Source: Escherichia virus TH57 | Sequence record: MT446422.1 | Strand: one strand, 5' to 3' | DNA length: 64,000 nt | Shown: positions 1-64,000 of the stretch, one piece after another | How positions within the stretch are numbered: position 1 is the stretch's first letter | How the letters are laid out: each line of letters begins with the position of its first letter | The notes under the pieces: generated by a model | Databases searched by the model: none | What the model saw: only the letters and a program-made list of their open reading frames with translations | Told to the model about the DNA's origin: nothing | Position numbers and translations under genes: made by a program

Positions 1-227
1 TTATTGGTCTGGATATTCTCGATAATCTGATTACTCTTATCCTCAATAGTTTCCGACACAAGTTCGGTGGCTGCTTGTGTATTTGTAAGAGTTGTATTCA
101 GATTAGATAATTCATCATTCTGTTCAGCAGAGAGGGCTTCCGCCCTCCTTTGTGGTGCTAATTCTTCGATAAGCTTTTTATTCGGTCCACCGCGTCTGAA
201 GCTCGTTTGTTCGGAGTTCTTATTCAT
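1..227 (-). CDS. 29: baseplate hub subunit / tail length determinator gp29, N-terminal part only (gene continues past window start)
   Basis: ATG at 227..225 directly after gp28 stop; in-frame translation [18 protein letters not shown]... runs off the window edge; position downstream of 51-27-28 as in T4. Confidence 0.55.
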   Translation of the reverse strand, partial: MNKNSEQTSFRRGGPNKKLIEELAPQRRAEALSAEQNDELSNLNTTLTNTQAATELVSETIEDKSNQIIENIQTN

Positions 228-780
228 TTAGGAGTTCCATTATTTTCAGTAACCCCTTAACAGGACCATTCGGACCCGGGATTGCTAATGTGCTTGTGAT
301 ATCGTCTGCCCACTTAGCAACAAAAGCAGGCATATCCAGAAAGTCTGGAACGTCGTCCCCGAGATAAAGAGTCTCCAGAAGATTGTCAACTGGTCCAAAT
401 TCTTCATACGGTTTATTAGAGCGGAATTTAAATGTCTTTCCTTGATAAGAGAATTCAAGGCGCTGGCAGATATAAACATCATCCAGCTTATATGTAAACC
501 CATTAATCTCGCGTTTGTCTTTTAGCTTACCATTAAATTCCAGGAGGTGTAAAGATACAAAGTCGGATTCAGCTGCTGTAAGATTAGGGAATATCGATTG
601 CATAATCTTTCTTAATGCAGCGTAAGGGTTAGGCTCGTTTTTAATCAGATTGTGATGCTTAAGCCCAAGCTTAGGAACGTGAATCTCTTTATCACCCAGC
701 TGTATTTTCTTCGTCGGCAGAATTAGTTTTAAGTTCATTTTTAACCTTCGGTGGTTCTTCAACTTCGATAGGCTTACCAT
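220..780 (-). CDS. 28: baseplate hub distal subunit gp28
   Basis: 186 aa ORF directly downstream of gp27 in T4 order 51-27-28-29; start may be the internal Met ([11 protein letters not shown]), which would reduce the overlap with gp27. Confidence 0.65.
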
Positions 781-1861
781 TGGTAAACATATAGAGGTTT
801 GTAATTGATGTATTGTTACTCACTTCATGAATAACTTCGTCTACGTAAAAATCATATTTGAATTGGTTTTTTGGGTCATAAAAATTTATCTTATCGCCCG
901 GAGTTAATTCAAAGTTCCCGTATGTTTTGCAATGTGCGTAACCATCATATTGAGACATGGTTATCAATCGCTGTGCTTCCTCGAAACCATTTCGATATGT
1001 ATAATCCGAATAGCCGCCTGAACGAGATACCAGAATGCTGTTTTGTCCTTCACCAAAAGTTATTCTGGTTGCATTCTTGTCAAGGAACGAGTGCGCATAA
1101 ACGGTCGCGTTTTCATATGGTTTTCTCGTGTGCTGGTTCGCCTTTGTTAACCATTCAAAATCGAAGGCCAACGGGGTCTCGAGGTTTTGTACAAACTGCC
1201 CAACCAATCGAGGTTCACCTACCACGAAATTAATCGGCTCTTGTGTAGTTAACCATTCATAATCCTGGATACTTATGCCGTCAATATCTTGCCATACAAA
1301 TACAAATTTATCAGATTCAACAGCAAGCCCAACTTCCCTGATGAATTCCATATACTGGCTCATCGAATCGCACCATGGAACATTAGGAGCATAAACGTTT
1401 ATACCGTTTATCGGAGGGGCAAGCAAAGGTCTGTCCTGATAAATTACCCCGGTCATTTCGACTAATGTTTCTTGTACACTCGGATAAAACATGCGGCTGA
1501 ATTTCAGGTCTTCGATTTCATGAATCGGTGCCAGCTGAATTGTAATTATGTTATCACCCTTTGAATCCACGGAAACAGCAAAGTGTTTACTCCCGTATAT
1601 TCTGGATTGGGTTCGGTCTGAGTTGGCATTCTTAACGGAGACCTGTATAATTTGCTCGCCGTTCATTTTTGTATGTAAGTTCTTTGTGTCGTAGAATTGC
1701 AACAGACCTTCGTTTCTTCCGTAAAGGGAATCGCGCATAGTCATTGTTGTAAATGTTGCAGCTAGTTCTACAAAACGGTGTTCGAGCCAGGCATCATAAT
1801 CTTCGTAAAGGCGTATGCTGATATTAGGAAAGCCTTCACGCTGCATAGATTTAGCTGTCAT
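692..1861 (-). CDS. 27: baseplate hub subunit gp27
   Basis: 389 aa; sequence closely follows remembered T4 gp27 ([16 protein letters not shown]..., [34 protein letters not shown]). Confidence 0.9.
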
Positions 1862-2610
1862 TTTTTCAAGTCCTTCTCAACTAACGATAAAGCAATACCT
1901 CGTTCGATAGGAATCATATGCATGATGCTATCCAGCGAATATTGATTCTTTACCAGCAAGTGGTTAATTTGGTAAAATACAAAGACTTCATCCGGGTTAA
2001 GGATAAGCTTAAAGACGTCAAGCAGGTCGGTGTATTCGGTTTTGTGTTTTTCGCAGCAACCATATGTAAATGGAATATAAACTGAATGCATTTTCTTAAG
2101 GAGCTCTTCGAGACTCTCTATATCAATTGCGTCAATAACCTGCATCTTCGTTTCTTCAGGAAGGTCTTCCCAATTGTATTTTTGTTCTGAGTCTTCGACA
2201 GTCTGGATGGTGTTTAGAACAAGCTCCGACTTATCTTTATATTCCACTTCGGGGAACTTAAATTGTATTTTTATCCCCGCGGTTTCCATTGTTGGATTTG
2301 TCAATGGGCCTTGGCTCATATTAAACAAAGTCTGCTTTGTCTTTTTACATTTTTGACATTCGAACGCTACCGGGACTTTTGTCTTACCGATAGAGGAAGT
2401 GAATACCTTCAAGAATATGTATGGCCTCCATGCTTTCGGATACTCTCCAAAATAATCTTCCAACAGTTCGTCTAATAATTGTTTTTGTTCTTCGACGGGT
2501 TTGTTGTTCATGTCGTTTCGCACAAGCAGTAAATCACGGTAATCAGCGACTGTAAACGGTTTGAAACGATGAACTCCGTCTGGCATTTCGCATCTTACGA
2601 TATTGGCCAT
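1858..2610 (-). CDS. 51: baseplate hub assembly catalyst gp51
   Basis: 250 aa ORF immediately upstream of gp27, same size and position as T4 gp51. Confidence 0.7.
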
Positions 2611-2663
2611 AGAATCCCCTTTTATCTTTATTGATATTTATAAATACAGTAAAGGAGCAAATT

Positions 2664-3287
2664 ATGACTTATGAATTTATTGTCCAAATTAAAAATAAAA
2701 CTATAAATTGTAGGGCTTTTACCTTGCGCGAATACAAAGATTTGCTTCAGGCAAAATTAGAAAAGCGTATGGAACCTGCAATAATTGAACTGCTTAATAA
2801 ATGCACTGATGCTAAAGGGTTAAACAAACAGGAAGCCGAGCTGCTTCTTATTAATCTCTGGGCAAATAGCCTCGGAGCTGTTAACGTCGAGCATACATGG
2901 GTATGTGAGTGCGGAAAGGAACAAGATATTCCTGTGACTATAAGTCGTGCAAGCATCGTGGATGAGTCTGAAGTTATTCGTGATTTCGGGGCATTTAAAA
3001 TTAAATTTCGTTATCCTGGACTGTTTGAAGACGGTGATAAAGGAAAAATGATTGCTTGTTGTATTGAATATATTATCACGGAAGGCGGTGAGCGCATCGT
3101 TGTTGATGACTTAAATGAAGCCGAAATCGAGGACCTGTACAATGCAATTACCCTCGATGATATAAATGCACTAACGGAAGAACTTCTCAAGCCACAGGTC
3201 CAAATGGCTATTCCTATCTCTTGCGAGTGTGGAGCGCATTCTGTCCATGTAATTAAGGGGCTTAAAGAATTCTTTAAGTTTATGTAA
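2664..3287 (+). CDS. 26: baseplate hub subunit gp26
   Basis: ATG at 2664 preceded by AAGGAG; about 207 aa; position between 51 and 25 as in T4. Confidence 0.7.
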   Translation: MTYEFIVQIKNKTINCRAFTLREYKDLLQAKLEKRMEPAIIELLNKCTDAKGLNKQEAELLLINLWANSLGAVNVEHTWVCECGKEQDIPVTISRASIVDESEVIRDFGAFKIKFRYPGLFEDGDKGKMIACCIEYIITEGGERIVVDDLNEAEIEDLYNAITLDDINALTEELLKPQVQMAIPISCECGAHSVHVIKGLKEFFKFM

Positions 3288-3677
3288 ATGAATATAAACA
3301 AAATGTATAGCGATGTGTCTCCTGACTTGTCAATGAGTTGGGATAAAGACGTTGCTAAAGTAACCGGTGCAAGGTCTGTTAAGAACAGTCTTCTGGGTAT
3401 AATCACCACAAGAAAAGGGTCAAGGCCTTTTATGCCTGAATTTGGATGTGATATAAGTAATCAGCTTTTTGAGAATATCACACCATTAATCACAGATACC
3501 ATTAAACGCAACATCGTCTCCGCGGTGCGGAACTTCGAACCAAGGATAAGCAATTTACAGGTTGCAGTTGTCCCTATGTATGATGATAACTCCATTATCG
3601 TAACGGTTCAGTTTAGCATTGTTGATGACCCTGACACCCTCGAACAAATCAGGATTCAGTTAAGTCAAAACGGTTAA
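3288..3677 (+). CDS. 25: baseplate wedge subunit gp25 (gpW/lysozyme-like fold)
   Basis: 129 aa; MNINKMYSDVSPD...SLLGIITTRKGSRPF.PEFGCD matches remembered T4 gp25. Confidence 0.9.
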   Translation: MNINKMYSDVSPDLSMSWDKDVAKVTGARSVKNSLLGIITTRKGSRPFMPEFGCDISNQLFENITPLITDTIKRNIVSAVRNFEPRISNLQVAVVPMYDDNSIIVTVQFSIVDDPDTLEQIRIQLSQNG

Positions 3678-3730
3678 TGCTTTAATTTTATGGCTGTATA
3701 ATGGTTCTAGACCCTTACATTGGATACATT

Positions 3731-4165
3731 ATGAAAACAGAGATTGAATATAAGTTAGAAGTCTTTCAGGATGAGTTAGATGCAGATTTAAAAATTGATG
3801 GTACTCAACTTCAATATGAAACACAAAACAACGTTTTGTTGCATAGCAAATGGTTGAGATTGTATACCAACTGCAAGAAAGAAATAATGCGTCTTGAGAT
3901 TCAGAAGAAAACTGCACTGAAAAAACGGCTAGACCATTATACAGGAAGGGGTGACCCAGGGGAAGAAGTATGCATGGATGTATACGAGAAGTCAGAATTG
4001 AAAACAGTCATGGCCGCAGATTCAAACATACTGAAGATTGATACTTCAATTCAGTATTGGGCACTACTCCAGGACTTCTGTAGCGCTGCATTAGATGGTG
4101 TTAAGTCACGAAGTTTCGCACTTAAACATATGTTAGAAATAAGACAATTCGAGGCAGGCAAGTAA
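3731..4165 (+). CDS. uvsY: recombination mediator UvsY
   Basis: KIDGTQLQYETQNNVLLHSKWL...IQYWALLQDFCSAALDGVKSRSFALKHM matches remembered T4 UvsY; start taken at internal Met MKTEIEYK; MotA-box middle promoter upstream. Confidence 0.9.
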   Translation: MKTEIEYKLEVFQDELDADLKIDGTQLQYETQNNVLLHSKWLRLYTNCKKEIMRLEIQKKTALKKRLDHYTGRGDPGEEVCMDVYEKSELKTVMAADSNILKIDTSIQYWALLQDFCSAALDGVKSRSFALKHMLEIRQFEAGK

Positions 4166-4398
4166 TGCGATATTCTATCGACGATGCGTTTAACCAAGAC
4201 GAAGAGTTCGAAGAAGAAATTAAGTATATGATGAAGGAATGGAAATTGAATCGCGCAGATATTCGTATCTGCGCTGACCACCCTTGTGGTGAAGATGTTA
4301 TCTATGTTAAAGGTAAATTTGCAGGATACATCGATGATGCGTTCTATTCTCACAATATGGGGATAGATACCGGTATGAGATACTTTAAGGAAAATTAA
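4165..4398 (+). CDS. hypothetical protein (position of T4 uvsY.-2)
   Basis: 77 aa ORF overlapping uvsY stop (ATGA junction). Confidence 0.5.
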   Translation: MRYSIDDAFNQDEEFEEEIKYMMKEWKLNRADIRICADHPCGEDVIYVKGKFAGYIDDAFYSHNMGIDTGMRYFKEN

Positions 4399-4509
4399 AT
4401 GAAAAATATTAGTAAGATTCTCGACGAGATGGTTATCTCTGCAAACCGAATAACTGAAATTGTTAATGAGATGAAAGCTCGTGCTGCTATTATGAAGAGC
4501 ACTAAATAG
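4399..4509 (+). CDS. hypothetical small protein (36 aa)
   Basis: ATG immediately after preceding stop; MKNISKILDEMVISANRITEIVNEMKARAAIMKSTK; below ORF-track size cutoff. Confidence 0.3.
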   Translation: MKNISKILDEMVISANRITEIVNEMKARAAIMKSTK

Positions 4510-4537
4510 ATATGTAAGTTTAACTGAGGAGACAATC

Positions 4538-4705
4538 ATGTCAGATAAGATTTGTGTTGTCTGTAAAACTCCAATCGATTCTGCATTGGTTGTGGATACA
4601 GACCAAGGTCCGGTGCATCCGGGCGCCTGTTATAATTATGTTCAGAGTTTGCCAGTTACGGAAAATACAGAAGAGCAACTGAACGAGACCCAACTTTTAA
4701 TTTAG
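4538..4705 (+). CDS. hypothetical small Cys-containing protein (55 aa)
   Basis: GAGGAG 7 nt upstream of ATG; MSDKICVVCKTPIDS...; followed by hairpin terminator. Confidence 0.4.
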   Translation: MSDKICVVCKTPIDSALVVDTDQGPVHPGACYNYVQSLPVTENTEEQLNETQLLI

Positions 4706-4730
4706 CTAGTGTTGTTAACCATTTTTGGTT

Positions 4731-4762
4731 TTGCCCCTTCCTTTTGGTTGGGGCCTTTTTAT
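4731..4762 (+). terminator. rho-independent terminator (GCCCC..GGGGC hairpin + T-run)
   Basis: gccccttccttttggttggggcc followed by tttttattt, at the convergence of the plus uvsY cluster and minus uvsW.1. Confidence 0.55.
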
Positions 4763-4990
4763 TTAGAAATCTTCGTCTTCGTCGTCGTCCATATCCTCAA
4801 GCTCGGCGCGTTTACCGGCAAGAGCATCACGAACACTGATATCATCGGAATCTTTTAGTTCAGCTTCTTTGCTGCGTTTTTTATAATAGCCTTCCAACTC
4901 CTTCAGACCGTCCATGGTCTGACAGGAACCAATCTTAGCCATAAAGCCTTCAATTGATGCTTCGTACATAATTTCTTCAAAGGATTTCAT
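4763..4990 (-). CDS. uvsW.1: UvsW.1 small acidic protein
   Basis: 75 aa ORF immediately downstream of uvsW, acidic C-terminus, same arrangement as T4. Confidence 0.7.
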   Translation of the reverse strand: MKSFEEIMYEASIEGFMAKIGSCQTMDGLKELEGYYKKRSKEAELKDSDDISVRDALAGKRAELEDMDDDEDEDF

Positions 4991-6489
4991 TATATTTCCA
5001 CCTGTTTAATTACATAATTGAATTGTTCGTCTGCATATCGTTGTATGCGTTCAAGACCATGCTTTAGAGCAAAGTTCAAATGAACATATTTCTTTTTAGC
5101 ATTTGCTGATTTAGGTTTAACACCCATATCATCAACGATATCAAAAACGTTTGCGGTCGATTTAGATTCATGTTTTCGAAGCACACGGCCAATTGTCTGG
5201 AGTACAATTACCTTTGATTTGACCGGGTGAGCGAAAATAATATGATGAAGGTTTTTAACGGAAATCCCCGTCGAGAATACACCATATGAAGCTACAACAA
5301 TAATTCCCTTTCCATTCTCTGCCATGACCTTCAGAGCATTACGGGTTTCGGTATCAACTTCCCCGGAAACATAATACACTTTCTCATGACCAGCTTCCTT
5401 AAGCATTTCAAACATCGATTTGCCATGCTCGATATTCTTAAACATCAAAAAGACGTTTTCATCTTTTTTAGCAAGCTTGAGAGCAAGATTTGTTACCCAT
5501 TTATTTCGGCGTGTAGCTTTTGTAATTACCTTAATTTCATCCTGATAAGTTTTACCTTTCATTTTAACGGTAAATTCATCAGGATAACGAAGGAAAATAC
5601 TATTTATTTTAAGGTCAGTAACCTGACCGTCTTCCATCAATTTAGATGTTGATACTGGTTTAAAGATATCACCAAACAGACCCATATATTGCATAAGGTT
5701 GGCTTTGCCGTCACGGAGTGAGCCTGACAGACCAAATTTAAACATACAATTCGTAAGGCCTTCGATAACCGTCGAAATTGATTTACCTGTAGCCATGTGA
5801 CATTCGTCATTCATAAACTGGCCGAACTGTTCAAACCATTCTTTAGGTTGTTTTACAGCCGTCTGATAAGTCGATACATAAATCATCGCATCAGAATCGC
5901 GTTTAGTCCCGGAACGAATACCCAGACAAGCTTCACGAGGGAAAAGCCGATAATCAACAAAGTCATTAATCATCTGGTCAACAAGCGCGGTTGTAGGAAC
6001 AAGGATAAGCACCTTGCCTTCATAGTTCTCGAGATAATATCGCGCCAGAAGCGCCTGGATGAGGCTTTTACCCGCAGACGTAGGTAAGTTCAGAATCTTT
6101 CTTCTGTTGACCAGACCATCATATACGGCGTCAGATTGATACCAATGGGGCGTTATCTTAGTATTGCCTGAATAGATTTCTTTTGACTCGACCCATTTGT
6201 CGAATTCTTCGCGAGAGATTTCTTCTTTCTCGGTGATTTGTGGGTCAATCCAGAATGAATAGCCAAACTGGTCAGCGAACTTTTTAATTTGATTAACCAA
6301 ACCGTATGGTAATTTACGATTGTAATCCAGGAGGCGGATTCGTCCGTCCCAAACTCCCTGCTTGAATTTTGGATTGAAGCGATAGTTTTCAGCTTCGAAG
6401 CTGAAGTAATCACGGAGTTCGTAGAAGATTCCATCTTCACATTCAACATGCACGTGACTAAAATTTAGAAAGTTGATTTTAATATCCAT
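4990..6489 (-). CDS. uvsW: UvsW RNA-DNA / DNA-DNA helicase
   Basis: SF2 helicase motifs (PTSAGKS Walker A, DECH box); about 499 aa from ATG at 6489; ORF-track start at 6528 is non-ATG and was not used. Confidence 0.9.
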   Translation of the reverse strand: MDIKINFLNFSHVHVECEDGIFYELRDYFSFEAENYRFNPKFKQGVWDGRIRLLDYNRKLPYGLVNQIKKFADQFGYSFWIDPQITEKEEISREEFDKWVESKEIYSGNTKITPHWYQSDAVYDGLVNRRKILNLPTSAGKSLIQALLARYYLENYEGKVLILVPTTALVDQMINDFVDYRLFPREACLGIRSGTKRDSDAMIYVSTYQTAVKQPKEWFEQFGQFMNDECHMATGKSISTVIEGLTNCMFKFGLSGSLRDGKANLMQYMGLFGDIFKPVSTSKLMEDGQVTDLKINSIFLRYPDEFTVKMKGKTYQDEIKVITKATRRNKWVTNLALKLAKKDENVFLMFKNIEHGKSMFEMLKEAGHEKVYYVSGEVDTETRNALKVMAENGKGIIVVASYGVFSTGISVKNLHHIIFAHPVKSKVIVLQTIGRVLRKHESKSTANVFDIVDDMGVKPKSANAKKKYVHLNFALKHGLERIQRYADEQFNYVIKQVEI

Positions 6490-6517
6490 GATGATTCCAA
6501 GGTAATAAATATATCTA

Positions 6518-6525
6518 TATTTATA
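6518..6525 (-). promoter_or_regulatory. T4-type late promoter box TATAAATA
   Basis: exact TATAAATA on minus strand about 30 nt upstream of uvsW start. Confidence 0.6.
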
Positions 6526-6543
6526 CACTAACCGAGGTTCATC

Positions 6544-7212
6544 ATGATTGACAAGAACTACATTGAGGAAATTCGTGTCCTCGAGAAAAAAGAAGCCAAA
6601 GAAAAATTAGCCGAATACGCAGCATCACTTGGCGTTGATGTTAAGAAAACAAAAACCTTTGATAATATGTTGGCTGACCTGGAAGCAGGACTTAAAGCAT
6701 TTGCTGACATGCCTATGCCTGATGATAATGAAGGCCTGAGCATCACTGACCTTATCGATGCCGACGATGAATTATCTGGTGCTAAATTCGAAGGGGATGA
6801 GTCCGCTAAAGAAGAAGCCAAACTATTATTTGATGCTCCAACCGAAGTAAAGGTTGAAGTTGTAGAAATCGAAAAACCTGCAACAGTTTTGGTTGAAGAA
6901 GATGTTCCCTTTGTCGAAGAGAAATTCAAAGAGGCTGTAGCCAAGGTTATCGAATCTGAAAAACCTGTATTTGCTCTGCCAAAAAACTTTAGTCCAAATC
7001 TTATGCTTATTGGCAAGAACCCTGGATTCTGTACTGTCCCATGGTGGATTTATCAGTGGATTGCCGAGACTCCAGATTGGAAAGAACGTCCAACTGCTTT
7101 CCCACATCCCACCGCACACCAAACTCTATTCAGTTTGATTTATTACATCAATCGTAATGGGTCTGTTCTAGTAAGAGAAACTCGTAACTCATCTTTTGTC
7201 ACTTTAAAATAA
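6544..7212 (+). CDS. inh: hypothetical protein in the position of T4 inh (prohead protease inhibitor)
   Basis: 222 aa ORF with GAGG RBS, between uvsW and hoc as in T4; assignment is positional only; C-terminal 60 aa look atypical. Confidence 0.4.
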   Translation: MIDKNYIEEIRVLEKKEAKEKLAEYAASLGVDVKKTKTFDNMLADLEAGLKAFADMPMPDDNEGLSITDLIDADDELSGAKFEGDESAKEEAKLLFDAPTEVKVEVVEIEKPATVLVEEDVPFVEEKFKEAVAKVIESEKPVFALPKNFSPNLMLIGKNPGFCTVPWWIYQWIAETPDWKERPTAFPHPTAHQTLFSLIYYINRNGSVLVRETRNSSFVTLK

Positions 7213-7221
7213 GGGTTTATT

Positions 7222-8355
7222 ATGGCTTATACCGTAGATATTGCTCCTTTGGCGGCCACAGCCGTTATTGGAGCAACAACCAATTTCACTGCGACCGGTT
7301 CCGGTGCTGCAGCTGAAGGTACCGAATCATTTGTTTGGACCGTTGATGGCGTTCCTCAATCTTCTGTGACTGCTGCAATGGATTATGTTGCTGTTGGTCC
7401 AGCAGGCAGTAAGACTATTAAAGTTGTTGCAACTACCACTCCGGCAGACGGCGAACCAGAAACTGCTGAGGCTGAGACAACTTTAACTATCCAGAATAAA
7501 ACAATGCCGGCAATCACGCTGACTTTAGACCCAGCCTCTGTTACTAAAGAAATAGGACAATCTCAAGTTGTTACAGCTAATATTAGCGGGCAACCAGATG
7601 GAGCGTCCGCTTCTTATGTATGGAAACGAAATGCTGACGTAATCCCAGGGCAAACTGGTAAAACAATCACCATCACCGAATCGGCTGAAGCAAATTATAC
7701 ATTGAACTGTGAAGTTACTGTTTCAGCAACAGATTATGATAATGGCACCGCAACTAAAAGCGCAGTAGTTACCTTTGTTAAGAAAACTATGTCAGGTGTT
7801 TCTGTTACATTAACCCCAGAATCAATTAATGTTCCGGAAGGTACCCCGGCTTCTTTTAAAGCGGATGTAGTCGGCGCACCTAGTGGAGCTACTTTTGCCT
7901 ATTCTTGGAAGAAAGATGGTTCTCCTGTAGTTGGCACCACGGATACTCTAGCAATCGACACAAGCACCGAAGGTTCCCAGGTTATTGAAGTTTCTGTTGT
8001 GGTTTCGGCGACTGATTATGACCCGGCGACTGTCACAAAAACCGGTAATGTAACAGTCACGGCTAAAGTCGCACCAGTTCCAGATGGCGAATTACCTTAT
8101 GTTCATCCATTGCCGGTACGTAATTCAGCTTATATCTGGTGTGGTTGGTGGGTTATGGATGAAATTCAGAAAATGGCTCTTGCCGGGCAAGACTGGAAAA
8201 CCGATGCCCCAGATAGCCCATATTATTTGCACCGATACACACTTCAAAAAATGATTACCGACTATCCAGAGGTTGATGTACAAGAATCTCGTAATGGTCG
8301 AATTATTCATCGCACCGCTTTAGAAGCTGGTATTATATACGATTACGTTTATTAA
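7222..8355 (+). CDS. hoc: head outer capsid protein Hoc (Ig-like domain repeats)
   Basis: 377 aa; repeated Thr/Val-rich Ig-like segments; size and position match T4 Hoc. Confidence 0.8.
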   Translation: MAYTVDIAPLAATAVIGATTNFTATGSGAAAEGTESFVWTVDGVPQSSVTAAMDYVAVGPAGSKTIKVVATTTPADGEPETAEAETTLTIQNKTMPAITLTLDPASVTKEIGQSQVVTANISGQPDGASASYVWKRNADVIPGQTGKTITITESAEANYTLNCEVTVSATDYDNGTATKSAVVTFVKKTMSGVSVTLTPESINVPEGTPASFKADVVGAPSGATFAYSWKKDGSPVVGTTDTLAIDTSTEGSQVIEVSVVVSATDYDPATVTKTGNVTVTAKVAPVPDGELPYVHPLPVRNSAYIWCGWWVMDEIQKMALAGQDWKTDAPDSPYYLHRYTLQKMITDYPEVDVQESRNGRIIHRTALEAGIIYDYVY

Positions 8356-8361
8356 TTAAAA

Positions 8362-8388
8362 AGGGACCTTCGGGTCCCTTTATTTTTA
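8362..8388 (+). terminator. rho-independent terminator
   Basis: gggaccttcgggtccc hairpin followed by tttattttt directly after hoc. Confidence 0.75.
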
Positions 8389-8471
8389 TGGTACTGAGCA
8401 AACGTTGCCTGGGCCCCTTTCTCCGGTAAGTCCTTGTGGCCACCATAACAATTGTTCATCTGGCATAAAAA

Positions 8472-8506
8472 CATGTTTACAAGTTAAAAATTCCATGTTA
8501 AGATAG
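8472..8506 (+). promoter_or_regulatory. sigma70-type early promoter candidate
   Basis: GTTTAC, 18-nt spacer, TAAGAT, upstream of ORF at 8522. Confidence 0.4.
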
Positions 8507-8521
8507 CTTCACCAACTCAAC

Positions 8522-8725
8522 ATGAGAATCATTATGGATAAGGTTAAAGTACATTTTCTGCATGAATCTGGTATGACATTTATTGAAATCGCCAAGGTAT
8601 TAGGCGGGACTGCTAAAGAGATGGCAAAAGCCTGGGTTGATGTAGAACAAGCCAAAGCTAAATTTAAAGCGAAAGAAAAGATTGTTTATCGTAAACGTTT
8701 GAATAACAAAAAGGTGAAGAAATGA
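8522..8725 (+). CDS. hypothetical small basic protein (position of T4 24.3)
   Basis: 67 aa ORF, Lys-rich C-terminus. Confidence 0.45.
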   Translation: MRIIMDKVKVHFLHESGMTFIEIAKVLGGTAKEMAKAWVDVEQAKAKFKAKEKIVYRKRLNNKKVKK

Positions 8726-8985
8726 CATTTGCAGAAGAACTACGCCAAATAGCCAAAGAGTCACAAGATAAAGTTGCAAATGACTTTATTGCTATATTTC
8801 GCAAAGTGGCTATTGCCGCTGCCGAGAATGGCAAAGATGCTGTTAATATGGCAGTTTCTGAAAAAGAGTATGAAGAAGGAAACCGCGCAAAGATATCTGA
8901 ATTTCTGCGGGCAGAAAAATTTACATCATTTACCTGGAATTATGACTGGCAAGAAGCCAAGCCAATGCTGTATGTAAAATTCTGA
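8722..8985 (+). CDS. hypothetical protein (position of T4 24.2)
   Basis: 87 aa ORF overlapping previous stop. Confidence 0.5.
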   Translation: MTFAEELRQIAKESQDKVANDFIAIFRKVAIAAAENGKDAVNMAVSEKEYEEGNRAKISEFLRAEKFTSFTWNYDWQEAKPMLYVKF

Positions 8986-8990
8986 CCCTT

Positions 8991-9030
8991 TTTGCTTCAA
9001 ATAAAAATGCGGTATAATGGTTCTAGACCC
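8991..9030 (+). promoter_or_regulatory. MotA-dependent middle promoter candidate with conserved downstream palindrome
   Basis: MotA box TGCTTCA (8993..8999), 13-nt spacer, TATAAT (9013..9018), then GGTTCTAGACCC. Confidence 0.55.
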
Positions 9031-9114
9031 TTTGTGACTATTAATTCCTTTCAGAGAAAGAAAGTATAGTGGGTCTAATTTATAATGATATTTATAACAT
9101 CAAAGTGAGAGATT

Positions 9115-10122
9115 ATGTTTAAAAAATACAACAGCCTTGAAAATCACTATAACAACAAGTTCATTGAAAAGATTCGTCTACAAGGCTTCACCAGCGGTGA
9201 ATGGGTAGCTCGTGAAAAGATTCATGGTACCAACTTTTCACTAATCATTGAACAAGACAATGTGACATGTGCGAAACGCACTGGACCTATCCTGCCTGCA
9301 GAAGATTTCTATGGATATGAAATTGTATTAAAGAACTATGCAGATTCTATTAAATCTGTACAGAAACTTTTGCAGGATATTAATTACCAGTCATATCAGA
9401 TTTATGGCGAGTTTGCTGGTACAGGTATTCAGAAGAATGTTGATTACGGTGATAAAGATTTTTATGTATTTGATATCCGCGTTACTAAGGAAGATGGCTC
9501 TGAATCCGTCCTGACTGACACACTTATGGAAGCCTTCTGCATTATTCATAAGTTTAAAGTTGCTCCGCGCCTGGCTACCGGAAGCTTTGAAGACCTTATT
9601 AAGCTCCCTAATGACCTGGATTCTGTGGTCCCTGATTACAATTTTACAGTGGATAACGCAGGATTGACTACAGCAAATACCACTGATTTTGATGCAAAGG
9701 TGGAAGGTAAAGTATTCACTGCTGAAGGATTTGTATTAAAACCTGATGTCCCTGCCTGGTTACCTAACGGCGAGCGTGTAGCGATTAAATGTAAGAACTC
9801 TAAATTCAGTGAAAAGAAAAAGTCTGATAAGCCTATTAAGGCTGCTGTTGTGTTGTCCCAGGAAGACCTGGATATTTTATGGAAGTTCACTGATTATGTG
9901 ACTGTTAACCGCATCAATAATGTTATCAGTAAGATTGGGGAAGTATCGCCGAAGGATTTTGGGAAGGTAATGGGTTTGACTGTCCAGGATATCCTGGAAG
10001 AAGCGGGTCGTGAAGGCCTTGAATTAACCCAGACGGAAAATCCTGTTGAAGTTAAAAAGCAACTTATCGCAAATGTAAGAGAAACATTAAGACATGTTTG
10101 GATTGCATTAATTAGTGAATAA
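9115..10122 (+). CDS. rnlB: RNA ligase 2 (Rnl2)
   Basis: 335 aa; near-identical stretches to remembered T4 Rnl2 ([64 protein letters not shown]). Confidence 0.95.
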
Positions 10123-10125
10123 AAA

Positions 10126-10150
10126 GGGCCGCAAGGCCCTTATTCTTTTT
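10126..10150. terminator. bidirectional hairpin terminator
   Basis: gggccgcaaggccc flanked by A-run and T-run, between convergent rnlB and gene 24 paralog. Confidence 0.7.
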
Positions 10151-11423
10151 CCAGTGGTGGAAGTTTAACACCAAGATAAGAACTCAATTGGCTTTGGTTG
10201 GCCATCTTATCCATATCAGCTCCATCAATAATGCGAGCTTCTTTATCATCTTTAGCAACCGTGTAAGGGTTCGCTGTCAATGCATAACGAGCTAACAGTG
10301 CAACCGTAGGCTGTAAGCTTTCAGGGTCAACAATAACCTTGAATTCCCCAACCGAGGTATCACCCTCATCATCAACTTCGCTAAGCCCTTCCGTATAAGG
10401 CGCATAATACAAAGATGCGACCGTCTGACCCTCGCCCATATCCGCATTTACACCAACAATAACATAATCGCATGGACTATTCATATCTGCATAAAGAGGC
10501 AAACCGTTCTTCAGAACACCATAGGCCAATTCATCCTGGTCTTCCTTTTTCTCAACCCAACCAGAAGCGGCTAAAATAGCTGCACAACGGGAAGAAGCAA
10601 CCGCATATGTACCAGCAAACGAAGTCTGACGTTGAACTGCAGAATTCATTTCACACATATAATAATACAGGGTTCGTGCGCGGTCCTGTGCGTTATCATA
10701 TTTCGGGTCAGTGAGATTCAACACACCTTTTTCAGAAACACCTTGGACCTTGAAGCGGGAACTAACAGTAATAAGGGATTGCAATACATCCTTATTAATT
10801 TCCTCTGCCATTTGAATGCCGAGAATATTATCGATGAAGTCTGTTGCATCGAAACCGTTTGCTTCCAGGTCCTGGGCAAGCTCGACAGTTAAAGAAGTTT
10901 TCAACTTTCTGGATTTAACTTCAGTCTGCCATTTATCGATACGGAAACCAGCTTCAGCAATTTCAGGATGCCCCTTTTCAAATTTATCAGTGAAAGCAGC
11001 ATCTGACATCATTCTTATATGTCCAGCAGCAATGGCTTCAGAAATAACTTCACCTAAATCAGTTTCGAGTGTCCCGGCAAAGGGAGAAGCTTCCAGAACT
11101 TTGAATACAACGCTTTCAAACTGAAACATATCGCCGACTGCATAAGCTTCGTCTTTGTTCGTAAATTCTGGGATATTCTTACGCTCGAACATACCAATCT
11201 GGCCCGCGAATGTTGCTCCACCGAGATAAGTCATTTTATCATCTGGGTTCAGAACACGAACACCATACAGCGCTGCAACAGGCTGGGTAGTTTTCTGTTC
11301 GGCCACGAGTGCTTTAAAAATTCGTTTATTCGTAGCCTGGGTATAAGAAAGCAAATTAGGACGGGCGACCTGGTTGGCCGCCGTTAATGTTGATTCATGA
11401 ATTAGTGCATTAATCTTTTGCAT
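10140..11423 (-). CDS. 24: capsid vertex protein gp24 paralog (second copy)
   Basis: 427 aa; clear similarity to the adjacent gp24 copy and to gp23 fold (C-terminal FKVIVDPESLQP...ANPYTVAKDDKEARIID). Confidence 0.85.
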   Translation of the reverse strand: MQKINALIHESTLTAANQVARPNLLSYTQATNKRIFKALVAEQKTTQPVAALYGVRVLNPDDKMTYLGGATFAGQIGMFERKNIPEFTNKDEAYAVGDMFQFESVVFKVLEASPFAGTLETDLGEVISEAIAAGHIRMMSDAAFTDKFEKGHPEIAEAGFRIDKWQTEVKSRKLKTSLTVELAQDLEANGFDATDFIDNILGIQMAEEINKDVLQSLITVSSRFKVQGVSEKGVLNLTDPKYDNAQDRARTLYYYMCEMNSAVQRQTSFAGTYAVASSRCAAILAASGWVEKKEDQDELAYGVLKNGLPLYADMNSPCDYVIVGVNADMGEGQTVASLYYAPYTEGLSEVDDEGDTSVGEFKVIVDPESLQPTVALLARYALTANPYTVAKDDKEARIIDGADMDKMANQSQLSSYLGVKLPPLEKE

Positions 11424-12704
11424 TTACGCCTCATAAATGATTGGCGGAAGTTTAACACCGAGCAGATAAGACATGTTGCTCTGACCGGCCATTAAATCCA
11501 TATTGGTTGCATCGATAATACGAGCTTCTTTATCGTCTTTAGCAACGGTGTAAGGGTTGGCTGAAAGTGCATATCGAACCATCAAGGAGATAGATGGCTG
11601 CAAGCTGTCTGGGTCCACAATGACCTTAAACGCACCTACGTGTTCTTCATCATCTAAGTCCAGGCCTTCGGTATAAGGAGCATAGAAGATTGAGCCTACG
11701 ACTTCGTTTCCGCCGTAATTTTCTTTAACGCCAACGGTTACATAATCCAATGGACTGTTAACATCACAGAATACAGGGAGGCCATTAATCAAATAACCGT
11801 ACGCTGTTTCAGGAAGCCATTGTTCATCTTCTGGTTTATGTTTCAGCCACCCAGAACCGGCCAGCATAGCAGCAACACGGCTAGAGGCAACAACAAAGGT
11901 ACCGGAATAAGATGTAGTTTTCTGAATTTCGGAGTTCATTTCGCAAACCAGTTCATACAGTTTACGTGCGCCTTCTGGAGCTGCATCATATGTTAAATCG
12001 ATGGTGCCATTGTCAGAAACGCCAGTTACTTTATAACGCTTGGAAACGGTAATAAGAGACTGAAGAACATCTTTGTTAATTTCATCTGCCATAATAGTAG
12101 CAAGCAGGTCTTCCAGGAAAGCAGGAGCATTAAAGCCATTTGCTTCCATATCCTGAGCAAGTTCAACAGTTAATGCAGTTTTCAATTTACGGGATTTAAC
12201 AGGAGCATTCCATTTATTAACCTGGAATACAGCATTGCTAATTTCAACATCACCGGCTTCGAATTTTTCGGTGTGTGCAGCATCAGGAACTAAACGAATA
12301 GTCGATGCAATAAGACCTTCTTGCAGAACATCAGATAACACTGTTTCTGTGGTCGATGCAAATGGATTATCAACCAGAGCTTTATAAACGATATTCTGGA
12401 ATTTAATGTATCCGCCTTTAGCTACGGCCTGAGTTGGGGTTGTAAATTCCGGAATAGTTGTACGGTCTTTTGAACCAACTTCACCACCATAAGTAGCACC
12501 AGTCTGGAAACTGAATTCATTATCAGGAGTAAGATATTTAACACCGTACAGAGCCGCAACTGGCTGGTTAGTACGTTGTTCAGCGATAATATCGCGGTAA
12601 ATCAATTTGGTTGTAGCACGGGTCAAAGCAACAAGATTCGGGCGGCCCAAGGAGTTGCTGGTAGTAATAGTTGACTCGCGCAGTAATTTGTTAATCTTTG
12701 CCAT
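11424..12704 (-). CDS. 24: capsid vertex protein gp24
   Basis: start at MAKINKLLREST matching remembered T4 gp24 N-terminus; about 426 aa. Confidence 0.9.
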   Translation of the reverse strand: MAKINKLLRESTITTSNSLGRPNLVALTRATTKLIYRDIIAEQRTNQPVAALYGVKYLTPDNEFSFQTGATYGGEVGSKDRTTIPEFTTPTQAVAKGGYIKFQNIVYKALVDNPFASTTETVLSDVLQEGLIASTIRLVPDAAHTEKFEAGDVEISNAVFQVNKWNAPVKSRKLKTALTVELAQDMEANGFNAPAFLEDLLATIMADEINKDVLQSLITVSKRYKVTGVSDNGTIDLTYDAAPEGARKLYELVCEMNSEIQKTTSYSGTFVVASSRVAAMLAGSGWLKHKPEDEQWLPETAYGYLINGLPVFCDVNSPLDYVTVGVKENYGGNEVVGSIFYAPYTEGLDLDDEEHVGAFKVIVDPDSLQPSISLMVRYALSANPYTVAKDDKEARIIDATNMDLMAGQSNMSYLLGVKLPPIIYEA

Positions 12705-12743
12705 TTGCGCTTTCCTTTTGTGATATACTTTATTTATTCCCAA

Positions 12744-12768
12744 TAAAAAAGGGACTCCGAAGAGTCCC
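12744..12768 (-). terminator. rho-independent terminator between genes 23 and 24
   Basis: gggactcttcggagtccc hairpin followed by ttttttatt on minus strand. Confidence 0.7.
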
Positions 12769-12784
12769 TGAAATTTATTAAGGA

Positions 12785-14344
12785 TTAAATTCCCTTAACA
12801 TATACACGTCTAAAGTAACCGTTCAAGCCGAGGCTGTTAACGATGTCCGGCATGCCGTTCTGAATGCGCTTGGTCGGAGCCTGAGCAGCAGGGTCAGCAA
12901 ACGGGTTGATACCGATACCGTAACGGGTTTTGAAGCCCATAACCGGCTGGAAGTTTTTCGGGTCAGAGCCACGCAGCGGGGTCAGTGCAACATATGGTGC
13001 GTAGTAGATACCAGCATCCATTTCGTTAGCGCCTTTGTAACCGATGGTGAAATAGTCTGCACGAGCATACTGGTCGATATAGACACGGTATTTGCCACCC
13101 AGAACACCGGCGAACACAGCTTTAGTGGTATCAACGTTGAAACCTTTACCCAGACCCTGAGCAGCATAACTAACAGAAGTATCAACAGCAGCCAGTACGT
13201 TAACTACGTTACGGGAAGCGATGATGAAGTTACCTGCACCACGACCGGTCTGACGAGCGATTTCAGCGGCTTCTTTATCAATCTGGAACAGTAAAGCTTT
13301 GAAGCTTTCACCAGCCCAACGAGCACCACGGATATCAATCGGGTCCTGGAAGTCAAACACACCAGCTTTAGCGCCAACGGTGTTGGTCATACCAGATTTA
13401 CCAACCTGTGCGGAGTAGTTAATCCAATCGATAACTTCACGGTTGATTTCCAACATAATTTCGGTAGCCAGAATACCACTCAATTCGGCATCAGCATCCA
13501 TACCGTGAACAGCACGCAGGTCCTGTGCCAATTCGATAGAGTAGCTTGCTTTCAGCTGGCGAGATTTAGCTTCGATAACTTGTTTATCGATACGGAAGCC
13601 CATTTCGTTCCACGGGTTATCAGAGGAACCGTTAAAACCTTCTTGAAGTTCGGCGATAGAGGTAGCCATACCTTCAGCCAGTTCAGCCAGTTTGCCAGCT
13701 TCGAGCAGTTTGGTAACTTCAGCATCCAGTTTAGCAGCGTCAGTAGCGCCAGCATCAACGGTTACAGCTTCAACAGCCTGGAAGTGCGCGGAACCGGTTG
13801 CTTCGAAGAAGTGAGAATAAATTTTACCAACTTCCAGAACTTTGCTTGCAGCCAGAGCTTCAAAAGTCTGAGCAGCGCCCTGACCAGAGAACATAGCGTT
13901 CGGAGCATACATCGGGTGGAAAGCTTCTTTAGCACCGGCAGCTACAGGGTCTTTACCGTAAACTGCGCGCAGGGCAAATACCTGGCCAGTCGGGTTGTTC
14001 AGAGGCTGTACGCCACAAATATCAAACGCAATCAGATGCGGGATAGCACGACGAACCATGCCCATAACTGCCGGCCCAATCTGAGTTACTGCACCAGAGG
14101 TCTGGCCAGCAGCGATATTGGTAGCATCATAACCATGGTCACCACCGATTTCAGCTTCGGTCAAGAAAGAACCAAATGCTTCGGAGATTTTTTCGTCACG
14201 ATATTCAGGAGCGGTTAGAATATCTTGTTCCTGGTTTTCAAAGATTTTAGCGATGATAGCTTGTTTGGAAGCACCAACGATTTCCGGAAGAGCTTCGTTT
14301 TCCAACAGAGCGGACCATTTTTGAACTAATGCATTCTTTTTCAT
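12785..14344 (-). CDS. 23: major capsid protein gp23
   Basis: 519 aa; strongly matches remembered T4 gp23 (MGMVRRAIP.LIAFDICGVQP, AELQEGFNGSSDNPWNEMGFRIDKQVIEAKSRQLKA). Confidence 0.95.
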   Translation of the reverse strand: MKKNALVQKWSALLENEALPEIVGASKQAIIAKIFENQEQDILTAPEYRDEKISEAFGSFLTEAEIGGDHGYDATNIAAGQTSGAVTQIGPAVMGMVRRAIPHLIAFDICGVQPLNNPTGQVFALRAVYGKDPVAAGAKEAFHPMYAPNAMFSGQGAAQTFEALAASKVLEVGKIYSHFFEATGSAHFQAVEAVTVDAGATDAAKLDAEVTKLLEAGKLAELAEGMATSIAELQEGFNGSSDNPWNEMGFRIDKQVIEAKSRQLKASYSIELAQDLRAVHGMDADAELSGILATEIMLEINREVIDWINYSAQVGKSGMTNTVGAKAGVFDFQDPIDIRGARWAGESFKALLFQIDKEAAEIARQTGRGAGNFIIASRNVVNVLAAVDTSVSYAAQGLGKGFNVDTTKAVFAGVLGGKYRVYIDQYARADYFTIGYKGANEMDAGIYYAPYVALTPLRGSDPKNFQPVMGFKTRYGIGINPFADPAAQAPTKRIQNGMPDIVNSLGLNGYFRRVYVKGI

Positions 14345-14365
14345 GTGTTGTATAACCTTATTAAA

Positions 14366-15184
14366 TTAAGAAATTCGTGATGCTGCGAGAGCAGACAAGT
14401 CCGCAAAGGACAGGGTAGGCTTGGTGCCTTTTTCTTCAACTGCTTCTGAAATGTAATTCAGTGCCGCAGCATCGTCTACATTTTTATTTATAGCGGCTTC
14501 GGTGATTGGTTTGTCGGTGGCTTCTACCTGACCTTTAACCATTTCAACGATAGCGCCAATTTTGGTACCGAATGCATCAGAGTATTCCATGCCTTCTACC
14601 AGAGAACCAACTTTTTCTTTTTGAGATTCAGTCAGGTCTTTAGTCGCTTCAGTCAACGCAACTTCACGTTGGACATAATTGATATAAGCATCACGCTTAG
14701 CAACTTCTTCGAACAGATTAGCGGTTTCTTCTTTCTGTTCAGCCAGTTCTTCCTGCATTTCTGCAACAACATCAACAGATTCTTCTGGAACAACAACGTT
14801 GTGCTCAACGAACAGTTCTTTCATGCCGGTGAACATGGATTCGAACAGGTCGGCTTTAATGCCACGGTCGACAGCCAGTTTATTTTCAGCGAGCCATTCT
14901 TTAGCAACGTGGTCCAGGAATTTAGCTGCAGATTCTTTCAGTTTTTTCTCTGCTTTTTCGTCGGCTTCTTCTTTATTCTTTTCGACTTCTTCTTCAGCTT
15001 TTTCAGCGATGGCGTGAATGTGAGATTCTGCCAGTTTGATGGCGTGTTGCTTGACGGTAGCTTCGAATACAGTGCCGAAGGTAGCTTTCGCTTCCGGGGA
15101 CAAATTAACTGATTCGAAAATACTATCAAGAGCAACGGAAGCATCGATATTCTGAGCTTCAGAAATGAGTTGTTCTTTAAGCAT
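14366..15184 (-). CDS. 22: prohead core scaffold protein gp22
   Basis: 272 aa, acidic coiled-coil-rich, position between 21 and 23. Confidence 0.85.
   Translation of the reverse strand: MLKEQLISEAQNIDASVALDSIFESVNLSPEAKATFGTVFEATVKQHAIKLAESHIHAIAEKAEEEVEKNKEEADEKAEKKLKESAAKFLDHVAKEWLAENKLAVDRGIKADLFESMFTGMKELFVEHNVVVPEESVDVVAEMQEELAEQKEETANLFEEVAKRDAYINYVQREVALTEATKDLTESQKEKVGSLVEGMEYSDAFGTKIGAIVEMVKGQVEATDKPITEAAINKNVDDAAALNYISEAVEEKGTKPTLSFADLSALAASRIS
14485..14492 (-). promoter_or_regulatory. late promoter box TATAAATA (gene 23)
   Basis: exact TATAAATA on minus strand within the 3' end of gene 22, as for T4 P23. Confidence 0.55.
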
Positions 15185-15213
15185 TTTGTAGTCCTGTTGT
15201 TAAGATATACATT

Positions 15214-15221
15214 TATTTATA
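15214..15221 (-). promoter_or_regulatory. late promoter box TATAAATA (gene 22)
   Basis: exact TATAAATA about 30 nt upstream of gene 22 start. Confidence 0.6.
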
Positions 15222-15855
15222 ACGTCTTTAAAGCCTCTGCGAGAGCCATAAAGGCGTCATCGGCACTGGTATCGGCAACTGCCGTTTGTGATTCTGTAAT
15301 CTGCTTTGGTTTGACCCAAGCGTCCGGAGCACTTGGCCCCCATACTGCATCTACTCCAACCGTCAATTTAAAACCTTCATTAACGATGCTATAACCTTTT
15401 GCTGATTTAGTCAGGGAACCAAGTCCACGACTAGATACACCAGGAATCCAACCTGCTCTTATATTCGCAGCAAGTTTATCACCTGGGCCATGGTCGCCTT
15501 CGATAATACGCGCGCGGCCATATACATCATTACCTTTCCACCACATGTCCTCGATAATAATTGCCGCCTGCATAGGGTCAACGTTTGCACGAGGTGGATG
15601 GTTTAATTCTCCAAGAGACTGTTTGGTTTCAACCTGTTCGGCGATATAGTCCGCAACGGCTTTTTCCAAAATATGTTTAGGATAAAGTCGTTTATTACGG
15701 TTAACAACTTCAGCTTGTAGGAAAATACCTTCAATATAAAGTCCTGGCTTTAAACCGCTGCTGGAACCATCATGAGATTCCAACATCGGTACACCATCTT
15801 TAATTTCGCCCGGTTGACCCCAGTGTTCAATTAGTAACTCTGGTTTCTGTTCCAT
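15217..15855 (-). CDS. 21: prohead core protein and protease gp21
   Basis: 212 aa, same length as T4 gp21; position 68-21-22. Confidence 0.85.
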   Translation of the reverse strand: MEQKPELLIEHWGQPGEIKDGVPMLESHDGSSSGLKPGLYIEGIFLQAEVVNRNKRLYPKHILEKAVADYIAEQVETKQSLGELNHPPRANVDPMQAAIIIEDMWWKGNDVYGRARIIEGDHGPGDKLAANIRAGWIPGVSSRGLGSLTKSAKGYSIVNEGFKLTVGVDAVWGPSAPDAWVKPKQITESQTAVADTSADDAFMALAEALKTL

Positions 15856-16283
15856 TAATCAAGTCCGAATGCTTTACGCTTAGCTCGAGCTTTTTTGCGC
15901 TTGCGCTCTGCTCTGATTTGCGTAGATGGGTTTGCTCTTTTCGTTTTAGTAGCCAGACGGGCAATTTGACGACGTTTAGCTTTAGAAAGACCAGTTGTTT
16001 GGAAAGCATTACGCTTACGAGTAGCTAGGTCTTTTGTGCGGGTTAGCTCACCGCGAGACGATACATGTTTAACGATAAATTCGTTAAGCTGAACACCTTC
16101 ATTCAGTGCACCGATAACCGTTGCTTTTTCGTATTCACCGGCTGCAAACATGTTTTCTACAATAATATTTATATCGTCTTTTTCTAAGGCTTCAGATAAT
16201 GAATCAAATTGTCCCTGAGCTTCTTCGGAAACACTTTCGATGTTTTCAAGAGTTAATTCGTAATCATCAGGGATAATAAACAT
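15855..16283 (-). CDS. 68: prohead core protein gp68
   Basis: 142 aa, basic C-terminus; position as in T4. Confidence 0.7.
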
Positions 16284-16543
16284 TATTCATCGTCCTCATC
16301 TTCATCTTCATCATCGTCGCCTTCGTCAGCGTCATCAGATTCTTTTTTGTCTTTCTTTTCTTCTTTGCCTTCGTCCTTGTTTTCATCTTCTTTAGGCTCT
16401 TCACCTTCAATCATGATGGAACGTGCAATTTCAATCTTACGTTCTTCAATCAAACTACCGCATACTGGGCCAATGTTTTCAGCAAAATATTTGCGAACGG
16501 CTACGAGGTCGTTTGATTTAATGGCTTCAAATAAATCATCCAT
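16283..16543 (-). CDS. 67: prohead core protein gp67
   Basis: 86 aa with poly-acidic tail ([11 protein letters not shown]); position as in T4. Confidence 0.7.
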
Positions 16544-18117
16544 TAGAAATCCTCTTCTTCTTCTTCAGGGTTTTGGAAACGAGCCTCTTTGGACTCCAAT
16601 TCAATTTGCTTAGCTTCTTGATTAATTTCTTCATCAGACATCTGGAGGAAATCCTTCATAGCCGTTTGATGCGAAATATATTTACCGATAAACGGTTCAG
16701 CCATCGTTAGCATATTGATTCTGCGTTCCATGATTTCTGCGTCTTTCATTTCGGTGAAATAGCTATCACGGTTGAACGTAACTTTAATATTATTTAGTTC
16801 CTTTTCCCATTCCTCTTCTGAAATAATTTTTTTCAGGATAAGGTTGGTTTTAAGTGGGTCGAGGAAAACTTCTTCAAATTTATTCTGTAGCTGCCTAATC
16901 CATTTAGAGAAATTCAATTCATCGCGAGTAATTGTCGCGCCCGCATCAAACATAACACCACTGTTTTGGTCATTAGGGATACGAGATAATGGAATTCGGA
17001 GAGCTTGATATAGGTTGTTCTTAAACCAACGAACATCGTCCATATCCGACATGCCTTGTGCACCCGGGAGAGTGTCAACTTCGGTGACAGCTTTACCATC
17101 ACGACGTTGCAACCAATAGTCTTCTGTCATTGACATGTTGTGCTGTTGGTTTTTGATTTTACCCGTGGTTGCATCATATACGACACGGTTTTTCATCGTG
17201 TTCATAATATGTTGCATATGCGCTGCTGCTTTACGAGACGGCATATTCCCAGTATCGATATAAAAGACTCGGCGGTCTGGAGCACGAGTTATACGATAAA
17301 TGACTAAAGCATCTTCTAATAGTTTTAATTGGTTTGCAGGTTTAATTGCTCGTTGTAAGTATCCGATGATATTCTTGCCACAGCAATCAAGTAATCCAGA
17401 ATGCGCATATACAATCGCCGCACGAGGAATTTTTATTTTAGTACCTGCTTCATATATACGACCATCGGCACAATAACTTTCATGGCCAGTATCGTATACA
17501 AAATATTCTCTGTAACCGTCGACAATTTTTGTACCATTTTCCATGCGTGTAACGATTTCACGGATGAACTGGATTTGTCTTGGGTCGAGGCGACGAAGTT
17601 CTTGAACTCCATCTTTAAGTTTTGCTGGGTTGATAATTTTGTGGAAGAAAATTCGAGAATCCACATACCAACGTTTAAAGTGGTCAGAACCTTTACGCTC
17701 GAAATTAAGAAGGTTATTAACTTCCGCGAATTCTTCAAGGATTCGGTCTTTAATTTTCTGACTAAATTCGGTAGCATCAAGATTAAGAGCTACAACATCT
17801 TTACCGTCTTCAAAAACGATAGCATCAGACACAATTTCTTGCACCGCGTTATCAACTTCATAATTATTTAGTAAGTTGCGGTAGGTGTCAATTAATTCCC
17901 TGGTATTTTTTACTTCAGGTTCATTACTCCCGAACATCTGTTGCATCAATGCATTATACGGGACGTTTTGTTCTTGTGACTCAATTTCGCGAGCCCCATC
18001 GTCAAACTTCGGCCCGGTCATTGACTCTAAATTATTTTTTTCTTGTTGCTTATATTCTTGTTCATCTTCTTTAGCCCAAGGCTTAAGAAAATTTAGTATT
18101 GTGTTAAAACCTGCCAT
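16543..18117 (-). CDS. 20: portal vertex protein gp20
   Basis: 524 aa, same length as T4 gp20; position upstream of 67/68/21. Confidence 0.9.
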
Positions 18118-18165
18118 TAGAGTCTCCGAAGTTTGGGAAATGAGGCCGAAGCCTCATAATAACTT

Positions 18166-18173
18166 TATTTATA
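18166..18173 (-). promoter_or_regulatory. late promoter box TATAAATA (gene 20)
   Basis: exact TATAAATA about 50 nt upstream of gene 20 start, next to a GAGGC..GCCTC hairpin. Confidence 0.55.
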
Positions 18174-18174
18174 C

Positions 18175-18666
18175 TTATTCCCACCAGTCAATTGCGAACG
18201 TAGTTTCGAATGTCTCAATCTCATTATTCGAATCCCAATCCATCTGGACTTCACCAACGTTAGTTGGCCACATGCCGGTGATAACAACTTCTTTCGTAAC
18301 GGTCTTGCCATCACGATGGAACTGGCGAACAGTAGCGGTTTTCTTATAATCAGCAGGAGCTGCACCGGTAATTTCGTTGGTCATACCGTGACACATATTT
18401 TGCCAATCAACAATTGCTTGACGAACTTTATGGGCATCGTCGTTATAAATCGTAATAGTCCAGTCATCAAATGTACGGTCTCCCGCAACGTTGATTTTAC
18501 GGTTCATGTAACCAACTGGTACTTTTTCTACAATGCCTGCTGGCATCGGTGCAGCTTTGCAATGGAAAGCAAAGTTTTTACCCAGGAATGGGATTTCGAC
18601 TTCGAACAGGTTAGGGCGAGCAAAGTCACCGGATTCGAAAGCGCGTGTGATATCGGTCAACTCCAT
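18175..18666 (-). CDS. 19: tail tube protein gp19
   Basis: start at internal Met MELTDITRAF; 163 aa, same length as T4 gp19. Confidence 0.9.
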   Translation of the reverse strand: MELTDITRAFESGDFARPNLFEVEIPFLGKNFAFHCKAAPMPAGIVEKVPVGYMNRKINVAGDRTFDDWTITIYNDDAHKVRQAIVDWQNMCHGMTNEITGAAPADYKKTATVRQFHRDGKTVTKEVVITGMWPTNVGEVQMDWDSNNEIETFETTFAIDWWE

Positions 18667-18800
18667 TAAGGAATCCTCTTTATAGACACAGGTCGCACGT
18701 ACGCGTCCCTGGTGCATGTATTTATACTAGGTAATATGATTCATCAATAAATGTATTTAGGTCGCTGGGGGAGCTCTGAGGAGTCCGTAGAACCGATGAT

Positions 18801-18845
18801 ATGCTTTTATTTATAGCATTGTATAATGGTTCTACGGTTTACTGC
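18801..18845 (+). promoter_or_regulatory. MotA-box middle promoter-like cassette flanked by 10-bp inverted repeat; antisense to neighbouring genes
   Basis: TGCTTTT, 12-nt spacer, TATAAT (18822..18827), then GGTTCTACGG; CCGTAGAACC at 18786..18795 is its inverted partner; minus-strand TATAAATA at 18808..18815 overlaps. Confidence 0.4.
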
Positions 18846-18861
18846 TTAATTACATTTACTG

Positions 18862-19467
18862 TCAGGATAATATATCCCATAAGTCAATACTATTTGATTT
18901 TCCTTTGGACCTATTAGATTCCCAAGTGACTATTTCTAAATTGTTGAGCGAAGCGATAACAGTCTCTGGTATATGATTATAAAATCCATACGCAATAGAA
19001 ACTTTATGGTCAAGTTGGTATGCACCTTCTTCCCCACATTTTCCTATCTTATCTGCATTTTCCCATGTTGACCAAATATTCTTTAGATGTTTTGCTCTTG
19101 TCAATGCATGAACACGTTGAGCGTACAAATAGAATTCACGCTTATTGCCTTTCCAGCTATGATGTTTTTCACCACGTTGCCATGGTCTTGGCACACCGCC
19201 TTGTGCAATAACATTCTTTTGTCCAATATCTTTTCTTGAACACGCCTTACATAAATGTTTATCAACGCGACGAAGCAACTGAATCCCTCGCTCAAAATGT
19301 ATCCCACATTCATCACAGGAACACTCAATCTTTTTATTACTATTATCTGGCATTTGTTCAACTGGAACAGAAATCACATCATGGTATGTTAGAGGTTTAC
19401 CTAAGTATTCGCTCCACCACTTTGCATGATTTCGTATTTGAACTTCAACAAATTTAGAAATAATCAC
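18862..19467 (-). CDS. free-standing HNH homing endonuclease
   Basis: 201 aa; CxxC...CxxC zinc finger plus HNH core (QLDHKVSIAYGF ... NNLEIVTWESNRSKG); inserted between genes 18 and 19 where T4 has no gene. Confidence 0.75.
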   Translation of the reverse strand: MIISKFVEVQIRNHAKWWSEYLGKPLTYHDVISVPVEQMPDNSNKKIECSCDECGIHFERGIQLLRRVDKHLCKACSRKDIGQKNVIAQGGVPRPWQRGEKHHSWKGNKREFYLYAQRVHALTRAKHLKNIWSTWENADKIGKCGEEGAYQLDHKVSIAYGFYNHIPETVIASLNNLEIVTWESNRSKGKSNSIDLWDILS

Positions 19468-19484
19468 TTGTAAATCCTTGCGCG

Positions 19485-19492
19485 TATTTATA
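19485..19492 (-). promoter_or_regulatory. late promoter box TATAAATA embedded in an 8-bp-stem hairpin (HNH gene)
   Basis: GCGCGTAT-ttatatc-ATACGCGC palindrome 19480..19502 contains TATAAATA on minus strand about 20 nt upstream of HNH start. Confidence 0.5.
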
Positions 19493-19534
19493 TCATACGC
19501 GCATTATAACCCAAGTTAAATCAGAAGTAAAGTC

Positions 19535-21514
19535 TTATTGCACCCCAATCAGCTCATCAAAATCTGCACCAGTGCTAGTGGCTACGAAATTAAGCTGTAT
19601 ATAGTTAATACTGCGAGCGGGTTTATAATAAATGCTAGCAACAAACTCATTTCGGTCAATAACCGATGGGGTGTTGTTAGTAGTATCACAAACCACACGA
19701 CCTTCATAAATGCCACCGAGTGCACGAATACCATCCAAGTATTGAGAAGTTTCCATACGGAATGATGCACGAGTGAAGTTATCGTTAAGCTCAAACAGTT
19801 TATATTTGGATGCGTCACCGATATTTTTCTTCAGCATATTCGTAAGACGACGAACGTTAATATGGTCCATCGGAGATGGAACTTTAGTTGCAGTCTTATC
19901 ACCGTACAGAACAAAACCATCGCCACCTGCGAAACCAACAACCGGGTTGATAGCTTCCTGATACATACGGTCACGTTGGGTCTGACGTGGTTCGATTGCC
20001 AATTTCAGAACGTTCAGAATCTGACCACGGTTATAACCGGCTGGAGACATCCAAGGCTGAGAAATATCATCAGTACGAGCACACAGACCAGCCATATCAG
20101 CTGCCAGAGGAACCCAACGGTTCACGTCGTTATATTTATCATACTGATATTTATAGTTGCCATCAATGGCAGCATAAGTCGTGCTGATATTCATGTTATC
20201 AGTATCGAATGCACCGCTACCTGTACGCCAATCAATCAGGTTATCCACTGCACGGGTCAGAGGAACATTAACCAACAGGCCTTTCGGCGGGGAGATAAAT
20301 GCCAGGCAATCCTGACGTTCGTCAGCGATAGAAACTACGTGCTTCTGAACAGTGGAAGCAGTCGCATCACCTTCACCAGCTACTGCGCCAGCGATAAGCA
20401 GGTTAATATGCAGTGCTTCACGGTCAGCAAACAGGTCCCAACCTTGCATCAAATCACCAGCAGTAACCTGGTCGTTTGCAGAAATACCGCCCATCAGATT
20501 GATGATGCCTGCAAAGCCTTTTGGCCAGTTCAGAGAAGTCGCATAGATGTAATTGGAAGTACCTTTTGCAAAGTAGTCGTCCAGATAAATGTTGTTGCCG
20601 TAAACGTCTTTATCGCCTTCTTTAGTTGACAGAACAACGTTTTCAACGATAGCACCATCACGACGAACGATGATTGCATACTGGTCGTCAGACTGTGGTC
20701 CGTAGTTAAACACCGCACGAGCTACAGAAGCACGGGAACCGCCGCCTGGATAAATATCCAGCATCTTCGAAGCGCCAGCATCATAAGCAGCTTTGGAAAC
20801 GATTTCAACTTCGAGAGTCGAGCCGATTTCACCAGGATAAAGAGCAACAACACCTGGCATTGCATATTTCTGTAGGGAAGCCTGGAATTCCAGAGAGGTA
20901 ATAGCTTCTTCACTATTTTCCGCTTCGGTCAACAGGATACCAGAATCGGTAACAATTTTCCCGAGGGTAATCGTACCAGACACACCTGAAGAAGTGGTTA
21001 GGATTTCAGCAGTCCAAGCCGGGCCTAAAGCAGGATACTGGTTTACAGATTTTGCAAAGGCAATAATTTTGTCAGACGGAATGAAGACCGCAAGGATTTT
21101 CCCGTCAACGTCAACCTTGGTGATACGGCCAGCAGTTTCAACAACAGTCTGGTTGTGTTTAACCTGGATAACGTCACCGACTGCATAGTTAGAACCTGCA
21201 GTAGCGATTGTACTTTCGATGTTCCCTGCTACCGGGGATGCGTTTTTAGCAAATTCACGGTTAACAACACGAACGGTGCGCAGGTCATTACCATATTGAA
21301 GGAAATTCATTCCACTCATAAAGTAGTCAGCCGTAATATTGTTCGGGCCACCAAACAAATCGACAAGTTCCACTTCGTTTGTAATTTGAGTTACCTGGAA
21401 AGCTGGGCCCCACTGGAATTTACCAACCAGCGCCGCACGACCCGTCGCGTTACGAACAACAGTGCTTTGGACCGTTGTTTCTTTGAGCTCAATGCCCGGG
21501 GATAATAAAGCCAT
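19535..21514 (-). CDS. 18: tail sheath protein gp18
   Basis: 659 aa, identical length to T4 gp18; N-terminus MALLSPGIELKETTVQS. Confidence 0.95.
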   Translation of the reverse strand: MALLSPGIELKETTVQSTVVRNATGRAALVGKFQWGPAFQVTQITNEVELVDLFGGPNNITADYFMSGMNFLQYGNDLRTVRVVNREFAKNASPVAGNIESTIATAGSNYAVGDVIQVKHNQTVVETAGRITKVDVDGKILAVFIPSDKIIAFAKSVNQYPALGPAWTAEILTTSSGVSGTITLGKIVTDSGILLTEAENSEEAITSLEFQASLQKYAMPGVVALYPGEIGSTLEVEIVSKAAYDAGASKMLDIYPGGGSRASVARAVFNYGPQSDDQYAIIVRRDGAIVENVVLSTKEGDKDVYGNNIYLDDYFAKGTSNYIYATSLNWPKGFAGIINLMGGISANDQVTAGDLMQGWDLFADREALHINLLIAGAVAGEGDATASTVQKHVVSIADERQDCLAFISPPKGLLVNVPLTRAVDNLIDWRTGSGAFDTDNMNISTTYAAIDGNYKYQYDKYNDVNRWVPLAADMAGLCARTDDISQPWMSPAGYNRGQILNVLKLAIEPRQTQRDRMYQEAINPVVGFAGGDGFVLYGDKTATKVPSPMDHINVRRLTNMLKKNIGDASKYKLFELNDNFTRASFRMETSQYLDGIRALGGIYEGRVVCDTTNNTPSVIDRNEFVASIYYKPARSINYIQLNFVATSTGADFDELIGVQ

Positions 21515-21543
21515 TTTGAGTCCTCTAATAGTTTGCTTTACTT

Positions 21544-23850
<2,307 letters not shown>

Positions 23851-23854
<4 letters not shown>

Positions 23855-24726
23855 AATGATACCCTATTTTTTCTTGGAGCTGGAGGTGCTGGGTCAACCG
23901 GTACAGGAATATCCTGCGAATAGGTTTGAACAGATTCGCCTTGCCAGTCTTCTTGGTCGACGTCTCGTGGAACGGCTTCCGAGTCAACAGATTCGAAATT
24001 ACCTTCCGGTGCAAGCTCTCTGGAATTTGCAAAGAAGTCAAGATAGATAGTACGGATTTCCCCGGCTACTTCCTTGACCGGTGGATATAACCAACCGTTA
24101 ACTTCGAACATAATGGACCATTCGAGTCTACGACGAGTCATTGCATCACCTTCAATTTGCTCATCCATTGCTATGGACTGCAATACAATTCTTATATCAC
24201 GTTCGAACGTAATTTCATTCGTATAAAGTTCTGTGATAGTTGTATTAAAATGTGGCTGGAAGTAAGGCATGATTTGTTCAATAATCTGGAACATATCATC
24301 TTGATGCCTTGTATATATTCCAAGCTCGAAAATCATTTTGACCGGTACAGGAGAATATTGAGATATCTGCTTGCGAGGGTCGTTATTAGCAAATCGCGCC
24401 TGTGTGTGATTCTGGAGAGCCGTTTTATATTGCCCGTTATACATCAAGTCAACCATATGCAGGTTCATACGGGGCAATACGGTCTCGATTTTAGCCTTCT
24501 GAGCAGCACGTTCTTGTGGTGACATGTCAGGAGTCGGTGTATTCTGAATAGCGGTCCATTTTCCAAGCTGCATCATGAATTTTTCTTTTGAAGCATAAGA
24601 AATAGGGACCTTAATATATTTAAGTCCAGTGTCTTCTCTGGTTCTGGCCACTTGTACATGGGAAAATAAATCGCCCATTAAAACGATATAGCGACGCAGA
24701 GACGAATTATAAAAATGCCCAAACAA
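23851..24726 (-). CDS. 15: tail sheath stabilizer / completion protein gp15
   Basis: [13 protein letters not shown]...LMGDLFS matches remembered T4 gp15 N-terminus. Confidence 0.9.
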
Positions 24727-24769
24727 AGTAACCTCCAGACGCCCAGTTCGGGCGCATTAATAAATGTAT

Positions 24770-25555
24770 TTATTCATCAAAGAAACTATCGTCAAAGCTG
24801 TCCTGTTTTGCTTTAGGTGGAGCCTCAAGACCACGACCATTCTGCACAAAATACGGTTTAACATATTCAGCTGCTTCTGCGTTAATCTCATTGGATTCAG
24901 CATAAGGGATATCGCTGATATCTGTAAGACCATCGATATTGTGGATTGGTTGCAAATCGAGCTCACTGAATTCTGGAATATTAATACCTTCATTTCGTTG
25001 CAATTCAGGTTTAAGCTCTTCCCCGGAGTAAATGTATTTGCTCGCAGTGATTTTACGAATGGCGTTTTGGCCTACCTGATAGAATGGGTCATAAGGTTGC
25101 ACCCATGTTATTTCAAACAGGCTGTTATCGAGAGGGAAATAAATCAAATCCCCGGCAATAGGTTCAGTTCCGTTGCATTGATGTTTAAACAGGTTAGGGT
25201 TAATCGATATTGTAATTTCATCGTTCACAGTCATACCGAATTTACTAAAGATAGAACCATCACCCTGATATGCATCAAACGTATCCAGATATCCAGCAAA
25301 TTTCCATGCTTTATCAAATTTACTCTGGAGGTCTTCACCGAATAACAAATCAGGTTTAACGAATTGTCTTGGGATATAATAGAGAGACATCCCACGCATC
25401 TGAATACTTTCAGCAACGATAGCATCAGCTAAAGTCTGGGTATTTTCATGATGCATAAAGTTTACATAAGGGTTCAATATCTCTGTAGCATTAGTATTGT
25501 CATACCCGGTCCCGTCTTCGAGCCGGGCGAATAATCTTGAGTCATAAGTAGCCAT
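24770..25555 (-). CDS. 14: neck protein gp14
   Basis: 261 aa; position 13-14-15. Confidence 0.85.
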
Positions 25556-26493
25556 TAGCCCACCAATATAGGAGTCGGTGCATCCAGCAGGTCAAGTTCT
25601 TCGCGGAGACGTTCTTTTTCCATGCGAGCTTCTTCGATTAAACGGACACCATCAACCGTGGTACCACCTGGCATCATCATCCCTTGGTGTTTAGCCAATA
25701 CGTTGCCGTTAACTTCCTTAACGAGCGCCGTGGCATAGTCTTTCACCCAACGGTTATTGTATGCACCATCTTGAAGACCAAGGTCCTCACCGGCTCTCAT
25801 ACCGCTTATTCTGCGCGCAGGGTTATCCCACTGCGCACCAGCATTCCATGGATTTGAACAATCACCGGAAGCATAGCCGTAACCTGCAGTATTGCTGGCC
25901 ATTGCATCAACACCATTAAAGGATTTGGTGTAAACTTCAATTACAATCACATCTCCCTGACGGAAGTTGCCCATAATTTTAAGTTGTTCAGTATCGTCGT
26001 TATACCAGTAATCGGGAAGCGGAACCATCAAGTCTTGCATCATTGAACGATATTGCATAAGCTGTGTAAAATAACCAAGGTCTGCCCCAAAAGCATTTGG
26101 GCCAAAGCTATTACATGAACTTCCCATCCCACCATTAATTCCGGCGAGTCCCAGAACAAAATCCGTAAACCATGGATATGTTGCTTGACCGTCCATCGAA
26201 GTTAATGAACCGACGTTAGTACGAATAATCTGTGTTACTGCAAAAATATTACGTCCTTTTAAATCGAAAACACCATCACGGAATTTCTGTTGTGAAACTT
26301 CATCATGACCGATATAAAAAGCCTGATATCCTTTGTTATAACCATTATAATGATATTCGCCATATAATTCTAATGCACGCTGGATGCAATCATAAACCTG
26401 TTCGGTCGTGACTTCGATATTCGTGATTGGAGCACCAAGACGACGAAGGATTGCATCTTTTAATTGTTTTGGGTTGTATGATTCAGTTGCCAT
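25555..26493 (-). CDS. 13: neck protein gp13
   Basis: 312 aa; position after fibritin. Confidence 0.85.
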
Positions 26494-26511
26494 ATGTTTT
26501 CCTCTTTACTG

Positions 26512-26519
26512 TATTTATA
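26512..26519 (-). promoter_or_regulatory. late promoter box TATAAATA (gene 13)
   Basis: exact TATAAATA about 20 nt upstream of gene 13 start, directly downstream of the fibritin terminator hairpin. Confidence 0.6.
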
Positions 26520-26522
26520 CGA

Positions 26523-26545
26523 AAAAAGGGCCGAAGCCCTTTTGT
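26523..26545 (-). terminator. rho-independent terminator after fibritin
   Basis: gggcttcggccc hairpin + ttttttc on minus strand. Confidence 0.65.
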
Positions 26546-28122
26546 TATGGTCCAACAGTCACGAATGTCGACAAAAGAACCCATGCATTATCAACGAGCA
26601 CATAAGGGAGTCCGTCAGCCGTAGGAGCAACAGGAGGCCTTTTGGCGAGTTCTGTTTCTAAGGCTAATACTTTACCTTCAAGTTCAGTTATCTTCGTCTC
26701 GGCTTCATCGGTGCGCGTTTCGATACCATCCACACGCAATGTCAGAGCAGATACATCACCACCTACGATTTCGGCCCAAGCACCGTCACGGCGACCATAT
26801 ATCTTCGTATCAGATGGAGCGTCACTAAGCTTAGTCGGCATTTCATTGGCCAGACCTTCGACAGTCGGGAGAATACCTTTTTCAGCAACAGTCGAACCGT
26901 TTGGGTTAGTTCCGTCGATTTGTGATTTAATCGTTAGGATAGAACCTTTGATACCTGACTGATTGTTACCGATTTCAGCCTGAATATCCTGAATGGCCGC
27001 GGCATTTGCGCGACTAGAAGTTTCGACTTCACGCATACGCGGAATCAAGGAAGTTGGTGCAGGGCTATCGCTAATACCTACTGCAACGTTAAGGGCAACA
27101 ACTTGTCCCTGCAAACCGCTGCTTGTATTTTCCCCGATAACAACACGAACACCTGTCATATCGTCGCGCAACGTTTTTAGACGTCCATTAATTGAAGTAG
27201 GTTCGGCATCGGTACCAATATCAGTTTCAACCTTTGACAATCTTGTATTCATACCAGATGTGGTATTTTCTAAATTTGTTGCCTTGGTTTCCAGAGTCCC
27301 GACACGGTTTGCGATACTTTGACCTTGACCAAAACCAATTGCAGTTTTGATATTCCCTATGTCAGTTTCATTGGTTCCGGCTTTAGCTTCAACCGCAGTT
27401 AAACGAGTATAAACAGGAGATTTACCAATACCTTCTGTACGCGGACCTAATTCTTCGCGTATCTCATTTAATTTAATCGTGAGACCACCCACATCAGAAT
27501 CATTGTAATTTTCCTCGAGAATAGTAAGACGACGTTGCGTGGTTGCAATTGCTGTACTGTTATCGATGATAATACGTTTCATCCCGGTGGCATCATTGGT
27601 TTCGCCTTCAGGCAACGGGTCGCCATTGATATCTTGGTTTGCATAATGACCCATTTCACGCTTAATACGGTTAATATTGGCACGAACGGTCAAATATGGT
27701 CCATCTTCCAGCGGGTTATAATAACCAACATCTTCCTGTAATTCACCGAGATTTGTGCCGGTATCAAGTAAAGCAATATCAGTTTCGGCTAAACCAGTTT
27801 GGAGGTCAACAATATTTTTACGGTTGGTTTCAATCTGTTGAATAACGCTTGCATCAGTGGAAATCTCCAGAGCTTCTTTAATCTGGTTAACACTATCGAC
27901 TATTTCGTTTACTTTGTCCTTAGTGGTCGTGTCATTCTTTTCCAGAGTTTCAACGTTGGTCTGTACGCCCAAAGCGGCGGCATTAAGGGCACCATCGTGC
28001 CCGTATTTGGTAGTGGCTGCAGTTAAGCAATCACCGTTGCGAATCCATTCAATTCGTTTCTGGTCAGCTTCTGGTACACCATCGACAAACGGAAGATTTG
28101 CTAATTCTAATTTGTTAATCAT
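26545..28122 (-). CDS. wac: fibritin (whisker antigen control protein) with C-terminal foldon
   Basis: 525 aa, heptad-rich coiled coil; C-terminus DGLPYVLVDNAWVLLSTFV resembles the T4 foldon. Confidence 0.85.
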   Translation of the reverse strand: MINKLELANLPFVDGVPEADQKRIEWIRNGDCLTAATTKYGHDGALNAAALGVQTNVETLEKNDTTTKDKVNEIVDSVNQIKEALEISTDASVIQQIETNRKNIVDLQTGLAETDIALLDTGTNLGELQEDVGYYNPLEDGPYLTVRANINRIKREMGHYANQDINGDPLPEGETNDATGMKRIIIDNSTAIATTQRRLTILEENYNDSDVGGLTIKLNEIREELGPRTEGIGKSPVYTRLTAVEAKAGTNETDIGNIKTAIGFGQGQSIANRVGTLETKATNLENTTSGMNTRLSKVETDIGTDAEPTSINGRLKTLRDDMTGVRVVIGENTSSGLQGQVVALNVAVGISDSPAPTSLIPRMREVETSSRANAAAIQDIQAEIGNNQSGIKGSILTIKSQIDGTNPNGSTVAEKGILPTVEGLANEMPTKLSDAPSDTKIYGRRDGAWAEIVGGDVSALTLRVDGIETRTDEAETKITELEGKVLALETELAKRPPVAPTADGLPYVLVDNAWVLLSTFVTVGP

Positions 28123-28131
28123 TTTTATTCC

Positions 28132-29667
28132 TTATCTGACCTTAATAATAAAAAGAATGGACATGGACCATGGGCGGCTTTCATTACCTATCAGACCTTC
28201 GCTGTTTAATGTAGTTCGAGAATCACGGCTACCAGCGCTATCGATTTCATAACCTTCGTTCGTAAAATAAGAACGGTTATCCCAGTCCAAACCTTTACGA
28301 GTGCCTGCATAGTTTGAACGAACTGTGTTACCAAATGCACCAGCATTATCATGTTCACCAAAACCACCGGCGTGCTTGTGGAAACGGAGTTGTTGCGCCT
28401 GTACTGTACCGTGACCATATGAACCAACACCTTGACCCAATTTAGGTTTTTGTTTGGAATCATTTCCCTTGGCGTTTCTTATATTAATGTTTGTTTCCCA
28501 TTCCTTCATAGCCCCATCGTTAGAACTGTTGGAACCACGAGGAAACAATCCACGAAAATCTGGCTTATTGCCAGTTGCGCCCCATTTACTACCAACGACA
28601 TTTCGGAAACCAGCATCACCGACATTACCACCGTCACAAATTTCCCAACCAGAAGGAATATTACCAGTTTGGCCACCCCACATAATAATAGTTCCGATTG
28701 GCACACTATCTTTTAGTTCGTTACGGGTTACAACATCCTGACCATTTCTGCGTAAAGTTCCATTAACGTTAAGAGTTCCATTAATTGTACCGCCACCAGT
28801 CGAAATGACGTTTGCATTATATGCAAGAGCTGTATTGCCATCACCTGAGCCAACAGTAGTGGTCAGTTTGACAATGCCAAGTCGTCCGGTATTACCAGTT
28901 TTTGCCTGAAGAGCTTGTGGAGTAATTGCTTTTGTTGCATCCGTACCTGTAATTGCTTCAGCACTGGAAGCCAATTGGACCAACCCTCGGCGGGAGGCAT
29001 TTGCAGTCAATGAAATAAGTCCAAGTGGAGAAACTGCCACACCGTTATTCATTGCACCAGCTTGAACCTCGGCCGGGGTTGCAATTTTAACAATCCCCTG
29101 TACAGTGGTTGTTGCTGCGCTATAAGTTGGAAGAGCTGCAGTTGCTGCACCGATGGCCAATGAAACCTTCAAAGGAGTCATGGCCGTTGTATCATCTGTT
29201 CCTGCTAGAGCTGCGGCTTGAGTCGAAATCTTAATTACACCATTACGGTCTTCTGTAGAAGTGCGGGTATTAAATGTATTATCAATAGAAGCTTTAAGAC
29301 TTGATGGAACAATAGCTGCATCGGTTACTGTACCATCAATAGCTTCTGCATCGGTTGCGTAACGGGTAATTCCGACAACAGTCTCTGTGGCCTGGGTTGG
29401 AATACTCAAACGAGCTTTAAGAGTTTCGGGGGTTACCGCAGTGTTATTGCCTATGCCATCAATAACTTCTTGTTCGGTCGCCAGGCGAATAATACCTGGT
29501 ACTGCAACCGTAGATTCTGGGATAAATCCATCAATAGCAATAGGAGCCAAAGCTCCCAATGCTTCCTGAACATTTGTTACTGACGGAGGAAATGAAGTTC
29601 CCGTTGGGTCAAATGTTTTATATTCGGATTTATCGCTAATATGTTTTAGCGTGTTAGTCGTTGTCAT
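28132..29667 (-). CDS. 12: short tail fibre protein gp12
   Basis: 511 aa; N-terminus ...YKTFDPTGTSFPPSVTNVQEALGALAP resembles remembered T4 gp12. Confidence 0.9.
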   Translation of the reverse strand: MTTTNTLKHISDKSEYKTFDPTGTSFPPSVTNVQEALGALAPIAIDGFIPESTVAVPGIIRLATEQEVIDGIGNNTAVTPETLKARLSIPTQATETVVGITRYATDAEAIDGTVTDAAIVPSSLKASIDNTFNTRTSTEDRNGVIKISTQAAALAGTDDTTAMTPLKVSLAIGAATAALPTYSAATTTVQGIVKIATPAEVQAGAMNNGVAVSPLGLISLTANASRRGLVQLASSAEAITGTDATKAITPQALQAKTGNTGRLGIVKLTTTVGSGDGNTALAYNANVISTGGGTINGTLNVNGTLRRNGQDVVTRNELKDSVPIGTIIMWGGQTGNIPSGWEICDGGNVGDAGFRNVVGSKWGATGNKPDFRGLFPRGSNSSNDGAMKEWETNINIRNAKGNDSKQKPKLGQGVGSYGHGTVQAQQLRFHKHAGGFGEHDNAGAFGNTVRSNYAGTRKGLDWDNRSYFTNEGYEIDSAGSRDSRTTLNSEGLIGNESRPWSMSILFIIKVR

Positions 29668-30332
29668 TAGTAGACTCGCTTATAGTAGTAAAGAGATGTT
29701 GGACCATTAACCGAACCACCTTGCAAGGTTACATCTTGTGCGCCAAGATATTCCCATTGTCCATACCCGGCACGTGGTTGTTGAACAATAGTTTGTTCCA
29801 TAACGCAACCATATTGGGATTTGGTTTCAAATATATGATTCTGATAGTCGTTATATGTAATATTTAATATAGACTGGTCCAGTGCATCAATTGATGTTTC
29901 CGCAAGAATAAGACCTTGTGAAATCGCAGTCAAAAGAACATCATTGACCTTCGATGCAACCAGCACGCTTGAGTCACCAACAATAACTTCTACCGGGAAA
30001 CCGAATACTTTAATAAGCACGGTTGCGCCAAGAGTTTCACCAGAAATAGACCCAGTGAACTTAATTTTATCAGACTGACTAATAAATCCAGGGGCGGTAT
30101 TCTCATGACGAGTAATTATCGAACCAACAGGAAGTTCAGCACGAAATGCAATATCATCAATTGCACTTTGGACTGTTGGATAGAATACACCATCATTTGT
30201 CTGGTTAGCAGACGGACCACCGATATAGCGGTTACCCGCTACAGCAGTGGAATCAGTAGTTGTATAATCAAACTGGAGGTAACCAGCATGGCGAGATATT
30301 ACACTCGCCTTTTTATTTGTCAACGTAGTCAT
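29667..30332 (-). CDS. 11: baseplate wedge subunit and tail pin gp11
   Basis: start at internal Met MTTLTNKKASVISR; about 221 aa; resembles T4 gp11. Confidence 0.85.
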   Translation of the reverse strand: MTTLTNKKASVISRHAGYLQFDYTTTDSTAVAGNRYIGGPSANQTNDGVFYPTVQSAIDDIAFRAELPVGSIITRHENTAPGFISQSDKIKFTGSISGETLGATVLIKVFGFPVEVIVGDSSVLVASKVNDVLLTAISQGLILAETSIDALDQSILNITYNDYQNHIFETKSQYGCVMEQTIVQQPRAGYGQWEYLGAQDVTLQGGSVNGPTSLYYYKRVY

Positions 30333-32143
30333 TATGCAATCCTTACCCAACGGTAAACAATCAAATATGGAGGAAGTATATCTATTGGCTGTGCCAGTGG
30401 GTCAAGAGCTTCATTAATAGTCGCATAATCTTCGCGATAGTTCGTATAAGCCGGACCTTGTGCATCTGGGTCAATCTGACAACCACCAACAATAATTGGG
30501 CCAGTTGCATCAGCTACTAATACTTTTTCATCGGTCTGAATTTTAGGAATATTGGTTGGTTTAATGTGAATTTGTACATTACCCCCAGTACCCCCTGCAG
30601 TTGCCTGTGGAACACCAGAAGAATCCAGGTCGTTATTGTTCGTATGGAAGTTCGAGGCTGGGTCAGCAGACCAACCAATCAAAACACGCTCTTCAAGGCG
30701 CTTCCATGTTCCCATACCCATATATGTTGCAGGGTTATTTGGGTTGGTCGTGTTCTCGTAAATTGTGCCAATTGGATGGAACATATTAAAGAGAATCGAA
30801 ACAGCAGATGGTTTAATTTCGCTTGGGTCAACCGGTTCCAGGTTAGGAGCAAATGGATTATCATAATCCGTAATTCTTATATCGCCGGTGATTGAAACTT
30901 CTGGACCTTGAGAAACATAAATGTTATTTGTTTCATCTGTAATTTCGTCAAGAGTCATTGTGGTACCGATATCGTTATTGTACCAAACTATGGACAGAAT
31001 ATCACCATCTTCAAATGTACGAGCAAACTCAAAAGATTCGATGCGGTTATTTTCATCAAAGGTTGTTATATAATCTTCTTTCGATTTGGCCCATTGGCCA
31101 CCATTATCTGTACACTCTTCTGCAGTTTCACCATTAGCACCTTCGCAGGTATAAGCTGGATAGTTTGCAGTTCCTGCTTCGTGTTGTAATATGCTGTTGA
31201 TATAAACTTCACATGCGTTCGGGTTAATCGGACTGCTCGGAGATACCGCCAGTTCAGTAACCATAAATGTGTGCTTAGTAGACAAATCAGCTACAATCAA
31301 AGAACCTTCAACCGGGGTTTCAAGAGTAAATTTCGAATCACGAATTTGAACATCTCGACGGTTATAAGAACTACGATACTGAGCAATACCATCGTTGAAT
31401 GTTCTGACAATGACTGTATCACCAGCAGCACAAGGCATACGTAAACGAATATTGCGACCGTCAAGGGATACAATTTCACCAGCTGCTGCACCAGGCGAAC
31501 CAAATTCAGCATTATCAGGGTCAAAAATATCATCTTTACCATAAAACAGGTCGTTACCACGGTGTTTAACTTCGAGGCTAGCAATGTTATAAGGACGACC
31601 ATTAAACACGTCCAGGAAGTCCGTTTGGCCTTCTGTTGCAATGAATTGCTGAGTCTCAACGGTTGCTACATCGTTATTTGAAATCTTGTCAATCTGTTTG
31701 TTGTCAATATATTCCCAACGACCAGGAGAACAATAAACCAGTTCGATATCCGCTAGGTTACGACGAATAACAACAGGGTCAGGAGAACCTTTCATTGTGT
31801 CACCGACAGCCGGAACAATCGTCACCGGGGAGACTTGCCATGTTGCAAATACATCACGCAAACGAATAACGTAATTATATTCGGCTGGTGTTCCTTTAGG
31901 GAGTTTAACAGTAATCATACCATTTGAGGTATTCACTGCATAGCTACGACCCATAACAGCTTCCAGGGTTGTGCCGTCGGCTACTGACCATGTTTTCCAT
32001 GCACCAGCAGCATGAGGATTTTCCCCATCACCGAGCTGGTAGTAAAGGTCATCAAAGTTATTATTAATTTTTTGACCGCCGAGACGAAGATAATCGCCGG
32101 TGCCATCATCGACCATCACGCCTATTTTTAAATTTTGTTTCAT
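30332..32143 (-). CDS. 10: baseplate wedge subunit and tail pin gp10
   Basis: 603 aa vs T4 gp10 602 aa. Confidence 0.9.
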   Translation of the reverse strand: MKQNLKIGVMVDDGTGDYLRLGGQKINNNFDDLYYQLGDGENPHAAGAWKTWSVADGTTLEAVMGRSYAVNTSNGMITVKLPKGTPAEYNYVIRLRDVFATWQVSPVTIVPAVGDTMKGSPDPVVIRRNLADIELVYCSPGRWEYIDNKQIDKISNNDVATVETQQFIATEGQTDFLDVFNGRPYNIASLEVKHRGNDLFYGKDDIFDPDNAEFGSPGAAAGEIVSLDGRNIRLRMPCAAGDTVIVRTFNDGIAQYRSSYNRRDVQIRDSKFTLETPVEGSLIVADLSTKHTFMVTELAVSPSSPINPNACEVYINSILQHEAGTANYPAYTCEGANGETAEECTDNGGQWAKSKEDYITTFDENNRIESFEFARTFEDGDILSIVWYNNDIGTTMTLDEITDETNNIYVSQGPEVSITGDIRITDYDNPFAPNLEPVDPSEIKPSAVSILFNMFHPIGTIYENTTNPNNPATYMGMGTWKRLEERVLIGWSADPASNFHTNNNDLDSSGVPQATAGGTGGNVQIHIKPTNIPKIQTDEKVLVADATGPIIVGGCQIDPDAQGPAYTNYREDYATINEALDPLAQPIDILPPYLIVYRWVRIA

Positions 32144-33012
32144 TAGATTGCTACCCCAATGGTTTGTGTCTCGGCTACCTTAATGGCGAGCTTCATGGAG
32201 ACTGGTGCGCTTACGGTCGCCGTAACGAAGTTGTCAGCGCCTATTTTAAAGTTAATGGTATATAACTCGTCATCGTCATCCACGTGACCACGACGCAATA
32301 CACCGTATTCTGTGCTATACACTTGGTTAGTCTGAGTGTCTACAAAGAGCATGACCTCTGATGCTTTGTATTTAGTTTCATCGGTAGATATAGCGGTTAA
32401 CAAAAGTTTCATTGTTTTGAAATCACCGCGCAATGCAATGGGAATATCTCTTGCGTTCAGGCCAATATTATAAGTTCGGTCCAAAGGAATGTGTTTTACA
32501 CCAAACATATTTTCGATTGAATAATCCCAGGTACCGACACCGTTTGCATCATCAATACACCAAAGAGTAATCTTTGTATAAGGGCTGGTGAAGCGAATTT
32601 TGTTGGTCGGAGCCGAAACGAAAGTATCTGTGCCTTGTAGTTCGATTTCTAAAGATTGAGTTGGCGATAAAGTCCCATTAGAGTTAATGAAGATAATACC
32701 TTCACCCATTTTACCGCGGGCAATCCTGGCAGTAACAACACCCTTGGAGGTATCAACATCACGGAGAGAACCAAGCGCAACAGGAGTGTTCCATTCGATT
32801 ATGTTTGTTGCTTTTTGATAATAACCAGTAGCATGCAAGACTTGGGAGTTCTGACCATTATCGATTGCATAAAGACGTTGGTCACCGAAGGTATTATAGA
32901 CGTTATTAAAATCTTCGTTAATTTTACGACCACCATCATATAAGATATCGCCGGTGCTGGCGTTACCAATTTCGCCGACATCTATTAAAAGTTTTGGAGT
33001 TTGATTAATCAT
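32143..33012 (-). CDS. 9: baseplate wedge tail fibre connector gp9
   Basis: 289 aa; N-terminus KLLIDVGEIGNASTGDILYDGGRKIN resembles T4 gp9. Confidence 0.9.
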   Translation of the reverse strand: MINQTPKLLIDVGEIGNASTGDILYDGGRKINEDFNNVYNTFGDQRLYAIDNGQNSQVLHATGYYQKATNIIEWNTPVALGSLRDVDTSKGVVTARIARGKMGEGIIFINSNGTLSPTQSLEIELQGTDTFVSAPTNKIRFTSPYTKITLWCIDDANGVGTWDYSIENMFGVKHIPLDRTYNIGLNARDIPIALRGDFKTMKLLLTAISTDETKYKASEVMLFVDTQTNQVYSTEYGVLRRGHVDDDDELYTINFKIGADNFVTATVSAPVSMKLAIKVAETQTIGVAI

Positions 33013-33039
33013 AGGTAAGCCTCATTATTGATATAGTTA

Positions 33040-33047
33040 TATTTATA
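33040..33047 (-). promoter_or_regulatory. late promoter box TATAAATA (gene 9)
   Basis: exact TATAAATA about 28 nt upstream of gene 9 start. Confidence 0.6.
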
Positions 33048-33051
33048 AAAT

Positions 33052-33073
33052 AAAAAAGGGACCCGAAGGTCCC
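33052..33073 (-). terminator. rho-independent terminator after gene 8
   Basis: gggaccttcgggtccc + ttttttatttt on minus strand. Confidence 0.7.
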
Positions 33074-33076
33074 TAG

Positions 33077-34081
33077 TTAGAATTCAAAAATAATATTTAC
33101 TTCTTCAGTTTGGTCCATTGCACGATAAACAGGTGGCCTGTTTTCCATGTAAATCATTTCACCAGAATGACGACTCAAATCAATAGCATCGTAATATTCT
33201 TTTGTTGCTTTGATGTTCGGGTCATTAGGTGCAGCTTTGATTTCCAGAGGGTTGGCGACAATTGAAATCTGTCGAAAACCTTTGTTACCTGGAAGGCTGA
33301 ATTGAGGGAAATAAATCGAATCCATGAAAGCCTTGAAACGAATTGTATTGCCCTTGATACGATAGATTAAACCATAATCATTTTGCTGCCATGTCAGGTT
33401 ATCTTTGTATCCCCAACGTTCCGGGTCTTCTGCAATTTCTTCTGGCCATGGAACAACGATATATTCGTTTGTACAACGGTTAATGGATACATCAGGCGGA
33501 ATCTCATAGAGATATTCCCAGAGATAACCATCACCCATATCAACACGACCTTCGGTGTCACCAGTCCCAGATGGAGCACGACTGGAAGCATAGTCTGACG
33601 TCCATTTGCCGCCAAGCTTAAGACATTCTTGCTTATTGGTGATGGAATAAATCGAACATGTACCAGATTCAGGAATATCCACGCAACGATAAACCATCCA
33701 ACCTTTACCAACATCAGTTCGGTTATATGGAGCTGTATTACTTACGACAATTTCACCAATCTGAAAGTTCAGCGGGTTAGGATAACGAACATCACCCCAA
33801 TCTTTACGAGGAACCACGCAGTCAAGCATGGATTTATAAACCTTGACTGCGCCCATCATATTGGACCAAACATCTTCAACACCTTGAGCATCATCAACCG
33901 GATAAGGTGGAGCAAAGCCCGGGTCGTTTTCGTTTGCGGCCCATGGTTCTGCACGGCCAAACGTGACATACATTGTATTTTCAGTTGCGCCATCTCCGAT
34001 AGCGCTGTAGAAGTTATACATTTTTTCCGTTCTGAATTTTGATGTAACAATTGAACGGTAAACTACGGTAGAGTTATTCAT
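33077..34081 (-). CDS. 8: baseplate wedge subunit gp8
   Basis: 334 aa, same length as T4 gp8. Confidence 0.9.
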   Translation of the reverse strand: MNNSTVVYRSIVTSKFRTEKMYNFYSAIGDGATENTMYVTFGRAEPWAANENDPGFAPPYPVDDAQGVEDVWSNMMGAVKVYKSMLDCVVPRKDWGDVRYPNPLNFQIGEIVVSNTAPYNRTDVGKGWMVYRCVDIPESGTCSIYSITNKQECLKLGGKWTSDYASSRAPSGTGDTEGRVDMGDGYLWEYLYEIPPDVSINRCTNEYIVVPWPEEIAEDPERWGYKDNLTWQQNDYGLIYRIKGNTIRFKAFMDSIYFPQFSLPGNKGFRQISIVANPLEIKAAPNDPNIKATKEYYDAIDLSRHSGEMIYMENRPPVYRAMDQTEEVNIIFEF

Positions 34082-37000
34082 TTACATTTACCTGTGTAGG
34101 ATTAACCGGGTCTCTTGGATTACCAATATCATCTTTAAGACGTTGGTCAACTAATGCTCTCCAATTTGAGAATGTAACAGCCGACTGGTCAAACAGTGGA
34201 CTATATTTTCCACGACGTTGTGACGGTAACAACCCATAGAACATGGAGAAATCATTCTCGGCATCATAATCGGCTGGTAATGGGAATGGTTGACCAGCAT
34301 TAGGAGCGATGTTATATATTGCTTCACCTGTGATAGGGTTTTTCTCAATAGTACCATCAACACCAATCACTGCAACTCGGTCATTCCATTCTGACGGAAT
34401 ACCAGAAGACCATCTATAGTTACTTAATTTATTAATGATTGTCTCGGTGTGTTTAAGAGTCAAACCAACGTTAACAAACATTGTCAGCAACGTAATACCG
34501 ATGAATCCAAATCCAACCGGGTGAACGAATCGCAAAACATCATTACGATAACGAGAGGTTGGAAGGTTTGACTTAATTGTCATTACGTAATAAGAGCGGT
34601 TACGATTAATATAATCGATGTTGTTGCTCAACAACTCTTTACCACGAACACCTTGCACAATCATCCCCTTGAATGAGGTTCTTTCTGATTTAATTTCTTG
34701 CCCAACAATAAAACGTCCCAGGAGGTTATGAATAGTAATACGCCATCTTAATTTACCGTCTTTATAATCGCGCTCCATATAAGTCACATTACTGCGACCA
34801 GTTGCAGTATAAATGGTTTGGCCTACAATGTCTTCACTGATATTATCAGATTCAACTACGATATCATACTCGGTTCCGTTCTTGGATTCGATGTCAATTT
34901 CAACATCTTCATTATACAGCAATTTGAACAGGAATTTATAAGACGCTTCTGTGCCTTTTGTTGCCCAAAAATCAGACTGTCGGGCCTGGAAGAATCGAAC
35001 AGCTTCGTCACGTTTTTCCTTGGAGAGGTAAATGTTGCGTTTGTACATTTCACTCCAGAGGTATTCCCATGCATCTTCCTCGCGTGGATATTGGTTACGA
35101 ATAAGATTCAACAGGTTGTTATAGTATGTACCAGAACCATCACTGATGAACTGCAAATAATATTCACAGAATTTTTCAAATTTACTATCCTGCAAAAGAT
35201 AGCTATCCGGAACCATCTTCGTTAATAATGGCTGCAGGTCAGGGTCTTTTTCCTTATTCTCATTTTCTGGAGTCCATGGAATATCATGTTCCTGGTTTTG
35301 CAGTTCGGCCATAAGCATAATTTCTTTTGGCTTCCAGATGATACGCACTTCATCGCGCACGCGATAGTCAAACTCAAAATAGCCAATTAATTCCCCAGTA
35401 TTTTTATGAAGCATAATCCCGGAGGCATATTTTTTAAAGCCATTGAATTCGATGTTAGGTGCAGTAATCGTTACTTGACCTTTGTTCCAATATTCATGCA
35501 CGATACGTTCCGGGGAAGTTCCACTAAATGTATCGATGATATACTGGTAAAGAACATCGTTATAGACGACCATTGCTCGGTCTGAAGTCGTAATCCAGCA
35601 ACGAGTATCGTCACGTCTTGACCAGTTAAAGAACGGCTCTGCATAGTAAGTCATACGCCCAGGTTTGAACTCTTCAAAGCCAGAATCTTCGCCAGCTCTG
35701 AAACTCATCATCAGGTAATGCTTATCATGTATCCATTGTTCATCGTAAACGTATTTGACTGCTTCGTTAACTTCATCAGGATATTTAAGAGGAAGTTCAG
35801 TATCAGGCTCAACCGAATATTTGAAGTTGCTGGAGCTAAAGAATACTTCGATGCCATCAGTTGACATGCTTGCATAACCATGTTCGATTCGGCGGCGTTC
35901 TTCTTCTGTATTACCAAAAACTCTCGTCCATGTATCAGTAACAGGGTCTAATTTATAAACACCTTTATCCAGAGAGTCAACAACGTTTTCAGGTTTAGTT
36001 GGGTCTTGTCTTTCTTCTTTAACTTCACCTGTAATTAATGCAAACGTATGGCCTTGAACTGAATCCATTTTATAGCAAACTGCTTTAGGGTTCGCCGTAA
36101 TTGTACTGTAACCAGTTTCAAATAGTTTTTCACCAAAAGTCGGAGACCCTGGGGTTGTATCAATCGGCGCATCAGAGGTTTTTGCTTTATATACACGACC
36201 ACGAGCCGCAACATAAATGAACTCATCCGAAACCGTAATAGCTTCTGCTATTTGCGAAATATATGCCGGAAGTCTTGCATAGTTACCGAAGATTTCAATA
36301 TCAAATCCAAGGTTAATATCCGAACCGACTTTAGCAAATGTAATATCTTCAGAACTGAATCGAACATCATCTGCAGACCATCTTATATCGCTTGATTGGC
36401 GACCATAGAATATACGGTCATACCCCAAAACGTAAGTTGTGGTATCAGTCTGGTAATATACAGTTCTTGATACAGGGTTACCGACCCGCTCGTTAAAGAG
36501 TCTTATGTAATACCAGTTCTGGCCTTTGTCATTGGAGACTTTAACCATCGGCTGGAATCGTTCGAACAAATAAAGAACTCCACCGAGTTCAGCAAGCATC
36601 GTGCGGTTTTGGTCAACACAAACTGCTTGAATCGGTCCCTGGATTTCGTGATATTGGTCTTCTTGTAAAACATAGTTCGAGATTGAAGACAAATGAGAAT
36701 ATGCAGAGGTCCATGTAAAGTCTTCGGTCATCAATGAGGCCATAATAGCATCATTGTTAAAGTTGATATATCTCTGATTGTTATTGGTGAATTTTTCTTC
36801 AATGAATTTATTAGCCAAACTAAATTCGCGCATATGTTCAAAAGTATACGCGTTTGTTGCAAAGGTTTCAAATTCTTCGGTGTATTCCCAATCAGACCGT
36901 TCGAAGCCCATTGCCGCAACAGACACGCGCATCTGATAACTTGTTAACGGACGAATATATTCCTGCTCGAACCATTCATTGTCTGCGGTATAACCAAGGT

Positions 37001-37169
37001 CACGCCAAATTAAATCTCTAGTTGGGATGTGTACTCCATTTTCTGTGATTTGCGCAATCTCCACAAAATAGTAAAAGTTGGAGCCTACATCATCCCATTT
37101 AATACTAACTTGGTTGGCAGATAGTTTATCAATCCGCAAGCTAGTAACAGAAGGGGCTTTAACGGTCAT
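34074..37169 (-). CDS. 7: baseplate wedge initiator gp7
   Basis: 1031 aa vs T4 gp7 1032 aa. Confidence 0.9.
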   Translation of the reverse strand: MTVKAPSVTSLRIDKLSANQVSIKWDDVGSNFYYFVEIAQITENGVHIPTRDLIWRDLGYTADNEWFEQEYIRPLTSYQMRVSVAAMGFERSDWEYTEEFETFATNAYTFEHMREFSLANKFIEEKFTNNNQRYINFNNDAIMASLMTEDFTWTSAYSHLSSISNYVLQEDQYHEIQGPIQAVCVDQNRTMLAELGGVLYLFERFQPMVKVSNDKGQNWYYIRLFNERVGNPVSRTVYYQTDTTTYVLGYDRIFYGRQSSDIRWSADDVRFSSEDITFAKVGSDINLGFDIEIFGNYARLPAYISQIAEAITVSDEFIYVAARGRVYKAKTSDAPIDTTPGSPTFGEKLFETGYSTITANPKAVCYKMDSVQGHTFALITGEVKEERQDPTKPENVVDSLDKGVYKLDPVTDTWTRVFGNTEEERRRIEHGYASMSTDGIEVFFSSSNFKYSVEPDTELPLKYPDEVNEAVKYVYDEQWIHDKHYLMMSFRAGEDSGFEEFKPGRMTYYAEPFFNWSRRDDTRCWITTSDRAMVVYNDVLYQYIIDTFSGTSPERIVHEYWNKGQVTITAPNIEFNGFKKYASGIMLHKNTGELIGYFEFDYRVRDEVRIIWKPKEIMLMAELQNQEHDIPWTPENENKEKDPDLQPLLTKMVPDSYLLQDSKFEKFCEYYLQFISDGSGTYYNNLLNLIRNQYPREEDAWEYLWSEMYKRNIYLSKEKRDEAVRFFQARQSDFWATKGTEASYKFLFKLLYNEDVEIDIESKNGTEYDIVVESDNISEDIVGQTIYTATGRSNVTYMERDYKDGKLRWRITIHNLLGRFIVGQEIKSERTSFKGMIVQGVRGKELLSNNIDYINRNRSYYVMTIKSNLPTSRYRNDVLRFVHPVGFGFIGITLLTMFVNVGLTLKHTETIINKLSNYRWSSGIPSEWNDRVAVIGVDGTIEKNPITGEAIYNIAPNAGQPFPLPADYDAENDFSMFYGLLPSQRRGKYSPLFDQSAVTFSNWRALVDQRLKDDIGNPRDPVNPTQVNVNE

Positions 37170-37197
37170 TAAGATTCCTTAAAGCCTCCGAAGAGGC

Positions 37198-39156
37198 TTA
37201 TAATGTAATTGGTTCTAAATTAATAGTCGTATACTGTGGACGAAGGTCATTTTCGAATACGATAAGCGAACCGTCTTTTGTATAGATATTGTCCTGGACT
37301 GGACCTGCATACAATTCGATTGATTGCACTTCAAAACGTTCAGAAGATAAACCAATTGCAGCGATGTCCCAGAAAATATAATCAGACCAATAATCGATTT
37401 CGCCGATTACAAAGTATTGAGTCTGGTCAGCTGGTGCAGCCATCTTATTAAAGTCAGTACCTGTATAAGGTTGAATATTTGTATTAAGCTGAACATCACC
37501 TGGACGGAACGGACCAATGACCATTTTACCATCACCAGATGAGTTGCGGTCAGTCGCTACAATACGGACGTTATATGAGGTAACAGTATCACTTTGGTTA
37601 GTTGGAACAAATTCGAATTCGCTTGATTCCACAGACCTATTAGTATATTGATTATAATATTTAATGCCTGATTCTGGAGTCTTAAAGAAGTTCAAGACTT
37701 CACGAACCATTGTCACCGTTGCAGACGAACCCAAAATACTATGGTCAGTATTATCCACATAAGTGAGCATTTTCGATTTAGCAAAACTGTGGTTAAACAA
37801 TTCAACTTCATCGATATAATAGCGGTCAATCTGGTTAATGATTTGTGCTTGCAACCACTGTTCAGATTCCTGTAATTTATTCAGCGCATAAGACACTTTG
37901 ATATTGTGTTTAAGGAACAAATAATCAGGAGAAATAACTGATGGTGTAATTGTTGATACGTTGAACTCACTAAGGTAGTTTTTGATGTCCTCACGCTGCA
38001 CTGCGGTGAGATACAAGCCCGATTTAGGCTTAACTGATATAAACGCATACCCAGGTTTATTTGCGTCCGTAAACGTCTGTACGGCTTGTACGATTGAGCC
38101 AAATCTTTCTGATACGAAGGTATCATAATCAGTCCCGGTGACAGCACGCATCTGCGCTTCACGTTTAACTACAGCCAGTTCGCGGATTCGTTCAATATCT
38201 TCCGGGTCACCGCCACCATCAGCTCCAACGTAATCTTTATCGTTATTATAGTTTTCGGTAATCTTGTCAACAGTGATATAAGACAAGGAGTCAGCATAGC
38301 TGAAGTCAACTGCACCATTTGCATCAGCCCCTGATGTGCGAAGATATTCGATAACAATTGTTGAATCCTGTACGGGTTTCAGTCCACCAATATAGTTTGC
38401 TTCCAATACGCCACCGGCAACAGATTTGGTCGATTCACCTTCACCGAAGAAGAATTCGGTATTACCATCAACAGTTTCACGCATATAGAAAATAGTGGAC
38501 GTTGAACCAGCATGAACCATTGATTTGTTTGTCCAGTCAGTCCACTCGATGCCGTTCACAAAAAGCTTAACTTCTTTTCGGTCAATATCCGGGTCACGAA
38601 TAAGAATAGGCTGTTTCGGGTCATACAAAAGTTCGGTACGAATAATGCGGCCTTGTGCAAGGGATACAATCGGCAGATATTGGTTATTAATGTCTTTTAC
38701 CGCGATTACATTATCCGTTGTGACAAACATATAAGGGTCAGCTGATGTATCACGAGCATAAGCCAGGAACTTGGTCCCGCGTGGAATTTCAATATTCGAT
38801 GGTTGGAGAGCATGAGAACATGTTAGCATAACCGAAGTCTTTGCGGCCGAACGTGAAGATGGGAGATAACCATTATCCTGTGCAGCCTGAACAACCGAAG
38901 ACCTTAGGTTTGCAGTTCCGATAAATGATTCATAAACTGCTGTATTAGCAAACTGCTGCATATACAATGTATTATATGCAAGCATATCAATCAGGATATT
39001 CATTCGCGAACCTACGAAATCATAATCCTTAAATTCGTCCTGGCTTGATAGCCAGTCTATAATATTCTTTTTAATTTCTTCAAACGTAGCTCCCACAAAT
39101 ACTTTTGGGATAGCGTTAACGGTTCTTGTTAATTGGTAATTCGTAGGAGTAGCCAT
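37198..39156 (-). CDS. 6: baseplate wedge subunit gp6
   Basis: 652 aa vs T4 gp6 660 aa. Confidence 0.9.
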   Translation of the reverse strand: MATPTNYQLTRTVNAIPKVFVGATFEEIKKNIIDWLSSQDEFKDYDFVGSRMNILIDMLAYNTLYMQQFANTAVYESFIGTANLRSSVVQAAQDNGYLPSSRSAAKTSVMLTCSHALQPSNIEIPRGTKFLAYARDTSADPYMFVTTDNVIAVKDINNQYLPIVSLAQGRIIRTELLYDPKQPILIRDPDIDRKEVKLFVNGIEWTDWTNKSMVHAGSTSTIFYMRETVDGNTEFFFGEGESTKSVAGGVLEANYIGGLKPVQDSTIVIEYLRTSGADANGAVDFSYADSLSYITVDKITENYNNDKDYVGADGGGDPEDIERIRELAVVKREAQMRAVTGTDYDTFVSERFGSIVQAVQTFTDANKPGYAFISVKPKSGLYLTAVQREDIKNYLSEFNVSTITPSVISPDYLFLKHNIKVSYALNKLQESEQWLQAQIINQIDRYYIDEVELFNHSFAKSKMLTYVDNTDHSILGSSATVTMVREVLNFFKTPESGIKYYNQYTNRSVESSEFEFVPTNQSDTVTSYNVRIVATDRNSSGDGKMVIGPFRPGDVQLNTNIQPYTGTDFNKMAAPADQTQYFVIGEIDYWSDYIFWDIAAIGLSSERFEVQSIELYAGPVQDNIYTKDGSLIVFENDLRPQYTTINLEPITL

Positions 39157-39164
39157 TTTATTTC

Positions 39165-39458
39165 CTATTTTATAAAGACTTTTGATGAGGCTTGAGCCAC
39201 AGTATCACCACATGAAATCGGGTCTGCCATTTGAACAGCTTTCTTGCCGGTAACGAATACCTTCGGAGTTCTTGGTTGTGTTACTCCGCCGTGGGTTTCA
39301 TATGGTTTTTTAATTTCGGTATGCTCGGTAATAGGGTCTCCGGCAACTAATACCGGAATTCCCCCGGTGAATACTTTACCTTGAGTTGCATTGATTACAG
39401 TCGGTGGCCAGGCTTCGTGACCTGCTGTAACACATTGATTGAAACTTAATCCAGCCAT
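39165..39458 (-). CDS. 5.4: PAAR-repeat baseplate spike tip protein gp5.4
   Basis: 97 aa, Gly/Pro/His-rich PAAR-like sequence, same length as T4 gp5.4. Confidence 0.8.
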
Positions 39459-39979
39459 TAATCCCTCGCGTATACGTATGAACGCAATTTATCTGCCCAT
39501 CTTGACCAGTTACCGACGATAGTTTTTGTGTAAACTTTTGTCATTGTCTTTCTTACTGGAGCAGGAGGTGGGTCGGTCTCATTACCTGTACGGCTATTAC
39601 TGCCACCAGAGTTCCCTGTGTCTCCACCAGAGCTCTCTTCTTGAAAGTCATAGGTTAGGGTTACCGTGTATGAAAAGACCTTCTGGAGGCTCGCTGGGGC
39701 CCTCCAGAGATACAATTGAGTACTCTTATCTGTAGGAAGGTCTTCCCATGAACCGGCAGTTTTGAATTCATCATTAAGCCGATATTTAAGCGCATCATCT
39801 GCAAATCCGAACACGGATTCATAAACACCGTAAAGATGATTACCCTCAACATTAACGCCAGGGGTGGCCTCATATTCAGTTATATTTATTTCGACTAATG
39901 TTTCGTTTGTTTCTAATTGAGCCGTAAACGTAACATCGATTGAGGCTCCTTCCATGGAGTCTCCTAGGTCAGTGCTCAT
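39458..39979 (-). CDS. hypothetical protein (position of T4 5.1)
   Basis: ORF between gp5 and gp5.4; start uncertain (ORF-track start 40039 overlaps gp5 3' end). Confidence 0.45.
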
Positions 39980-39989
39980 TGGAAGTATA

Positions 39990-41732
39990 TTAGCCAATGT
40001 CAATCCTCGAACCATCAATAGTATATTGACCAGATGCAATTGAACTCATTGTTGACATTGTTTCGGACCAATTGCCAGCCACGGTCATATCAACGTTTCC
40101 ATTAACAGACCATTTGACATTACCATTTACCGTATAATCATGGTTACCTTCGACAAGAGTTTTTGCATCACCTTTAACAGTTATTTCAGCATTACCTTCG
40201 ACAAGAATACTTACATTACCTTTGACGATAATTGTACCATCACCTTCGATAGTTTTGGTTTCATTCCCTCTGATATGAATACTTTCGTTTCCATCGGTCT
40301 GGCGACGAACGTTAGCCATATTGTAATAGGTTTCATCACCGCCAACGTTGACTTTATTATTACCACCAACATAAGTACTCGAATCGCCCTGGGTCATATA
40401 ATAACCATCAGCCACAGTCTTCGAAGTTTTACGGCCATCTGGTGCAACTTCCTCATAGGACCCGGTTGGGTGAATCAGTCGATAACGTTCTTGCCCGGGT
40501 GTATTATCGAATTCCTGAATATGACCGCCTTCAGTTTGCATTGTCTGCACGTAAGGATATTCACCCTTGTAACTTGATTCTGGTTCTTTAAATAGAATCC
40601 TCGTATCTTCTGGAGTCCACGGGTCGGCCGGGTCAGAATTTGTAGGGGCTGCAAAGGTTTGAATCATCCTATAAGAACGGCCATTAAATTCTCTTTCTTT
40701 AGGGGCCATAATACCATATGATTCCATATTACCGGTAAGGATAATCATTGATACCCTTGATGCACGCCCTTTAGTTTGGTTAAACCATACTGAATTGCGA
40801 GCTTCCTCAAATGCCTTCTTATAATCGCCTATTAACATTGCACTAAGCATTCCACGGAATTTAGCCAATCCACCTAATCCCATTTGGAAAGCCATGTTTT
40901 CAAGAGCCATTTGTCTCGAACGGTTTTCTTTATTGTAAACCGGACCTACAACACTATGCTTGCCTATATCGTTTTGGACTTTTTTAAGGTCTTCCTGGAA
41001 TAACTTAGAAGCCTCGTCCATTGATATTGCACCAGGGTTACCTTTAACTTCACGGCCTATTTGATTAGATAATATTTTGTTTATCTGATTCATATCTCTA
41101 ATAGGTTGTGGTGCAATTAAGTGCCCTATACCTATAGTAGGATAACCCTCGGTGTCCCAATATACTTTCAAACGAAGACCTTCATCACGGTGAAGCATAT
41201 TTTCAATTGTGAAATTAGGGTTATCATCTGGTTTAACCTGACTCAAATCAAGACCATCCGGGTTAATACCCAAATCAAGGTTTGCATCTTGTATTACGTT
41301 CGAAGTGGCACCATAACCGACTTCGCCTCCACGGTTAAGCGCAGCAGCATCATTACCTACATAAAGCGGATATTGCCCGGTGGGGTCAGAGAAACCTTCG
41401 TTAGGATTTGCTTTTTGTCTTGAGGCTGAACCATATGTGCCAATGACAAGACCGTTGAGCTTCCACTTGTCTAAAAAGTGACCATACACTTGGGTTCCCG
41501 GGACCATACCAGTCATGGCAGTTTGAATTCCAGAAACCGATGCAGATGATGTTGGCATCAATACTGACATCCAAGGAAGGTCTTCAGTTCTGATACCTTT
41601 TACTGGCCCTTGTGCTTTCTCATATGGATGCATACCCCATACGCGAACACGTACACGACCTTGTTGAAGTGGGTCCATTCGGTCTTCAACAACCCCGACG
41701 AACCAACTTACATTATCTGACATATTAATCAT
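39990..41732 (-). CDS. 5: baseplate hub subunit and tail lysozyme gp5
   Basis: 580 aa; OB-fold N-terminus, T4-lysozyme-like domain (YWDTEGYPTIGIGHLI), C-terminal beta-helix VxGxxxxx repeats. Confidence 0.95.
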   Translation of the reverse strand: MINMSDNVSWFVGVVEDRMDPLQQGRVRVRVWGMHPYEKAQGPVKGIRTEDLPWMSVLMPTSSASVSGIQTAMTGMVPGTQVYGHFLDKWKLNGLVIGTYGSASRQKANPNEGFSDPTGQYPLYVGNDAAALNRGGEVGYGATSNVIQDANLDLGINPDGLDLSQVKPDDNPNFTIENMLHRDEGLRLKVYWDTEGYPTIGIGHLIAPQPIRDMNQINKILSNQIGREVKGNPGAISMDEASKLFQEDLKKVQNDIGKHSVVGPVYNKENRSRQMALENMAFQMGLGGLAKFRGMLSAMLIGDYKKAFEEARNSVWFNQTKGRASRVSMIILTGNMESYGIMAPKEREFNGRSYRMIQTFAAPTNSDPADPWTPEDTRILFKEPESSYKGEYPYVQTMQTEGGHIQEFDNTPGQERYRLIHPTGSYEEVAPDGRKTSKTVADGYYMTQGDSSTYVGGNNKVNVGGDETYYNMANVRRQTDGNESIHIRGNETKTIEGDGTIIVKGNVSILVEGNAEITVKGDAKTLVEGNHDYTVNGNVKWSVNGNVDMTVAGNWSETMSTMSSIASGQYTIDGSRIDIG

Positions 41733-42331
41733 AATGCCTTCTCCATTTCACGGATAAGCGCGGAAATAAATGACTCAATGTCTTCCGGGTCAATTATTTT
41801 TATTTCGCGTTTGTATTCATTTTTACGGATAGCATCTTCATAGATATCCACTGCAGCTAATGGACCTTCATACTGCGGGTATAATTTGTTCTTGTCACCT
41901 TTATCGTACCAAGTGTATGGATTATCAGGATAAGAAACAAGGTTCCAGAACTTCTCGCCGTTTTCATTCACATGATAAAGGACCTGGTTACCACCAACAT
42001 TCGAATATTTCTGAATAGATGCCTGGTAAGATGATTCCTGAGAGCCGAGCCAACCATAATAAGGGTCATAGATATCATTGAGCATAAGGAGAACCCAATA
42101 TAGCTGCGTGTTCCCATAGAGCTGATATGCTAATTCTTCAGGTCTCGGAGCTCCTGCGATGTAATAGGTTTTTGGCGTATAATTAGCAGCGACCTTATCG
42201 AAATAAGCACGGTAGTTTCTGAAGATATCAGTCATTGGAATGCTTAAGACGTCTTCTTTCGTCAATGATGCTGAATTTTTTCTGATTGTTTTTGCATCAT
42301 AATCAATTGGGTTAAAAAATGAAAAAAGCAT
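41729..42331 (-). CDS. 53: baseplate wedge subunit gp53
   Basis: about 200 aa from ATG at 42331 preceded by GGAGG; divergent from gene 4 as in T4. Confidence 0.75.
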   Translation of the reverse strand: MLFSFFNPIDYDAKTIRKNSASLTKEDVLSIPMTDIFRNYRAYFDKVAANYTPKTYYIAGAPRPEELAYQLYGNTQLYWVLLMLNDIYDPYYGWLGSQESSYQASIQKYSNVGGNQVLYHVNENGEKFWNLVSYPDNPYTWYDKGDKNKLYPQYEGPLAAVDIYEDAIRKNEYKREIKIIDPEDIESFISALIREMEKAL

Positions 42332-42340
42332 AAAGCCTCC

Positions 42341-42351
42341 ATTTATAAATA
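42341..42351. promoter_or_regulatory. palindromic late promoter region shared by divergent genes 53 and 4
   Basis: ATTTATAAAT palindrome gives TATAAATA on plus strand (42344..42351) and TATAAAT on minus. Confidence 0.5.
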
Positions 42352-42379
42352 AGTATATCAATATTTATTAGGAGGCTAT

Positions 42380-42829
42380 ATGGCATACTCCGGGAAATTT
42401 AAGCCCACTAATATAGAAAAATATAAGGGCGACTGGAAGAAAATACAATACCGGTCAAGCTGGGAGGCTTGGTTGATGAGATGGCTCGACAACCATCCGA
42501 ACGTTGTTCAATGGGGCTCTGAGACTGTGATTATTCCATACTTCTGCAATGCTGAAGGTAAAAAGCGCAGATATTATATGGATTTCTGGGTTAAGTTTGA
42601 TACAGGGCAACAGTTCTTTTTTGAAGTTAAGCCATTAAAAGAAACAAGACCTCCAACCAAACCGGTTAATAATACCGCCGCGAGTAAAAAGAGATTTATT
42701 AACGAGATGTACACTTGGAGCGTTAACTCTGACAAATGGAAAGCTGCACAAGCTACCGCAGATAAAATGGGTATAACGTTCAGGATAATCACTGAAAACT
42801 CACTGAAAAAATTAGGATGGAAAGGATGA
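42380..42829 (+). CDS. 4: head completion protein gp4
   Basis: 149 aa vs T4 gp4 150 aa; RBS AGGAGG. Confidence 0.9.
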
Positions 42830-43650
42830 GTATTTTTACATTTATCAATGAATCTGTAGATAAACCAGGGCCAAAACCCAGTAAATCCGAACAACAATGG
42901 GTTGAGATAGGGGTTGAATTTTATACAGCAAAAGAAAAAGGAATGACCTCGAAGAAGTTTGCTGAAGAGAAAGGAATCAACTATTCGACCTTTACCAAAA
43001 GCATGTCAAGATACAATTCGAGAATTCAGACTGCTTATAAAGTATCCAAACTCAAAAAGAAACCTGCTGGTAAACTTACGAAGGCAGAACGCCAGCTGAT
43101 AATGGTGAATAGTTTTAGGAAGAGCATAAGAGATAAGATTGCCAACGAAGGCGCTGCAAGCAACACCAAATCTGCCAGATGGTTCGCAGAGACAATTAAG
43201 AAATCAGTTCGCGGACACGTAACGGCTAAACCTCAACCAGGTAAACTTTATGCTTATATCTATGATGCAAAGCATAAGGATACTCTTCCATACTGGGACA
43301 AATATCCGTTAATTATTTATCTTGGTCTAGGTAAGCATAATTTGATGTACGGTTTGAACTTGCACTATATTCCACCGAAGGCACGTCAAGAGTTCCTTGA
43401 GGAACTTCTTAAGCAATATGCTAATACTCCTACGATTACAAACAAGACTCATCTGAAGATTGATTGGTCAAAGGTGAAGGGATTTAAAGGGGCTGACCAG
43501 ATGATTAAAGCATATATACCTGGCAATATAAAAGGTACTATCACTGAAATCAAGCCCAGCGACTGGGCAAACGTTGTTATGCTTCCGTTGCAACAATTTA
43601 TGTCGAAAGGCAAAAGATTCTCTTCCCAGAAAGTATGGAGAAATTCATAA
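42826..43650 (+). CDS. 2: DNA end protector protein gp2
   Basis: start at [10 protein letters not shown] gives 274 aa, same as T4 gp2. Confidence 0.85.
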
Positions 43651-43685
43651 TCTATTATCGGTCAGTGTTATTGGTAAGGACAAAA

Positions 43686-43725
43686 GGTCTAGAACCATTA
43701 TAACACTGATTGTTTTAAAGCAAAC
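43686..43725 (-). promoter_or_regulatory. MotA-box middle promoter-like cassette in antisense orientation to gene 2
   Basis: minus strand reads TGCTTTA, 13-nt spacer, TATAAT, GGTTCTAGACC; same cassette as upstream of uvsY and rnlB. Confidence 0.4.
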
Positions 43726-43735
43726 AAGGTGCACT

Positions 43736-44335
43736 ATGTCAGGTTTATATAATCAAACTAACACGACTAACTTTATATTAGAGGTAAGCGATTCAAACCT
43801 CACACAGACCTTTAAACTCAACGTTCAAGACGTTACCCTCCCTGGAGTTCACATCCCTGTGACAGATGTCCCTGGGGGAACACAAGGTATAAATCGCTCC
43901 AGTCTTCCTGGTAGTACAATAGAATTCGACCCACTGATTGTCAACTTTCTGTGTGACAAAGACCTAAGAGCGTGGCTTGACATCTATAAATGGATGCTCT
44001 CGCTCAACAACTACATCACACACGAATCAAAAGCATGGCATCCGAAGGGTCGTCCCGAAGCGGTCACGCTTCATATCTTAGATAACAACAAGGACAAAAT
44101 TGTCATGTCAATCCATTACTATGGAGCATGGCCGTCCGACCTGTCAGAGATTCAGTATTCATATAAAGAAGATTCTGACCCTGCCATCAACGCAACAGCA
44201 ACTTTCAACTTCAAGTCTTTTGCTGTAGAAATTGATGGTATAATAATAGAAGGTAGACCACAGATTGATAGCAATGCAGCAATGCAACAGGAAATCAGGT
44301 CTAAGTCAATGCATCCATCTATGAGAAACATATGA
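43736..44335 (+). CDS. 3: tail completion and sheath stabilizer protein gp3
   Basis: position between 2 and 1 as in T4; about 199 aa from first ATG, start uncertain. Confidence 0.7.
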   Translation: MSGLYNQTNTTNFILEVSDSNLTQTFKLNVQDVTLPGVHIPVTDVPGGTQGINRSSLPGSTIEFDPLIVNFLCDKDLRAWLDIYKWMLSLNNYITHESKAWHPKGRPEAVTLHILDNNKDKIVMSIHYYGAWPSDLSEIQYSYKEDSDPAINATATFNFKSFAVEIDGIIIEGRPQIDSNAAMQQEIRSKSMHPSMRNI

Positions 44336-45008
44336 AATTAATTGCGATTGTGGGTAAAAAACGCAGTGGTAAAGATACGACTGCTGATTATGTTATTAGT
44401 CAAAACGGAACAAAGTGGCAGCTTGCGGGTCCGATTAAAGAAGCGCTTTATAAAGCGTGGATTCGTCAAGACCTACCACACAATTTGACCCTGGAAAATT
44501 TTGATGGACAAGGTTATGACCGTGAAAAAACCTTAATAATGAACAACACCGAAGCTTATATTCTTCTGGTTGATGCTCTTGAATGGTTGAAACAACAATA
44601 CAATCTTGACCTTCCGAATCCAGATATGGTTCGTAAAATCATTGAATTTCACACACTAAATAATGTTGAGCCCTGGACAGTTAGACGTTTCATGCAGACC
44701 CTTGGAACTGACATTGTTTGTACAGAGTTCGACAGCATGTTTTGGATTAAAACTTTTGCATGCGACTATCTTGACAACCTCTATTCTGGATATAAATATT
44801 ACGTTGTCCCAGATGTTCGCCAAAAGAACGAACTTGATTCGCTTCGGGCGATGGGTGCTACAATAATTTTTGTAGAACGCGATGAAGCAAATCATTCTAC
44901 TGATACACACATTACGGAAGCTGGACTTCCACCACTAGCTAGTGACATTGTTATTAAAAACAATGGCACACTCGAAGAACTTTTTGATAAAATTAATAAG
45001 GTAATATA

Positions 45009-45009
<1 letters not shown>
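44332..45009 (+). CDS. 1: deoxynucleoside monophosphate kinase gp1
   Basis: 225 aa; P-loop GKKRSGKDT; position as in T4. Confidence 0.9.
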
Positions 45010-45693
<684 letters not shown>

Positions 45694-45694
<1 letters not shown>

Positions 45695-45723
45695 TGTACA
45701 AATGAGTGTAGGTGCAGTAATAT
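45694..45723 (+). promoter_or_regulatory. early promoter cassette (GTGTAC -35-like, TAATAT -10 inside inverted repeat)
   Basis: gtgtac, 18-nt spacer, taatat; -10 sits in the loop of AGTGTAGG/CCTACACT. Confidence 0.5.
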
Positions 45724-45758
45724 GTTCCTACACTAACGAATGAACAAACGGAGTTAAA

Positions 45759-46091
45759 ATGAACATCAAGACTTACAACGAGTTTTTAGCCGAATCCGCC
45801 ATCAATGAGACCAAATCAATTGATGATAGTGAAGGCTCTCTGAAATTTGGTTTAACCAAAAATGCAGATGGTGTTTTCTTTCAGATTGGTAATGAACGTT
45901 TTCAAACGTCCAAATATTCCAAAGCTGCAGTTGAAGCTGTCCTGAAATCTGGTGGCAAGTGGAAAGGCAAAGAAGGTACTAAAGAAATTGGTATCGCTGT
46001 TGACGGCGGTATGGCTTATTTTAAAATTGGCGATGAACAATTTATTATGTCTGCTCGCGGACGTAAAGAACTGGCAAAACTTTATAAATAA
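45759..46091 (+). CDS. internal head protein-like protein with capsid targeting sequence
   Basis: N-terminus MNIKTYNEFLAE resembles the T4 IP capsid targeting sequence MKTYQEFIAE with (L/I)xE gp21 cleavage motif. Confidence 0.65.
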   Translation: MNIKTYNEFLAESAINETKSIDDSEGSLKFGLTKNADGVFFQIGNERFQTSKYSKAAVEAVLKSGGKWKGKEGTKEIGIAVDGGMAYFKIGDEQFIMSARGRKELAKLYK

Positions 46092-46099
46092 GGTTTCTT

Positions 46100-46372
46100 A
46101 TGAAAACTTTCAATGAATTTTTCAACGAGTCCCAACTGAATGAAGAAGTAAAAATTAGTAAAGCAGTCAAAGCTATGATTGACAATATCAATCACCTGTA
46201 TAGCATTGACTTGACTGACCATATAACAATTGGTAACAAACGCAACTTTTTCGCGTTTGACATTTCAGAACTTGACCAGAACCAAATTAATAACATTGAG
46301 CGTTTTGCCAATGACAAGGGTCTCCGCCATGAGACAGCTGGTTATAAAAAATATGCAATTTATCTAAAATAG
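46100..46372 (+). CDS. internal head protein-like protein (CTS-bearing)
   Basis: N-terminus MKTFNEFFNE. Confidence 0.65.
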   Translation: MKTFNEFFNESQLNEEVKISKAVKAMIDNINHLYSIDLTDHITIGNKRNFFAFDISELDQNQINNIERFANDKGLRHETAGYKKYAIYLK

Positions 46373-46380
46373 GATTTCAA

Positions 46381-46680
46381 ATGCAAACTTTTCATGAATT
46401 TTTGGTAGAAAATAATTACCTGGCAGAAGCAAAAACCTGGCCTCTGGGCCTTCAGAAGAAAAACACCTACAAATGGGTTGACTTCAAAGACAAAGGCGAC
46501 GCTGAAGACTTTGACCAGCTGCGTAAAAATGGTTATACTTTCCTTGACTCAAACTATAACAAAATTACCTCATTTAGTCAGAAATCCAGCATCGCATATA
46601 TTGAAACTGGTAAAAACACCCCTAAGAACATCACTGACGACTTCGCAGCTTATGGCGTGATTCGCGGTTCAAAAATGTAA
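46381..46680 (+). CDS. internal head protein-like protein (CTS-bearing)
   Basis: N-terminus MQTFHEFLVE; paralogous to 59410..59673 (DAEDF...KNGY.F motif). Confidence 0.65.
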   Translation: MQTFHEFLVENNYLAEAKTWPLGLQKKNTYKWVDFKDKGDAEDFDQLRKNGYTFLDSNYNKITSFSQKSSIAYIETGKNTPKNITDDFAAYGVIRGSKM

Positions 46681-46709
46681 TGTACATGATGGGATAGTTG
46701 CAGTATAAT
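46680..46709 (+). promoter_or_regulatory. early promoter cassette
   Basis: tgtaca, 17-nt spacer, tataat flanked by gggatag/atctca imperfect inverted repeat, then conserved catcaactactggag leader. Confidence 0.5.
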
Positions 46710-46735
46710 TATCTCATCAACTACTGGAGCTACTA

Positions 46736-47014
46736 ATGAAAACTTATCAAGAATTTATTAACGAATCAATTAGTCACCCGGATATGCTGGAAGACCTGAA
46801 AGGACATCTGATGGTTAAGGCCAAACCGGTTGATGGTGGCGCATTTGAGTTGTTTCTTGTTAAAGGCGAAAACGGTCCTGATAACAAGAAAGTTTCAGCA
46901 ATGATGTTGACTAAAGGTTACAAAGTCAGTTCTTCCTGGAATGCTCCATTCACTTACGCGGTAAGCCCTCGTGAACTGAAAAAAGTTAAAGCTGGACAAT
47001 ATACAAAAATTTAG
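46736..47014 (+). CDS. internal head protein-like protein (CTS-bearing)
   Basis: N-terminus MKTYQEFINE. Confidence 0.7.
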   Translation: MKTYQEFINESISHPDMLEDLKGHLMVKAKPVDGGAFELFLVKGENGPDNKKVSAMMLTKGYKVSSSWNAPFTYAVSPRELKKVKAGQYTKI

Positions 47015-47043
47015 TGTACGTGATGAGATAGTTGTAGTATAAT
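47014..47043 (+). promoter_or_regulatory. early promoter cassette
   Basis: gtgtac, 18-nt spacer, tataat, conserved leader tatcccatcaactactggag. Confidence 0.5.
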
Positions 47044-47068
47044 TATCCCATCAACTACTGGAGACAAC

Positions 47069-47302
47069 ATGAAAACTTATCAAGAATTTATTAATGAAAC
47101 TGCTGATGTTAAAGTGCAATTCATTTACACCGGCAAGAAAGATAAAATGGGCGAAATGCCTTATGGAACTCTCCGCGACGCCTTAGATAATTACGGTCAG
47201 CTCGGCGGTGAAGAGTTTGGGGACTATTTTGTTATCCAGGGTCCAGCAGAAGTTATCGAGAAATGGGCTAAACAGTATAAATCAATTTTCCGTAAAAAAT
47301 AA
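47069..47302 (+). CDS. internal head protein-like protein (CTS-bearing)
   Basis: N-terminus MKTYQEFINE. Confidence 0.7.
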   Translation: MKTYQEFINETADVKVQFIYTGKKDKMGEMPYGTLRDALDNYGQLGGEEFGDYFVIQGPAEVIEKWAKQYKSIFRKK

Positions 47303-47333
47303 GTGTACTTTTAGATATGGGATAGTGTATAAT
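47303..47333 (+). promoter_or_regulatory. early promoter cassette
   Basis: gtgtac ... GGGATAgtgTATAATtATCCC (inverted repeat enclosing -10), conserved leader. Confidence 0.5.
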
Positions 47334-47361
47334 TATCCCATCAACTACTGAGGAGAATAAA

Positions 47362-47547
47362 ATGAAACGTTGCGAATTAATTAGAAATGTTACTGCCCTT
47401 GTTGCTGTTTCCGCTTTCGGTTTTAGCATGTTTGCTGGCTTTATGTTGAATATGCTTTCAACTTCTGAGAATACAATCTCTTTAGTAGTTGCATTTTTAA
47501 TTGGTTCAATCTCTTTCGTTATGGATAAAATCTCCAAAGGTGAGTAA
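47362..47547 (+). CDS. hypothetical small membrane protein
   Basis: 61 aa, two hydrophobic segments; RBS GAGGAG. Confidence 0.45.
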   Translation: MKRCELIRNVTALVAVSAFGFSMFAGFMLNMLSTSENTISLVVAFLIGSISFVMDKISKGE

Positions 47548-47548
47548 A

Positions 47549-47938
47549 ATGTATAAAGTGTATGCGGATTATCAGGCAAATCCATCTGAAAAACCAGAAT
47601 GTCAAATTGGGTGGGCACATGACACCCTGCTTGAAGCGGTAGATAATGCCCAGAAATTAGGATATAGTTACGTAGATATTGTTCAACCATCTGGAACAGT
47701 TATTACTCTTGAAGAATTCAAGAATATCAAAACAAACTTTTTGCTCTTTGCTGGTGATAGCTATTATCCTCGCGGCGGTTATGCTGACTTAATTGCAAAA
47801 GCTGCGACTGAAGATGAACTGCGTGATATCATTAAAGAAAACGAGAAGAAGCCTTGTTATGGTTCCAACCGTTTTGACTGGTGGCAGATTGTTAATGCCA
47901 ATACGCATACTATTGTTGATGAAGGAACATGCGAATGA
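47549..47938 (+). CDS. hypothetical protein
   Basis: 129 aa from ATG at 47549; stop overlaps next start (ATGA). Confidence 0.5.
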   Translation: MYKVYADYQANPSEKPECQIGWAHDTLLEAVDNAQKLGYSYVDIVQPSGTVITLEEFKNIKTNFLLFAGDSYYPRGGYADLIAKAATEDELRDIIKENEKKPCYGSNRFDWWQIVNANTHTIVDEGTCE

Positions 47939-48408
47939 ATATCAAATTTGGTCAGACCATCCCTAAAGGTTATGTGATTGAAATTGAAACCTGGGAAAAT
48001 GATGGTGACAACTATAAAACCCAGACTGTATTTGGTGTAGAAGAACAAGAAATTCAACAGTACAAATATATCCTGGAACTTTTCCATGGTTCGCATTGCA
48101 ACAACCGCAATAAATGTGGTAATTCAGAATGGGATGTGGTTAAACACTTGGTTATCGCCCACATTGAATCTGGTGTAAAATCTGGTCAGTTAACCCATGA
48201 ATTTTTAAGTAAGGTTCTGGGTGTAGAAGATTTAGATGCATTGCTAAATGGCGATGAAGAATACTACCTGAATGAAGCCCTGACCGAACTTTTAGGTATG
48301 GCTTGTGAATATGATGGTGATTTCATGCGTGTAATTTCTTATGTTAAGCTATATATAATCGAAGAAGAAATCCAAATCCCATCTGTTAAAGCGCTTGATA
48401 TGCTTTAA
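47935..48408 (+). CDS. hypothetical protein
   Basis: 157 aa, start chosen at ATGA overlap with upstream stop. Confidence 0.5.
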   Translation: MNIKFGQTIPKGYVIEIETWENDGDNYKTQTVFGVEEQEIQQYKYILELFHGSHCNNRNKCGNSEWDVVKHLVIAHIESGVKSGQLTHEFLSKVLGVEDLDALLNGDEEYYLNEALTELLGMACEYDGDFMRVISYVKLYIIEEEIQIPSVKALDML

Positions 48409-48485
48409 TAAAAACGCGTTATTATTAATAAGTACCCTCTATTACCAAAGGTTCTTCCCTCAAAGAGCCTTTCATAATAGAATTA

Positions 48486-48560
48486 GGCCCTTTAGCTCAA
48501 TGGGAGAGCTGTCAGCTCATAACTGATAGGTAGCTGGATCGAAACCAGCAAGGGCCACCA
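48486..48560 (+). tRNA. tRNA with anticodon CAT (Met, or Ile if lysidine-modified)
   Basis: hand-folded cloverleaf: acceptor GGCCCTT/AAGGGCC, D stem GCTC/GAGC, anticodon stem GTCAG/CTGAT with loop CTCATAA, T stem GCTGG/CCAGC, encoded CCA. Confidence 0.8.
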
Positions 48561-48564
48561 AACG

Positions 48565-48641
48565 CGGGGTGTAGCTCAATTGTATAGAGCAACGGTCTTC
48601 TAAACCGTAGGTTGTGGGTTAGAATCCCACCACCCCGACCA
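48565..48641 (+). tRNA. tRNA-Arg (anticodon TCT)
   Basis: hand-folded cloverleaf: acceptor CGGGGTG/CACCCCG, anticodon stem ACGGT/ACCGT with loop CTTCTAA, T arm GTGGG-TTAGAAT-CCCAC, encoded CCA; T4 also carries tRNA-Arg(UCU) here. Confidence 0.8.
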
Positions 48642-48656
48642 ATTACCGAGGATATT

Positions 48657-48896
48657 ATGGTTATTAGTGAATCATATGCAGTTATGGATATAACCAACAA
48701 CGAGCTGGTTTATAGCTTTGATGAGTTTGATGAAAATGATAAACAAGTCCCATGGTTTGCATTAACTGCTCCACCTGAGCATAATAAATATCTAAGTTTC
48801 CCGACTCGCAGATTAGCAACAAATTTTATGGAATTCAATGACCTTGATTCCAATTATAAGGTTGTTAAAGTCAAATTAGCTATTACAATTGAATGA
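48657..48896 (+). CDS. hypothetical protein
   Basis: 79 aa from ATG at 48657 with GAGGA RBS immediately after tRNA-Arg. Confidence 0.45.
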   Translation: MVISESYAVMDITNNELVYSFDEFDENDKQVPWFALTAPPEHNKYLSFPTRRLATNFMEFNDLDSNYKVVKVKLAITIE

Positions 48897-49083
48897 GAAA
48901 CCGGGTCGCTACCGGTAAGTCGTCGGACTGATGTTCCCTGTTTAAGGACTGACATTAATAAATCTTTACGATTTGTTGATGTCCCCTTATATCACAGCTG
49001 AAACGGCGCACCGAATTATCGATTCGAGGAAATATCTTTGCCGTAAGCCGAGTAGCGTTTTTGACGGAACGTTCGGATATGGT

Positions 49084-49227
49084 CGAGATATGGCCTTTTA
49101 AAAATATTGAGTAGCGTCAACTGCTTAATAACCGGGTTCGAATCCCGGCGTTTCGTACAAACACTTGCCTTGCAGGTGGAACCCCGACAAGGTATAGCCC
49201 CTCCCGAAAGGTTGGGGCTTTTTTATA
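49084..49227 (+). ncRNA. candidate small stable RNA with tRNA-like T-arm and 3' terminator
   Basis: CCGGG-TTCGAAT-CCCGG T-arm-like element (49132..49148) that does not complete a cloverleaf, then GC hairpin + TTTTTTAT (49197..49227); T4 has species 1 and 2 stable RNAs in its tRNA region. Confidence 0.25.
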
Positions 49228-49262
49228 CCCCGAATAAATTTGAAATTTTCTTCAAAAAGTAG

Positions 49263-49291
49263 TGTACATCCGAATTGACCGGGTGCATAAT
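49263..49291 (+). promoter_or_regulatory. early promoter cassette
   Basis: gtgtac, 17-nt spacer, cataat, conserved leader gattccatactgagttac. Confidence 0.45.
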
Positions 49292-49342
49292 GATTCCATA
49301 CTGAGTTACACACTGAATCAAACAAAACTTTGGAGAAATAAA

Positions 49343-49768
49343 ATGAACTTTCTGACCCTGACCTCTGCATTCTCTGTTACCCGCATCACTAACAAAATGG
49401 TTGCTGACGAAGTATGTGAAATCTGCATTCGTGAAGATGCACTTATCCATCTGACTTCAACCCAGATTGTTGCCATCGCCAAGTCCCTTAATTCTGAACT
49501 GAAGGTAAACACCAAACAGTCAAAAGAGTCCATCATTGAATTAATCCAAGCTGAAATGATTGAATTCCCAATTGAAGAAGTTAAAGAAGAAAAAATCCAG
49601 TCCAAATCTGGTAATGCTCGTGACATTTGCTTCCAGGCATTTGCAGAAATTGATATGGCAGATGGTGCAGCTCGTCGCGCTCTGATTGATGTTCTGGTTA
49701 ACACCCATGATATCAAAAAGACTGTTGTTCAGTCCTATGCTTCTAACTTCCGCAAAGCTCAAAAATAA
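49343..49768 (+). CDS. hypothetical protein with conserved C-terminal domain (GAARRA.ID...SVQSYASNFRK)
   Basis: 141 aa from ATG at 49343 (RBS GGAGA); C-terminal 45 aa paralogous to 50222..50665. Confidence 0.55.
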   Translation: MNFLTLTSAFSVTRITNKMVADEVCEICIREDALIHLTSTQIVAIAKSLNSELKVNTKQSKESIIELIQAEMIEFPIEEVKEEKIQSKSGNARDICFQAFAEIDMADGAARRALIDVLVNTHDIKKTVVQSYASNFRKAQK

Positions 49769-49780
49769 TTGAGAAAAGTG

Positions 49781-49809
49781 TTTTACTTCCAGGTGGGATA
49801 GTGTATAAT
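49781..49809 (+). promoter_or_regulatory. early promoter cassette
   Basis: ttttac, 17-nt spacer, tataat inside GGGATA/TATCCC inverted repeat. Confidence 0.5.
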
Positions 49810-49851
49810 TATCCCATACTGAGTTAACAAATAAAACACTGGAGAATAAAA

Positions 49852-50148
49852 ATGTTTAACGCACCTGCATGGCACGCTACCCAAGCTCAAGAAGAAAACA
49901 AAGCAATCATTTCTGCTAAAATTGAAGCTCAACTGAATGAATTGTGCGAAACTGCTTCTGAAGAAGTTGTTGCAATCATCAAACAGTATCCTGCATCCAA
50001 CTATTCCCTGGCATGCATCAAAACAGAAATGGTTAACTTGTGGCGCAAGAATAAGAAAACTTTCTTAGGTATGCAGTACCAGGCAATCGCGTCTGCGGTA
50101 GTAAACATGTATGACTTTGAAGTTTATTTCCCAACTTCTGAAAATTAA
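49852..50148 (+). CDS. hypothetical protein
   Basis: 98 aa, RBS GGAGA. Confidence 0.5.
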   Translation: MFNAPAWHATQAQEENKAIISAKIEAQLNELCETASEEVVAIIKQYPASNYSLACIKTEMVNLWRKNKKTFLGMQYQAIASAVVNMYDFEVYFPTSEN

Positions 50149-50149
50149 T

Positions 50150-50179
50150 GTGTACTTTGGAATTTAACTAAGACATAAT
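50150..50179 (+). promoter_or_regulatory. early promoter cassette
   Basis: gtgtac, 18-nt spacer, cataat, conserved leader gattccatactgagttacc. Confidence 0.45.
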
Positions 50180-50221
50180 GATTCCATACTGAGTTACCAA
50201 ATAAACAAACGGGATAATAAA

Positions 50222-50665
50222 ATGAAAACTTCAAAACTGGTTAAGTACATTAAACTGGCATTAAACAACTCTTCTGAAGCTGAAGCACAATCCGCAGCAC
50301 GTATGTTCTTCAAACGTCTGACAGCTGAAGGTATTTCATTTAACCCGGCAGTATTTGGTATCACTCGTGGCGAAGCTGCTAAACTGGCAACGCTGGCAGG
50401 TAAAATTTTTAAAGGTCTGAATGATGGACAGGTTAAACCAGAAGTTAAACCTACTCCTAAAGCTGAACCAAAAGCTGAACGTAAGGCACCTAAACGCTCC
50501 GGCATGAGCAACAAAGATTTATGCTATGATATGTTCAAAACTGTTAATATGTCTAATGGTGCTGCCCGTAGAGCTGTTATTGATATGATTGTGCGTGAGT
50601 TTGGATTCAACAAAGCATCAGTTCAGTCTTATGCTTCCAACTTCCGCAAAGAATTTGAAATTTAA
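50222..50665 (+). CDS. hypothetical protein with conserved C-terminal domain (GAARRA.ID...SVQSYASNFRK)
   Basis: 147 aa; Lys/Pro-rich linker; C-terminal domain paralogous to 49343..49768. Confidence 0.55.
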   Translation: MKTSKLVKYIKLALNNSSEAEAQSAARMFFKRLTAEGISFNPAVFGITRGEAAKLATLAGKIFKGLNDGQVKPEVKPTPKAEPKAERKAPKRSGMSNKDLCYDMFKTVNMSNGAARRAVIDMIVREFGFNKASVQSYASNFRKEFEI

Positions 50666-50747
50666 TTAAAAAGGGGGTATACAAGCCCCCTGCTTTAAGG
50701 CATAATGATTCCATACTGAGTTACCAAATAAAACACTGGAGAATAAA

Positions 50748-51053
50748 ATGAAATTCATCATCAACCTGGCACTTGTTGACTTTGATAAAACTGGTAATTT
50801 CGCATCTGCTGAAAATATGATTCGTAACACCAAGTTCAAAGTGCAAGTCCAACAGGCGGTAGCAAAAGAGTTCTTTACTGATAAATTAACTAACATTGTT
50901 AATCACCTGAATGTACAAGTTAAATTCACTCGTGAAGCGGAAACTACTGTTGCATTTGATTTTGACTGCCAATACCATGATGAATATGTTCGCCGCATCC
51001 TGGATATTGTGTCTGATGAACTTTACTATGGTGTGCAGGAAAACAAAATCTAA
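50748..51053 (+). CDS. hypothetical protein
   Basis: 101 aa, RBS GGAGA. Confidence 0.5.
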   Translation: MKFIINLALVDFDKTGNFASAENMIRNTKFKVQVQQAVAKEFFTDKLTNIVNHLNVQVKFTREAETTVAFDFDCQYHDEYVRRILDIVSDELYYGVQENKI

Positions 51054-51057
51054 ATTA

Positions 51058-51083
51058 GTGCTTTAATGGGAACATGATAGTAT
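51058..51083 (+). promoter_or_regulatory. MotA-box middle promoter candidate
   Basis: TGCTTTA, 12-nt spacer, TAGTAT; -10 lies inside GGGAACAT/ATGTTCCC inverted repeat. Confidence 0.45.
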
Positions 51084-51125
51084 GTTCCCTGGATAATAAA
51101 ACATTAACCAACTGAAGGAAATACC

Positions 51126-51719
51126 ATGAATACTTTAAAGAAACTTGTTGAATTCATCCGCTCCAAACTGGGTACTGCAATGGCAAAAAACCTGTCTATT
51201 GAAGACCAATATACTCAAGCGGCGTCTACCCTAATTGACAAGATTACTGAGCTCCAGACTGCCCACGTTAAGTCTGTTAATGAAGAAAAACGCATCCGCG
51301 AGTTAGCGAATGAAAAAGACCAACTCGCCGCTTCAAAAGAGCGTGAAATCCGCAAACTGATTGCTGATGGTGCAGATGTCCAGGTCCATGCTAAACTGGG
51401 TCTCCTGTATCGCCGCACTGCTAAACAACTTCGTAAGAAGGCAGATGATTATGTTGAAATGCGTAATGAAATTAAATTGAAAGTTAAAGAGCTAGATGAC
51501 TCTCGTCAGGAACTAGCTGTTAAACTGGAATACATCCGCGAAACCCGTAAAGTATCTGCCCTAGGTATTGCGACTGCAGATGATGTTGTTGAAATTGCTG
51601 CATTGACTAAGATTGATATTGAAGACACTCTGATGCGTGTTGAAACCTTCAAAGGCCCACAGGTTGGTGTGGATACCACGTCCGCTGACATTGAAGAATA
51701 CATCAATTCACTTAAGTAA
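51126..51719 (+). CDS. hypothetical coiled-coil protein
   Basis: 197 aa, long charged heptad-like helices. Confidence 0.5.
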
Positions 51720-51762
51720 GATAAAAGGGGGCTTTGCCCCCTAATTGGGAGAGGAGAAAATT

Positions 51763-52317
51763 ATGAGCTTATATACTGACCTTATATCAAATGTAGACTG
51801 GTTTGGCGGTAGTGGCCTTGCTACCGAAACTAATACAGTTCTTTATAGAATCCGTGGCGACTTGGGTTATTCCAATGATTTCTTAAGAAGAACAACAAGT
51901 CGCGGTGATACTACAAAATTGCCTTTTATTTTTGCTTTAGCTGAAGACCTTTCTTTCGCAGATGCCTTGGAAATTATTGATGTAAATCTGGGTATTCAAC
52001 GAGTGGAATTCGCTGGACTACGTTATTCAGTATATGCTTTAAACGAGAGCGATGATTGTATACTTCTTAATATGGCAGATGATGATTACCATTTAGTATG
52101 TTATGTGGCGCTAGAAAATGGTGATGTATTTGGAATGGTTGACCGTCGGCCAGCTTATACTGATATTAAAAATTATGATAAAGCTGAGCTTCTTGATTTG
52201 ACGGCTGAGTACACATTAGAAAGTCATAAACAAAAACGAAAGCTTAATCGTTTTATTGCTGAATGTCGTGAATATGCTAAGGGGGTTCAAAATGCGAACG
52301 TTATATCTGCCAAGTAA
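51763..52317 (+). CDS. hypothetical protein
   Basis: 184 aa from ATG at 51763 (RBS GGAGAGGAG). Confidence 0.5.
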   Translation: MSLYTDLISNVDWFGGSGLATETNTVLYRIRGDLGYSNDFLRRTTSRGDTTKLPFIFALAEDLSFADALEIIDVNLGIQRVEFAGLRYSVYALNESDDCILLNMADDDYHLVCYVALENGDVFGMVDRRPAYTDIKNYDKAELLDLTAEYTLESHKQKRKLNRFIAECREYAKGVQNANVISAK

Positions 52318-52651
52318 ACCAGAAAAATTTGTATACGCAGACAAGATTGATAAAGACCTTATGCCTCCATTTGGAGCTTTGTCCATGTGCATCGTTGGGG
52401 TTATAATGATGGTGCTTTGTGGGGATATGGATATCATTAGTGTCGGAGTCGCCTGGGCACTAATAATCGCAGCTCCTTTTATTACCGTCCTGAGCATGAT
52501 ATTGATAAATGTGTGGCATCAAAATCATATGAATAAAGGATATCGTGGTCGAGTTAAAGAGTGGGAACAAAAATGTGTTTCCCTACAAGAAGAGCACAAA
52601 ATTAAATGTGCCGAAGAATTTATTAAGGAGGTTCGTAATGGAACGGCCTAG
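52292..52651 (+). CDS. hypothetical membrane protein
   Basis: 119 aa from ATG at 52292; two predicted TM helices; C-terminus ...EEFIKEVRNG. Confidence 0.5.
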   Translation: MRTLYLPSKPEKFVYADKIDKDLMPPFGALSMCIVGVIMMVLCGDMDIISVGVAWALIIAAPFITVLSMILINVWHQNHMNKGYRGRVKEWEQKCVSLQEEHKIKCAEEFIKEVRNGTA

Positions 52652-52991
52652 TCTTGCCTCACATGTTTATCAATTGGCTGAATATGATATTGGTGGCAAT
52701 TTATTATTAGGGATTGTCACCGCCATGCTTGGTGGTTTGGTTGGTCTGGTAATGACCACGGTTATGGCTGCAATCGAGGGAGTCATGCCTATTGAGATGG
52801 GGTTCTTTATGATAATCGCTCCGGCTGTTGTGGCTTATTTTATCCCTGTTGTGTATGATATCTGTCACACAAACGCCGTGAATGCTCCTAGTCGGAAGAG
52901 ATATGCTTCAGCAATGGCTGAGTATAATAAGTTCCTAGACAAAACAAAACGTAATGACCTTGAAACCTTTATTAAGGAATGTAAATCATGA
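52638..52991 (+). CDS. hypothetical membrane protein (paralog of preceding gene)
   Basis: 117 aa from ATG at 52638 (RBS AAGGAGG); TM helices; C-terminus ...ETFIKECKS. Confidence 0.5.
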   Translation: MERPSLASHVYQLAEYDIGGNLLLGIVTAMLGGLVGLVMTTVMAAIEGVMPIEMGFFMIIAPAVVAYFIPVVYDICHTNAVNAPSRKRYASAMAEYNKFLDKTKRNDLETFIKECKS

Positions 52992-53278
52992 ATAAAATTG
53001 AAATTGCTATCCCCAAGTATTATGATGAGAAATCTGCAGAAAAAGCTATCTATTCTCTTCTAAATAAGACCTCTGAAATTGAAAAACACTGTGAAGAAAT
53101 CGCAGATGAATATGGCATCGAATTCAGCACTGGCGATTACGGCACCGGCCGTACATATCACCCAGTCGGTTATGAATGTTCCGAATGGTTCGCTCACCAT
53201 ATTGAAAACAACGGCGGACAAGTTGAAAACGGCATTGTTACTGTTGGTGCCTGGGTTTCCTCTTCTGAGGTGTGCTAA
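52988..53278 (+). CDS. small protein, member 1 of tandem W-x-S-S-x-x-C tail family
   Basis: 96 aa ending GAWVSSSEVC; internal EEIADEYG motif. Confidence 0.6.
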   Translation: MNKIEIAIPKYYDEKSAEKAIYSLLNKTSEIEKHCEEIADEYGIEFSTGDYGTGRTYHPVGYECSEWFAHHIENNGGQVENGIVTVGAWVSSSEVC

Positions 53279-53279
53279 T

Positions 53280-53561
53280 ATGATGAATGATTACCGTAAA
53301 AATAAAGAACTGGCTAACGCAGTAAATGATATCCATAAAGCTATTCGTCGTGCCGAGGAAATTGCAGACAAATATGAGACTCATTTTAATATATACCCTG
53401 CTCGCGGTATGGGCGGTGACTATTATTCTCCTGGCGCCTTGAAAGCCGACCTTGCTCATTGGGAAGAACATGGTCATCCTGAATGGGCTATTGTTAATAC
53501 TCATGACTATACAACTGACCTGGAAAATGGTGGTTGGGTGTCCTCTTCTGTTGAATGTTAA
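53280..53561 (+). CDS. small protein, member 2 of tandem W-x-S-S-x-x-C tail family
   Basis: 93 aa ending GGWVSSSVEC; EEIADKYE motif. Confidence 0.6.
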   Translation: MMNDYRKNKELANAVNDIHKAIRRAEEIADKYETHFNIYPARGMGGDYYSPGALKADLAHWEEHGHPEWAIVNTHDYTTDLENGGWVSSSVEC

Positions 53562-53570
53562 GGAATTATT

Positions 53571-53768
53571 ATGTCTCGTGAATTAGATTGTGCAATCCGT
53601 ACTGCCGCGGCAGCTATTGAAAACGTTATCCAGATTTGTAAAGAAGAACGTGAAGAAGCCGACATCTATATCGAAGGTGAAAACCATCTGGACCGTCATA
53701 TCACGATTTACAATGGCTGTATTACAATTACGGGTGGCTCCTGGGTGTCCTCCTCTTACGAATGCTAA
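53571..53768 (+). CDS. small protein, member 3 of tandem W-x-S-S-x-x-C tail family
   Basis: 65 aa ending GSWVSSSYEC. Confidence 0.6.
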   Translation: MSRELDCAIRTAAAAIENVIQICKEEREEADIYIEGENHLDRHITIYNGCITITGGSWVSSSYEC

Positions 53769-53777
53769 GGAAATAAA

Positions 53778-54005
53778 ATGACTGCTAAAACTGTTAAAGA
53801 AATTGAAGACCAAATCCGTGCACTAATCTGTGAAGGTGAACAACTGGCCGATAAAACTGGTGAATACTTTCATGTGTATGCTGACAGTCTTCAACGATAT
53901 ATTCCTGCGGGTTGTCCAGAATACGAAGAGTATGACTGGATTCGCGGTGATTATGGTATCCCAGATGGTAAAGGTTTCTGGTTTAACTCCTCTATGTCTT
54001 GCTAA
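53778..54005 (+). CDS. small protein, member 4 of tandem W-x-S-S-x-x-C tail family
   Basis: 75 aa ending GFWFNSSMSC. Confidence 0.55.
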   Translation: MTAKTVKEIEDQIRALICEGEQLADKTGEYFHVYADSLQRYIPAGCPEYEEYDWIRGDYGIPDGKGFWFNSSMSC

Positions 54006-54014
54006 GGTGATAAA

Positions 54015-54248
54015 ATGACTACTGCTGTTGAATATGCTGAATTAGAAAAAGCTGCCCTTGAATTGGCTGCGCTGTATAAGAAAGTAAAAGATATGGCGTC
54101 TGCTCAAGATTTCGGTGTTGAGCTTGATGATTATGACGGCGAAGTCCGTCTTGAAGACTGGTTGAACAGCTCTTGTTATGGTGAAGAAGCGGGCCGTACC
54201 TTCGTTGCTCGTGCCGATGGTAAAATCTGGTACCCGAGCAGCTGCTAA
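54015..54248 (+). CDS. small protein, member 5 (divergent) of tandem W-x-S-S-x-x-C tail family
   Basis: 77 aa ending KIWYPSSC, with an internal WLNSSCYGEE. Confidence 0.5.
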   Translation: MTTAVEYAELEKAALELAALYKKVKDMASAQDFGVELDDYDGEVRLEDWLNSSCYGEEAGRTFVARADGKIWYPSSC

Positions 54249-54278
54249 AATTATCACAAGGATGTGATAGGAGGACTT

Positions 54279-54608
54279 ATGCACAGAGATTCAGTATTTA
54301 AATATCTTTTAAAAACAGATAAAGAATTTTATATGGATGGACAAGCATTCTTGTTCGTTCGCGGTAAGCGTGAAATGTTTTATAAATGCGACCTCTCCAT
54401 GCATCATCACATGTACCATACCCATGGCGAGTCCATACTAGGGTTCTCTGGTGATGAGACTAAACATATAGCTATGTATTATGACCATTTCAAGCTCAAT
54501 GATTGTGGTGATAATGCTTTGGTCTGGAATCCATCTTGGTGCCGGTGGGATACAATAGACAACAATAAATTATTTTTAGAATATTGCAGAAGTAGTATAC
54601 AACTCTAG
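54279..54608 (+). CDS. hypothetical His/Cys-rich protein
   Basis: 109 aa from ATG at 54279 (RBS AGGAGG); HHHMYHTHGE motif suggests metal binding. Confidence 0.5.
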   Translation: MHRDSVFKYLLKTDKEFYMDGQAFLFVRGKREMFYKCDLSMHHHMYHTHGESILGFSGDETKHIAMYYDHFKLNDCGDNALVWNPSWCRWDTIDNNKLFLEYCRSSIQL

Positions 54609-54672
54609 AAAATCGTGTTACTATTCTCTTATCAACTGATGACAATCACGTTATCAGAACAGGAGAATAAAA

Positions 54673-54873
54673 ATGTCTATCGCAAACGAATTAATCAAAG
54701 TTCTGAACGAAGCCAAAGCCAACCAACTGGAGGTTAATCTCCAGGAAGTTTCAGATGGCATTAAAGTAACCATCAGCGGCGATGGCGTTCCAGGCACTAC
54801 AGAGGTTTACGATTCTTTGGAAGAAGTGGTTTCTTGCATTAAAAGAGCCGTTTACTTATATGGTATAATTTGA
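54673..54873 (+). CDS. hypothetical small protein
   Basis: 66 aa, RBS AGGAGA. Confidence 0.5.
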   Translation: MSIANELIKVLNEAKANQLEVNLQEVSDGIKVTISGDGVPGTTEVYDSLEEVVSCIKRAVYLYGII

Positions 54874-54883
54874 GGAAAATATT

Positions 54884-55051
54884 ATGTATAATGTTCTTAT
54901 TGTTTTTGTCACTCACCCGCAAGGTGGAGTAAGACAGAATACTTCTCAAGTGGTTCAATTTTCTTCACTAGAGGCCGCCAATCTTGCTGCCTCACGAATT
55001 GAAGCGAAAAAATCGGCACTTGGAAAATATGAAGTAACTCGTCTTTACTAA
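54884..55051 (+). CDS. hypothetical small protein (55 aa)
   Basis: ATG preceded by conserved TGAGGAAAATATT initiation region; below ORF-track cutoff. Confidence 0.4.
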   Translation: MYNVLIVFVTHPQGGVRQNTSQVVQFSSLEAANLAASRIEAKKSALGKYEVTRLY

Positions 55052-55064
55052 TGAGGAAAATATT

Positions 55065-56024
55065 ATGATGTTAGTTATTGGCTCTCGCGCATTGCATAAC
55101 GCCGGTCTGATTGAAAGTAAGAAAATTGAAAACTCTGATTGGGACTTTATAGCAGACCAAGGTTCCTGGAACAACTTTAAAACCCAGATGATGGGGCAGC
55201 ACGTGCATGTGGATAACCCAGATGTTCAAGCTTTTAAATGTATGCACAATGGCAAAGAAACCTATTTTGAAGCATACATCGTCCGGGCACTGACAAGTGT
55301 TCGTGAACTGACTGATGAGTTACAAGAGGAAGATTTTACCTCTAGTTATCGTCTGCTCAAATATGCGAAGGCGAATATTCAGAAAGACCGTCTATCTGGT
55401 TTTTACTGGGCGACTCCTGATATTTGTCTGGCAATTAAACTGTCTCATCGTTACCTGAAGAACAATCCATTCTTCCTGAAGACCATGAGTCATATTAATT
55501 ACCTTCGCAATAAGGGTGTTGTTCTTAATGATGAACTGCAGAAAATTATGCAACAACGCCAGGCAGAAACACTGTCATATAGTCACCCTAAACTAGATGT
55601 GGGCAAGAAAACTTTCTTTAATGATACAATCTATACCCTTGACCATGACTCCATCCACGAGGCTGTGGCGCTTGCTGATAAGCCTGCATATAAGTTCTAT
55701 ATGAAGGATGATTCAGAAGTCATGACCTCGCGTGAAAAATTTGAAGCACTCCCTGAGATTATTAAACTGGCTGGGGTTTATGAAGAAGCATGTGTACTTG
55801 CTCTGGAGCGTTCGCAGGTTCCCAATGAGTTCAATATCTCTCCATCCGTGAGCTTCCATATTGCTCTGGAAAAAGTCTGCACCTCCATTACTTCTGGATG
55901 GTTCCGCGAGTATGCCTGGGAACATTACCAGGAAGTGGTTAATATGTACAACACCCTGGGTCACGAAGACTATGTTAAACGTTTCAAAGCTAACCAGCAT
56001 TTAATTCGCCCTTTCGAAAAATAA
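55065..56024 (+). CDS. putative nucleotidyltransferase-fold protein
   Basis: 319 aa; N-terminal IGSRALHNAGLIESKKIENSDWDF fits the Pol-beta-type NTase signature G[GS]x(9-15)DxD; remainder unassigned. Confidence 0.45.
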   Translation: MMLVIGSRALHNAGLIESKKIENSDWDFIADQGSWNNFKTQMMGQHVHVDNPDVQAFKCMHNGKETYFEAYIVRALTSVRELTDELQEEDFTSSYRLLKYAKANIQKDRLSGFYWATPDICLAIKLSHRYLKNNPFFLKTMSHINYLRNKGVVLNDELQKIMQQRQAETLSYSHPKLDVGKKTFFNDTIYTLDHDSIHEAVALADKPAYKFYMKDDSEVMTSREKFEALPEIIKLAGVYEEACVLALERSQVPNEFNISPSVSFHIALEKVCTSITSGWFREYAWEHYQEVVNMYNTLGHEDYVKRFKANQHLIRPFEK

Positions 56025-56026
56025 TT

Positions 56027-56060
56027 GTGTACATCCAAGTGGGACTATGACACAATAGTC
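56027..56060 (+). promoter_or_regulatory. early promoter-like cassette with 10-bp inverted repeat
   Basis: gtgtac followed by GTGGGACTAT-gacaca-ATAGTCCCAC; -10 assignment uncertain. Confidence 0.35.
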
Positions 56061-56083
56061 CCACAATCAATGAGGAAAATATT

Positions 56084-56770
56084 ATGAACGGTCCAAAAAC
56101 TTTTAATTCTCAAGCTCATGCAGTAGGCAGTTTCGCTGGTAAAATTTCTAATGATAAAATCAAAAACGAAACTATGTTCTTCAACAGCTCATTGGCTTTC
56201 GCTTTTGACAATGGCGGTCCTATTACTCGTAGCTTTATCATGAGTCTGCCGGATGATTGGAACACTGACCAGGTTGTATTTGATTCTCGGGTTCATATGC
56301 TGATGCCTGGTTGGTATCCCGCTATCCCAGGTTATCACCATGATGATGTACCACGCCCGGATATTCCGGTTGGTCAACACTTTATTACTGCAGGGCAACC
56401 TGATTATGATAATCCTCGTTACCATTCTGAACATATTCTTGGTCTTGTTAACGCTGATGTGTGTCCTACTTATTTTGCAACCGGAACTGCAGAATTCAGT
56501 CAGATTCCTGAAGGCGAACTTATCTATCGCCAGTGGCATAAAGAAGTTCTGGAAAAAATTGAGTCCAATGAATTAACCAAGTGGGATGCTCCTGACCGCA
56601 CGTTGCTCCAGTTTGATTGGCAGACATGGCATACAGGTTCTCGTGCAGTAAGTAACGGTTGGCGCTGGTTTGGTCGTGTGTCTCGTAATACCGACCGTGT
56701 TAAAAAGATTACAAATGAAATCCGCGTTAATGCTCAAGTATATCTGGAATTCCCTATGGAGGGCTGGTAA
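56084..56770 (+). CDS. hypothetical protein, His-rich (possible metal-dependent enzyme)
   Basis: 228 aa; YHHDD and RYHSEH motifs; no confident family assignment. Confidence 0.5.
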   Translation: MNGPKTFNSQAHAVGSFAGKISNDKIKNETMFFNSSLAFAFDNGGPITRSFIMSLPDDWNTDQVVFDSRVHMLMPGWYPAIPGYHHDDVPRPDIPVGQHFITAGQPDYDNPRYHSEHILGLVNADVCPTYFATGTAEFSQIPEGELIYRQWHKEVLEKIESNELTKWDAPDRTLLQFDWQTWHTGSRAVSNGWRWFGRVSRNTDRVKKITNEIRVNAQVYLEFPMEGW

Positions 56771-57357
56771 TGGCCCTTTATGAACCTGGCTGTATGGGTG
56801 TTGATGTAAACTTCATCCGACGGGCAGAAAATGCAGGTATAATTGTATCAAGAGACGAATTTATGATTACCAAAAAATATTGGGCAAACCTTGATGATGG
56901 TGATGAAGGAATCAAGGTTGAAAACGTTGATTGGTCGCGATGCAATCGTCATGTGAAAGAGCTTTTAATTAAGGAATATAAAATGGGATATATTGTTAAT
57001 GGGTATCAACCGGAACCACTCAAAGAACAGACACCCGACCCATTAATTTCTTATAGCAAGAAATATGGATTTCGTACCTGGAAAGATGAATTTGATAAGT
57101 TAATTTGTTCCAGGTTTTATGTGTGGGCTGGAATCTTATTTTTACCAATCCTGTTGTTTTTCTTGACAGGTAAAAATGAAGCGCCTGTGGCTGTAATGGG
57201 CGCGTGCATTTCTTCTGCTGCTGTTGGACTTATTGCATCATTTTTATGGACTATGGTTATTGAAGTACCTTTTCGTATTTCTAAAGTTAAAAAGGTATAT
57301 GACGATATCACTAAGAAAAATACATTGAACTCTTTTATTGAGGAATGCCGTAAATGA
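56770..57357 (+). CDS. hypothetical membrane protein
   Basis: 195 aa; two TM helices in C-terminal half; C-terminus ...NSFIEECRK resembles 52292..52991 paralogs. Confidence 0.5.
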   Translation: MALYEPGCMGVDVNFIRRAENAGIIVSRDEFMITKKYWANLDDGDEGIKVENVDWSRCNRHVKELLIKEYKMGYIVNGYQPEPLKEQTPDPLISYSKKYGFRTWKDEFDKLICSRFYVWAGILFLPILLFFLTGKNEAPVAVMGACISSAAVGLIASFLWTMVIEVPFRISKVKKVYDDITKKNTLNSFIEECRK

Positions 57358-57590
57358 GTATTGCAATTTATATTAAATCAGAGTCGTGTGATTCTTATCT
57401 GTATTCCTATGACACTGGAACATCAGAAGAGAAAATCAAAGATGATTTAGAAACCGACTTGGATATGTTCCGACCTATTTCTGAATACAGAATTCAAATT
57501 TCTGATAGTGAATCCCCTTCATTGGAAAATAGACTTGAATTTTTAATGAGTGATATTTTTAACCAATCCTGGGAACGTGACGATGAGTAA
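57354..57590 (+). CDS. hypothetical small acidic protein
   Basis: 78 aa. Confidence 0.45.
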   Translation: MSIAIYIKSESCDSYLYSYDTGTSEEKIKDDLETDLDMFRPISEYRIQISDSESPSLENRLEFLMSDIFNQSWERDDE

Positions 57591-58041
57591 GAAAAACAAG
57601 GTGAAAGAATTATCTGCTGGCATTATTTTCATGACTGAAGATAAAGAGTTATTCATGGGTCGTGTGACCGGTTCTCGTAAACCAGGTATGCCTGCACACA
57701 AATGGGACATCCCTAAGGGTCATGTTGAAGCTGATGAATCCCCGATTGAAGCTGCTATCCGTGAAACTGAAGAAGAAACTGGGTTTACCCAATATGACCC
57801 AGCATTCTTAAAGGACCTGGGTGAATTTCGTTATTCAGATAATAAAAACCTTCACCTGTTTTTGTACACGGTTCCGGTCGAGCATGAGCAGTTCAGACAT
57901 AGTAAATGCTCTGCCTATCATACCTTCCCGGATGGTAGTTCAGTCCCCGAGTTTGATGCATTTGCTCTGATTAAACCGAGCCAATGGCAATACGTAATGG
58001 GTAAATCGATGTACAAGGTAATGACTCAAATTTTCGGATAA
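57583..58041 (+). CDS. nudE: Nudix hydrolase NudE
   Basis: Nudix box GHVEADESPIEAAIRETEEETGF; about 152 aa; adjacent to lysozyme as T4 e.1. Confidence 0.85.
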   Translation: MSKKNKVKELSAGIIFMTEDKELFMGRVTGSRKPGMPAHKWDIPKGHVEADESPIEAAIRETEEETGFTQYDPAFLKDLGEFRYSDNKNLHLFLYTVPVEHEQFRHSKCSAYHTFPDGSSVPEFDAFALIKPSQWQYVMGKSMYKVMTQIFG

Positions 58042-58068
58042 TAAATACCCCTATATAAGGGGGGTATT

Positions 58069-58560
58069 ATGAATATATTCGAAATGTTACGCATAGATGA
58101 AGGTTGTAAGTTGGATTTGTACCGTGACACCGAAGGCTTTTGGACCATCGGCATCGGTCAATTGATAACTAAGAACCCATCGAAAGACGTTGCTCGCGCT
58201 GAGCTGGACAAATTAATGGGTCGTGTTTGCAACGGTAGGATTACCCAGATTGAAGCTGAAACCTTGTTTAACCGTTCAGTGGAAAAAGCTAAAGCCGGAA
58301 TCTTGAAACATCCTGTCTTAAAACCTGTTTATGATGTACTGGATGAAGTTCGTCGTTGCGCACTCATTAATATGGTATTCCAAATGGGTGTAGCTGGTGT
58401 AGCTGGTTTTCCTAAGGGGCTGCGATTGCTCAAGGCTAAATCATGGGAAGCTGCTGCTAAGGAACTGGCTGACTCAAGATGGTATAAAGTCCAGACTCCG
58501 AACCGGGCCAAACGAGTTATTGAAACTTTCCGTACTGGAACTTTTGACGCATACAAATGA
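58069..58560 (+). CDS. e: endolysin (T4 lysozyme, gene e)
   Basis: 163 aa; [12 protein letters not shown]...DTEG..TIGIG...[13 protein letters not shown]...NRAKRVI.TFRTGT.DAYK matches T4 lysozyme with Glu11, Asp20, Thr26. Confidence 0.95.
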
Positions 58561-58616
58561 GTTTACATCTCCAAATGATAGGGTTATAATGACCCTATCA
58601 ACTACGGAGAACAAAC

Positions 58617-59033
58617 ATGACTCGCATTAATTTAACCCTGGTATCTGAACTCGCTGACCAACATCTTATGGCTGAATATCGTGAACTTCCTCGCGTGTTT
58701 GGTGCTGTTCGTAAGCATGTGCAAAATGGTAAAAAGGTGTCTGACTTTAAAATCCCATCATCTTTTCTTTTAGGGACTGGCCATGTCACCTTCTTTTATG
58801 ATAAGCTTTTGTTCCTTAAAAACAGGCATCAAGAACTTATTGCGGAATGTTTAAAGCGAGGGTTTAACATAAAAGATATTTCTACCCAAGATTTAAATGA
58901 TATTCCTGATGAATGGAAGAATGATTATCAACCATCAATCTGGTCAATTGAAATCAGTCAAGCCAGACTGAATGAGAAAATTTCTCAAAAGCCTACCTGG
59001 TACAAATACTATGGGAAAGCTGTGTACGCTTAA
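58617..59033 (+). CDS. denV: endonuclease V (pyrimidine dimer DNA glycosylase/AP lyase, DenV)
   Basis: 138 aa; [35 protein letters not shown] matches remembered T4 DenV. Confidence 0.95.
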
Positions 59034-59081
59034 CTAAAAAGGTTGTATAATGATTTTATCAACCAAACAATGGAATATAAA

Positions 59082-59396
59082 ATGAAAACTTATCAAGAAT
59101 TTATTACTGAATCTACCCAAAAACGTGTTGAAGGCGGTTATGTCTGGATTGAACAATTAACCCCACCAAGTGAAACGAGCACGGGTTCGTGGAAAATTAC
59201 TGTTGATGGCCCTGGTGGAAAACGTAAGACTATTAAAGAAATTAAAGGCTATTATGATGAAGCCAAATCATGGGCTGGTAGTCATGTAATGCAGATTAAA
59301 ATTGCAAACCCGGATAACGTTCATGCGGCAAAAGCATTCCGTCGCATTGGTAATAAACTTTATGATGCGTTTTTGCGTGATTTCCCTAAAGAGTAA
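59082..59396 (+). CDS. internal head protein-like protein (CTS-bearing)
   Basis: N-terminus MKTYQEFITE from ATG at 59082. Confidence 0.65.
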   Translation: MKTYQEFITESTQKRVEGGYVWIEQLTPPSETSTGSWKITVDGPGGKRKTIKEIKGYYDEAKSWAGSHVMQIKIANPDNVHAAKAFRRIGNKLYDAFLRDFPKE

Positions 59397-59409
59397 TTAA
59401 AGAGACATT

Positions 59410-59673
59410 ATGAAAACTTATCAAGAATTTATTACTGAATCTGCTAAAGCTCCTACCGGTGCTTTTAAAGTCCGCGCCTTCGCTGGTGATGCTGAAGACT
59501 TTGGCACCATGAAGCGCAATGGTTATTCTTTCTTTGGTGGCGATGGTAAAGAAATTGTTACCTATGCAAAACGCCGCGAAATCGCATTCGTGGTTGCTGG
59601 TAAGAAAGTTGATGTTGACGATATTGAATGGGATTTTGATACCTTTGGTATTGTTTCTGGCGGTAAAGCATAA
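59410..59673 (+). CDS. internal head protein-like protein (CTS-bearing)
   Basis: N-terminus MKTYQEFITE; paralog of 46381..46680. Confidence 0.7.
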   Translation: MKTYQEFITESAKAPTGAFKVRAFAGDAEDFGTMKRNGYSFFGGDGKEIVTYAKRREIAFVVAGKKVDVDDIEWDFDTFGIVSGGKA

Positions 59674-59675
59674 CT

Positions 59676-59704
59676 GTTTACTTTATGATGGGATAGTGTA
59701 TAAT
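59676..59704 (+). promoter_or_regulatory. sigma70-type early promoter (best match in window)
   Basis: GTTTAC, 17-nt spacer, TATAAT; -10 inside GGGATA/TATCCC inverted repeat; conserved leader. Confidence 0.65.
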
Positions 59705-59729
59705 TATCCCATCAACTTGGAGCGAATAA

Positions 59730-60029
59730 ATGAAAACTTATCAAGAATTTATTACTGAAGCCAAAGCTCCTAAAGCATTTCAAATTGGGGTTCAGGGTAA
59801 TTTAGACCAACAATACGTTGATGCTATTGTAGCAAGCCTCGGCAAGCAGGGTGTACAAGTGGATTTGGTTGATTTTACTAAAGGTAATACTTTTAATATT
59901 GTCACATCTAAAGGTTCTTTAGCTAAAGTTAAAAAGGCCTTTGGCGTAGCACAAGCATATGAAATCGACCATTCCGAATTGGAAAATAAAGGTCGCCAGA
60001 ACACAATTAAAGGCTCTGGTTCTTTCTAA
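59730..60029 (+). CDS. internal head protein-like protein (CTS-bearing)
   Basis: N-terminus MKTYQEFITE. Confidence 0.7.
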   Translation: MKTYQEFITEAKAPKAFQIGVQGNLDQQYVDAIVASLGKQGVQVDLVDFTKGNTFNIVTSKGSLAKVKKAFGVAQAYEIDHSELENKGRQNTIKGSGSF

Positions 60030-60190
60030 TAAAGGCAAGCCGGCCCTCTCCTCATGAACGTCGCGTCCTCTGAGTGATGGACCTTTCCCTACCTGTAATA
60101 AGGTCGAGCCCGAGTGCGGTAAGGGGTTTACATTCGGATACATGGACGAATTAATGTGCCAAGGAATGGCCCTACAACTAAGAGACAACT

Positions 60191-60718
60191 ATGAAATTTT
60201 TAACTCCAATTTATCTAACCTTAATGCACGCCTTCGCTGAACGCGCCATTGAACGCTTAGATTCAGACCAATACACCTGGTATGAACCCGCTTCAAGAAT
60301 GCAAGAGTTTGGTACTCTTCGACTTGATGGTGGTCGTCAAACAGGTAAAACAAGTGCCCTTGCACAGTTCGCTGCGGATTGGGTTTCCAAGGGTAATGAT
60401 GTGATTGTTATGTCGAGTTCTTCACATCGCTCCCGAGAAATCTGTGATATAATAAAGCGGGTTTCTAAGGCGCAACCACATCTTAATGTTGAGCGACCTG
60501 GTTTTGTTGTATATGATACTGTTCGTTCATTTTTAGACGAAGATAATTTCCATAAGTACCGTGGATTGCGTTTTACGCGTCTTTTAATCATTATTGAAGA
60601 ACCTATTCGCCTCCCTACAATGGATAAGTTCTATGAAGCTTATCAGGTAATGATGAATAAATTTATGTGTCAAGGTGATAAGCCTTTGCCGTTATTCTTT
60701 GTGATAGGAATGCAATAA
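60191..60718 (+). CDS. hypothetical P-loop NTPase-like protein
   Basis: 175 aa; Walker A-like GGRQTGKTS and hydrophobic strand + acidic residues (LLIIIEEP) consistent with Walker B. Confidence 0.5.
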   Translation: MKFLTPIYLTLMHAFAERAIERLDSDQYTWYEPASRMQEFGTLRLDGGRQTGKTSALAQFAADWVSKGNDVIVMSSSSHRSREICDIIKRVSKAQPHLNVERPGFVVYDTVRSFLDEDNFHKYRGLRFTRLLIIIEEPIRLPTMDKFYEAYQVMMNKFMCQGDKPLPLFFVIGMQ

Positions 60719-61014
60719 TGACTCATGAAGAGCTTTTTGACCAAATCTATTTTATTCCAAAGGTTAGGTCTGAAGATTTCGTAAAGAATTTTGAAATCTT
60801 TAATAAAGCAAATTTCTTTGAGTACGTGTTTTTGTCTGGACCTTTTATTGGGTCCAGATTTCGTTGCACTGCTCCGAGTATTCGCTTAATGAAGCTGGTT
60901 CCTTACTTTACTCTGGAATTTATTTCTGGACCATGTAAGGGTATTATAACTCGTAGCCTCCTGACATATGACCAGGATGTGCGATTAATTAGTGACTGGA
61001 AAAAATATGTCTAA
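60718..61014 (+). CDS. hypothetical protein
   Basis: 98 aa, ATGA overlap with upstream gene. Confidence 0.5.
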   Translation: MTHEELFDQIYFIPKVRSEDFVKNFEIFNKANFFEYVFLSGPFIGSRFRCTAPSIRLMKLVPYFTLEFISGPCKGIITRSLLTYDQDVRLISDWKKYV

Positions 61015-61221
61015 ATTGACTATTGAAGGTTCTGAAGAAGCTCTGAAGATGTTTGTTGACTGGTTCCACGGTCAAGGCGAACAGGACTTTATGGAATGTT
61101 GGGACGGTGGCCAATGGAACGGTAAAGAAATTGTTTATCCGAGCACATATATCTCTGTTCGCGGCGGATATGATGGCCTTCGTTTGGTAGAATATGATAT
61201 TGCATCTGATGAGGAAGTGAA

Positions 61222-61225
<4 letters not shown>
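61007..61225 (+). CDS. hypothetical protein
   Basis: 72 aa from ATG at 61007. Confidence 0.45.
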
Positions 61226-61804
<579 letters not shown>

Positions 61805-61805
<1 letters not shown>

Positions 61806-61833
61806 TGTACAAGCAGATTGAAATGAGTTATGA
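61805..61833 (+). promoter_or_regulatory. early promoter cassette
   Basis: gtgtac, 17-nt spacer, ttatga, leader ttatcccatcaa. Confidence 0.4.
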
Positions 61834-61860
61834 TTATCCCATCAAACAAAAGGAGATAAT

Positions 61861-62320
61861 CATGACTACTATCGATTCAAGTGTTTACATTCGCCGCAAT
61901 AAACTTCGTCGCATTTTTGAAACGGAGTTCCTCAAAATTAATAATGCTATCAACAAGGCTTGTAAAGAAGCAGGTCTTGAAGCATTCTTCATTAAGTACA
62001 GTCCGCACCTGTTGGACCGTGCAATCCAACGTGAAATTGACGAACAATATGTTTTTGACTTGTTTGGAAAAATCACACCACATGTAAAAGAAATCGTTGA
62101 ATTCTTGGAGATGAAACCACTCCCGGAAGTTGAAGCACAAATTGACCCGAATGTGAACTACCGTCCACTTCGTCTGGAAATCACAGACAAGAACCTGTGG
62201 TTAGGAATGACAGTTAACCCCGCTATTCCTGGGAAGTCTCCAACCATGTGTTGCCGTATGGCGTTTGTTAACTCTAATCGTCTGGAAGGAAAAATTAGCA
62301 CAAAAGTGATTTATATCTAA
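61861..62320 (+). CDS. regB: RegB site-specific endoribonuclease
   Basis: 153 aa; VYIRRNKLRR.FETEF..INN...KYS.HLLDRAIQREIDE.YVF.LF...RPLRLEITD.NLWLG matches remembered T4 RegB. Confidence 0.9.
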
Positions 62321-62330
62321 TGGGGAATTC

Positions 62331-62873
62331 ATGAAAAAAGTAATCGCCACCTTACTATTGACAGTTAGTATGTCTGCCCATAGCGTAGAGCCTACTTTCA
62401 GTAATGAACAAATGGAGAATCTCCAATATGCTTATGCATTTGGAGAACAGTTCCAGAAAAATGGTAAGTACAAAGAAAATCCGCACCAACATAATGGTTT
62501 GGGATATATCATGGCTGGTTTAACCTGGCAGGAAAGTTCTGCTGGCGTTAATACAGGATTAAATAAAGATAAGCATCATGCATATGGTATATTCCAAAAT
62601 TATCTTCCAACCGTGCGCGAGCGCGTAAAACAGGTTGGGTGGACAATGACAGATAAAGAAATAATCAAGATGATAAGCAAGAGAGAGAACAGTGCACGCT
62701 GGGCTTATATTGAGCTTTCATACTGGTTGAATATTCATAAGGGGGATATAAGAAAAACGCTATCATCATATAACGCAGGGTGGAATGTGAAAGCTGGAAA
62801 TACGTATGCTTCACAGGTTCTAGAAAAAGCTAACTACTTAAAATCACGAGGCCTATTAAAAACGGTGGATTAA
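62331..62873 (+). CDS. secreted protein with N-terminal signal peptide (possible lytic transglycosylase-like)
   Basis: 180 aa; signal peptide MKKVIATLLLTVSMSAHS; enzymatic assignment is speculative. Confidence 0.5.
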   Translation: MKKVIATLLLTVSMSAHSVEPTFSNEQMENLQYAYAFGEQFQKNGKYKENPHQHNGLGYIMAGLTWQESSAGVNTGLNKDKHHAYGIFQNYLPTVRERVKQVGWTMTDKEIIKMISKRENSARWAYIELSYWLNIHKGDIRKTLSSYNAGWNVKAGNTYASQVLEKANYLKSRGLLKTVD

Positions 62874-62875
62874 AA

Positions 62876-63235
62876 ATGGTAAGAGTTATCACTTTAGCCA
62901 TAGGGTTAGTATTCAGCATGGGAGGAATAGCTTCAGTACAGAGCGACGACAACAACAGCATCGTAGAATATGCAACGAGGACGGCTAAAGATTATTGCGC
63001 ATCAAGCAATGTGGATTGTGTAATCCGGTTCAGTGCCAAGCTCACAGCAGCCTATAAAGATGGTCAAAATGATGTTGAACATACGCTTTTGAAAAAGAAT
63101 GTATTATCCAACAAATATGAAAAGAAATTATTTGAAATGGATTGCATTCTATCAAGTGCAAAATATAAAGCGGCCTGCACCAGTATGGTTGACAGGTTAG
63201 TGGATTCATATAATAGAGGATTGAACTCTAAATGA
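62876..63235 (+). CDS. secreted/periplasmic hypothetical protein
   Basis: 119 aa; signal peptide MVRVITLAIGLVFSMGGIASV; four Cys. Confidence 0.5.
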   Translation: MVRVITLAIGLVFSMGGIASVQSDDNNSIVEYATRTAKDYCASSNVDCVIRFSAKLTAAYKDGQNDVEHTLLKKNVLSNKYEKKLFEMDCILSSAKYKAACTSMVDRLVDSYNRGLNSK

Positions 63236-63705
63236 TTACCCAGTATATTAAGGGCGATATCGTCGCCCTCTTTCTTCAAGGCAATATTATTGCGCATGGT
63301 TGCAACTGCTTTCACACAATGGGTTCTGGCGTAGCTGGACAGTTGGCGAAGGCTTATCCAAAAGTTTTAGAAATAGATAAAACCACTACTGAATATGGTT
63401 CTCGTAATAAATTAGGCGATATGTCTATCGTTTTTAAACATAATCCAACTGGATTTGGTATGTGCTATAATTTGTATACGCAATACGAACCAGGCCCTAA
63501 TCTTGATTATGGTGCTTTAGTAAATTGTATGATAGAATTAAATCTACAAGCAGAAACCCTTTTGTTTAAACCTGTAATTTATATTCCTCGTATTGGTTGT
63601 GGTATTGCAGGTGGAGATTGGGAAAAGGTTTCTAAATTAATCGACATGTTTACTCCTGACATTGATTTGATAGTGGTGGATTATGAGCCAAGTCCGAATT
63701 CTTAA
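63232..63705 (+). CDS. macro domain protein (putative ADP-ribose binding / hydrolase)
   Basis: 157 aa; IAHGCNCFHTMGSGVAGQLAKAYP resembles the macro-domain N-terminal signature (h.h.vNc...MGaGiA). Confidence 0.55.
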   Translation: MITQYIKGDIVALFLQGNIIAHGCNCFHTMGSGVAGQLAKAYPKVLEIDKTTTEYGSRNKLGDMSIVFKHNPTGFGMCYNLYTQYEPGPNLDYGALVNCMIELNLQAETLLFKPVIYIPRIGCGIAGGDWEKVSKLIDMFTPDIDLIVVDYEPSPNS

Positions 63706-63889
63706 AACGGCCAAATGTGAAAAATGCGAATGGCCAGTAATCGCAGCTTTATGCAACGATGAAATGAATTGCGAATATGATTACTGGTGGTACTGTTCTA
63801 ATAAAGGATGTTCTAATCATAAGGGTGAAGGTTTTCATTCTGGTTATTGCGAACATCCTAAATTTGTGCGATATGGTGAACCGAAATGA
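63683..63889 (+). CDS. hypothetical Cys-rich zinc-ribbon-like small protein
   Basis: 68 aa with about 10 Cys/His in CxxC-type spacing; start uncertain. Confidence 0.4.
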   Translation: MSQVRILKTAKCEKCEWPVIAALCNDEMNCEYDYWWYCSNKGCSNHKGEGFHSGYCEHPKFVRYGEPK

Positions 63890-64000
63890 GTTTAAGCATT
63901 AGTCAGAAAAGTAGATTATTTGAGCTTATCCATGAGCTTTTGGATGAGCATACGGAAGCAAACGCCTTTTATGATGAATATGGCCCGATAGATGCCGACC
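63887..64000 (+). CDS. hypothetical protein, N-terminal part (runs off window end)
   Basis: ATG at 63887 overlapping upstream stop; MSLSISQKSRLFELIHELLDEHTEANAFYDEYGPIDAD... Confidence 0.4.

Follow-up and report, generated by a model that had tools for sequence, protein, structure and literature searches.

The noncoding stretch that follows the tRNA genes of Escherichia virus TH57 is interpreted, with a probability of about 0.85, as the 3' end of the tRNA operon of the phage, containing orthologs of the T4 RNA genes rnaD and rnaC, a trailer hairpin and an intrinsic terminator. Judged by alignment, the two RNAs predicted at 48893-49157 are already known, as the two long-known small stable RNAs of T4. 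All coordinates refer to the window, the 64,000-nucleotide stretch of record MT446422.1 that was analysed. In the initial annotation this region had been described as a noncoding interval from 48897 to 49262, and both a counterpart of the small stable RNAs of T4 and a decayed tRNA gene had been offered as explanations. The first proposal was borne out, as rnaD could be assigned to 48893-49012 and rnaC to 49019-49157. The layout of the locus is as follows.

48486-48560, + strand: tRNA-Met gene, upstream in the same operon (ARAGORN; Rfam tRNA model)
48565-48641, + strand: tRNA-Arg gene, also upstream in the operon (ARAGORN; Rfam tRNA model)
48657-48896, + strand: 79-aa open reading frame of unknown function between tRNA-Arg and rnaD (open reading frame list)
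48893-49012, + strand: rnaD ortholog (T4 species 2 RNA), from local alignment to T4 rnaD
49013-49018, + strand: 6-nt spacer GAATTA between rnaD and rnaC (AAATTA in the T4 alignment)
49019-49157, + strand: rnaC ortholog (T4 species 1 RNA), 139 nt, tRNA-like, with four helices
49162-49178, + strand: trailer hairpin CUUGCCU-UGC-AGGUGG between rnaC and the terminator (predicted fold)
49197-49224, + strand: intrinsic terminator of the tRNA/small-RNA operon (consensus terminator scan)
49263-49291, + strand: promoter-like site TGTACA-17-CATAAT of the next gene, 49343-49768 (promoter scan)

The two tRNA genes scored 61.4 and 73.7 bits with the Rfam model. The 79-aa open reading frame matched phrog_33509, a family of unknown function, with an E value of 4.5e-57, and gave no match in a Pfam search. 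It is absent at the T4 locus, and its TGA stop codon (48894-48896) overlaps the annotated 5' end of rnaD, the conserved core of which begins at about 48896 (AGAAACC). As T2 and RB18 also have an open reading frame between tRNA-Arg and rnaD, the position of rnaD directly after tRNA-Arg is not family-wide. The mature ends of both RNAs in TH57 were taken over from the T4 GenBank annotation. The trailer hairpin is kept in T4, and in Dhakavirus it is placed directly after rnaD. The terminator, which had been suspected from a GC-rich hairpin and a run of T, was called by the consensus scan; it consists of the hairpin GCCCC..GGGGC (49197-49218) followed by TTTTTT (49219-49224), has a fold z of -3.1 and is also kept in T4. 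The right edge of the interval, 49262, stood as first drawn, with a T4-type early promoter of the next gene limiting the noncoding block on this side; the -35 part of this promoter-like site aligns with GTTTACA of T4. The left edge had to be moved, since the unit starts 4 nt earlier, at 48893.

Another promoter-like site, at 48862-48889 upstream of rnaD, was considered as an rnaD-specific promoter. It is not kept in relatives with other upstream sequence and is probably a chance occurrence. An insertion inside rnaC or rnaD was considered for phage vB_EcoM_RZ, in which the BLAST match is split in two, and was rejected: the extra segment of about 600 bp lies downstream of the terminator and is a DUF7338 open reading frame outside both RNA genes. 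The region is present in about 800 phage records, and since these records keep it and the folds described below surpass those of shuffled sequences, it is far from what chance would produce.

T4 rnaC (misc_RNA T4s001; NC_000866, 70908-71046) was identical to 49019-49157 at 137 of 139 positions, and nhmmer gave an E value of 4e-40 for this segment. A covariance model (R1) was also built from 19 rnaC homologs of other genera. This model, free of T4-type sequences, detected rnaC over model positions 1-139 with 136.8 bits (E 7e-32), and its search of the 64-kb window showed rnaC to be single copy. In total 24 distinct homologs were compared, from at least nine genera of T4-like enterobacterial phages; Vibrio, Aeromonas and Acinetobacter phages and cyanophages were outside this covariance-model comparison. 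The length was nearly constant, 138 to 142 nt. Scans of IMG/VR and JGI metagenomes with degenerate patterns yielded only the same sequence classes plus chance matches in coding DNA. A host or plasmid origin was dismissed, as BLAST of rnaC and rnaD against 5,426 E. coli genomes and the PLSDB plasmids gave no match. In T4 both RNAs were detected by northern blot and RNA-seq and count as late RNAs (PMC9697503).

In most genera rnaC is wedged among tRNA genes, with spacers of about 5 to 11 nt, like a tRNA gene itself. In Kagamiyama-, Moon-, Karam-, Gelderland- and Winklervirus it is preceded by tRNA-Trp or tRNA-Phe and followed by tRNA-Gly or tRNA-Trp. In the T4-type phages rnaC and rnaD come last in the operon, immediately ahead of the terminator. 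Dhakavirus lacks precisely rnaC and has kept rnaD and the terminator. The two RNAs differ in phylogenetic range and are, on the comparative evidence, modules that can be separated.

Comparison of the homologs gave a cloverleaf-like fold of four helices for rnaC, which needs all 139 nt and is not a tRNA. Its elements are listed here.

49020-49026, + strand: 5' strand of helix P1, CGAUUCG, pairing with CGUUUCG at 49149-49155
49027-49096, + strand: P2, a 70-nt arm at the position of the D arm, with base AGG/CCU
49061-49066, + strand: apical loop of P2, UUGACG, complementary to the P3 loop
49105-49130, + strand: P3, a hairpin with a 9-10-bp stem and the loop CGUCAA at 49115-49120
49132-49148, + strand: P4, the T arm CCGGG-UUCGAAU-CCCGG, continuous with the 3' strand of P1, as in tRNA
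49149-49157, + strand: 3' strand of P1 (CGUUUCG, 49149-49155) and the tail UA (alignments)

RNAalifold predicted 36 pairs for the 24 homologs, 20 of them with compensatory change. Paired cells amounted to 98.1% compared with 84.6% in shuffled alignments (none of 500 shuffles reached the observed value), and fell to 37-49% when the partners were slid as a control. The fold z was -4.55 relative to shuffles. P1 is an acceptor-like stem of seven positions, five Watson-Crick pairs and two invariant U.U mismatches; it is 100% paired in 24 of 24 homologs, with one compensatory change from A-U to G-C (18 and 6 homologs, respectively). The inner helix of P2 showed compensatory change in 11 of 14 pairs, its 3-bp base in none. 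P3 showed it in seven of nine pairs, with a loop that is 97% conserved. In P4, the T arm already noticed at exactly these positions in the initial annotation, the middle pair covaries (G-C, U-A or A-U). Stacking of the acceptor-like stem on the 5-bp T arm gives a 12-bp tRNA "top half". The junction contains the invariant segments GAGGA and GGCCUU, and its columns are 97-100% conserved. The tail is followed in the genome by CAA, without variation among the homologs; in the Marfavirus clade UCCAA, with an encoded CCA, replaces UACAA. The covariance analysis across related phages thus revealed a conserved rnaC structure in at least nine genera. Fixed length, pairing, compensatory changes and the score of 136.8 bits together indicate purifying selection on structure and not decay, and on these comparative grounds show rnaC to be a structured, non-coding tRNA mimic.

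Within the 64-kb window the T-loop motif GGTTCGAATCC occurs exactly only once, at 49135-49145; when a single mismatch was tolerated, the count rose to four, with 0.82 expected. In one clade (LC53, L038, L043, L059) the T loop reads UGCAUCC or UGCAUGC instead of the canonical sequence, so that recognition of the T loop is not universally required.

The apical loop of P2 (UUGACG) and the loop of P3 (CGUCAA) are complementary at six of six positions in all 24 homologs. The only variation is a compensatory exchange of A-U for G-C in the Marfavirus clade, and metagenome copies of rnaC carry the same two loop versions. The support for this contact consists of invariance and one evolutionary event in one clade. 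Because P2 comprises about 26 bp and P3 only about 10 bp, an intramolecular kiss needs a sharp bend of P2; the pairing could also be intermolecular. Within one molecule it would conceal the anticodon-like loop and make of the body a compact, closed particle resistant to nucleases.

ARAGORN and the Rfam tRNA model called only tRNA-Met and tRNA-Arg and nothing within 48897-49262, in agreement with the earlier failure to complete a standard cloverleaf around the T arm. The ARAGORN tmRNA search and the Rfam tmRNA models did not match rnaC, and a standard tRNA or tmRNA in the interval was therefore rejected. With Rfam 15, nothing in the 64-kb window except the two tRNAs reached the gathering threshold, which leaves rnaC and rnaD without an Rfam family, and the Infernal scan foreseen at the outset placed no tRNA of the region above threshold. 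Between 48640 and 49360 nothing significant appeared with E values up to 10. The best match was tRNA-Sec at 49064-49156, with 16.6 bits (E 2.3) compared with a gathering score of 47. An alternative cloverleaf, in which 49064-49071 pairs with 49149-49156, underlies this weak match and also a 95-nt tRNA-Met called by ARAGORN in PQ824230. It was rejected, as it was 83.9% paired, below its own shuffle mean of 85.7%, and showed no compensatory change; two of its pairs were broken in 15 and 10 of the 24 homologs. Of open reading frames, only short TTG-initiated ones of 33 to 51 aa and one antisense frame of 81 aa overlap the region. No frame was open across all homologs; the maximum was 11 of the 24 rnaC homologs and 5 of the 15 of rnaD. 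Protein coding was rejected on this ground, and the original view that the region holds no convincing open reading frame was upheld.

All 119 nt of T4 rnaD (misc_RNA T4s002; NC_000866, 71053-71171) aligned with 48893-49012 at about 87% identity with indels. Fifteen distinct homologs were compared, and two elements were assigned.

48900-48916, + strand: 5' hairpin ACCGG / loop GUCGCUA / CCGGU, present in every individual fold
48919-49011, + strand: predicted rod, in which GUCGUCG (48919-48925) would pair with CGGCGCAC (49004-49011)

In this alignment 97.7% of cells were paired and five pairs showed compensatory change, among them the closing pair of the 5' hairpin, which changes from A-U to G-C in three homologs; the fold z was -3.16 relative to shuffles. 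The pairs at the base of the rod are invariant, which places them beyond covariation testing. Two base blocks of about 20 nt are almost invariant and the tip of the rod (distal hairpin, about 48940-48990) is hypervariable, with four unrelated sequence classes that are swapped between phages. Despite the four tip classes, all eight folded variants share the architecture of 5' hairpin and rod. The core blocks were also found in Marfavirus, the rnaD of which has a different MFE fold. Compared with T4, the 5' hairpin, rod base and 3' block of TH57 rnaD are identical, and so is the 6-nt spacing directly upstream of rnaC; the distal hairpin is of another sequence class. T4 rnaD starts 1 nt after tRNA-Arg, TH57 rnaD at the stop codon of the open reading frame. 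As far as alignments can tell, these data show that rnaD, too, is a non-coding, structured RNA under purifying selection. In the T4-like phage BW-1, one convergent SNP within the rnaD region increased virulence on E. coli ECOR34 (PMC12685909). This adaptive mutation, the only one reported, maps to the hypervariable tip of rnaD, the mapping being approximate.

T4 rnaC likewise has 139 nt and the same fold, and it agrees both in strand relative to the tRNAs and in its neighbours, with rnaD upstream and the trailer hairpin and terminator downstream. Of the two substitutions, one lies in P2 and one in the P3 stem, where TH57 has a G.U and T4 an A-U pair. Only in TH57 does an extra 79-aa open reading frame separate tRNA-Arg from the rnaD-rnaC pair. 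A canonical tRNA is resembled in the seven-position acceptor-like stem continuous with a 5-bp T stem and the UUCGAAU loop, in the four helices around one junction, in the packing of the gene among tRNA genes and in the CCA encoded in one clade. In contrast to a tRNA, rnaC has 139 nt with a 70-nt arm in place of the D arm, a hairpin of 9-10 bp at the anticodon position with a 6-nt loop complementary within the molecule, and two invariant U.U mismatches in the acceptor stem, and it is missed by ARAGORN and by Rfam RF00005. With tmRNA (SsrA) it shares an acceptor/T-arm top half on a large non-tRNA body, stability and plausibility as an RNase P substrate; it lacks G3.U70 (position 3 is G-C), a tag reading frame and a pseudoknot ring, and is about 2.5 times shorter. 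Other non-tRNA RNAs that offer a tRNA-like geometry to tRNA enzymes are the bacterial YrlA/Y-RNA module, the 3' tRNA-like structures of plant viruses and the C4 RNA precursor of P1/P7, a substrate of RNase P. rnaC resembles them neither in sequence nor in model searches, with no Rfam match at any threshold, and its architecture probably differs as well. tRNA-mimic substrates of RNase P are listed in PMC11143913.

Several other explanations were weighed. That the T arm is the remnant of a drifting tRNA gene which has lost its other arms is very improbable. The canonical T arm with its acceptor-like 3' strand would fit such a pseudo-tRNA, as would the 16.6-bit tRNA-Sec match (49064-49156, E 2.3) and the tRNA-Met called by ARAGORN over the homologous 95 nt of an Enterobacter phage. 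However, the pairing behind both calls is less frequent than in shuffles (83.9% and a mean of 85.7%) and has no compensatory change, whereas the length of 138-142 nt, the 20 covarying pairs in at least nine genera and the 97-100% conservation of loops and junction speak for a maintained structure. Frequent indels or lost pairing were not seen in relatives, and T4 accumulates a 139-nt RNA (PMC9697503). Even more remote is the reading, found in GenBank records of hypothetical proteins, that the region encodes one or more small proteins. The frames 48973-49101 (42 aa, TTG) and 49107-49262 (51 aa, TTG) and coding sequences annotated over homologs, such as vBKpnF48_274, CPT_Marfa_145 and VR7ORF148c, are in its favour; but no frame is open in all homologs (maxima as above), conserved stop codons are seen in relatives, substitutions are pairwise compensatory and not codon-periodic, and in the curated annotation of T4 the place is taken by misc_RNAs, with no CDS.

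A role as trans-acting sRNAs, the single-stranded segments of which would pair with phage or host mRNAs, is unlikely. Candidate segments are, in rnaD, the loop GUCGCUA and the core blocks and, in rnaC, the A-rich linker. Both RNAs are termed small regulatory RNAs in PMC9697503, the two rnaD blocks are near-invariant from T4 to Marfavirus beyond structural need, and the convergent SNP alters host-specific virulence (PMC12685909). On the other hand, according to a 2010 review T4 has no characterised trans-acting RNA, the most conserved loops of rnaC pair with each other, and the E. coli genomes and plasmids contain no extended match, BLAST being blind to seeds of 7-15 nt. It is quite unlikely that rnaC and rnaD are scaffolds, spacers that fold or process the tRNA precursor or protect its 3' end and have no function once released. 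Such a scaffold would suit their position before the terminator in T4-type phages, and they would come out of the processing pathway that also yields the tRNAs. Yet in most genera rnaC lies internally between tRNAs, Dhakavirus has dropped it precisely while keeping rnaD and the terminator, and both RNAs accumulate as stable species in T4 (PMC9697503). The near-invariant loops and junction of rnaC also argue for specific recognition.

The function of rnaC and rnaD is called unknown in papers of 2010, 2022 and 2025. A tRNA mimic excised by tRNA-processing enzymes is the most likely mode of action of rnaC; its biological role we infer. The host tRNA-maturation machinery would excise rnaC from the polycistronic transcript, with RNase P making the 5' end and the 3' trailer being trimmed. 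In the classical T4 literature, maturation of species 1 RNA is described as dependent on RNase P and its T loop as carrying tRNA-type modification. Since T4 stays viable on laboratory hosts when its entire tRNA region is deleted, a role of rnaC and rnaD, if any, would be conditional. It is suggested tentatively that rnaC presents a non-decodable tRNA top half to a tRNA-recognising factor of host or phage, and that the variable tip of rnaD aids host-specific fitness. The top half would act as a decoy, titrator or adaptor in a conflict over tRNAs. A bolder and doubtful version sees rnaC as a distinct, "closed" tRNA mimic that serves as decoy or adaptor in phage-host conflict, with rnaD as partner module. 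Its anticodon-like loop would be locked by a kiss with the loop of the expanded D-arm substitute, its targets would include a tRNA-targeting defence nuclease or a tRNA-maturation enzyme, and the hypervariable tip of rnaD would be under host-driven diversifying selection. If this were true, two 50-year-old orphan RNAs of T4 would be counter-defence or host-range determinants.

Sequenced in the 1970s, rnaC and rnaD count among the oldest orphan RNAs known to molecular biology. Two known RNA genes and a terminator account for the apparent noncoding gap, and the annotation should read rnaD, rnaC, terminator. This also concerns many database records that place hypothetical coding sequences or a spurious 95-nt tRNA-Met over the homologs. 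The comparative analysis yields a covariation-supported structure of rnaC with a testable loop-loop contact, and by showing that the two RNAs are separable and that the tip of rnaD is hypervariable it makes the open question more directly testable. Two complementarities between the RNAs were observed in addition, GAAACG at the 3' end of rnaD with CGUUUC in the 3' strand of rnaC, and CGCUAC in the rnaD loop with GUAGCG of rnaC; in both cases the segments lie in stems and the variation reflects a single lineage split.

Apart from one antisense ORF, the interval 48897-49262 was overlapped only by short ORFs with TTG starts, as expected from the initial annotation, which had found no convincing ORF there. 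The T-arm-like element and the GC-rich hairpin with T-run reported in the same account were both present, and the latter was called as an intrinsic terminator. The T-arm core GGTTCGAATCC occurred as a single exact copy within the 64-kb window. The proposed Rfam and tRNA-detector checks were run. ARAGORN and Rfam at gathering thresholds detected no RNA genes in the whole window besides the two tRNAs, and a permissive Rfam scan of 48640-49360 gave no significant match, the top tRNA-type hit being tRNA-Sec (16.6 bits, E 2.3). At neither setting were the two RNAs described below assigned to an Rfam family.

About 800 T4-like phages matched the stretch in a BLAST search of 50,697 phage records, with Gaprivervirus vB_EcoM_RZ (99%) as the nearest relative; no host or plasmid source was detectable by BLAST. 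The T4 reference genome carries two annotated misc_RNAs at the equivalent site, directly 3' of tRNA-Arg, namely rnaD ('species 2 RNA', 119 nt) and rnaC ('species 1 RNA', 139 nt). Since pairwise alignment mapped both to this region, the earlier suggestion of a counterpart of the T4 small stable RNAs was correct: the two RNAs are orthologs of T4 rnaD and rnaC, and the noncoding stretch is real, a rediscovery of T4 features known since the 1970s. Homology to T4 ended past the terminator.

Features of the tRNA-rnaD-rnaC locus (window coordinates; T4 comparisons by pairwise alignment)
48486-48560, tRNA-Met, upstream of the interval
48565-48641, tRNA-Arg, upstream of the interval
48657-48896, 79-aa ORF between tRNA-Arg and rnaD (phrog_33509, unknown function)
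48893-49012, rnaD, about 87% identical to T4, with mid-region indels
48900-48916, rnaD 5' hairpin (ACCGG, loop GUCGCUA, CCGGU), closing pair covarying A-U / G-C
48919-48925 and 49004-49011, rnaD rod base, GUCGUCG able to pair with CGGCGCAC, invariant
49013-49018, rnaD-rnaC spacer, GAATTA (AAATTA in T4)
49019-49157, rnaC, 137/139 positions identical to T4
49020-49026 and 49149-49155, rnaC acceptor-like stem P1, 7 positions (five Watson-Crick pairs, two invariant U.U)
49027-49096, rnaC P2, 70-nt arm in the D-arm position
49097-49104, rnaC linker, 8 nt, A-rich, single-stranded
49105-49130, rnaC P3, hairpin with a 9-10-bp stem and invariant CGUCAA loop
49132-49148, rnaC P4, T arm (CCGGG-TTCGAAT-CCCGG), tRNA-like in its direct continuity with the 3' strand of P1
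49162-49178, trailer hairpin, common to T4
49197-49224, operon terminator (GC hairpin 49197-49218, T-run 49219-49224), common to T4

The roles of both RNAs were stated as unknown in 2010 (PMC3014915). Both have been detected in T4 infection, in the late-RNA class and with northern blot support (PMC9697503, 2022). The rnaC and rnaD labels were present in only a few T4-type records. Many homologs are mis-annotated as 'hypothetical protein' CDSs (among them VR7ORF148c, RB51ncORF141c and two Marfavirus loci, L009 616-753 and L031 1527-1664), and one rnaC homolog as a 95-nt 'tRNA-Met' (PQ824230, L004 1554-1648), which ARAGORN calls likewise.

Iterative BLAST, together with two pattern scans of IMG/VR and one scan of metagenomes, yielded 24 distinct full-length rnaC homologs of 138-142 nt (about 31 including later additions) from Tequatro-, Gapriver-, Karam-, Moon-, Kagamiyama-, Winkler-, Gelderland-, Kanagawa- and Marfavirus. 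The RNAalifold consensus contained 36 pairs, 20 of which stay paired despite changes on both sides, so that the suggested covariance analysis across related phages disclosed a conserved structure. Paired alignment cells amounted to 98.1%, compared with 84.6 +/- 0.8% in column shuffles (0/500 reached the observed value) and 37-49% with slid partners. For the window rnaC the MFE, centroid and consensus structures coincided (-50.2 kcal/mol, z = -4.55). A covariance model built from 19 homologs, all from other genera, recovered it at full length with 136.8 bits (E 7e-32) as the single significant match in 64 kb. rnaC and rnaD are both structured, non-coding RNAs.

The rnaC fold comprises four helices around one junction. 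One of the five Watson-Crick pairs of P1 covaries (A-U / G-C). By the geometry of P1 and P4, rnaC reproduces the 12-bp acceptor/T 'top half' of tRNA, whereas the D and anticodon arms of a canonical tRNA are replaced. Conservation peaked (93-100%) at the junction (GAGGA, GGCCUU), P1, the T arm and two loops, and was lowest in the covarying stems.

The P2 apical loop UUGACG (49061-49066) and the P3 loop CGUCAA (49115-49120) were fully complementary in 24/24 sequences. They varied only in the Marfavirus clade, in which a compensatory substitution turns A-U into G-C (UUGGCG with CGCCAA); metagenome copies of that clade have this pair as well. Because the support consists of one evolutionary event plus invariance, these loops are only suggestive of a candidate tertiary contact. 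An intramolecular kiss would require P2, much the longer of the two arms, to bend, and the contact may instead be intermolecular. In the clade of LC53 (L011), L038, L043 and L059 the T loop UUCGAAU is replaced by UGCAUCC or UGCAUGC, and the otherwise invariant junction GGCC by CGCC. There, the G to C change at column 76 goes together with U to G at position 55 of the T loop, resembling the G18-psi55 / G19-C56 contact of the tRNA elbow (G.U to C-G). As a single event this is a weaker hint and may be coincidence.

Fifteen distinct rnaD homologs (Tequatro-, Gapriver- and Dhakavirus records and unclassified IMG/VR contigs) all shared one fold, a 5' hairpin followed by a long imperfect rod. Paired cells reached 97.7%, whereas shuffled alignments gave 92.5% and slid partners 28-50%; compensatory changes occurred at five pairs, none informative for the rod base, which never varies. 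Sequences of the distal hairpin (about 48940-48990; columns about 52-96 of the rnaD alignment) formed at least four classes unrelated to one another (window/RZ, T4/RB18, Dhaka/VR25 and T2/IME340). The rod tip differs in this way among otherwise close phages, with invariant flanking blocks. The core blocks AAGUCGUCGNACUGANGUUCCCUG and AUCACAGCNNGAANCGGCGCA were found in Marfavirus too, about 430 nt upstream of rnaC and with a much shorter tip; the MFE fold of this element differs. The presence of this rnaD-like element there, apart from rnaC, implies that the two RNAs are separable and both older than the T4/Marfavirus split. The Marfavirus element (L009 107-181, L031 991-1065; also L015, L017, L047) has a different 5' hairpin and lies within the 'hypothetical protein' CDS CPT_Marfa_147.

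In experimental evolution of the T4-like phage BW-1, one convergent SNP in the rnaD region arose in all ECOR34-adapted lines, and the virulence index on E. coli ECOR34 rose from 0.17 to 0.98 (PMC12685909, 2025). It is the only adaptive mutation reported for this locus, and maps approximately to the variable tip, some 41 nt away from the 3' end of rnaD.

Outside T4-type coliphages, rnaC lay inside the tRNA cluster without adjacent rnaD, flanked by tRNA-Trp or tRNA-Phe on one side and tRNA-Gly or tRNA-Trp on the other, with spacers of about 5-11 nt each side. It is therefore packaged like a tRNA gene. Most phages had U-ACAA as the genomic tail after P1; the Marfavirus clade had U-CCAA, which encodes a CCA. 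In Dhakavirus, rnaD, trailer and terminator were present and rnaC was cleanly absent. From this placement, tail and clean absence we infer, with good support, that rnaC would be co-transcribed with the tRNAs and excised by tRNA-processing enzymes. The acceptor/T minihelix of rnaC would be the target of RNase P, with the 3' trailer removed by trimming; loop-loop pairing probably closes a compact body, which would hide the only anticodon-like loop. According to the classical T4 literature, species 1 RNA matures in an RNase P-dependent manner and its T loop is modified. In IME08 (L006 1501-1631) and CLB_P2 (L034 401-531), both Dhakavirus, rnaD runs straight into the trailer hairpin ACACTTGCCT..., the sequence 3' of rnaC in the window and T4. 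The CAA after the annotated rnaC end (49156-49160 region) was invariant in every homolog, whether trailer or next tRNA follows; judging from this invariance, a functional 3' end or processing signal may reach past the T4 annotation.

The function of these RNAs is a long-standing question, made more testable by the tRNA-top-half cloverleaf, the complementary P2 and P3 loops, the separability of rnaC and rnaD as modules, and the hypervariable tip of rnaD. Our preferred reading, tentative at roughly one chance in four, is that rnaC would bind a tRNA-recognising factor as a non-decodable mimic (decoy, titrator or adaptor), and that the variable rnaD tip would tune host-specific fitness. Action as base-pairing sRNAs is doubtful, and a pure processing or stability scaffold somewhat more so. 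A pseudo-tRNA, the decayed gene envisaged as an alternative in the initial annotation, is very improbable: covariation and constant length speak against decay, and the alternative cloverleaf underlying the ARAGORN tRNA-Met of one Enterobacter phage paired below its own shuffles and was broken in 10-15 of 24 sequences. Small proteins are the least credible reading, as no frame was open in all homologs in either alignment. tmRNA was also rejected, rnaC having G-C at position 3, no tag ORF and no model match.

The stop codon of the 79-aa ORF, which had no Pfam match, overlaps the annotated rnaD 5' end, so in such phages this end would have to be cut from an mRNA. The tRNA-Arg/rnaD site is empty in T4 and holds a different 116-aa ORF in T2 and RB18; with such differing ORFs, the junction looks like a gene-insertion hotspot. 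In the closest relatives RZ, CJ20, P479, TH22 and TH15, roughly 600 bp of additional sequence lies after the terminator and ahead of the next early promoter, and contains a 184-aa DUF7338 / phrog_2143 ORF (3389-3943 in the vB_EcoM_RZ locus, L002); the window lacks this insert, whose site corresponds to about 49230-49260. Further downstream, a T4-type early-promoter-like site precedes each of two consecutive genes (upstream segments 49263-49345 and 49779-49855). Their transcribed leaders have CCATACTGAGTTA in common as well as a Shine-Dalgarno sequence, GGAG, which is the motif cut by T4 RegB.

Follow-up and report, generated by a model that had tools for sequence, protein, structure and literature searches.

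A conserved C-terminal tail on membrane and soluble proteins encoded beside e.6 in T4-like phages: a candidate docking helix

The window, i.e., the whole 64-kb stretch of DNA analysed, comes from a T4-like phage whose nearest relative is Shigella phage SP18. Five of its proteins, all encoded on the + strand downstream of the e.6 homologue, have the same short motif near the C-terminus, hydrophobic-x-x-[F/W/Y]-[I/V]-x-x-C-[R/K]-(K): an e.5-like protein, the homologues of T4 e.4, e.3 and e.2, and a 109-aa protein. Comparisons of the tails and of their coding DNA showed that the motif is maintained by selection on the protein level. Our preferred reading, put forward tentatively as the most probable of several, is that the tail may be a shared docking helix by which both membrane anchors and soluble proteins would be tied to a single hub, with e.6 as the likeliest candidate. 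The literature yielded no earlier account of this tail.

The three open reading frames listed in the initial annotation exist on the + strand (119, 117 and 195 aa), and sequence comparisons identify them as the homologues of T4 e.4, e.3 and e.2. The e.4 homologue (52292..52651) matches phrog_2604 with E 4.9e-45 over residues 1–118, clusters with T4 e.4 (PHROG 2604) in BLAST and follows e.5; its SP18 orthologue is annotated as e.4. The e.3 homologue (52638..52991), of the JS98 gp130 type, matches phrog_2330 (PHROG 2330, E 7.2e-46) and is grouped with T4 e.3 in BLAST cluster 0; it follows e.4. The e.2 homologue (56770..57357) belongs to the T4 e.2 family (PHROG 2203; precomputed Pfam PF26896; phrog_2203 E 4.7e-67), which has only 18 representatives among 1.84 billion proteins. 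All three genes are preceded by a good RBS (AAGGGGG, AAGGAGG and GGAGGG, respectively).

In T4, JS98, SP18 and RB69, the homologues of e.2, e.3, e.4 and e.5 lie downstream of e.6 in the same order as in the window. The T4 ORFs e.2–e.5 are uncharacterised, and some are labelled 'predicted membrane protein'. Compared with T4, TH57 has the additional 109-aa carrier and an insertion of approximately 3.8 kb, made up of other genes, that separates e.3 from e.2. Moreover, e.2 is full-length in the TH57 window, whereas it is frameshifted in the T4 reference strain, so e.2, at least, is dispensable in the laboratory. Across the loci compared, the gene content between e.6 and nudE is highly variable. 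One public record names a neighbour gene 'holin' by automatic annotation.

The Kyte-Doolittle topology agrees with the two TM helices claimed for each of the three proteins (residues 27–46 and 53–75 in the e.4 homologue, 21–44 and 54–74 in the e.3 homologue, 114–133 and 142–166 in the e.2 homologue). The inter-helix loops consist of 6–9 aa with 0–1 K/R, and the C-terminal regions contain 8–9 K/R; by the positive-inside rule, both ends of the proteins are predicted to be cytoplasmic, which is in line with the location proposed earlier for the tail. In the e.2 homologue, an N-terminal cytoplasmic domain (DDGDEG...VDW) is followed by the two TM helices and the C-terminal [FW]IxxCRK. The AlphaFold2 model of this 195-aa protein, of modest confidence (pLDDT 58), has helices at residues 105–132 and 141–194, including the tail. 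The tail is predicted to be cytoplasmic from the charge distribution and helical from this model.

The C-termini read as previously described: AEEFIKEVRNGTA in e.4 (tail AEEFIKEVRN, nt 52610..52636), LETFIKECKS in e.3 (nt 52959..52985) and LNSFIEECRK in e.2 (nt 57325..57351), each ending at the stop codon. The corresponding T4 sequences are KFVKECREY within the e.5 tail and, at the very end of the proteins, KFVKESRCKSQS in e.4 and EFVIDCRKIK in e.3. The similarity of the C-termini was also borne out, as BLASTP aligned e.4 with the e.3-like protein at E=1e-5 over 84 aa, and the tails of the e.3-like protein and e.2 are identical at 9/19 positions (E=2e-4). However, the view of the tail as the mark of a membrane-protein family did not hold: once the tails were removed, profile-profile comparison (hhalign) did not relate the families of e.2, e.3 and e.4 to one another, and soluble carriers exist.

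Two such carriers, neither with a TM helix, had been overlooked, which raises the number in the window from three to five. The e.5-like protein (184 aa, 51763..52317, phrog_8788) has the tail LNRFIAECRE (nt 52243..52269) within LNRFIAECREYAKG, the motif lying 15 aa upstream of the stop. It belongs to the T4 e.5 family by profile homology and by its position directly after e.6; in hhalign, the window type matches the distant type with 90% probability and the distant type matches the T4 type with 96%, while the direct comparison of window and T4 types is weak (64%). In e.5-types the motif lies 9–27 aa before the stop, and in an alignment of 14 sequences with about 20% identity the only invariant residues are N94, F164, C168 and R169. 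The second carrier, the 109-aa protein of the SP18 gp135 type (54279..54608, phrog_9796), ends in KLFLEYCRSSIQL (tail NKLFLEYCRS, nt 54564..54590). The next gene begins 54–88 nt past its motif in eight orthologous loci, so this tail has no Shine-Dalgarno function. As soluble proteins are also carriers, the common element is the tail and not the membrane hairpin.

The pattern FI[KE]E[CV] occurs in the last 25 aa of three window ORFs, compared with a mean of 0.00 and a maximum of 1 in 300 residue shuffles. A six-frame search of the 64 kb with a relaxed pattern hit this gene cluster and nothing else. In a set of 1852 ORFs drawn from the window and 23 further loci (24 sources), the motif is present in 85/1181 on the + strand and 5/671 on the − strand. 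At least 12 BLAST-distinct families bear the tail, some soluble and some with two TM helices, and [FW]I-x-x-CR ends all 14 full-length e.2 family representatives whose sequences were read. In 39 non-redundant tails, conservation extends outside the search pattern, to L/F/I at −3, E/N/D at −2 and K at +2; the hydrophobic positions −3, 0, +1 and +4 share one helix face. The codons vary synonymously (Arg CGT, CGC, CGA, AGA or AGG; Cys TGT or TGC). The e.4 branch has V, S, I or M in place of Cys in every lineage, so the thiol is not essential for whatever all carriers share. The consensus FI(K/E)EC of the initial annotation stands at the protein level for F, I and C, the last being missing in e.4; its (K/E)E part does not belong to the protein motif and holds the Shine-Dalgarno of the next gene.

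The e.6 homologue (51126..51719, + strand, 197 aa), 75% identical to T4 e.6, is the candidate hub. Searched against PDB, the e.6 profile gave Vipp1 as all four top matches (E 2.6e-4 to 3.5e-3), with a colinear alignment of residues 1–157 to 1–159; the hhalign probability was 87.6%, and 0/2000 shuffles attained the real score. The similarity is nevertheless remote (E about 3e-4 to 1e-3), involves coiled-coil-rich sequence and falls short of every curated family cut-off. The homologue from a Morganella phage matched the NCBIfam model TIGR02977 (PspA) at E 9.5e-4, its score of 18.9 bits lying far under the cut-off (243). Nine e.6 members searched as single sequences gave no match to Pfam PspA (PF04012) at E up to 10, and no curated Pfam or NCBIfam PspA-family threshold was passed. 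These profile comparisons make e.6, a coiled-coil protein, look distantly related to PspA/IM30/Vipp1 (bacterial ESCRT-III).

Across roughly ten genera of T4-like phages, 27 loci were compared, and in each of them tail-bearing genes directly follow e.6. In 26 of the 27, [FWY][ILV]xxC[RK] is present in the ORF next to e.6 on its downstream side, and in the remaining locus e.5 is split with the motif still inside. As the loci were located by anchoring on e.6, this co-occurrence is partly by construction, and the independent part is the absence of the motif elsewhere in the DNA examined: no carrier was found outside the cluster in the 64-kb window, nor over the initial 50 kb of T4. In Aeromonas phages and Slopekvirus-like Klebsiella phages, the e.6/e.5 pair occurs in another neighbourhood, near nrdD, with e.5 as the sole carrier, and the e.5-type is the only partner found in every lineage examined. 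That the pairing is kept in differing surroundings suggests that e.6 and e.5 in particular are functionally connected. The shared tail of the carriers, always next to the PspA/Vipp1-like e.6, suggests that it may be a common docking tag.

The same tails also have a role at the nucleotide level. The Shine-Dalgarno AAGGAGG of the e.3 homologue (52625..52631) lies within the K–E codons of the e.4 tail, AAGGAA (52974..52979) in the K–E codons of the e.3 tail is placed 8 nt before an ATG at 52988 that overlaps the stop of this gene as ATGA, and GAGGAA (57340..57345) in the E–E codons of the e.2 tail lies 8 nt before the ATG at 57354, again with an ATGA overlap. Thus, the two free positions of the motif and its last residue, a K or S whose codon forms the ATGA, also encode the Shine-Dalgarno and the overlapping start of the next gene. 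The x3–x4 codons are Shine-Dalgarno-like in 35/35 junction rows with the next ATG 5–10 nt after x4 (AAGGAA, GAGGAA, AAGGAG, AAAGGA, AAAGGG, AGGAGC and, in two rows and with the GGA core only, ATGGAA) and in 0/30 rows with the ATG at least 13 nt away, the rows including redundant orthologues. From this contrast and the ATGA-forming final codon it could be argued that translational coupling makes the tails similar as a side effect, since 3' ends that have to hold these signals are forced into similar codons. Such a reading accounts for no positions other than x3, x4 and the final one. The residues F/W/Y, I/V, C and R persist despite the synonymous codon variation, and also where the next gene is distant, as in the 109-aa ORF and its orthologues, or where the motif lies well before the stop, as in e.5. 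Coupling as the sole explanation is refuted by these residues and was judged highly improbable, and it remains a contributing constraint. A second proposal at the DNA level, that tail-coding DNA and RBS junctions are recombination linkers and that the tail spreads as new bodies join a resident 3' end, was considered improbable, if less so. In its favour, JS98-type phages lack exactly the DNA from 52291 to 52636 (e.4), which lies between two 16-nt junction repeats identical at 13/16 positions, AAGGGGGTTCAAAATG (52279..52294, RBS and start of e.4) and AAGGAGGTTCGTAATG (52625..52640, RBS and start of the e.3 homologue); the database protein P0045 is the N-terminus of e.4 fused to the C-terminus of e.2, and gene content varies widely between e.6 and nudE. 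However, the DNA of paralogous tails is identical over 11–16 nt only, orthologous tails group by family and not by genome, and the proposal covers the spread of the tail but not the fact that F, I, C and R have stayed strictly conserved between deeply diverged phages. Rather than being a true alternative to a docking role, it can stand alongside it.

At the protein level, the tail could be a remnant of ancestry, in which tandem duplication gave e.5, e.4, e.3 and e.2, whose bodies diverged and whose last helix was kept without a shared partner. The genes are adjacent and co-oriented, the e.4 and e.3 homologues are alignable over 84–94 residues (hhalign 79%) and PHROG cross-matches are present, though weak. 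On the other hand, the tail is found on soluble and membrane proteins with unrelated bodies, and within each family no other residues are as well conserved as those of the tail, an unusual pattern for a terminal helix that faces the solvent and binds no partner; we regard this origin as unlikely. Far less probable still is that the carriers are independent small membrane effectors of superinfection exclusion, lysis timing or defence evasion, the functions suggested initially, with the tail as a family signature. Small inner-membrane proteins from an early, non-essential and variable region of a T4-like phage would fit this role, as would the 'holin' name of the neighbour gene. However, e.2, e.3 and e.4 gave no significant match in Pfam, NCBIfam, PADLOC or PDB sequence searches, which place them with neither holins, antiholins, Imm, Sp or SieB nor known anti-defence proteins, and the tail occurs on soluble proteins too. 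Every argument for a shared docking helix holds equally if the partner of the tail is a host protein or some phage protein different from e.6, in which case the adjacency to e.6 would reflect no more than joint early transcription in one unit. Host proteins are the targets of many early accessory proteins of T4, which speaks for such a partner, and the persistence of the e.6/e.5 pair where the surrounding genes differ speaks against it; its probability was considered low, similar to that of the ancestral remnant.

Docking through short terminal peptides has known parallels. T4 gp43, gp33 and gp55 all bind the sliding clamp gp45 by C-terminal tails, i.e., unrelated phage proteins use a similar short peptide to reach one hub. 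The logic is the same as that proposed for the e cluster, but the sequences and proteins differ and gp45 is not implicated here. Internal proteins of T4 have a capsid targeting sequence (MKTYQEFI[AT]E...), likewise a short amphipathic tag common to unrelated proteins; IP-like genes with this tag occupy 59043..60029, and locally it resembles the tails (QEFITES vs NRFITEC). However, this tag sits at the N-terminus and has no C-R, the hallmark of the tails; the E is not conserved in the tails of distant phages, and membrane proteins are not packageable. The resemblance is considered coincidental.

PspA-family proteins are encoded beside small inner-membrane proteins that recruit them to the membrane (PMC9239133, PMC7619361). 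The arrangement of a PspA/Vipp1-like e.6 followed by two-TM proteins with cytoplasmic tails is similar to that of PspA with PspB/PspC in E. coli and LiaH with LiaI in B. subtilis. In contrast to those partners, the carriers are phage-encoded, number from one to seven and include soluble proteins, and the interaction is putative here. The shared C-terminal motif is a feature of the phage carriers and not a known one of Psp or Lia partners; neither the tail nor the proteins show similarity to PspB, PspC or LiaI, and the Pfam and NCBIfam searches did not assign e.2, e.3 or e.4 to these families.

In the docking reading, the tail would be a cytoplasmic helix on otherwise unrelated proteins for binding one common partner, most likely the adjoining e.6 protein. 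The e.2, e.3 and e.4 proteins would act as inner-membrane anchors or sensors recruiting an e.6 polymer, as LiaI does for LiaH and PspB/PspC for PspA, and the soluble e.5-type would be a cytoplasmic partner or regulator of e.6. The likely purpose would be an inner membrane that stays sealed and energised while infection proceeds; a link with e.6, to which the genomic context points, would fit membrane protection and, in a loose sense, lysis timing or escape from defences aimed at the membrane. That T4-like phages have their own Psp/ESCRT-III-type system for membrane maintenance, in which an e.6 polymer would be recruited and regulated by a variable set of tag-bearing proteins, namely the anchors e.2, e.3 and e.4 and the universal soluble e.5, is a more doubtful proposition than the docking role of the tail. 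If true, such a system would seal and energise the inner membrane once the DNA has been injected, in the course of lysis inhibition, or in the face of host defences that kill by depolarisation.

At the DNA level the region shares about 92–93% identity with Escherichia virus TH41 and Shigella phage SP18, a group placed in Gaprivervirus (Straboviridae, Tevenvirinae), and NudE, T4 lysozyme and DenV are encoded downstream of it. Three of its ORFs, which the initial annotation had described as a family of small membrane proteins, are annotated in SP18 as e.4 (predicted membrane protein), 'similar to JS98 gp130' and e.2 (predicted membrane protein). The gp130-type protein groups with T4 e.3 in BLAST clustering, and the T4 gene order is e.6, e.5, e.4, e.3, e.2, nudE, e. 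The ORFs themselves are already known, though uncharacterised.

The ORFs at 52292..52651 (e.4), 52638..52991 (e.3) and 56770..57357 (e.2) were found as originally described, each with a strong ribosome-binding site. The encoded proteins carry two hydrophobic helices each, joined by a loop of 6–9 aa with few or no basic residues and followed by a region of 29–44 aa with 8–9 K/R. Given this K/R distribution and the positive-inside rule, both protein ends, and hence the tail, are predicted to be cytoplasmic. The C-termini also read as reported, ...AEEFIKEVRNGTA in e.4, ...LETFIKECKS in e.3 and ...LNSFIEECRK in e.2, and three ORFs have the tail pattern proposed from them at the C-terminus, where 300 shuffles gave an expectation of 0.00. 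In the AlphaFold2 model of the 195-aa e.2 protein (25-sequence alignment, mean pLDDT 58), the hairpin helices span residues 105–132 and 141–194, and the tail is an extension of the second helix; the N-terminal domain is unresolved, and only the transmembrane hairpin and the tail helix are usable. A second conserved short motif, (L)YLPSKP, is present at the cytoplasmic N-terminus of e.4 (52292..52330) and is kept in the e.4 homologues of T4, Pectobacterium phage PM2 and Klebsiella phage KPV15.

A relaxed pattern applied to six frames of the 64 kb added a fourth carrier of the tail, an e.5-like protein of 184 aa lacking a hydrophobic helix (51763..52317, + strand, ending ...LNRFIAECREYAKGVQNANVISAK), and a fifth, soluble carrier of 109 aa is encoded at 54279..54608 (+ strand, ending ...KLFLEYCRSSIQL). 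Two of the five carriers are thus soluble, and membrane anchoring does not define the group. None of the five gave a significant match in Pfam, NCBIfam, PADLOC or PDB sequences, and the PHROG families they matched either have no known function or are labelled just 'membrane protein'. The T4 tails are alike (e.5 ...KFVKECREY..., e.4 ...KFVKESRCKSQS, e.3 ...EFVIDCRKIK). In the T4 reference (NC_000866), e.2 is annotated as a truncated protein of 102 aa, whereas the intact protein of relatives has 162 aa. The missing part, ...KNPMDRIGDW... and then ...FIEMPWRLRRQQKIFDEKKYAQNLNNFITECR (including NNFITECR), is readable in two other frames at about 67491..67700, between e.2 and nudE in sequence annotated as intergenic, and the T4 reference e.2 is therefore a frameshifted remnant.

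The comparison covered 21 IMG/VR loci fetched with e.6 as an anchor, to which T4, SP18, Aeromonas phage 60AhydR15PP, Serratia phage CHI14, Morganella phage Rgz1 and a Slopekvirus-like Klebsiella phage were added; the distant IMG/VR loci match Pectobacterium phage PM2, Klebsiella phages Marfa and KPV15 and a relative of Enterobacter phage CIP9. All of these loci contained carriers, from one to seven each, belonging to at least 12 BLAST-distinct families with both soluble and two-helix membrane members. The loose pattern was found in 85 of 1181 ORFs on the + strand against 5 of 671 on the − strand, and a chance origin of the tail was ruled out by the shuffles and the six-frame scan. The consensus of 39 non-redundant tails reads [L/F/I]-[E/N/D]-x-[F/W]-[I/V]-K-x-C-R-K. 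Numbered from the aromatic residue as 0 (Y in the Morganella phage tail), positions −3, −2, +2 and +6 are also conserved, though outside the search pattern, and the hydrophobic positions −3, 0, +1 and +4 would lie on one face of a helix. A tail-only profile (47-aa query) run against 5.8 billion proteins returned only fragments of the same families, and a single search with concatenated e.5+e.4+e.3+e.2 rows returned e.2 homologues alone. A fold search of viral structures with a single-sequence model of e.5 (pLDDT 50) gave nothing below E = 0.016 and was treated as meaningless.

Several observations show that selection on the tail acts at the protein level. Five different codons are used for the tail Arg and both possible codons for the Cys, and among e.5 orthologues (about 20% identity) N94, F164, C168 and R169 are the sole invariant residues. 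The e.2 family has 18 representatives in 1.84 billion proteins; the 14 full-length ones whose sequences were compared all end in [FW]I-x-x-CR, and tblastn located e.2 homologues in 650 phage records, all of T4-like phages of enterobacteria. With the tails removed, hhalign detected no relation among the e.2, e.3 and e.4 families, while the three types of e.5 were still related to each other. The tail thus behaves as a module carried on different bodies. Gene conversion among paralogous tails was ruled out, as long identical stretches of DNA are absent, and the Cys is unlikely to be a universal catalytic residue or metal ligand because the entire e.4 branch lacks it.

Kinship with the capsid targeting sequence of T4 internal proteins (EFI[AT]E) was also rejected: its E is not conserved in the tails of distant phages, the targeting sequence lacks the C-R, and membrane proteins cannot be packaged, so that the likeness of the FITE core to some tails is considered a coincidence. 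The targeting sequence itself, MKTYQEFITE, occurs at or near the N-terminus of three ORFs at 59043..60029 (+ strand); in the first, which matches SP18 Ip10, it follows an in-frame ATG at about 59082.

Part of the tail has a second role in the DNA. Where the next ATG lies 5–10 nt past x4, the codons of x3 and x4 (the two free residues before the Cys) were Shine-Dalgarno-like in 35 of 35 junction rows, whereas in none of the 30 rows with the next ATG at least 13 nt away was this so, and these use a separate site; both counts include redundant orthologues. The codon pairs are AAGGAA, GAGGAA, AAGGAG, AAAGGA, AAAGGG and AGGAGC, with ATGGAA, which has the GGA core only, in two rows. In the window, the embedded sites lie at 52625..52631, 52974..52979 and 57340..57345 (+ strand), and the final residue of the tail (K as AAA, S as TCA) gives the A of the ATGA start/stop overlap. 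As the sole cause of the tail the ribosome-binding site was rejected, for it explains only x3, x4 and the last residue; dual coding covers just the variable positions. Without a nearby start the aromatic residue, I/V, C and R are conserved all the same, as the 109-aa ORF and its orthologues show, with the next gene beginning 54–88 nt on. Of the FI(K/E)EC consensus initially proposed, the aromatic residue, I/V and C are thus upheld as protein-level features, but the (K/E)E has a second cause in the downstream site. Where phage genes are tightly packed, a C-terminal consensus motif may include the ribosome-binding site of the next gene and should be read accordingly. A promoter scan gave nothing above background.

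A tandem run of five small paralogues, of 96, 93 (start 53280), 65, 75 and 77 aa, is encoded at 52988..54248 (+ strand). They match phrog_899 (function unassigned) and are present in most related phages and absent from the T4 e.3–e.2 interval. Their extreme C-termini, W-[V/F/Y]-x-S-S-x(0-2)-C (WVSSSEVC, WVSSSVEC, WVSSSYEC, WFNSSMSC and WYPSSC), are unusual in combining a Ser run with a terminal Cys. The genes are spaced by 1–9 nt, and three of the four gaps show a stop codon and then an SD-like GG(A/T) core, e.g., TAAGGAAATAAAATG. Two further proteins conserved in related phages are encoded between carriers: one of 319 aa (55065..56024, + strand; DUF7277, E 2.7e-27; DUF7275, E 2.7e-76), for which a local Pfam scan showed no other domain, and one of 228 aa (56084..56770, + strand; phrog_1843), without matches in that scan. 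Among the products under this region, one public record gives the names 'nucleotidyltransferase' and 'phytanoyl-CoA dioxygenase'.

All carriers in the e.6-anchored loci lie within a block that starts directly 3' of e.6, whose homologue in the window (197 aa) is at 51126..51719 (+ strand); the remainder of the window and the first 50 kb of T4 contain none. The first ORF after e.6 has [FWY][ILV]xxC[RK] in 26 of 27 loci, and in the remaining one, a T4-type contig (L013, 9636..10251), e.5 is split into ORFs of 145 and 92 aa, the second retaining the motif. In Aeromonas and Slopekvirus-like phages the e.6/e.5 pair has a different genomic position, close to nrdD, where the two genes are still together and e.5 is the sole carrier. 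Between e.6 and the e.5-like gene, a gap of 43 nt contains a G+C-rich hairpin (AGGGGGCTTTGCCCCCT, 51724..51742) without a T-run on the + strand, which could set e.6 and the later genes at different expression levels.

The e.6 gene occurs in 1110 phage records without annotation of substance; the label 'host specificity protein' in some records seems unfounded. When a profile built from nine or ten diverse sequences of e.6 was compared with all PDB sequences, the best four matches were Vipp1/IM30 (E 2.6e-4 to 3.5e-3), colinear from residue 1 to about 157, followed by more PspA and Vipp1 entries at E about 0.3. The hhalign match had 87.6% probability over 122 columns, and the score of 24.9 bits compares with 10.1 for the reversed sequence and a maximum of 11.8 in 2000 shuffles (by residue or 7-residue block). 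The Morganella-phage e.6 alone matched NCBIfam PspA models at E about 1e-3 (residues 1–156 against 1–157 of 219); no single e.6 sequence matched the Pfam PspA model. As all scores are far under the curated cut-offs, e.6 is probably a remote relative of PspA/IM30/Vipp1, not a member.

The window therefore encodes five proteins with unrelated bodies, in genes following e.6, that bear a conserved C-terminal motif, helical in the model and predicted to be cytoplasmic. Our tentative reading, held at somewhat below an even chance, is that the motif is a docking helix common to the carriers with e.6 as its partner. The two-helix proteins would then be membrane anchors or sensors for e.6, e.5 its universal soluble partner, and the purpose membrane maintenance during infection. 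LiaI recruits LiaH, and PspB/PspC recruit PspA (PMC9239133, PMC7619361), which offers an analogy for the proposed recruitment of e.6 by the carriers. Membrane maintenance would touch only indirectly on the earlier suggestions of lysis timing and defence evasion.

That the tail docks to a partner other than e.6 appears rather unlikely. The probability left is shared by three explanations: a plain duplication remnant, independent effector functions of the carriers, and spread of the tail driven by recombination. The last agrees with the plasticity of the block. JS98-type phages lack the DNA corresponding to 52291..52636, exactly the e.4 gene (compared with locus L007, 10170/10171), and this DNA is bounded by two 16-nt repeats at ribosome-binding site/start junctions, AAGGGGGTTCAAAATG and AAGGAGGTTCGTAATG; consequently, the JS98-type e.5 has a hybrid C-terminus, ...EVQNGTA, made up of the e.5 and e.4 ends. 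The database protein P0045 (106 aa) is a natural chimera of the first ~31 residues of e.4 and the C-terminal 75 residues of e.2, implying deletion of the intervening DNA in some T4-type phage. The repeated junctions thus serve as recombination points, which can help cassettes to spread and shuffle but leaves the deep conservation of the motif unexplained.

Open-access text, where gene-name searches were uninformative, yielded no account of the shared tail or of its overlap with the ribosome-binding site of the next gene, and none that treats e.6 as PspA-like. Phage-encoded homologues are not described in the 2021 and 2025 papers on bacterial ESCRT-III or mentioned in papers on the Psp system, and nothing relevant on toxicity screens was found in the literature. 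A shared docking tag would give a concrete handle on e.2 to e.6, five of the many T4 genes that have remained without an assigned function after decades; it predicts a common partner and names the aromatic residue, I/V, C and R as the key residues. If the model is true, these phages would encode a variant of a Psp/Lia-type system with its own tag-based set of partners. If e.6 is a working relative of PspA/Vipp1, it would add a viral member to the bacterial ESCRT-III superfamily and would be relevant to the way in which T4 preserves the integrity of the host membrane during injection and lysis inhibition.

Follow-up and report, generated by a model that had tools for sequence, protein, structure and literature searches.

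The five small genes at 52988-54248 of Escherichia virus TH57 belong to a family whose members end in a W-x-S-S-x-x-C tail, and this family forms a near-obligate gene pair with a downstream gene encoding a DUF7277-DUF7275 protein. The pair is restricted to phages, and bacterial genomes are essentially without it. Because the pairing is near-obligate, the small proteins and the putative enzyme probably work together, in a manner that has not been described. The analysis covered a window of 64,000 nucleotides (sequence record MT446422.1) and homologous loci elsewhere, and followed an original prediction made from the letters of the window. The terminal Cys, which follows a Trp and a Ser-Ser and is kept in every cluster of the family, points to a specific chemistry or recognition. 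Neither component has a known fold, an established family name or a published function. With one dedicated enzyme beside the small proteins, an anonymous motif becomes a two-gene system.

The array and its C-terminal tail

All five predicted plus-strand genes are present, with products of 65-96 aa and spacings of 1, 9, 9 and 9 nt (Table 1). Three of the junctions read TAA-GG(A/T)-N6-ATG, and the start codon of member 1 shares an ATGA with the stop of the preceding gene. The candidate middle promoter lies 60 bp 5' of member 1. No late-promoter TATAAATA was found in 48-57 kb, and a scan for sigma-70 promoters and terminators returned background level only. The intergenic gaps from 52295 to 56024 are all 64 nt or shorter, which fits a single transcription unit. 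The placement of the array in a variable region was borne out: it lies between tRNA/e.6/e.4 and e.2/nudE/e, and neither the small family nor the DUF gene was found in the syntenic region of T4. Three small ORFs separate the array from the partner gene; they are lineage-specific, and their PHROGs are all annotated as of unknown function. They do not belong to the conserved pair, since they are missing from most other loci, where the distance from the end of the family gene to the start of the partner gene is 0-700 bp.

Table 1. Coordinates of the array, its partner gene and nearby features in the window.
Feature	Position	Strand	Description	C-terminal end and position of tail	Profile matches
Candidate T4-type middle promoter	52902-52928	+	MotA-box-like TATGCTTCA, 12 nt, TATAAT; pattern match only		
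Member 1	52988-53278	+	96 aa; hairpin of GDYGxGRTY.P type	GAWVSSSEVC; W-V-S-S-S-E-V-C, 53252-53275	phrog_899, E 1.3e-21; family HMM, E 1.7e-21
Member 2	53280-53561	+	93 aa from ATG at 53280; hairpin of GMGG.YY type	GGWVSSSVEC; 53535-53558	phrog_899, E 6.1e-20
Member 3	53571-53768	+	65 aa, shortest of the five	GSWVSSSYEC; 53742-53765	phrog_4882, E 3.3e-36; phrog_899, weakly; family HMM, E 1.3e-6
Member 4	53778-54005	+	75 aa	GFWFNSSMSC; F-W-F-N-S-S-M-S-C, 53979-54002	phrog_899, E 3.5e-15
Member 5	54015-54248	+	77 aa	KIWYPSSC; shortened tail W-Y-P-S-S-C, 54228-54245	phrog_899, E 2e-9; family HMM, E 0.0023
Small ORF	54279-54608	+	His/Cys-rich		PHROG 9796
Small ORF	54673-54873	+			PHROG 14244
Small ORF	54884-55051	+			PHROG 20278
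Partner gene	55065-56024	+	319 aa; DUF7277 N-terminal and DUF7275 C-terminal helical domain		PF23942, E 2.7e-27; PF23940, E 2.7e-76

The invariant tail described in the original prediction was recovered. The W, the two S and the terminal C are constant in the alignment of the five members, with the tail of member 5 two residues shorter than the other four. When all six frames of the window were cut at stop codons, 679 segments reached 40 aa or more; exactly the five array ORFs among them end in W..[ST][ST]..C, where 0.002 would be expected by composition. Member 4 has orthologs ending in FW[FY][NST]SSM..C in Klebsiella, Enterobacter and Edwardsiella-type phages. Member 5 carries a second, internal copy of the motif (D-W-L-N-S-S-C-Y-G), and an internal W-x-S-S-x-C-Y-G copy is seen repeatedly in its subfamily. 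Across the family, 17 of the 347 members carry additional internal W-x-S-S copies (1.1 expected), which is the behaviour of a reusable unit.

The conservation acts on the protein, and the argument from Ser codons proved stronger than originally claimed. In 111 distinct tails from other phages, each of the six Ser codons appears at the two invariant Ser positions, where AGY accounts for 21-31%. This diversity indicates that the constraint is on the protein. Both Cys codons are in use at the invariant tail Cys, and the tail serines of member 5 are encoded by AGC AGC.

The small protein family and its predicted fold

Judged by their sequences, the five ORFs are old paralogs (pairwise identity 19-30%) of a phage-only family corresponding to PHROG 899/4882. 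An exhaustive profile search returned 93 clusters at 50% identity, all of 65-119 aa and with the match reaching the C-terminus. There, the tail follows the consensus [ED]-G-x-W-[VILM]-S-S-S-x-x-C. Position frequencies were 88/89 clusters for W(-7), 88/89 for S(-4), 83/89 for S(-3) and 89/89 for the terminal C. This Cys is the sole Cys in 54 of 91 family proteins, and one paralog in the Acinetobacter phage Stupor is without it. The family proteins are acidic (mean pI 4.6). Nearly all aligned members (93/94), four of the five window genes among them, match phrog_899. Neighbouring genes in Gram-positive phages (phage G gp204, BillNye gp178/181 and PhinkBoden gp16/18) were also tried as family members, and none was significant.

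The bodies of the proteins diversify while the tail stays constant across the family, as the original prediction of variable N-terminal regions would have it. That prediction went too far in one respect: a helix-end motif, AExIADExG, and a Gly/Tyr hairpin (YGMGGTYY or GDYGxGxTYYP) are conserved throughout the family. The EEIADEYG/EEIADKYE that members 1 and 2 have in common was confirmed, and it forms part of the helix-end motif.

The view that the array could be assigned to no known family has held up. Comparison of the small proteins with Pfam, NCBIfam and PADLOC gave nothing above cut-off, the best matches being at chance level (E at least 0.035), the same kind of scan gave no informative match for the neighbours, and sequence and profile searches of the PDB with the small family gave nothing significant. 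The entries for PHROG 899 and PHROG 4882 are annotated 'unknown function', with no motif, structure or partner. Literature searches on the family, its tail and the DUF protein brought up nothing of relevance, and no published record of the tail consensus or of the pairing with DUF7277/DUF7275 was found.

The fold of member 2 was predicted with confidence by AlphaFold from a 94-sequence alignment (pLDDT 94.6, pTM 0.81), superseding an earlier, poor run from 16 sequences (pLDDT 60). The model shows a compact domain, a three-stranded sheet with a long amphipathic helix packed against it. A BFVD model of a homolog from a Yersinia phage, obtained independently, agrees with it (TM 0.80/0.86 on superposition), and no matching fold was found among the solved structures compared. 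In the model, the W-x-S-S tail makes up the third and last beta-strand (residues 84-88, pLDDT >90), and flexibility is confined to the final three residues, Cys included (pLDDT ~62). The model does not predict a free signal appended to the domain, and the original prediction needs correcting here. Since the motif is predicted as a core strand, much of the W-x-S-S conservation could be purely structural.

The DUF7277-DUF7275 partner and its linkage to the family

The partner protein combines a DUF7277 part, which carries an invariant GS...DxD, with a DUF7275 part rich in invariant K/H/R/D/E. Across 55 sequences, a set that includes homologs from Gram-positive phages, the residues G5, D24, D26, K138, H193, D194, H197, E239, E240, E247 and R248 are invariant. 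S6 is present in 54 of the 55, and the hydrophobic flanks read MLxIGSxAL...DxDxI. There is also an HDxxHxA-like motif, and many of the invariant residues are basic. The protein matches the Pol-beta-type signature hG[GS]...[DE]h[DE]h at the level of the motif only, and its depositors labelled it 'putative nucleotidyltransferase' in two Acinetobacter phages. From its sequence the partner looks like an enzyme, putatively nucleotidyltransferase-like. A hmmscan against Pfam (E up to 10) returned DUF7277/DUF7275 alone, and neither a hmmscan against NCBIfam nor a profile search of the PDB gave a significant match. In hhalign comparisons, the head reached at most 5.9% probability against phage G gp199, CCA-adding and kanamycin nucleotidyltransferases (approximate sequences for the last two), and nothing significant was obtained for the DUF7277 head against class II CCA-adding enzymes or poly(A) polymerase. 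A PDB match to the RNase L KEN domain was dropped when its E value rose from 0.03 to 0.78 under a deeper profile. Cys271 of the partner is near-invariant. Covariation of this residue with the terminal Cys of the small proteins was considered and rejected, as two loci (L112 and L121) have no Cys271 yet have Cys-tailed partners.

The linkage of the two genes was observed from both sides. When loci were fetched via the DUF protein, 71 of 80 had 1-6 family genes directly upstream on the same strand. Four further loci have divergent family members recognised by eye, two have no upstream sequence present, and two related loci (L039 and L040) lack a W-x-S-S-x-x-C neighbour. When loci were instead fetched via the small protein, with the YGMGGTY subfamily as query, the DUF gene was found 0-1.4 kb downstream in 33 of 36 new loci. 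The remaining three stop at a contig end, so that all 33 complete loci are paired. After dereplication, the small family neighbours the DUF gene in 47 of 53 loci, and the runner-up family does so in 7 of 53. For two loci (L002 and L003), nothing but the family members and the DUF gene has a homolog anywhere in the window. The pair lies between e.4 and e.2 here, between gene 41 and 61.1 in Stupor, and elsewhere again in phAPEC8-like and jumbo phages; it thus persists across relocation into otherwise unrelated neighbourhoods.

Of about 50,700 phage genomes on deposit, 731 carry the DUF gene, with T4-like, phAPEC8-like, phiPsa374-like, jumbo and Acinetobacter phages among the carriers. A search of 100,044 species genomes gave five hits, all on MAG contigs and four of them with a phage-type small partner. 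Homologs of the DUF enzyme in actinophages have no W-x-S-S-x-x-C neighbour. Together with L039 and L040, they indicate that the enzyme can exist without this partner. If the tail is a modification or docking site, the pair would also account for a recurrent block of 'hypothetical' genes in model and therapeutic phages, among them RB69, JS98 and phages of the BASEL collection.

Possible roles of the pair and its relation to known systems

The original prediction proposed, among other roles, a shared interaction or modification signal in the tail, and this idea draws indirect support from the near-obligate pairing. The preferred reading, held tentatively and with rather less than even confidence, is that the tail is a constant interface joining the diversified small proteins to the DUF7277-DUF7275 enzyme in one functional module. 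The module would consist of small acidic alpha/beta proteins and the single downstream DUF7277-DUF7275 protein. The G-x-W-x-S of the tail would supply the last strand, and the C-terminal turn would expose two or three Ser hydroxyls along with the terminal thiol and carboxylate. The cognate enzyme may recognise the constant tail together with the adjoining Gly/Tyr hairpin, and its GS/DxD pocket or its KVCTSITSGWFRE surface is a possible docking place for either. The small proteins would then serve as acceptor substrates or as interchangeable specificity subunits of the enzyme. In the version favoured here, the GS...DxD head would carry out nucleotidyl transfer, with the thiol of the Cys or the hydroxyl of a tail Ser as acceptor. 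Host targets of the module would be diversified through the variable helix, the hairpin and the acidic linker. With one conserved enzyme and 1-6 fast-diverging partners, an accessory role in host takeover or counter-defence is suggested, with expression presumably early or middle. If the tail is indeed a modification or docking site, the pair would represent a new enzyme-partner logic in phage host takeover. An unlikely elaboration is a phage protein-tagging system, in which the enzyme loads a nucleotide or a short chain on the tail Ser or Cys of small carriers and the conjugates counter nucleotide-based immunity or RNA repair of the host by serving as decoys, sponges or inhibitors. Were this true, a new post-translational modification module would be present in hundreds of large phages.

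Several other explanations have to be weighed against an interface in the tail. Tight linkage does not prove contact between proteins, and the small proteins may instead be ligand-binding sponges whose YGMGG hairpin, Tyr/Trp and Ser-rich tail bind, for example, a nucleotide signal. The enzyme would make, degrade or modify the same molecule, and the paralogs would cover different ligands. The proteins are acidic, small and multi-copy, their conserved Gly, aromatic and hydroxyl residues are of types usual on nucleotide-binding surfaces, and the HDxxHxA-like motif and invariant basic residues of the partner would suit such a role. The ligand is wholly hypothetical, however, the obligatory Cys at the last residue is left without a reason, and neither sequence nor fold resembles a known phage sponge or a solved structure. 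Sponges are a rather improbable answer. The tail might also be kept for folding or stability only, with W filling the core, Ser capping the strand and Cys capping the C-terminus or coordinating a metal within an oligomer. On this view the small proteins would act alone on the host, and the DUF linkage would reflect co-regulation in one pathway without contact between tail and enzyme. The confident modelling of W-x-S-S as a core strand fits this explanation, as do body regions that vary like those of effectors under diversifying pressure. A solvent-exposed last residue fixed in every cluster is nevertheless rare under a pure fold constraint, the internal duplications of the motif are hard to account for, and the pairing survives repeated relocation among unrelated neighbourhoods; folding alone is an unlikely explanation of the tail.

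More doubtful is the suggestion that the small proteins inhibit or regulate a potentially toxic enzyme, in an antitoxin-like manner or as a 'cysteine-switch' in which the terminal thiol and carboxylate occupy a metal site until needed. In RiPP-like precursors, a dedicated maturase would dehydrate Ser and cross-link the C-terminal Cys (lanthionine or aminovinyl-cysteine type). The tandem precursor-like genes, the constant motif and the single adjoining enzyme are reminiscent of such precursors, and the S-x-x-C-COOH spacing of the tail presumably resembles the epidermin-type AviCys site. Against them stand the prediction of compact folded domains rather than leader-core peptides, Pfam scans of ten neighbours that revealed no LanB/C/M, HFCD, YcaO or radical-SAM domain, and a partner that has no similarity to maturase-type enzymes, and such an origin appears very improbable. 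An overlapping RNA or translation-initiation element could be read from three members whose stop overlaps the next Shine-Dalgarno sequence (TAAGGA/TAAGGT) at a fixed spacing of 9 nt. This explanation is effectively refuted, in agreement with the original prediction, by the codon diversity at the invariant Ser and Cys positions, by equal conservation of the motif where no family gene comes next, by the confident fold obtained from coevolution in a protein alignment, and by an Rfam scan whose one match was a chance lncRNA (E 0.55) outside the array.

The proposed module cannot be placed in any of the characterised classes tested, and no new mechanism is thereby demonstrated. PHROG 899/4882 is the same family as the array, catalogued without the tail motif, fold or partner. 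The T4 genes e.2-e.8 and the internal proteins (IpI-III, Ip10) share its neighbourhood, from the tRNA cluster to e/nudE/denV/Ip10. Unlike the T4 internal proteins, the array family has by inspection no capsid-targeting leader, and the T4 region is without the family and the DUF gene; an identity as internal proteins was rejected. The sponges Tad1, Tad2 and Acb2/T4 Vs.4 are likewise small, abundant and fast-evolving accessory proteins in variable regions of T-even-type phages, but the array proteins have no sequence or fold similarity to them. To our knowledge, the known sponges have neither an invariant terminal Cys nor an obligate enzyme neighbour. A thioredoxin-fold monothiol, with S-x-x-C at the N-terminus of helix 1, was also considered and rejected.

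Prochlorosin-type and AviCys RiPPs share with the array the tandem small genes, an invariant segment beside a variable rest and one adjoining enzyme, and the Ser and C-terminal Cys chemistry of AviCys-forming lanthipeptides would be possible in the array too. In contrast to RiPPs, the array products are predicted to be folded domains of 65-120 aa, with no known maturase domain nearby. Identity as lanthipeptide/AviCys precursors was rejected on the compact predicted domains and on ten neighbours without a dehydratase/cyclase or HFCD decarboxylase. In MNT-HepT, GlnE-glutamine synthetase and DrrA-Rab1, a Pol-beta-type nucleotidyltransferase that modifies protein has a protein partner dedicated to it. 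An MNT-HEPN/AbiE toxin-antitoxin was rejected, since the small proteins have no R-x4-6-H and bacterial genomes are nearly devoid of the pair. Compared with the MNT-HepT type, the partner here is not a HEPN RNase, there are up to six partners, the system is phage-only and the similarity is at motif level. What the array shares with MNT-HepT, GlnE-glutamine synthetase and DrrA-Rab1 is a G-S...D-x-D enzyme beside a small, hydroxyl-bearing cognate protein; the acceptor in these nucleotidyltransferase pairs is an internal Tyr, whereas the candidate acceptor here is the C-terminal Ser/Cys tail.

The tandem family and its tail

Members 1 to 5 were recovered as five plus-strand ORFs at exactly the coordinates of the original prediction and with the C-termini that it gave (see table). 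Overall identity of members 2-5 to member 1 is just 19-30%, yet the five align without any change at the W, at both S or at the terminal C. The shared tail proved to be highly non-random. Among the 679 stop-to-stop segments of at least 40 aa in the six frames of the window, only members 1-5 have a W..[ST][ST]..C ending, versus a composition-based expectation of 0.002. The intergenic gaps within the array are 1, 9, 9 and 9 nt. At three successive junctions (53559-53573, 53766-53780 and 54003-54017) the sequence reads TAA-GG(A/T)-N6-ATG, in which the stop TAA is fused with a Shine-Dalgarno GGA or GGT and exactly 9 nt lead to the next ATG. This is the arrangement of translated, coupled genes. The start of member 1 overlaps the stop of the preceding phrog_2330 gene as ATGA, a sign that translation may be coupled from that gene into the array.

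Coordinates of the array and of associated features (window positions unless a locus is named)
Feature	Position	Strand	Description
Two overlapping predicted membrane-protein genes	52295-52991		e.4-like (phrog_2604) and phrog_2330
Candidate T4-type middle promoter	52902-52928		MotA-box-like TATGCTTCA-N12-TATAAT, pattern match
Member 1	52988-53278	+	96 aa, ends GAWVSSSEVC
Member 2	53280-53561	+	93 aa, start ATG at 53280, ends GGWVSSSVEC
Member 3	53571-53768	+	65 aa, ends GSWVSSSYEC
Member 4	53778-54005	+	75 aa, ends GFWFNSSMSC
Member 5	54015-54248	+	77 aa, ends KIWYPSSC
His/Cys-rich ORF	54279-54608		109 aa (...CDLSMHHHMYHTHGES...), phrog_9796, unknown function
Partner gene	55065-56024	+	319 aa, DUF7277+DUF7275
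BillNye gp181	L085 (Streptomyces phage locus) 4746-5081		small acidic gene
PhinkBoden gp18	L087 (Gordonia phage locus) 4600-4890		small acidic gene

The original prediction had argued from Ser codon usage that the tail is conserved as protein. In 111 distinct tails from other phages, all six Ser codons are used at the two invariant Ser positions (AGY, 21-31%), the terminal Cys is encoded by TGC (75) or TGT (36), and all three kinds of stop codon follow. Rfam gave no match in 52000-56500. These results uphold conservation at the protein level and effectively exclude an overlapping RNA element. The genes are real and coding, and they belong to an old family on which selection acts at the protein level.

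Searches of Pfam, NCBIfam, PADLOC and PDB sequences returned nothing for the five small proteins. In PHROGs, four members fall in phrog_899, which is matched by 93 of 94 family relatives, and member 3 falls in phrog_4882; both are annotated "unknown function". In a literature search, neither the identifiers (PHROG or DUF) nor the locus tags nor the motif turned up in any paper. The five genes belong to PHROG 899/4882 and to no functionally described family. Relatives were found by tblastn in 310 phage records, with hosts including Escherichia, Klebsiella, Citrobacter, Edwardsiella, Kosakonia and Acinetobacter. Searched exhaustively with a profile, 1.84 billion representative proteins yielded 93 clusters, all of 65-119 aa and with the match extending to the C-terminus. 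Their architecture comprises an N-terminal amphipathic helix ending in AExIADExG-h-x-F, a Gly/Tyr hairpin (AYGMGGTYYP or GDYGxGxTYYPKGT), an acidic linker rich in W/D/E/S, and the tail [ED]-G-x-W-[VILM]-S-S-S-x-x-C. Numbered from the terminal Cys, W(-7) and S(-4) are each conserved in 88/89 clusters, S(-3) in 83/89 and the Cys itself in 89/89, with one additional residue beyond it in a few clusters. The mean pI is 4.6. The terminal Cys is the sole Cys in 54 of 91 proteins and therefore lacks a conserved partner within the chain with which to form a disulfide or a zinc site. Of 347 distinct members, 17 have extra internal W-x-S-S copies, versus 1.1 ± 1.0 in shuffled sequences. Most of these copies lie directly ahead of the terminal one (e.g., DRWESSSEGWESSSEGWVSSSSQC), and the member 5 subfamily carries an internal W-x-S-S-x-C-Y-G copy. 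In this respect the motif behaves as a reusable unit.

Linkage to the DUF7277+DUF7275 gene

The window itself carries five family genes, no more, and a single DUF gene. On 150-kb metagenomic phage contigs carrying distant members, the next gene downstream encodes a 307-309 aa protein with the same DUF7277+DUF7275 domain pair as the window's partner gene. When the ORFs of those 12-kb loci were compared by blastp, only the family genes and the DUF gene had any homolog in the entire window. Starting from the DUF protein, 71 of 80 IMG/VR loci were shown to carry one to six family genes on the same strand (HMM E of 1e-3 or better), nearly all 0.1-2.2 kb upstream. Among the other nine, four have divergent members by eye (e.g., ...DWDSSSANC, ...WQSSQQNC); upstream sequence is missing from two, the tail is degenerate in one, and just two (L039 and L040) are clearly without a member. 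Starting from the small protein, 36 new loci were fetched by the YGMGGTY pattern. In 33 the DUF gene lies 0-1.4 kb downstream on the same strand, and in the remaining three the contig ends within 0.9 kb. Once the loci had been dereplicated to 53 (DUF proteins below 70% identity) and all ORFs around the DUF gene clustered, the family stood out as the sole neighbour shared broadly (47/53); the next commonest occurs in seven. Linkage to one conserved enzyme-like gene is thus near-obligate and specific.

The pair lies between e.4 and e.2 in the window and between gene 41 and 61.1 in Acinetobacter phage Stupor. In Stupor (L132 998-1616, 3353-3667), the enzyme gene bears the annotation "putative nucleotidyltransferase" and follows three tandem members, the middle one ending ...NWSNSES without the terminal Cys. 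Another gene, labelled "putative ADP-ribosyl transferase", is found 240 bp downstream of the enzyme gene. In two phAPEC8-like contigs (L002/L003, 531-10696), the pair sits among resolvase, Metallophos phosphoesterase, AAA_28 ATPase and SIR2-domain genes, none of which has a homolog in the window. Across 100,044 bacterial and archaeal species, one genome each, just five loci were found, all on MAG contigs and four with family genes upstream; the module is therefore phage-restricted.

Genomic surroundings and transcription

At 84-97% identity, this region matches Gaprivervirus/Dhakavirus T4-type phages (e.g., SP18, P896, VR25, IME08). In SP18 the syntenic genes, all annotated "hypothetical", lie between the tRNA cluster/e.6/e.4 and e.2/nudE/e/denV/Ip10. 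No family member was found in the corresponding region of T4 (tRNAs, e.8 to e.2, nudE, e) or in its first 50 kb. In Shigella phage SP18 (L001 6751-6978), an additional 75-aa ORF (MLKLKKRYIRKING...) separates member 5 from the His-rich ORF. It has no counterpart at the corresponding window junction near 54248-54279, a difference that looks like a small indel polymorphism within the module. The His/Cys-rich ORF between array and partner gene is lineage-specific and outside the conserved pair. At 48486-48641 the window has just two tRNA genes (Met-CAT, Arg-TCT), and SP18 annotates three there (Met, Asn, Arg).

The candidate middle promoter falls within the 3' end of the preceding gene, 60 bp ahead of member 1. 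MotA-box-like plus -10 matches also occur at 48399 and 51059, and no late-promoter consensus was found in 48-57 kb. Gaps between all genes from 52295 to 56024 are at most 64 nt. On these pattern matches and short gaps, the genes may form one early/middle transcription unit.

The partner protein and a proposed mechanism

The partner protein occurs in 731 phage records and has at least 2,560 relatives in a large protein database, essentially all unnamed. In a 55-sequence alignment that includes Bacillus phage G and actinophage homologs, G5, D24, D26, K138, L176, F183, F184, H193, D194, H197, E239, E240, E247, R248 and G277 are invariant, and S6, K124, H127, R164 and R280 nearly so. The N-terminal pattern hhhIGSxAL...DxDhh...hExEI reads like the Pol-beta-type nucleotidyltransferase signature G[GS]...[DE]h[DE]h, and YDHDSIHEA looks like an HD/PDE-type metal motif. 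Neither likeness drew significant support from hmmscan, from profile searches of PDB or from hhalign. The label "putative nucleotidyltransferase" was given by depositors in two Acinetobacter phages. Together, motif and annotation make nucleotidyltransferase activity a lead. The homologs from actinophages are shorter proteins with no W-x-S-S-x-x-C gene beside them, which makes the pairing a trait of the Gram-negative phage clades. Actinophages share a different small acidic gene directly downstream of the DUF7275 homolog (BillNye gp181, PhinkBoden gp18), with a faint, non-significant likeness to the family's strand-hairpin region (DEV..F.V..G.G..Y). In phage G, gp204 (L086 3202-3555), upstream of the enzyme homolog gp205, encodes a very acidic 117-aa protein ending ...EEETSSSW, with a Ser run and Trp, no Cys and no detectable homology to the family.

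From a 94-sequence alignment, member 2 was modelled with a pLDDT of 94.6 and a pTM of 0.81; a 16-sequence alignment had given a poor model (pLDDT 60). The predicted fold, which is confident and novel-looking, has a helix (2-31), strands 35-41 and 44-49, a helix (51-63), a short helix, strand 84-88 (G-W-V-S-S) and a last turn (89-92), with pLDDT falling to ~62 in the last three residues only. By this model, which places G-W-V-S-S in a strand, the tail would not be a freely appended signal. The interpretation given in the original prediction is supported in part. The reading that we favour, tentatively, is that the enzyme recognises a surface formed by the constant tail and the adjacent conserved hairpin. 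On this view the small proteins would act as its acceptor substrates or exchangeable specificity subunits; the most attractive substrate version would be nucleotidyl transfer onto a tail Ser or Cys. Such roles are preferred over that of inhibitor because a single slow-evolving enzyme goes with several fast-evolving partners, the obligatorily last residue is invariant, and the motif is sometimes duplicated. Rival readings would make the small proteins a nucleotide sponge or an antitoxin-like "cysteine switch", or would take the tail as conserved for structure alone and the link to the partner as co-regulation only. A RiPP-type role is unlikely.

The enzyme pairing adds interest to the array because it is directly testable; the mechanism is what we infer. 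Nucleotidyltransferase-partner pairs (MNT-HepT and others) are like this module in gene organisation only, and the likeness of the array to multi-substrate RiPP logic is limited in the same way.

Follow-up and report, generated by a model that had tools for sequence, protein, structure and literature searches.

A Pol-beta-type nucleotidyltransferase of T4-like phages and the small acidic proteins encoded upstream of it

The locus and its open reading frames

The window analyzed here is a stretch of 64,000 nucleotides from Escherichia virus TH57 (sequence record MT446422.1), a Gaprivervirus-type T4-like phage with 91-94% identity to SP18 and EAWsc9. Our interest was in three open reading frames (ORFs) in the e-to-tRNA variable region of this genome, which encode proteins of 319, 228 and 195 aa and are called P1, P2 and P3 below. 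A preliminary description of the sequence had placed them at the positions listed here, all on the + strand, and this is where they were found. Judged by their family matches, all three are genuine genes rather than chance ORFs. The features of the locus are the following:

52988..53278, + strand: small acidic W-SS-C protein 1, 96 aa, C-terminus GAWVSSSEVC, phrog_899
53286..53561, + strand: small acidic W-SS-C protein 2, 91-93 aa, C-terminus GGWVSSSVEC
53571..53768, + strand: small acidic W-SS-C protein 3, 65 aa, C-terminus GSWVSSSYEC, phrog_4882
53778..54005, + strand: small acidic W-SS-C protein 4, 75 aa, C-terminus GFWFNSSMSC
54015..54248, + strand: small acidic W-SS-C protein 5, 77 aa, internal WLNSSC, C-terminus KIWYPSSC
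54871..54886, + strand: 16-nt initiation region TGAGGAAAATATTATG, copy 1, preceding a 55-aa ORF (54884-55051)
55052..55067, + strand: 16-nt initiation region, copy 2, preceding P1
55065..56024, + strand: P1, predicted Pol-beta-type nucleotidyltransferase, with a DUF7277 core (about residues 2-101) and a helical DUF7275 domain (residues 120-305)
56039..56064, + strand: 10-bp hairpin without mismatches, between P1 and P2, -17.7 kcal/mol (z-score -3.3 relative to shuffled sequences)
56071..56086, + strand: 16-nt initiation region, copy 3, preceding P2
56084..56770, + strand: P2, stand-alone Fe(II)/2-oxoglutarate-dependent oxygenase with a double-stranded beta-helix fold
56770..57357, + strand: P3, assigned as an e.2-family membrane protein from phrog_2203, the SP18 annotation, tblastn to T4 and the hydropathy profile
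57354..57590, + strand: 78-aa ORF, phrog_2900, which overlaps both the stop codon of P3 (ATGA) and the start of nudE

The five small acidic proteins form an array (52988-54248) that is separated from P1 by three unrelated small ORFs (54264-55051). Exactly three copies of the 16-mer TGAGGAAAATATTATG are present in the 64 kb window, against a chance expectation of 0.12. It had been described as common to P1, P2 and P3, which is right for the first two; the third copy belongs to the 55-aa ORF and P3 has none. The start of P3 lies in a TAATG overlap with the stop codon of P2, so P3 is translationally coupled to P2.

The e-to-tRNA region of T4 itself contains no homologue of P1 or P2, and the earlier remark that the 280 aa of P1 beyond the NTase signature could be placed in no recognized T4 family was correct. 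Both proteins are widespread, with more than 1000 homologues each, and of the 50,697 GenBank phage records searched, 731 have a P1-type gene and 472 a P2-type gene. No published function was found for P1, P2, P3 or the small acidic W-SS-C genes. DUF7275 and DUF7277 are mentioned in no paper in the literature searched, and the RB69 homologues, ORF134c and ORF132c, carry no assigned function. Searches with P1, P2 and P3 gave no matches in PADLOC and nothing known in NCBIfam; searches of PDB sequences with P1, P2 and the small proteins, both single and profile, likewise returned nothing known; and running Pfam on every member of the P1 and P2 alignments (E up to 10) returned two DUF families and noise only.

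Folds and active sites of the three proteins

In Pfam, P1 hits DUF7277 (E 2.7e-27) and DUF7275 (E 2.7e-76); its match among the PHROG families is phrog_2141 (E 2e-148). The N-terminus reads MMLVIGSRALHNAGLIESKKIENSDWDF, as had been reported, and the guess of a nucleotidyltransferase (NTase) fold that was drawn from its GS and DxD motifs is borne out by the predicted structure (pLDDT 92), which has the NTase alpha/beta core. The hG[GS] motif is I5-G6-S7, and the model places G6-S7 at the junction of strand 1 (residues 2-5) and helix 1 (residues 7-12). The carboxylate pair of D25-W-D27-F stands at the start of strand 2 (residues 26-31), and a candidate third carboxylate, E69, is on strand 5 (residues 64-73). 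G6, S7, D25, D27 and E69 are all invariant in 49 sequences. In classical Pol-beta-type enzymes the spacing between hG[GS] and the carboxylates is x9-13; that in P1 is longer, with 16 residues from S7 to S24 of SDWD (17 to D25). The NTase motif is retained in P1 homologues of 250-266 aa from actinophages and Vibrio phages. The helical DUF7275 domain is virus-specific, and proteins with it are found in giant viruses too. It adds invariant residues of its own (Lys, His, Asp and Glu), among them K125/H128 and H194-D195. Apart from the triad, it is mostly basic residues of P1 that are invariant (K125, H128, R129, K139 and R165). On its motifs and its model P1 is thus assigned to the Pol-beta superfamily as a predicted NTase with intact catalytic motifs.

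P2 matches phrog_1843 (E 5e-93) and contains the two His-rich stretches that had been pointed out, YHHDD (residues 84-88) and RYHSEH (residues 112-117). The suspected metal centre proved to be the HxD...H triad of an Fe(II)/2-oxoglutarate (2OG) oxygenase. The iron triad of H85, D87 and H183, the last within strand 182-185, is invariant in 38 close homologues and in four homologues of 25-33% identity. In enzymes of this kind a basic residue on the last core strand binds the C5 carboxylate of 2OG. P2 has an RxS at this point, R198-V-S200, in strand 192-201; position 200 is Ser or Thr across the homologues, and R194 and R198 do not vary in any of them, down to 25% identity. No Pfam model matches P2, which leaves it outside the named sequence families (PhyH, 2OG-FeII_Oxy, TET/JBP). 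It shares just 8-16% identity with oxygenases of the PhyH/EctD/EasH type, from which it also differs in being compact (228 aa) and in its conserved C-terminal QVY...GW.

In P3 the first 110 aa or so are a soluble region and two transmembrane segments follow toward the C-terminus, and the earlier reading of a two-TM membrane protein agrees with the hydropathy profile (hydrophobic segments at about 110-136 and 137-170). It matches phrog_2203 (E 4.7e-67), its SP18 homologue is annotated as e.2, and tblastn gives a weak match to the e.2 region of T4 (30% identity over 165 aa, E 4e-17). T4 e.2 and P3 are alike in PHROG family and in position relative to nudE and e, and differ in length (195 aa for P3, 102 aa as annotated for T4 e.2). 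These comparisons of sequence and position assign P3 to the e.2 family.

Gene neighborhoods of P1

The preliminary description had joined the three genes into one unit, an NTase with a metal-centre partner and a membrane partner. They are indeed adjacent on the same strand, overlapping stop and start codons chain P2, P3, the 78-aa ORF and nudE, and some 16 related Tevenvirinae loci have the three genes in this order. The co-occurrence check across 80 P1 loci nevertheless came out against a functional trio. P2 lies within 3 kb of P1 at just 23 of the 80 loci, all from Tevenvirinae or Aeromonas relatives, P3 is present at about 16, and both are missing from more than 50 divergent loci. The P1 and P2 genes are 37-137 kb apart in Aeromonas phages 31, Aes508 and avDM4, and in SP18 an additional ORF is inserted at the P1-P2 junction. 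P2 occurs without P1 or P3 in prophages, siphophages, temperate phages, phage-plasmids and phages of Gram-positive hosts. The adjacency is limited to closely related Tevenvirinae because they share their gene order, and we regard a P1-P2-P3 unit as very improbable. Nor did P2 and P3 hold up as accessory partners of P1, given that P2 is found alone elsewhere and P3 is never found with P2 elsewhere. A conserved P2-P3 pair was also considered and rejected: in Stenotrophomonas and metagenomic phages, the ORFs beside P2 that resemble P3 in length show no relationship to it. A linkage of P2 to Nudix genes was seen in T4-like phages and Bacillus phage G and in none of the other contexts examined. P2 is a stand-alone oxygenase that moves by itself between very different phages, and the identity of about 70% that it keeps among unrelated phages, prophages and phage-plasmids suggests that its target is highly conserved.

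The genes that do accompany P1 are the small acidic ones upstream. At least one ORF on the same strand bearing the tail W-x-S-S-x-x-Cys was found no more than 3.5 kb upstream of P1 at 73 of the 80 loci (one to six per locus), and in 16 of the 19 P1 lineages defined by clustering at >=60% identity. When 10 kb on each side of P1 were scanned, 206 of the 227 tail-bearing ORFs in these flanks fell in the 2 kb directly upstream, and four of the 227 were on the opposite strand. The linkage holds in reverse as well: P1 is present on 22 of 23 IMG/VR contigs retrieved by the tail pattern alone, three of which were new contigs with P1 starting 210-440 bp downstream. Within the family of small proteins the mean identity is 22%, yet the Trp, Ser and Cys of the tail are invariant; the Cys is exactly C-terminal in 182 of 187 members. 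The proteins are acidic, with a median net charge of -11 per 100 aa. A profile search of a large database with the alignment of these proteins, a method that is insensitive for such short sequences, returned 22 proteins. Given the gene linkage observed in both directions, we propose that the W-SS-C proteins are an undescribed family and a conserved companion of P1.

The association has exceptions. The small proteins are missing at five P1 loci of Gram-negative phages (two or three lineages) and beside all the actinophage P1 homologues examined. The latter are adjoined by one to three tandem small paralogues of another family, an arrangement consistent with a layout of one enzyme and several small proteins. 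No residues were conserved solely in the P1 proteins that have adjoining small proteins; the differences track deep phylogeny only. Neighbors in variable regions of phage genomes can also stay together without functional coupling. The 78-aa ORF may possibly be a further member of the P1 neighborhood: its phrog_2900 homologues are found at 24 of the 80 P1 loci, and in jumbo phages they stand immediately upstream of the small W-SS-C ORFs.

Possible functions of P1

The reading that we favor, at a little below an even chance, is that P1, P2 and P3 are three independent accessory genes and that the functional partner of P1 is the upstream W-SS-C array, whose tails would be bound or modified by the enzyme or would gate it. 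Gene order is what suggests that P1 may touch the tails at all, and our choices of acceptor, nucleotide and biological role are inferred. In one version P1 would bind the W-x-S-S-x-x-Cys-COOH tail and transfer NMP from NTP to a hydroxyl group, the preferred acceptor being a tail serine. GlnD, GlnE and CitX/MdcG have the Pol-beta fold and modify small proteins, often acidic ones, by linking a nucleotide, or a group derived from one, to the hydroxyl of a Tyr or Ser. One P1 enzyme could similarly serve several paralogous substrates, as GlnD and CitX serve small proteins; these enzymes are absent from our structure and sequence search results, and the analogy is mechanistic only. In the second version the small proteins would gate P1 at RNA 3' ends, much as MenT1 is inhibited by MenA1, a 68-aa protein whose gene lies immediately upstream of it (PMC10435456). 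The more specific idea that P1 (DUF7277 plus DUF7275) and the W-SS-C proteins make up an undescribed module widespread among viruses, in which the NTase covalently nucleotidylylates or otherwise processes the tails of an expandable set of small paralogues and the modified effectors act on the host, is one that we consider doubtful.

P1 may instead work alone as a MenT/AbiEii-like NTase of RNA 3' ends, for example in tRNA CCA extension or repair during translation takeover or protection, with the small proteins unrelated to it. Of the four best structural matches of the P1 model three are MenT1 (the top one), MenT3 and MenT4, and the MenT enzymes add nucleotides to tRNA 3' ends (PMC7450476, PMC10435456). 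The mostly basic invariant residues of P1 fit an anionic acceptor, and the presence of DUF7275 in giant viruses suggests a universal target. In the AbiEii/MenT toxins the C-terminal motifs III and IV complete the active site; K125/H128 and H194-D195 of the P1 helical domain are candidates for the places of MenT1 K137 and D152. P1 has no detectable sequence similarity to MenT1/MenA1 (Rv0078A/Rv0078B) or the DUF1814/AbiEii toxins, the Pfam AbiEii model matched neither P1 nor any of the 49 members of its family, with E values as high as 10 allowed, and the DUF7275 domain is much larger than the helical domain of MenT1/AbiEii and has its own set of invariant His, Asp and Glu. Upstream of P1, where these toxins have a cognate antitoxin gene, small proteins are conserved; they come in one to six paralogous copies with an invariant C-terminal W-SS-C tail and are unrelated in sequence to MenA1 or known antitoxins. 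The setting is a lytic phage genome rather than a chromosomal toxin-antitoxin locus. The proximity of tRNA genes is uninformative here, as Tevenvirinae gene order accounts for it; of about 56 other P1 loci, 4 had tRNA genes in the flanks, which extended to at most 10 kb on either side for IMG/VR loci and to 4 kb for the four GenBank loci. An enzyme acting on RNA by itself also leaves the two-way linkage with the small proteins unexplained, and we judge this alternative unlikely.

A third possibility is that the product of P1 is a nucleotide signal or a competing ligand, for instance a cyclic dinucleotide, which jams host immunity of the CBASS/STING type. There is a precedent in the minimal-NTase-like phage enzymes BCP1 and Av05, which make 3'3'-cGAMP and c-di-AMP and block TIR-STING (bioRxiv 10.1101/2022.06.09.495361). 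P1 shares with the NTases of Ho et al. 2022 (BCP1, Av05_0062; T4 NrdC.11/COG3541 type) the GS...SDxD signature and a location in accessory-gene regions, and differs from them in its C-terminal domain. It reads GSRALHNAGLIESKKIENSDWD, that is GSRALHN-x11-SDWD, where the pattern of Ho et al. is GS-x-AY[GAN]T-x4-SDxD; as a regular expression the latter matched Av05_0062 and nothing in the window. The second motif, NP-x-h2[DE] about 60 residues past SDxD, was not seen in P1 by eye, the regular expression having been run on Av05_0062 only, and BLASTP of P1 against Av05_0062 gave E 0.36, which is no sequence similarity. With both defining motifs failing, P1 was excluded from this family, the one experimentally characterized family of anti-defense phage NTases. 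None of the 80 P1 loci has an adjoining gene known from such signaling pathways, and a role of this kind is quite improbable. We give still less credence to the nucleotidylylation of a small molecule, by analogy with the antibiotic-modifying ANT(2'') and LnuA. The acceptor pockets of those enzymes are lined with acidic residues that hold cationic drugs, unlike the basic conserved residues of P1; no ecological reason would be common to coliphages, giant viruses and actinophages, and the linkage to the small proteins would again be left unexplained.

Fold-level labels are now defensible for two widespread families of phage "hypothetical proteins", those of P1 and P2. The reading of P1-P2-P3 as an operon is wrong, and work on P1 should take in the upstream small proteins and not P2 or P3. 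P2 is a separate puzzle, a highly conserved oxygenase in unrelated phages, prophages and phage-plasmids. If the link between P1 and the small proteins is real, it would represent a new biochemical system, in which a viral NTase that has a unique domain is paired with between one and six small acidic proteins sharing the invariant Trp-Ser-Ser-Cys C-terminus. The system would range over T4-like and jumbo phages as well as phages of about 100 kb, and the enzyme also has relatives in actinophages and giant viruses.

Layout and co-occurrence of P1, P2 and P3

The preliminary description had tentatively joined three genes into one unit, in which P1 (a predicted nucleotidyltransferase, NTase) might be served by P2 (a protein with clustered His/Asp and a possible metal center) and P3 (a membrane protein) and all three used a common initiation region. 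The three ORFs have the coordinates and lengths claimed for them and lie in a variable region flanked by tRNA genes on one side and nudE, e and denV on the other. This region corresponds to the e.1-e.8 region of T4, which holds no homolog of P1 or P2 and gives P3 only a weak match, to e.2. Bases 54600-58100 are 91-94% identical to Gaprivervirus phages of Escherichia and Shigella (TH41, P479, SP18, EAWsc9).

Features of the region
48486-48641: tRNA-Met and tRNA-Arg
52988-54248: five tandem paralogs of a small acidic protein family, 65-96 aa each, with the W-x-S-S-x-x-Cys tail followed by the stop codon
54871-54886, 55052-55067 and 56071-56086: 16-nt copies of TGAGGAAAATATTATG, before a 55-aa ORF (54884), P1 and P2
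55065-56024: P1, 319 aa, N-terminus MMLVIGSRALHNAGLIESKKIENSDWDF
56039-56064: perfect 10-bp hairpin in the P1-P2 spacer, -17.7 kcal/mol, z -3.3
56084-56770: P2, 228 aa, containing YHHDD and RYHSEH as claimed
56770-57357: P3, 195 aa, with two hydrophobic segments near the C-terminus
57354-57590: 78-aa ORF
57583-59033: nudE, e and denV

The sequence TGAGGAAAATATTATG has exactly three sites in the 64 kb (0.12 expected), and no further site appears when two mismatches are tolerated. Its copies give three consecutive genes an identical ribosome-binding and start region within differing flanking sequence, so that the common initiation region holds for P1 and P2 (and for the 55-aa ORF) and not for P3, whose start codon overlaps the P2 stop (TAATG). 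This 16-nt region may mark a cassette boundary or reflect selection for equal translation. The start of the 78-aa ORF in turn overlaps the P3 stop (ATGA), and nudE overlaps the 3' end of this ORF; by these overlapping stops and starts, P2, P3, the 78-aa ORF and nudE make up a translationally coupled chain. The hairpin has no U-tract 3' of it. At the same junction SP18 carries an extra 75-aa ORF between P1 and P2, so this may be a hotspot of recombination or insertion, or the hairpin may act as an RNA-stability element.

Co-occurrence was examined in 80 IMG/VR loci around P1 homologs of 39-97% identity. P2 was found ≤3 kb downstream of P1 in 23 loci, belonging to enterobacterial Tevenvirinae and one Aeromonas group, and P3 in about 16 of the 80; both are absent from more than 50 more distant P1 loci. 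The distance between P1 and P2 is 37-137 kb in the Aeromonas phages 31, Aes508 and avDM4. P2 also occurs without P1 or P3, beside temperate-phage recombination genes and in phage-plasmids, Bacillus phages and actinophages, and the ORFs of similar length adjoining P2 elsewhere are unrelated to P3. Because P2 and P3 are missing from the more distant P1 loci, P2 is found alone and SP18 has its insertion, the adjacency of the three genes is a gene order shared among relatives and not a conserved module.

Predicted identities of the three proteins

All three genes are real and conserved. The Pfam models DUF7277 and DUF7275 cover residues 2-101 and 120-305 of P1, which also matches phrog_2141, and P2 matches phrog_1843 and no Pfam or NCBIfam model; P1 and P2 have 2063 and 1144 relatives, respectively, in a large protein database. 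Sequence comparison of P1 with characterized NTase families gave zero matches, and the structural matches of its model are listed below.

Structural matches of P1, with scores
MenT1 toxin (8an4): 10.1 (145 residues aligned)
ANT(2'')-Ia: 8.7
TglT/MenT3: 8.5
MenT4: 7.8
TM1012: 7.7
Fungal NTase-like protein: 7.6
JHP933: 7.5
LnuA: 7.2

None of G6, S7, D25, D27 and E69 varies in the family alignment. In the predicted model GS follows strand 1 and DxD opens strand 2, as the Pol-beta NTase signature demands, and E69, the candidate third carboxylate, lies in a later strand. The signature is kept in compact homologs of 250-266 aa from Streptomyces, Gordonia, Mycobacterium and Vibrio phages. Together with the structural matches this bears out the NTase fold first proposed, and we regard the predicted fold and the catalytic motifs of an NTP-dependent nucleotidyltransferase, with E69 as the candidate third carboxylate, as established for P1. 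The homologs compared all share, in addition, a second set of residues (K125, H128, K139, H194-D195-x-x-H198, E240-E241, E248-R249). A search of the viral structure library BFVD matched other DUF7275 proteins only; among DUF7275 proteins are two of 508 and 571 aa in giant viruses (A0A3G5AJ90 and A0A3G5AE53; Sylvanvirus, Satyrvirus), so the enzyme family is not confined to phages.

In P2, H85-x-D87, H183 and R198-x-S200 are invariant among close homologs, and H85, D87, H114, H183, R194 and R198 remain so in distant ones (25-33% identity; Bacillus phage G, Mycobacterium phage SlimJimmy, Cronobacter phage CR3 and one Alteromonas phage). H183 and the Arg residues fall within the final two core strands of the model, as expected for an iron ligand and a 2-oxoglutarate binder, and P2 is a predicted Fe(II)/2-oxoglutarate oxygenase; where records label it "phytanoyl-CoA dioxygenase", the name is no more than a guess at the fold. 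Its conservation is unusual, at about 70% identity across T4-like coliphages, Klebsiella phage-plasmids, prophages and metagenomic siphophages. In the window P2 lies two genes upstream of nudE (56084-58041), and in Bacillus phage G (L097, 2139-6141) its homolog lies between a NUDIX hydrolase gene and genes for isochorismatase and nicotinate phosphoribosyltransferase; no adjoining NUDIX gene is annotated in the other P2 contexts examined. In two actinophage groups, with SlimJimmy (L098) and Gordonia phage Smoothie (L102), a distant P2 homolog follows the gene for an RtcB-like RNA ligase at a distance of 1-4 genes.

P3 is, as described, a membrane protein; it matches phrog_2203 ("membrane protein") and belongs to the e.2 family. 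Its tail (..NSFIEECRK) resembles that of the upstream two-transmembrane ORF 52545-52991 (..ETFIKECKS), with 56% identity over 16 residues (BLASTP, E 3e-4), which suggests that small membrane proteins encoded in the region have a tail motif in common.

Small acidic proteins encoded upstream of P1

Clustering with BLAST of all ORFs ≤5 kb from P1 across the 80 loci placed one small-protein family foremost, at 61 loci. Its members, here called W-SS-C proteins, are 60-120 aa long. Their N-terminal helix reads A-E-x-I-A-D-E-h-G-h-x-F, a YGMGGxYY loop is frequent, and the C-terminus is G-x-W-x-S-S-x-x-Cys, directly before the stop codon. When ORFs were called by the tail alone, 73 of the 80 loci had at least one on the same strand ending ≤3.5 kb upstream of P1; 206 of the 227 tail ORFs in flanks of 10 kb each side lay within 2 kb directly upstream of P1, and four of the 227 were on the opposite strand anywhere. 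W-SS-C proteins are present in 16 of 19 P1 lineages (cut at 60% identity), in 1-6 copies per locus. In the reverse direction, a scan of IMG/VR with the back-translated tail pattern alone returned 23 contigs. P1 is carried by 22, of which 19 were already in the P1 set and three are new, with P1 starting 210-440 bp downstream; the remaining contig, with neither gene, is probably a chance match. The linkage of P1 and W-SS-C proteins is thus established in both directions, across deep divergence and with fixed order and orientation.

Among 187 distinct members, which have a median net charge of -11 per 100 residues, 182 have Cys as the exact last residue. Forty representatives share just 22% identity, but in the tail they agree without exception on the Trp, a single Ser and the Cys. 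At the level of sequence these comparisons establish a family that appears to be diversifying, with the hydroxyl-rich, Cys-terminated tail as its sole invariant feature. It corresponds to phrog_899/4882 and has no Pfam model, PDB relative or annotation. The family is absent beside the actinophage and Vibrio phage P1 homologs (L093-L096), which adjoin 1-3 tandem small paralogs of about 100 aa ("GYxDSYxG...EV"). The 78-aa family (phrog_2900), whose window member lies between P3 and nudE, occurs at 24 of the 80 P1 loci, and directly upstream of W-SS-C ORFs at jumbo-phage loci (L050, L056, L059-L063), which makes it a possible addition to the P1 neighborhood.

Possible roles of P1

NTases of the Pol-beta superfamily attack hydroxyl acceptors, and several of them modify small proteins. 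We propose that P1 would recognize the W-SS-C tail, probably through its very conserved DUF7275 domain. It may then transfer an NMP onto a tail serine, or, by analogy, the small proteins may gate P1. A precedent for gating is MenT1, the nearest structural relative of P1: the gene immediately upstream encodes the 68-aa MenA1, which gates MenT1 (PMC10435456). With a single enzyme gene beside up to six paralogs that keep the tail and vary in the body, the substrate version is the one we prefer. A module of P1 and small proteins, in either version, is a plausible reading that we hold tentatively and stop short of calling probable.

The MenT matches also fit a stand-alone, MenT-like transferase acting on RNA 3' ends, which we consider unlikely beside the W-SS-C linkage; nearness to tRNA genes does not discriminate among the readings of P1. 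That P1 synthesizes a nucleotide signal seems quite improbable. Another phage NTase family has been shown to counter TIR-STING by making cyclic dinucleotides that act as competitors (Ho et al., bioRxiv 10.1101/2022.06.09.495361), and its member Av05_0062, tested there (Escherichia phage Av-05, 34222-35283; L105), has both family-defining motifs, GSIAYGTNLPTSDVD and NPNIIE. P1 has neither motif and no detectable similarity to Av05_0062 (E 0.36), which rules out its membership in that family; the first 50 kb of Av-05 hold no homologs of P1, P2 or the small proteins. A small-molecule transferase has very little probability, and given the co-occurrence counts we give scarcely any credence to P1 working with P2 and P3.

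The fold-level identities are not new, since "nucleotidyltransferase" for P1 and "phytanoyl-CoA dioxygenase" for P2 already stand in some GenBank records; Pfam lists both P1 domains as DUFs, and none of the papers searched mentions DUF7275, DUF7277 or the RB69 homologs in a functional sense. In the EAWsc9 record (PQ341120.1) ORFs of 65-95 aa in this region bear clearly spurious names such as "malate synthase", "transposase" and "Ig-like domain", another such name is "ovule protein", and its labels "nucleotidyltransferase", "phytanoyl-CoA dioxygenase", "holin" and "antitoxin" are therefore unusable as evidence. What is new is, on the negative side, that the trio is no unit and, on the positive side, the conserved pairing of P1 with a small-protein family. 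In P1 an NTase comes with a unique domain, and its candidate partner family is likewise unique.
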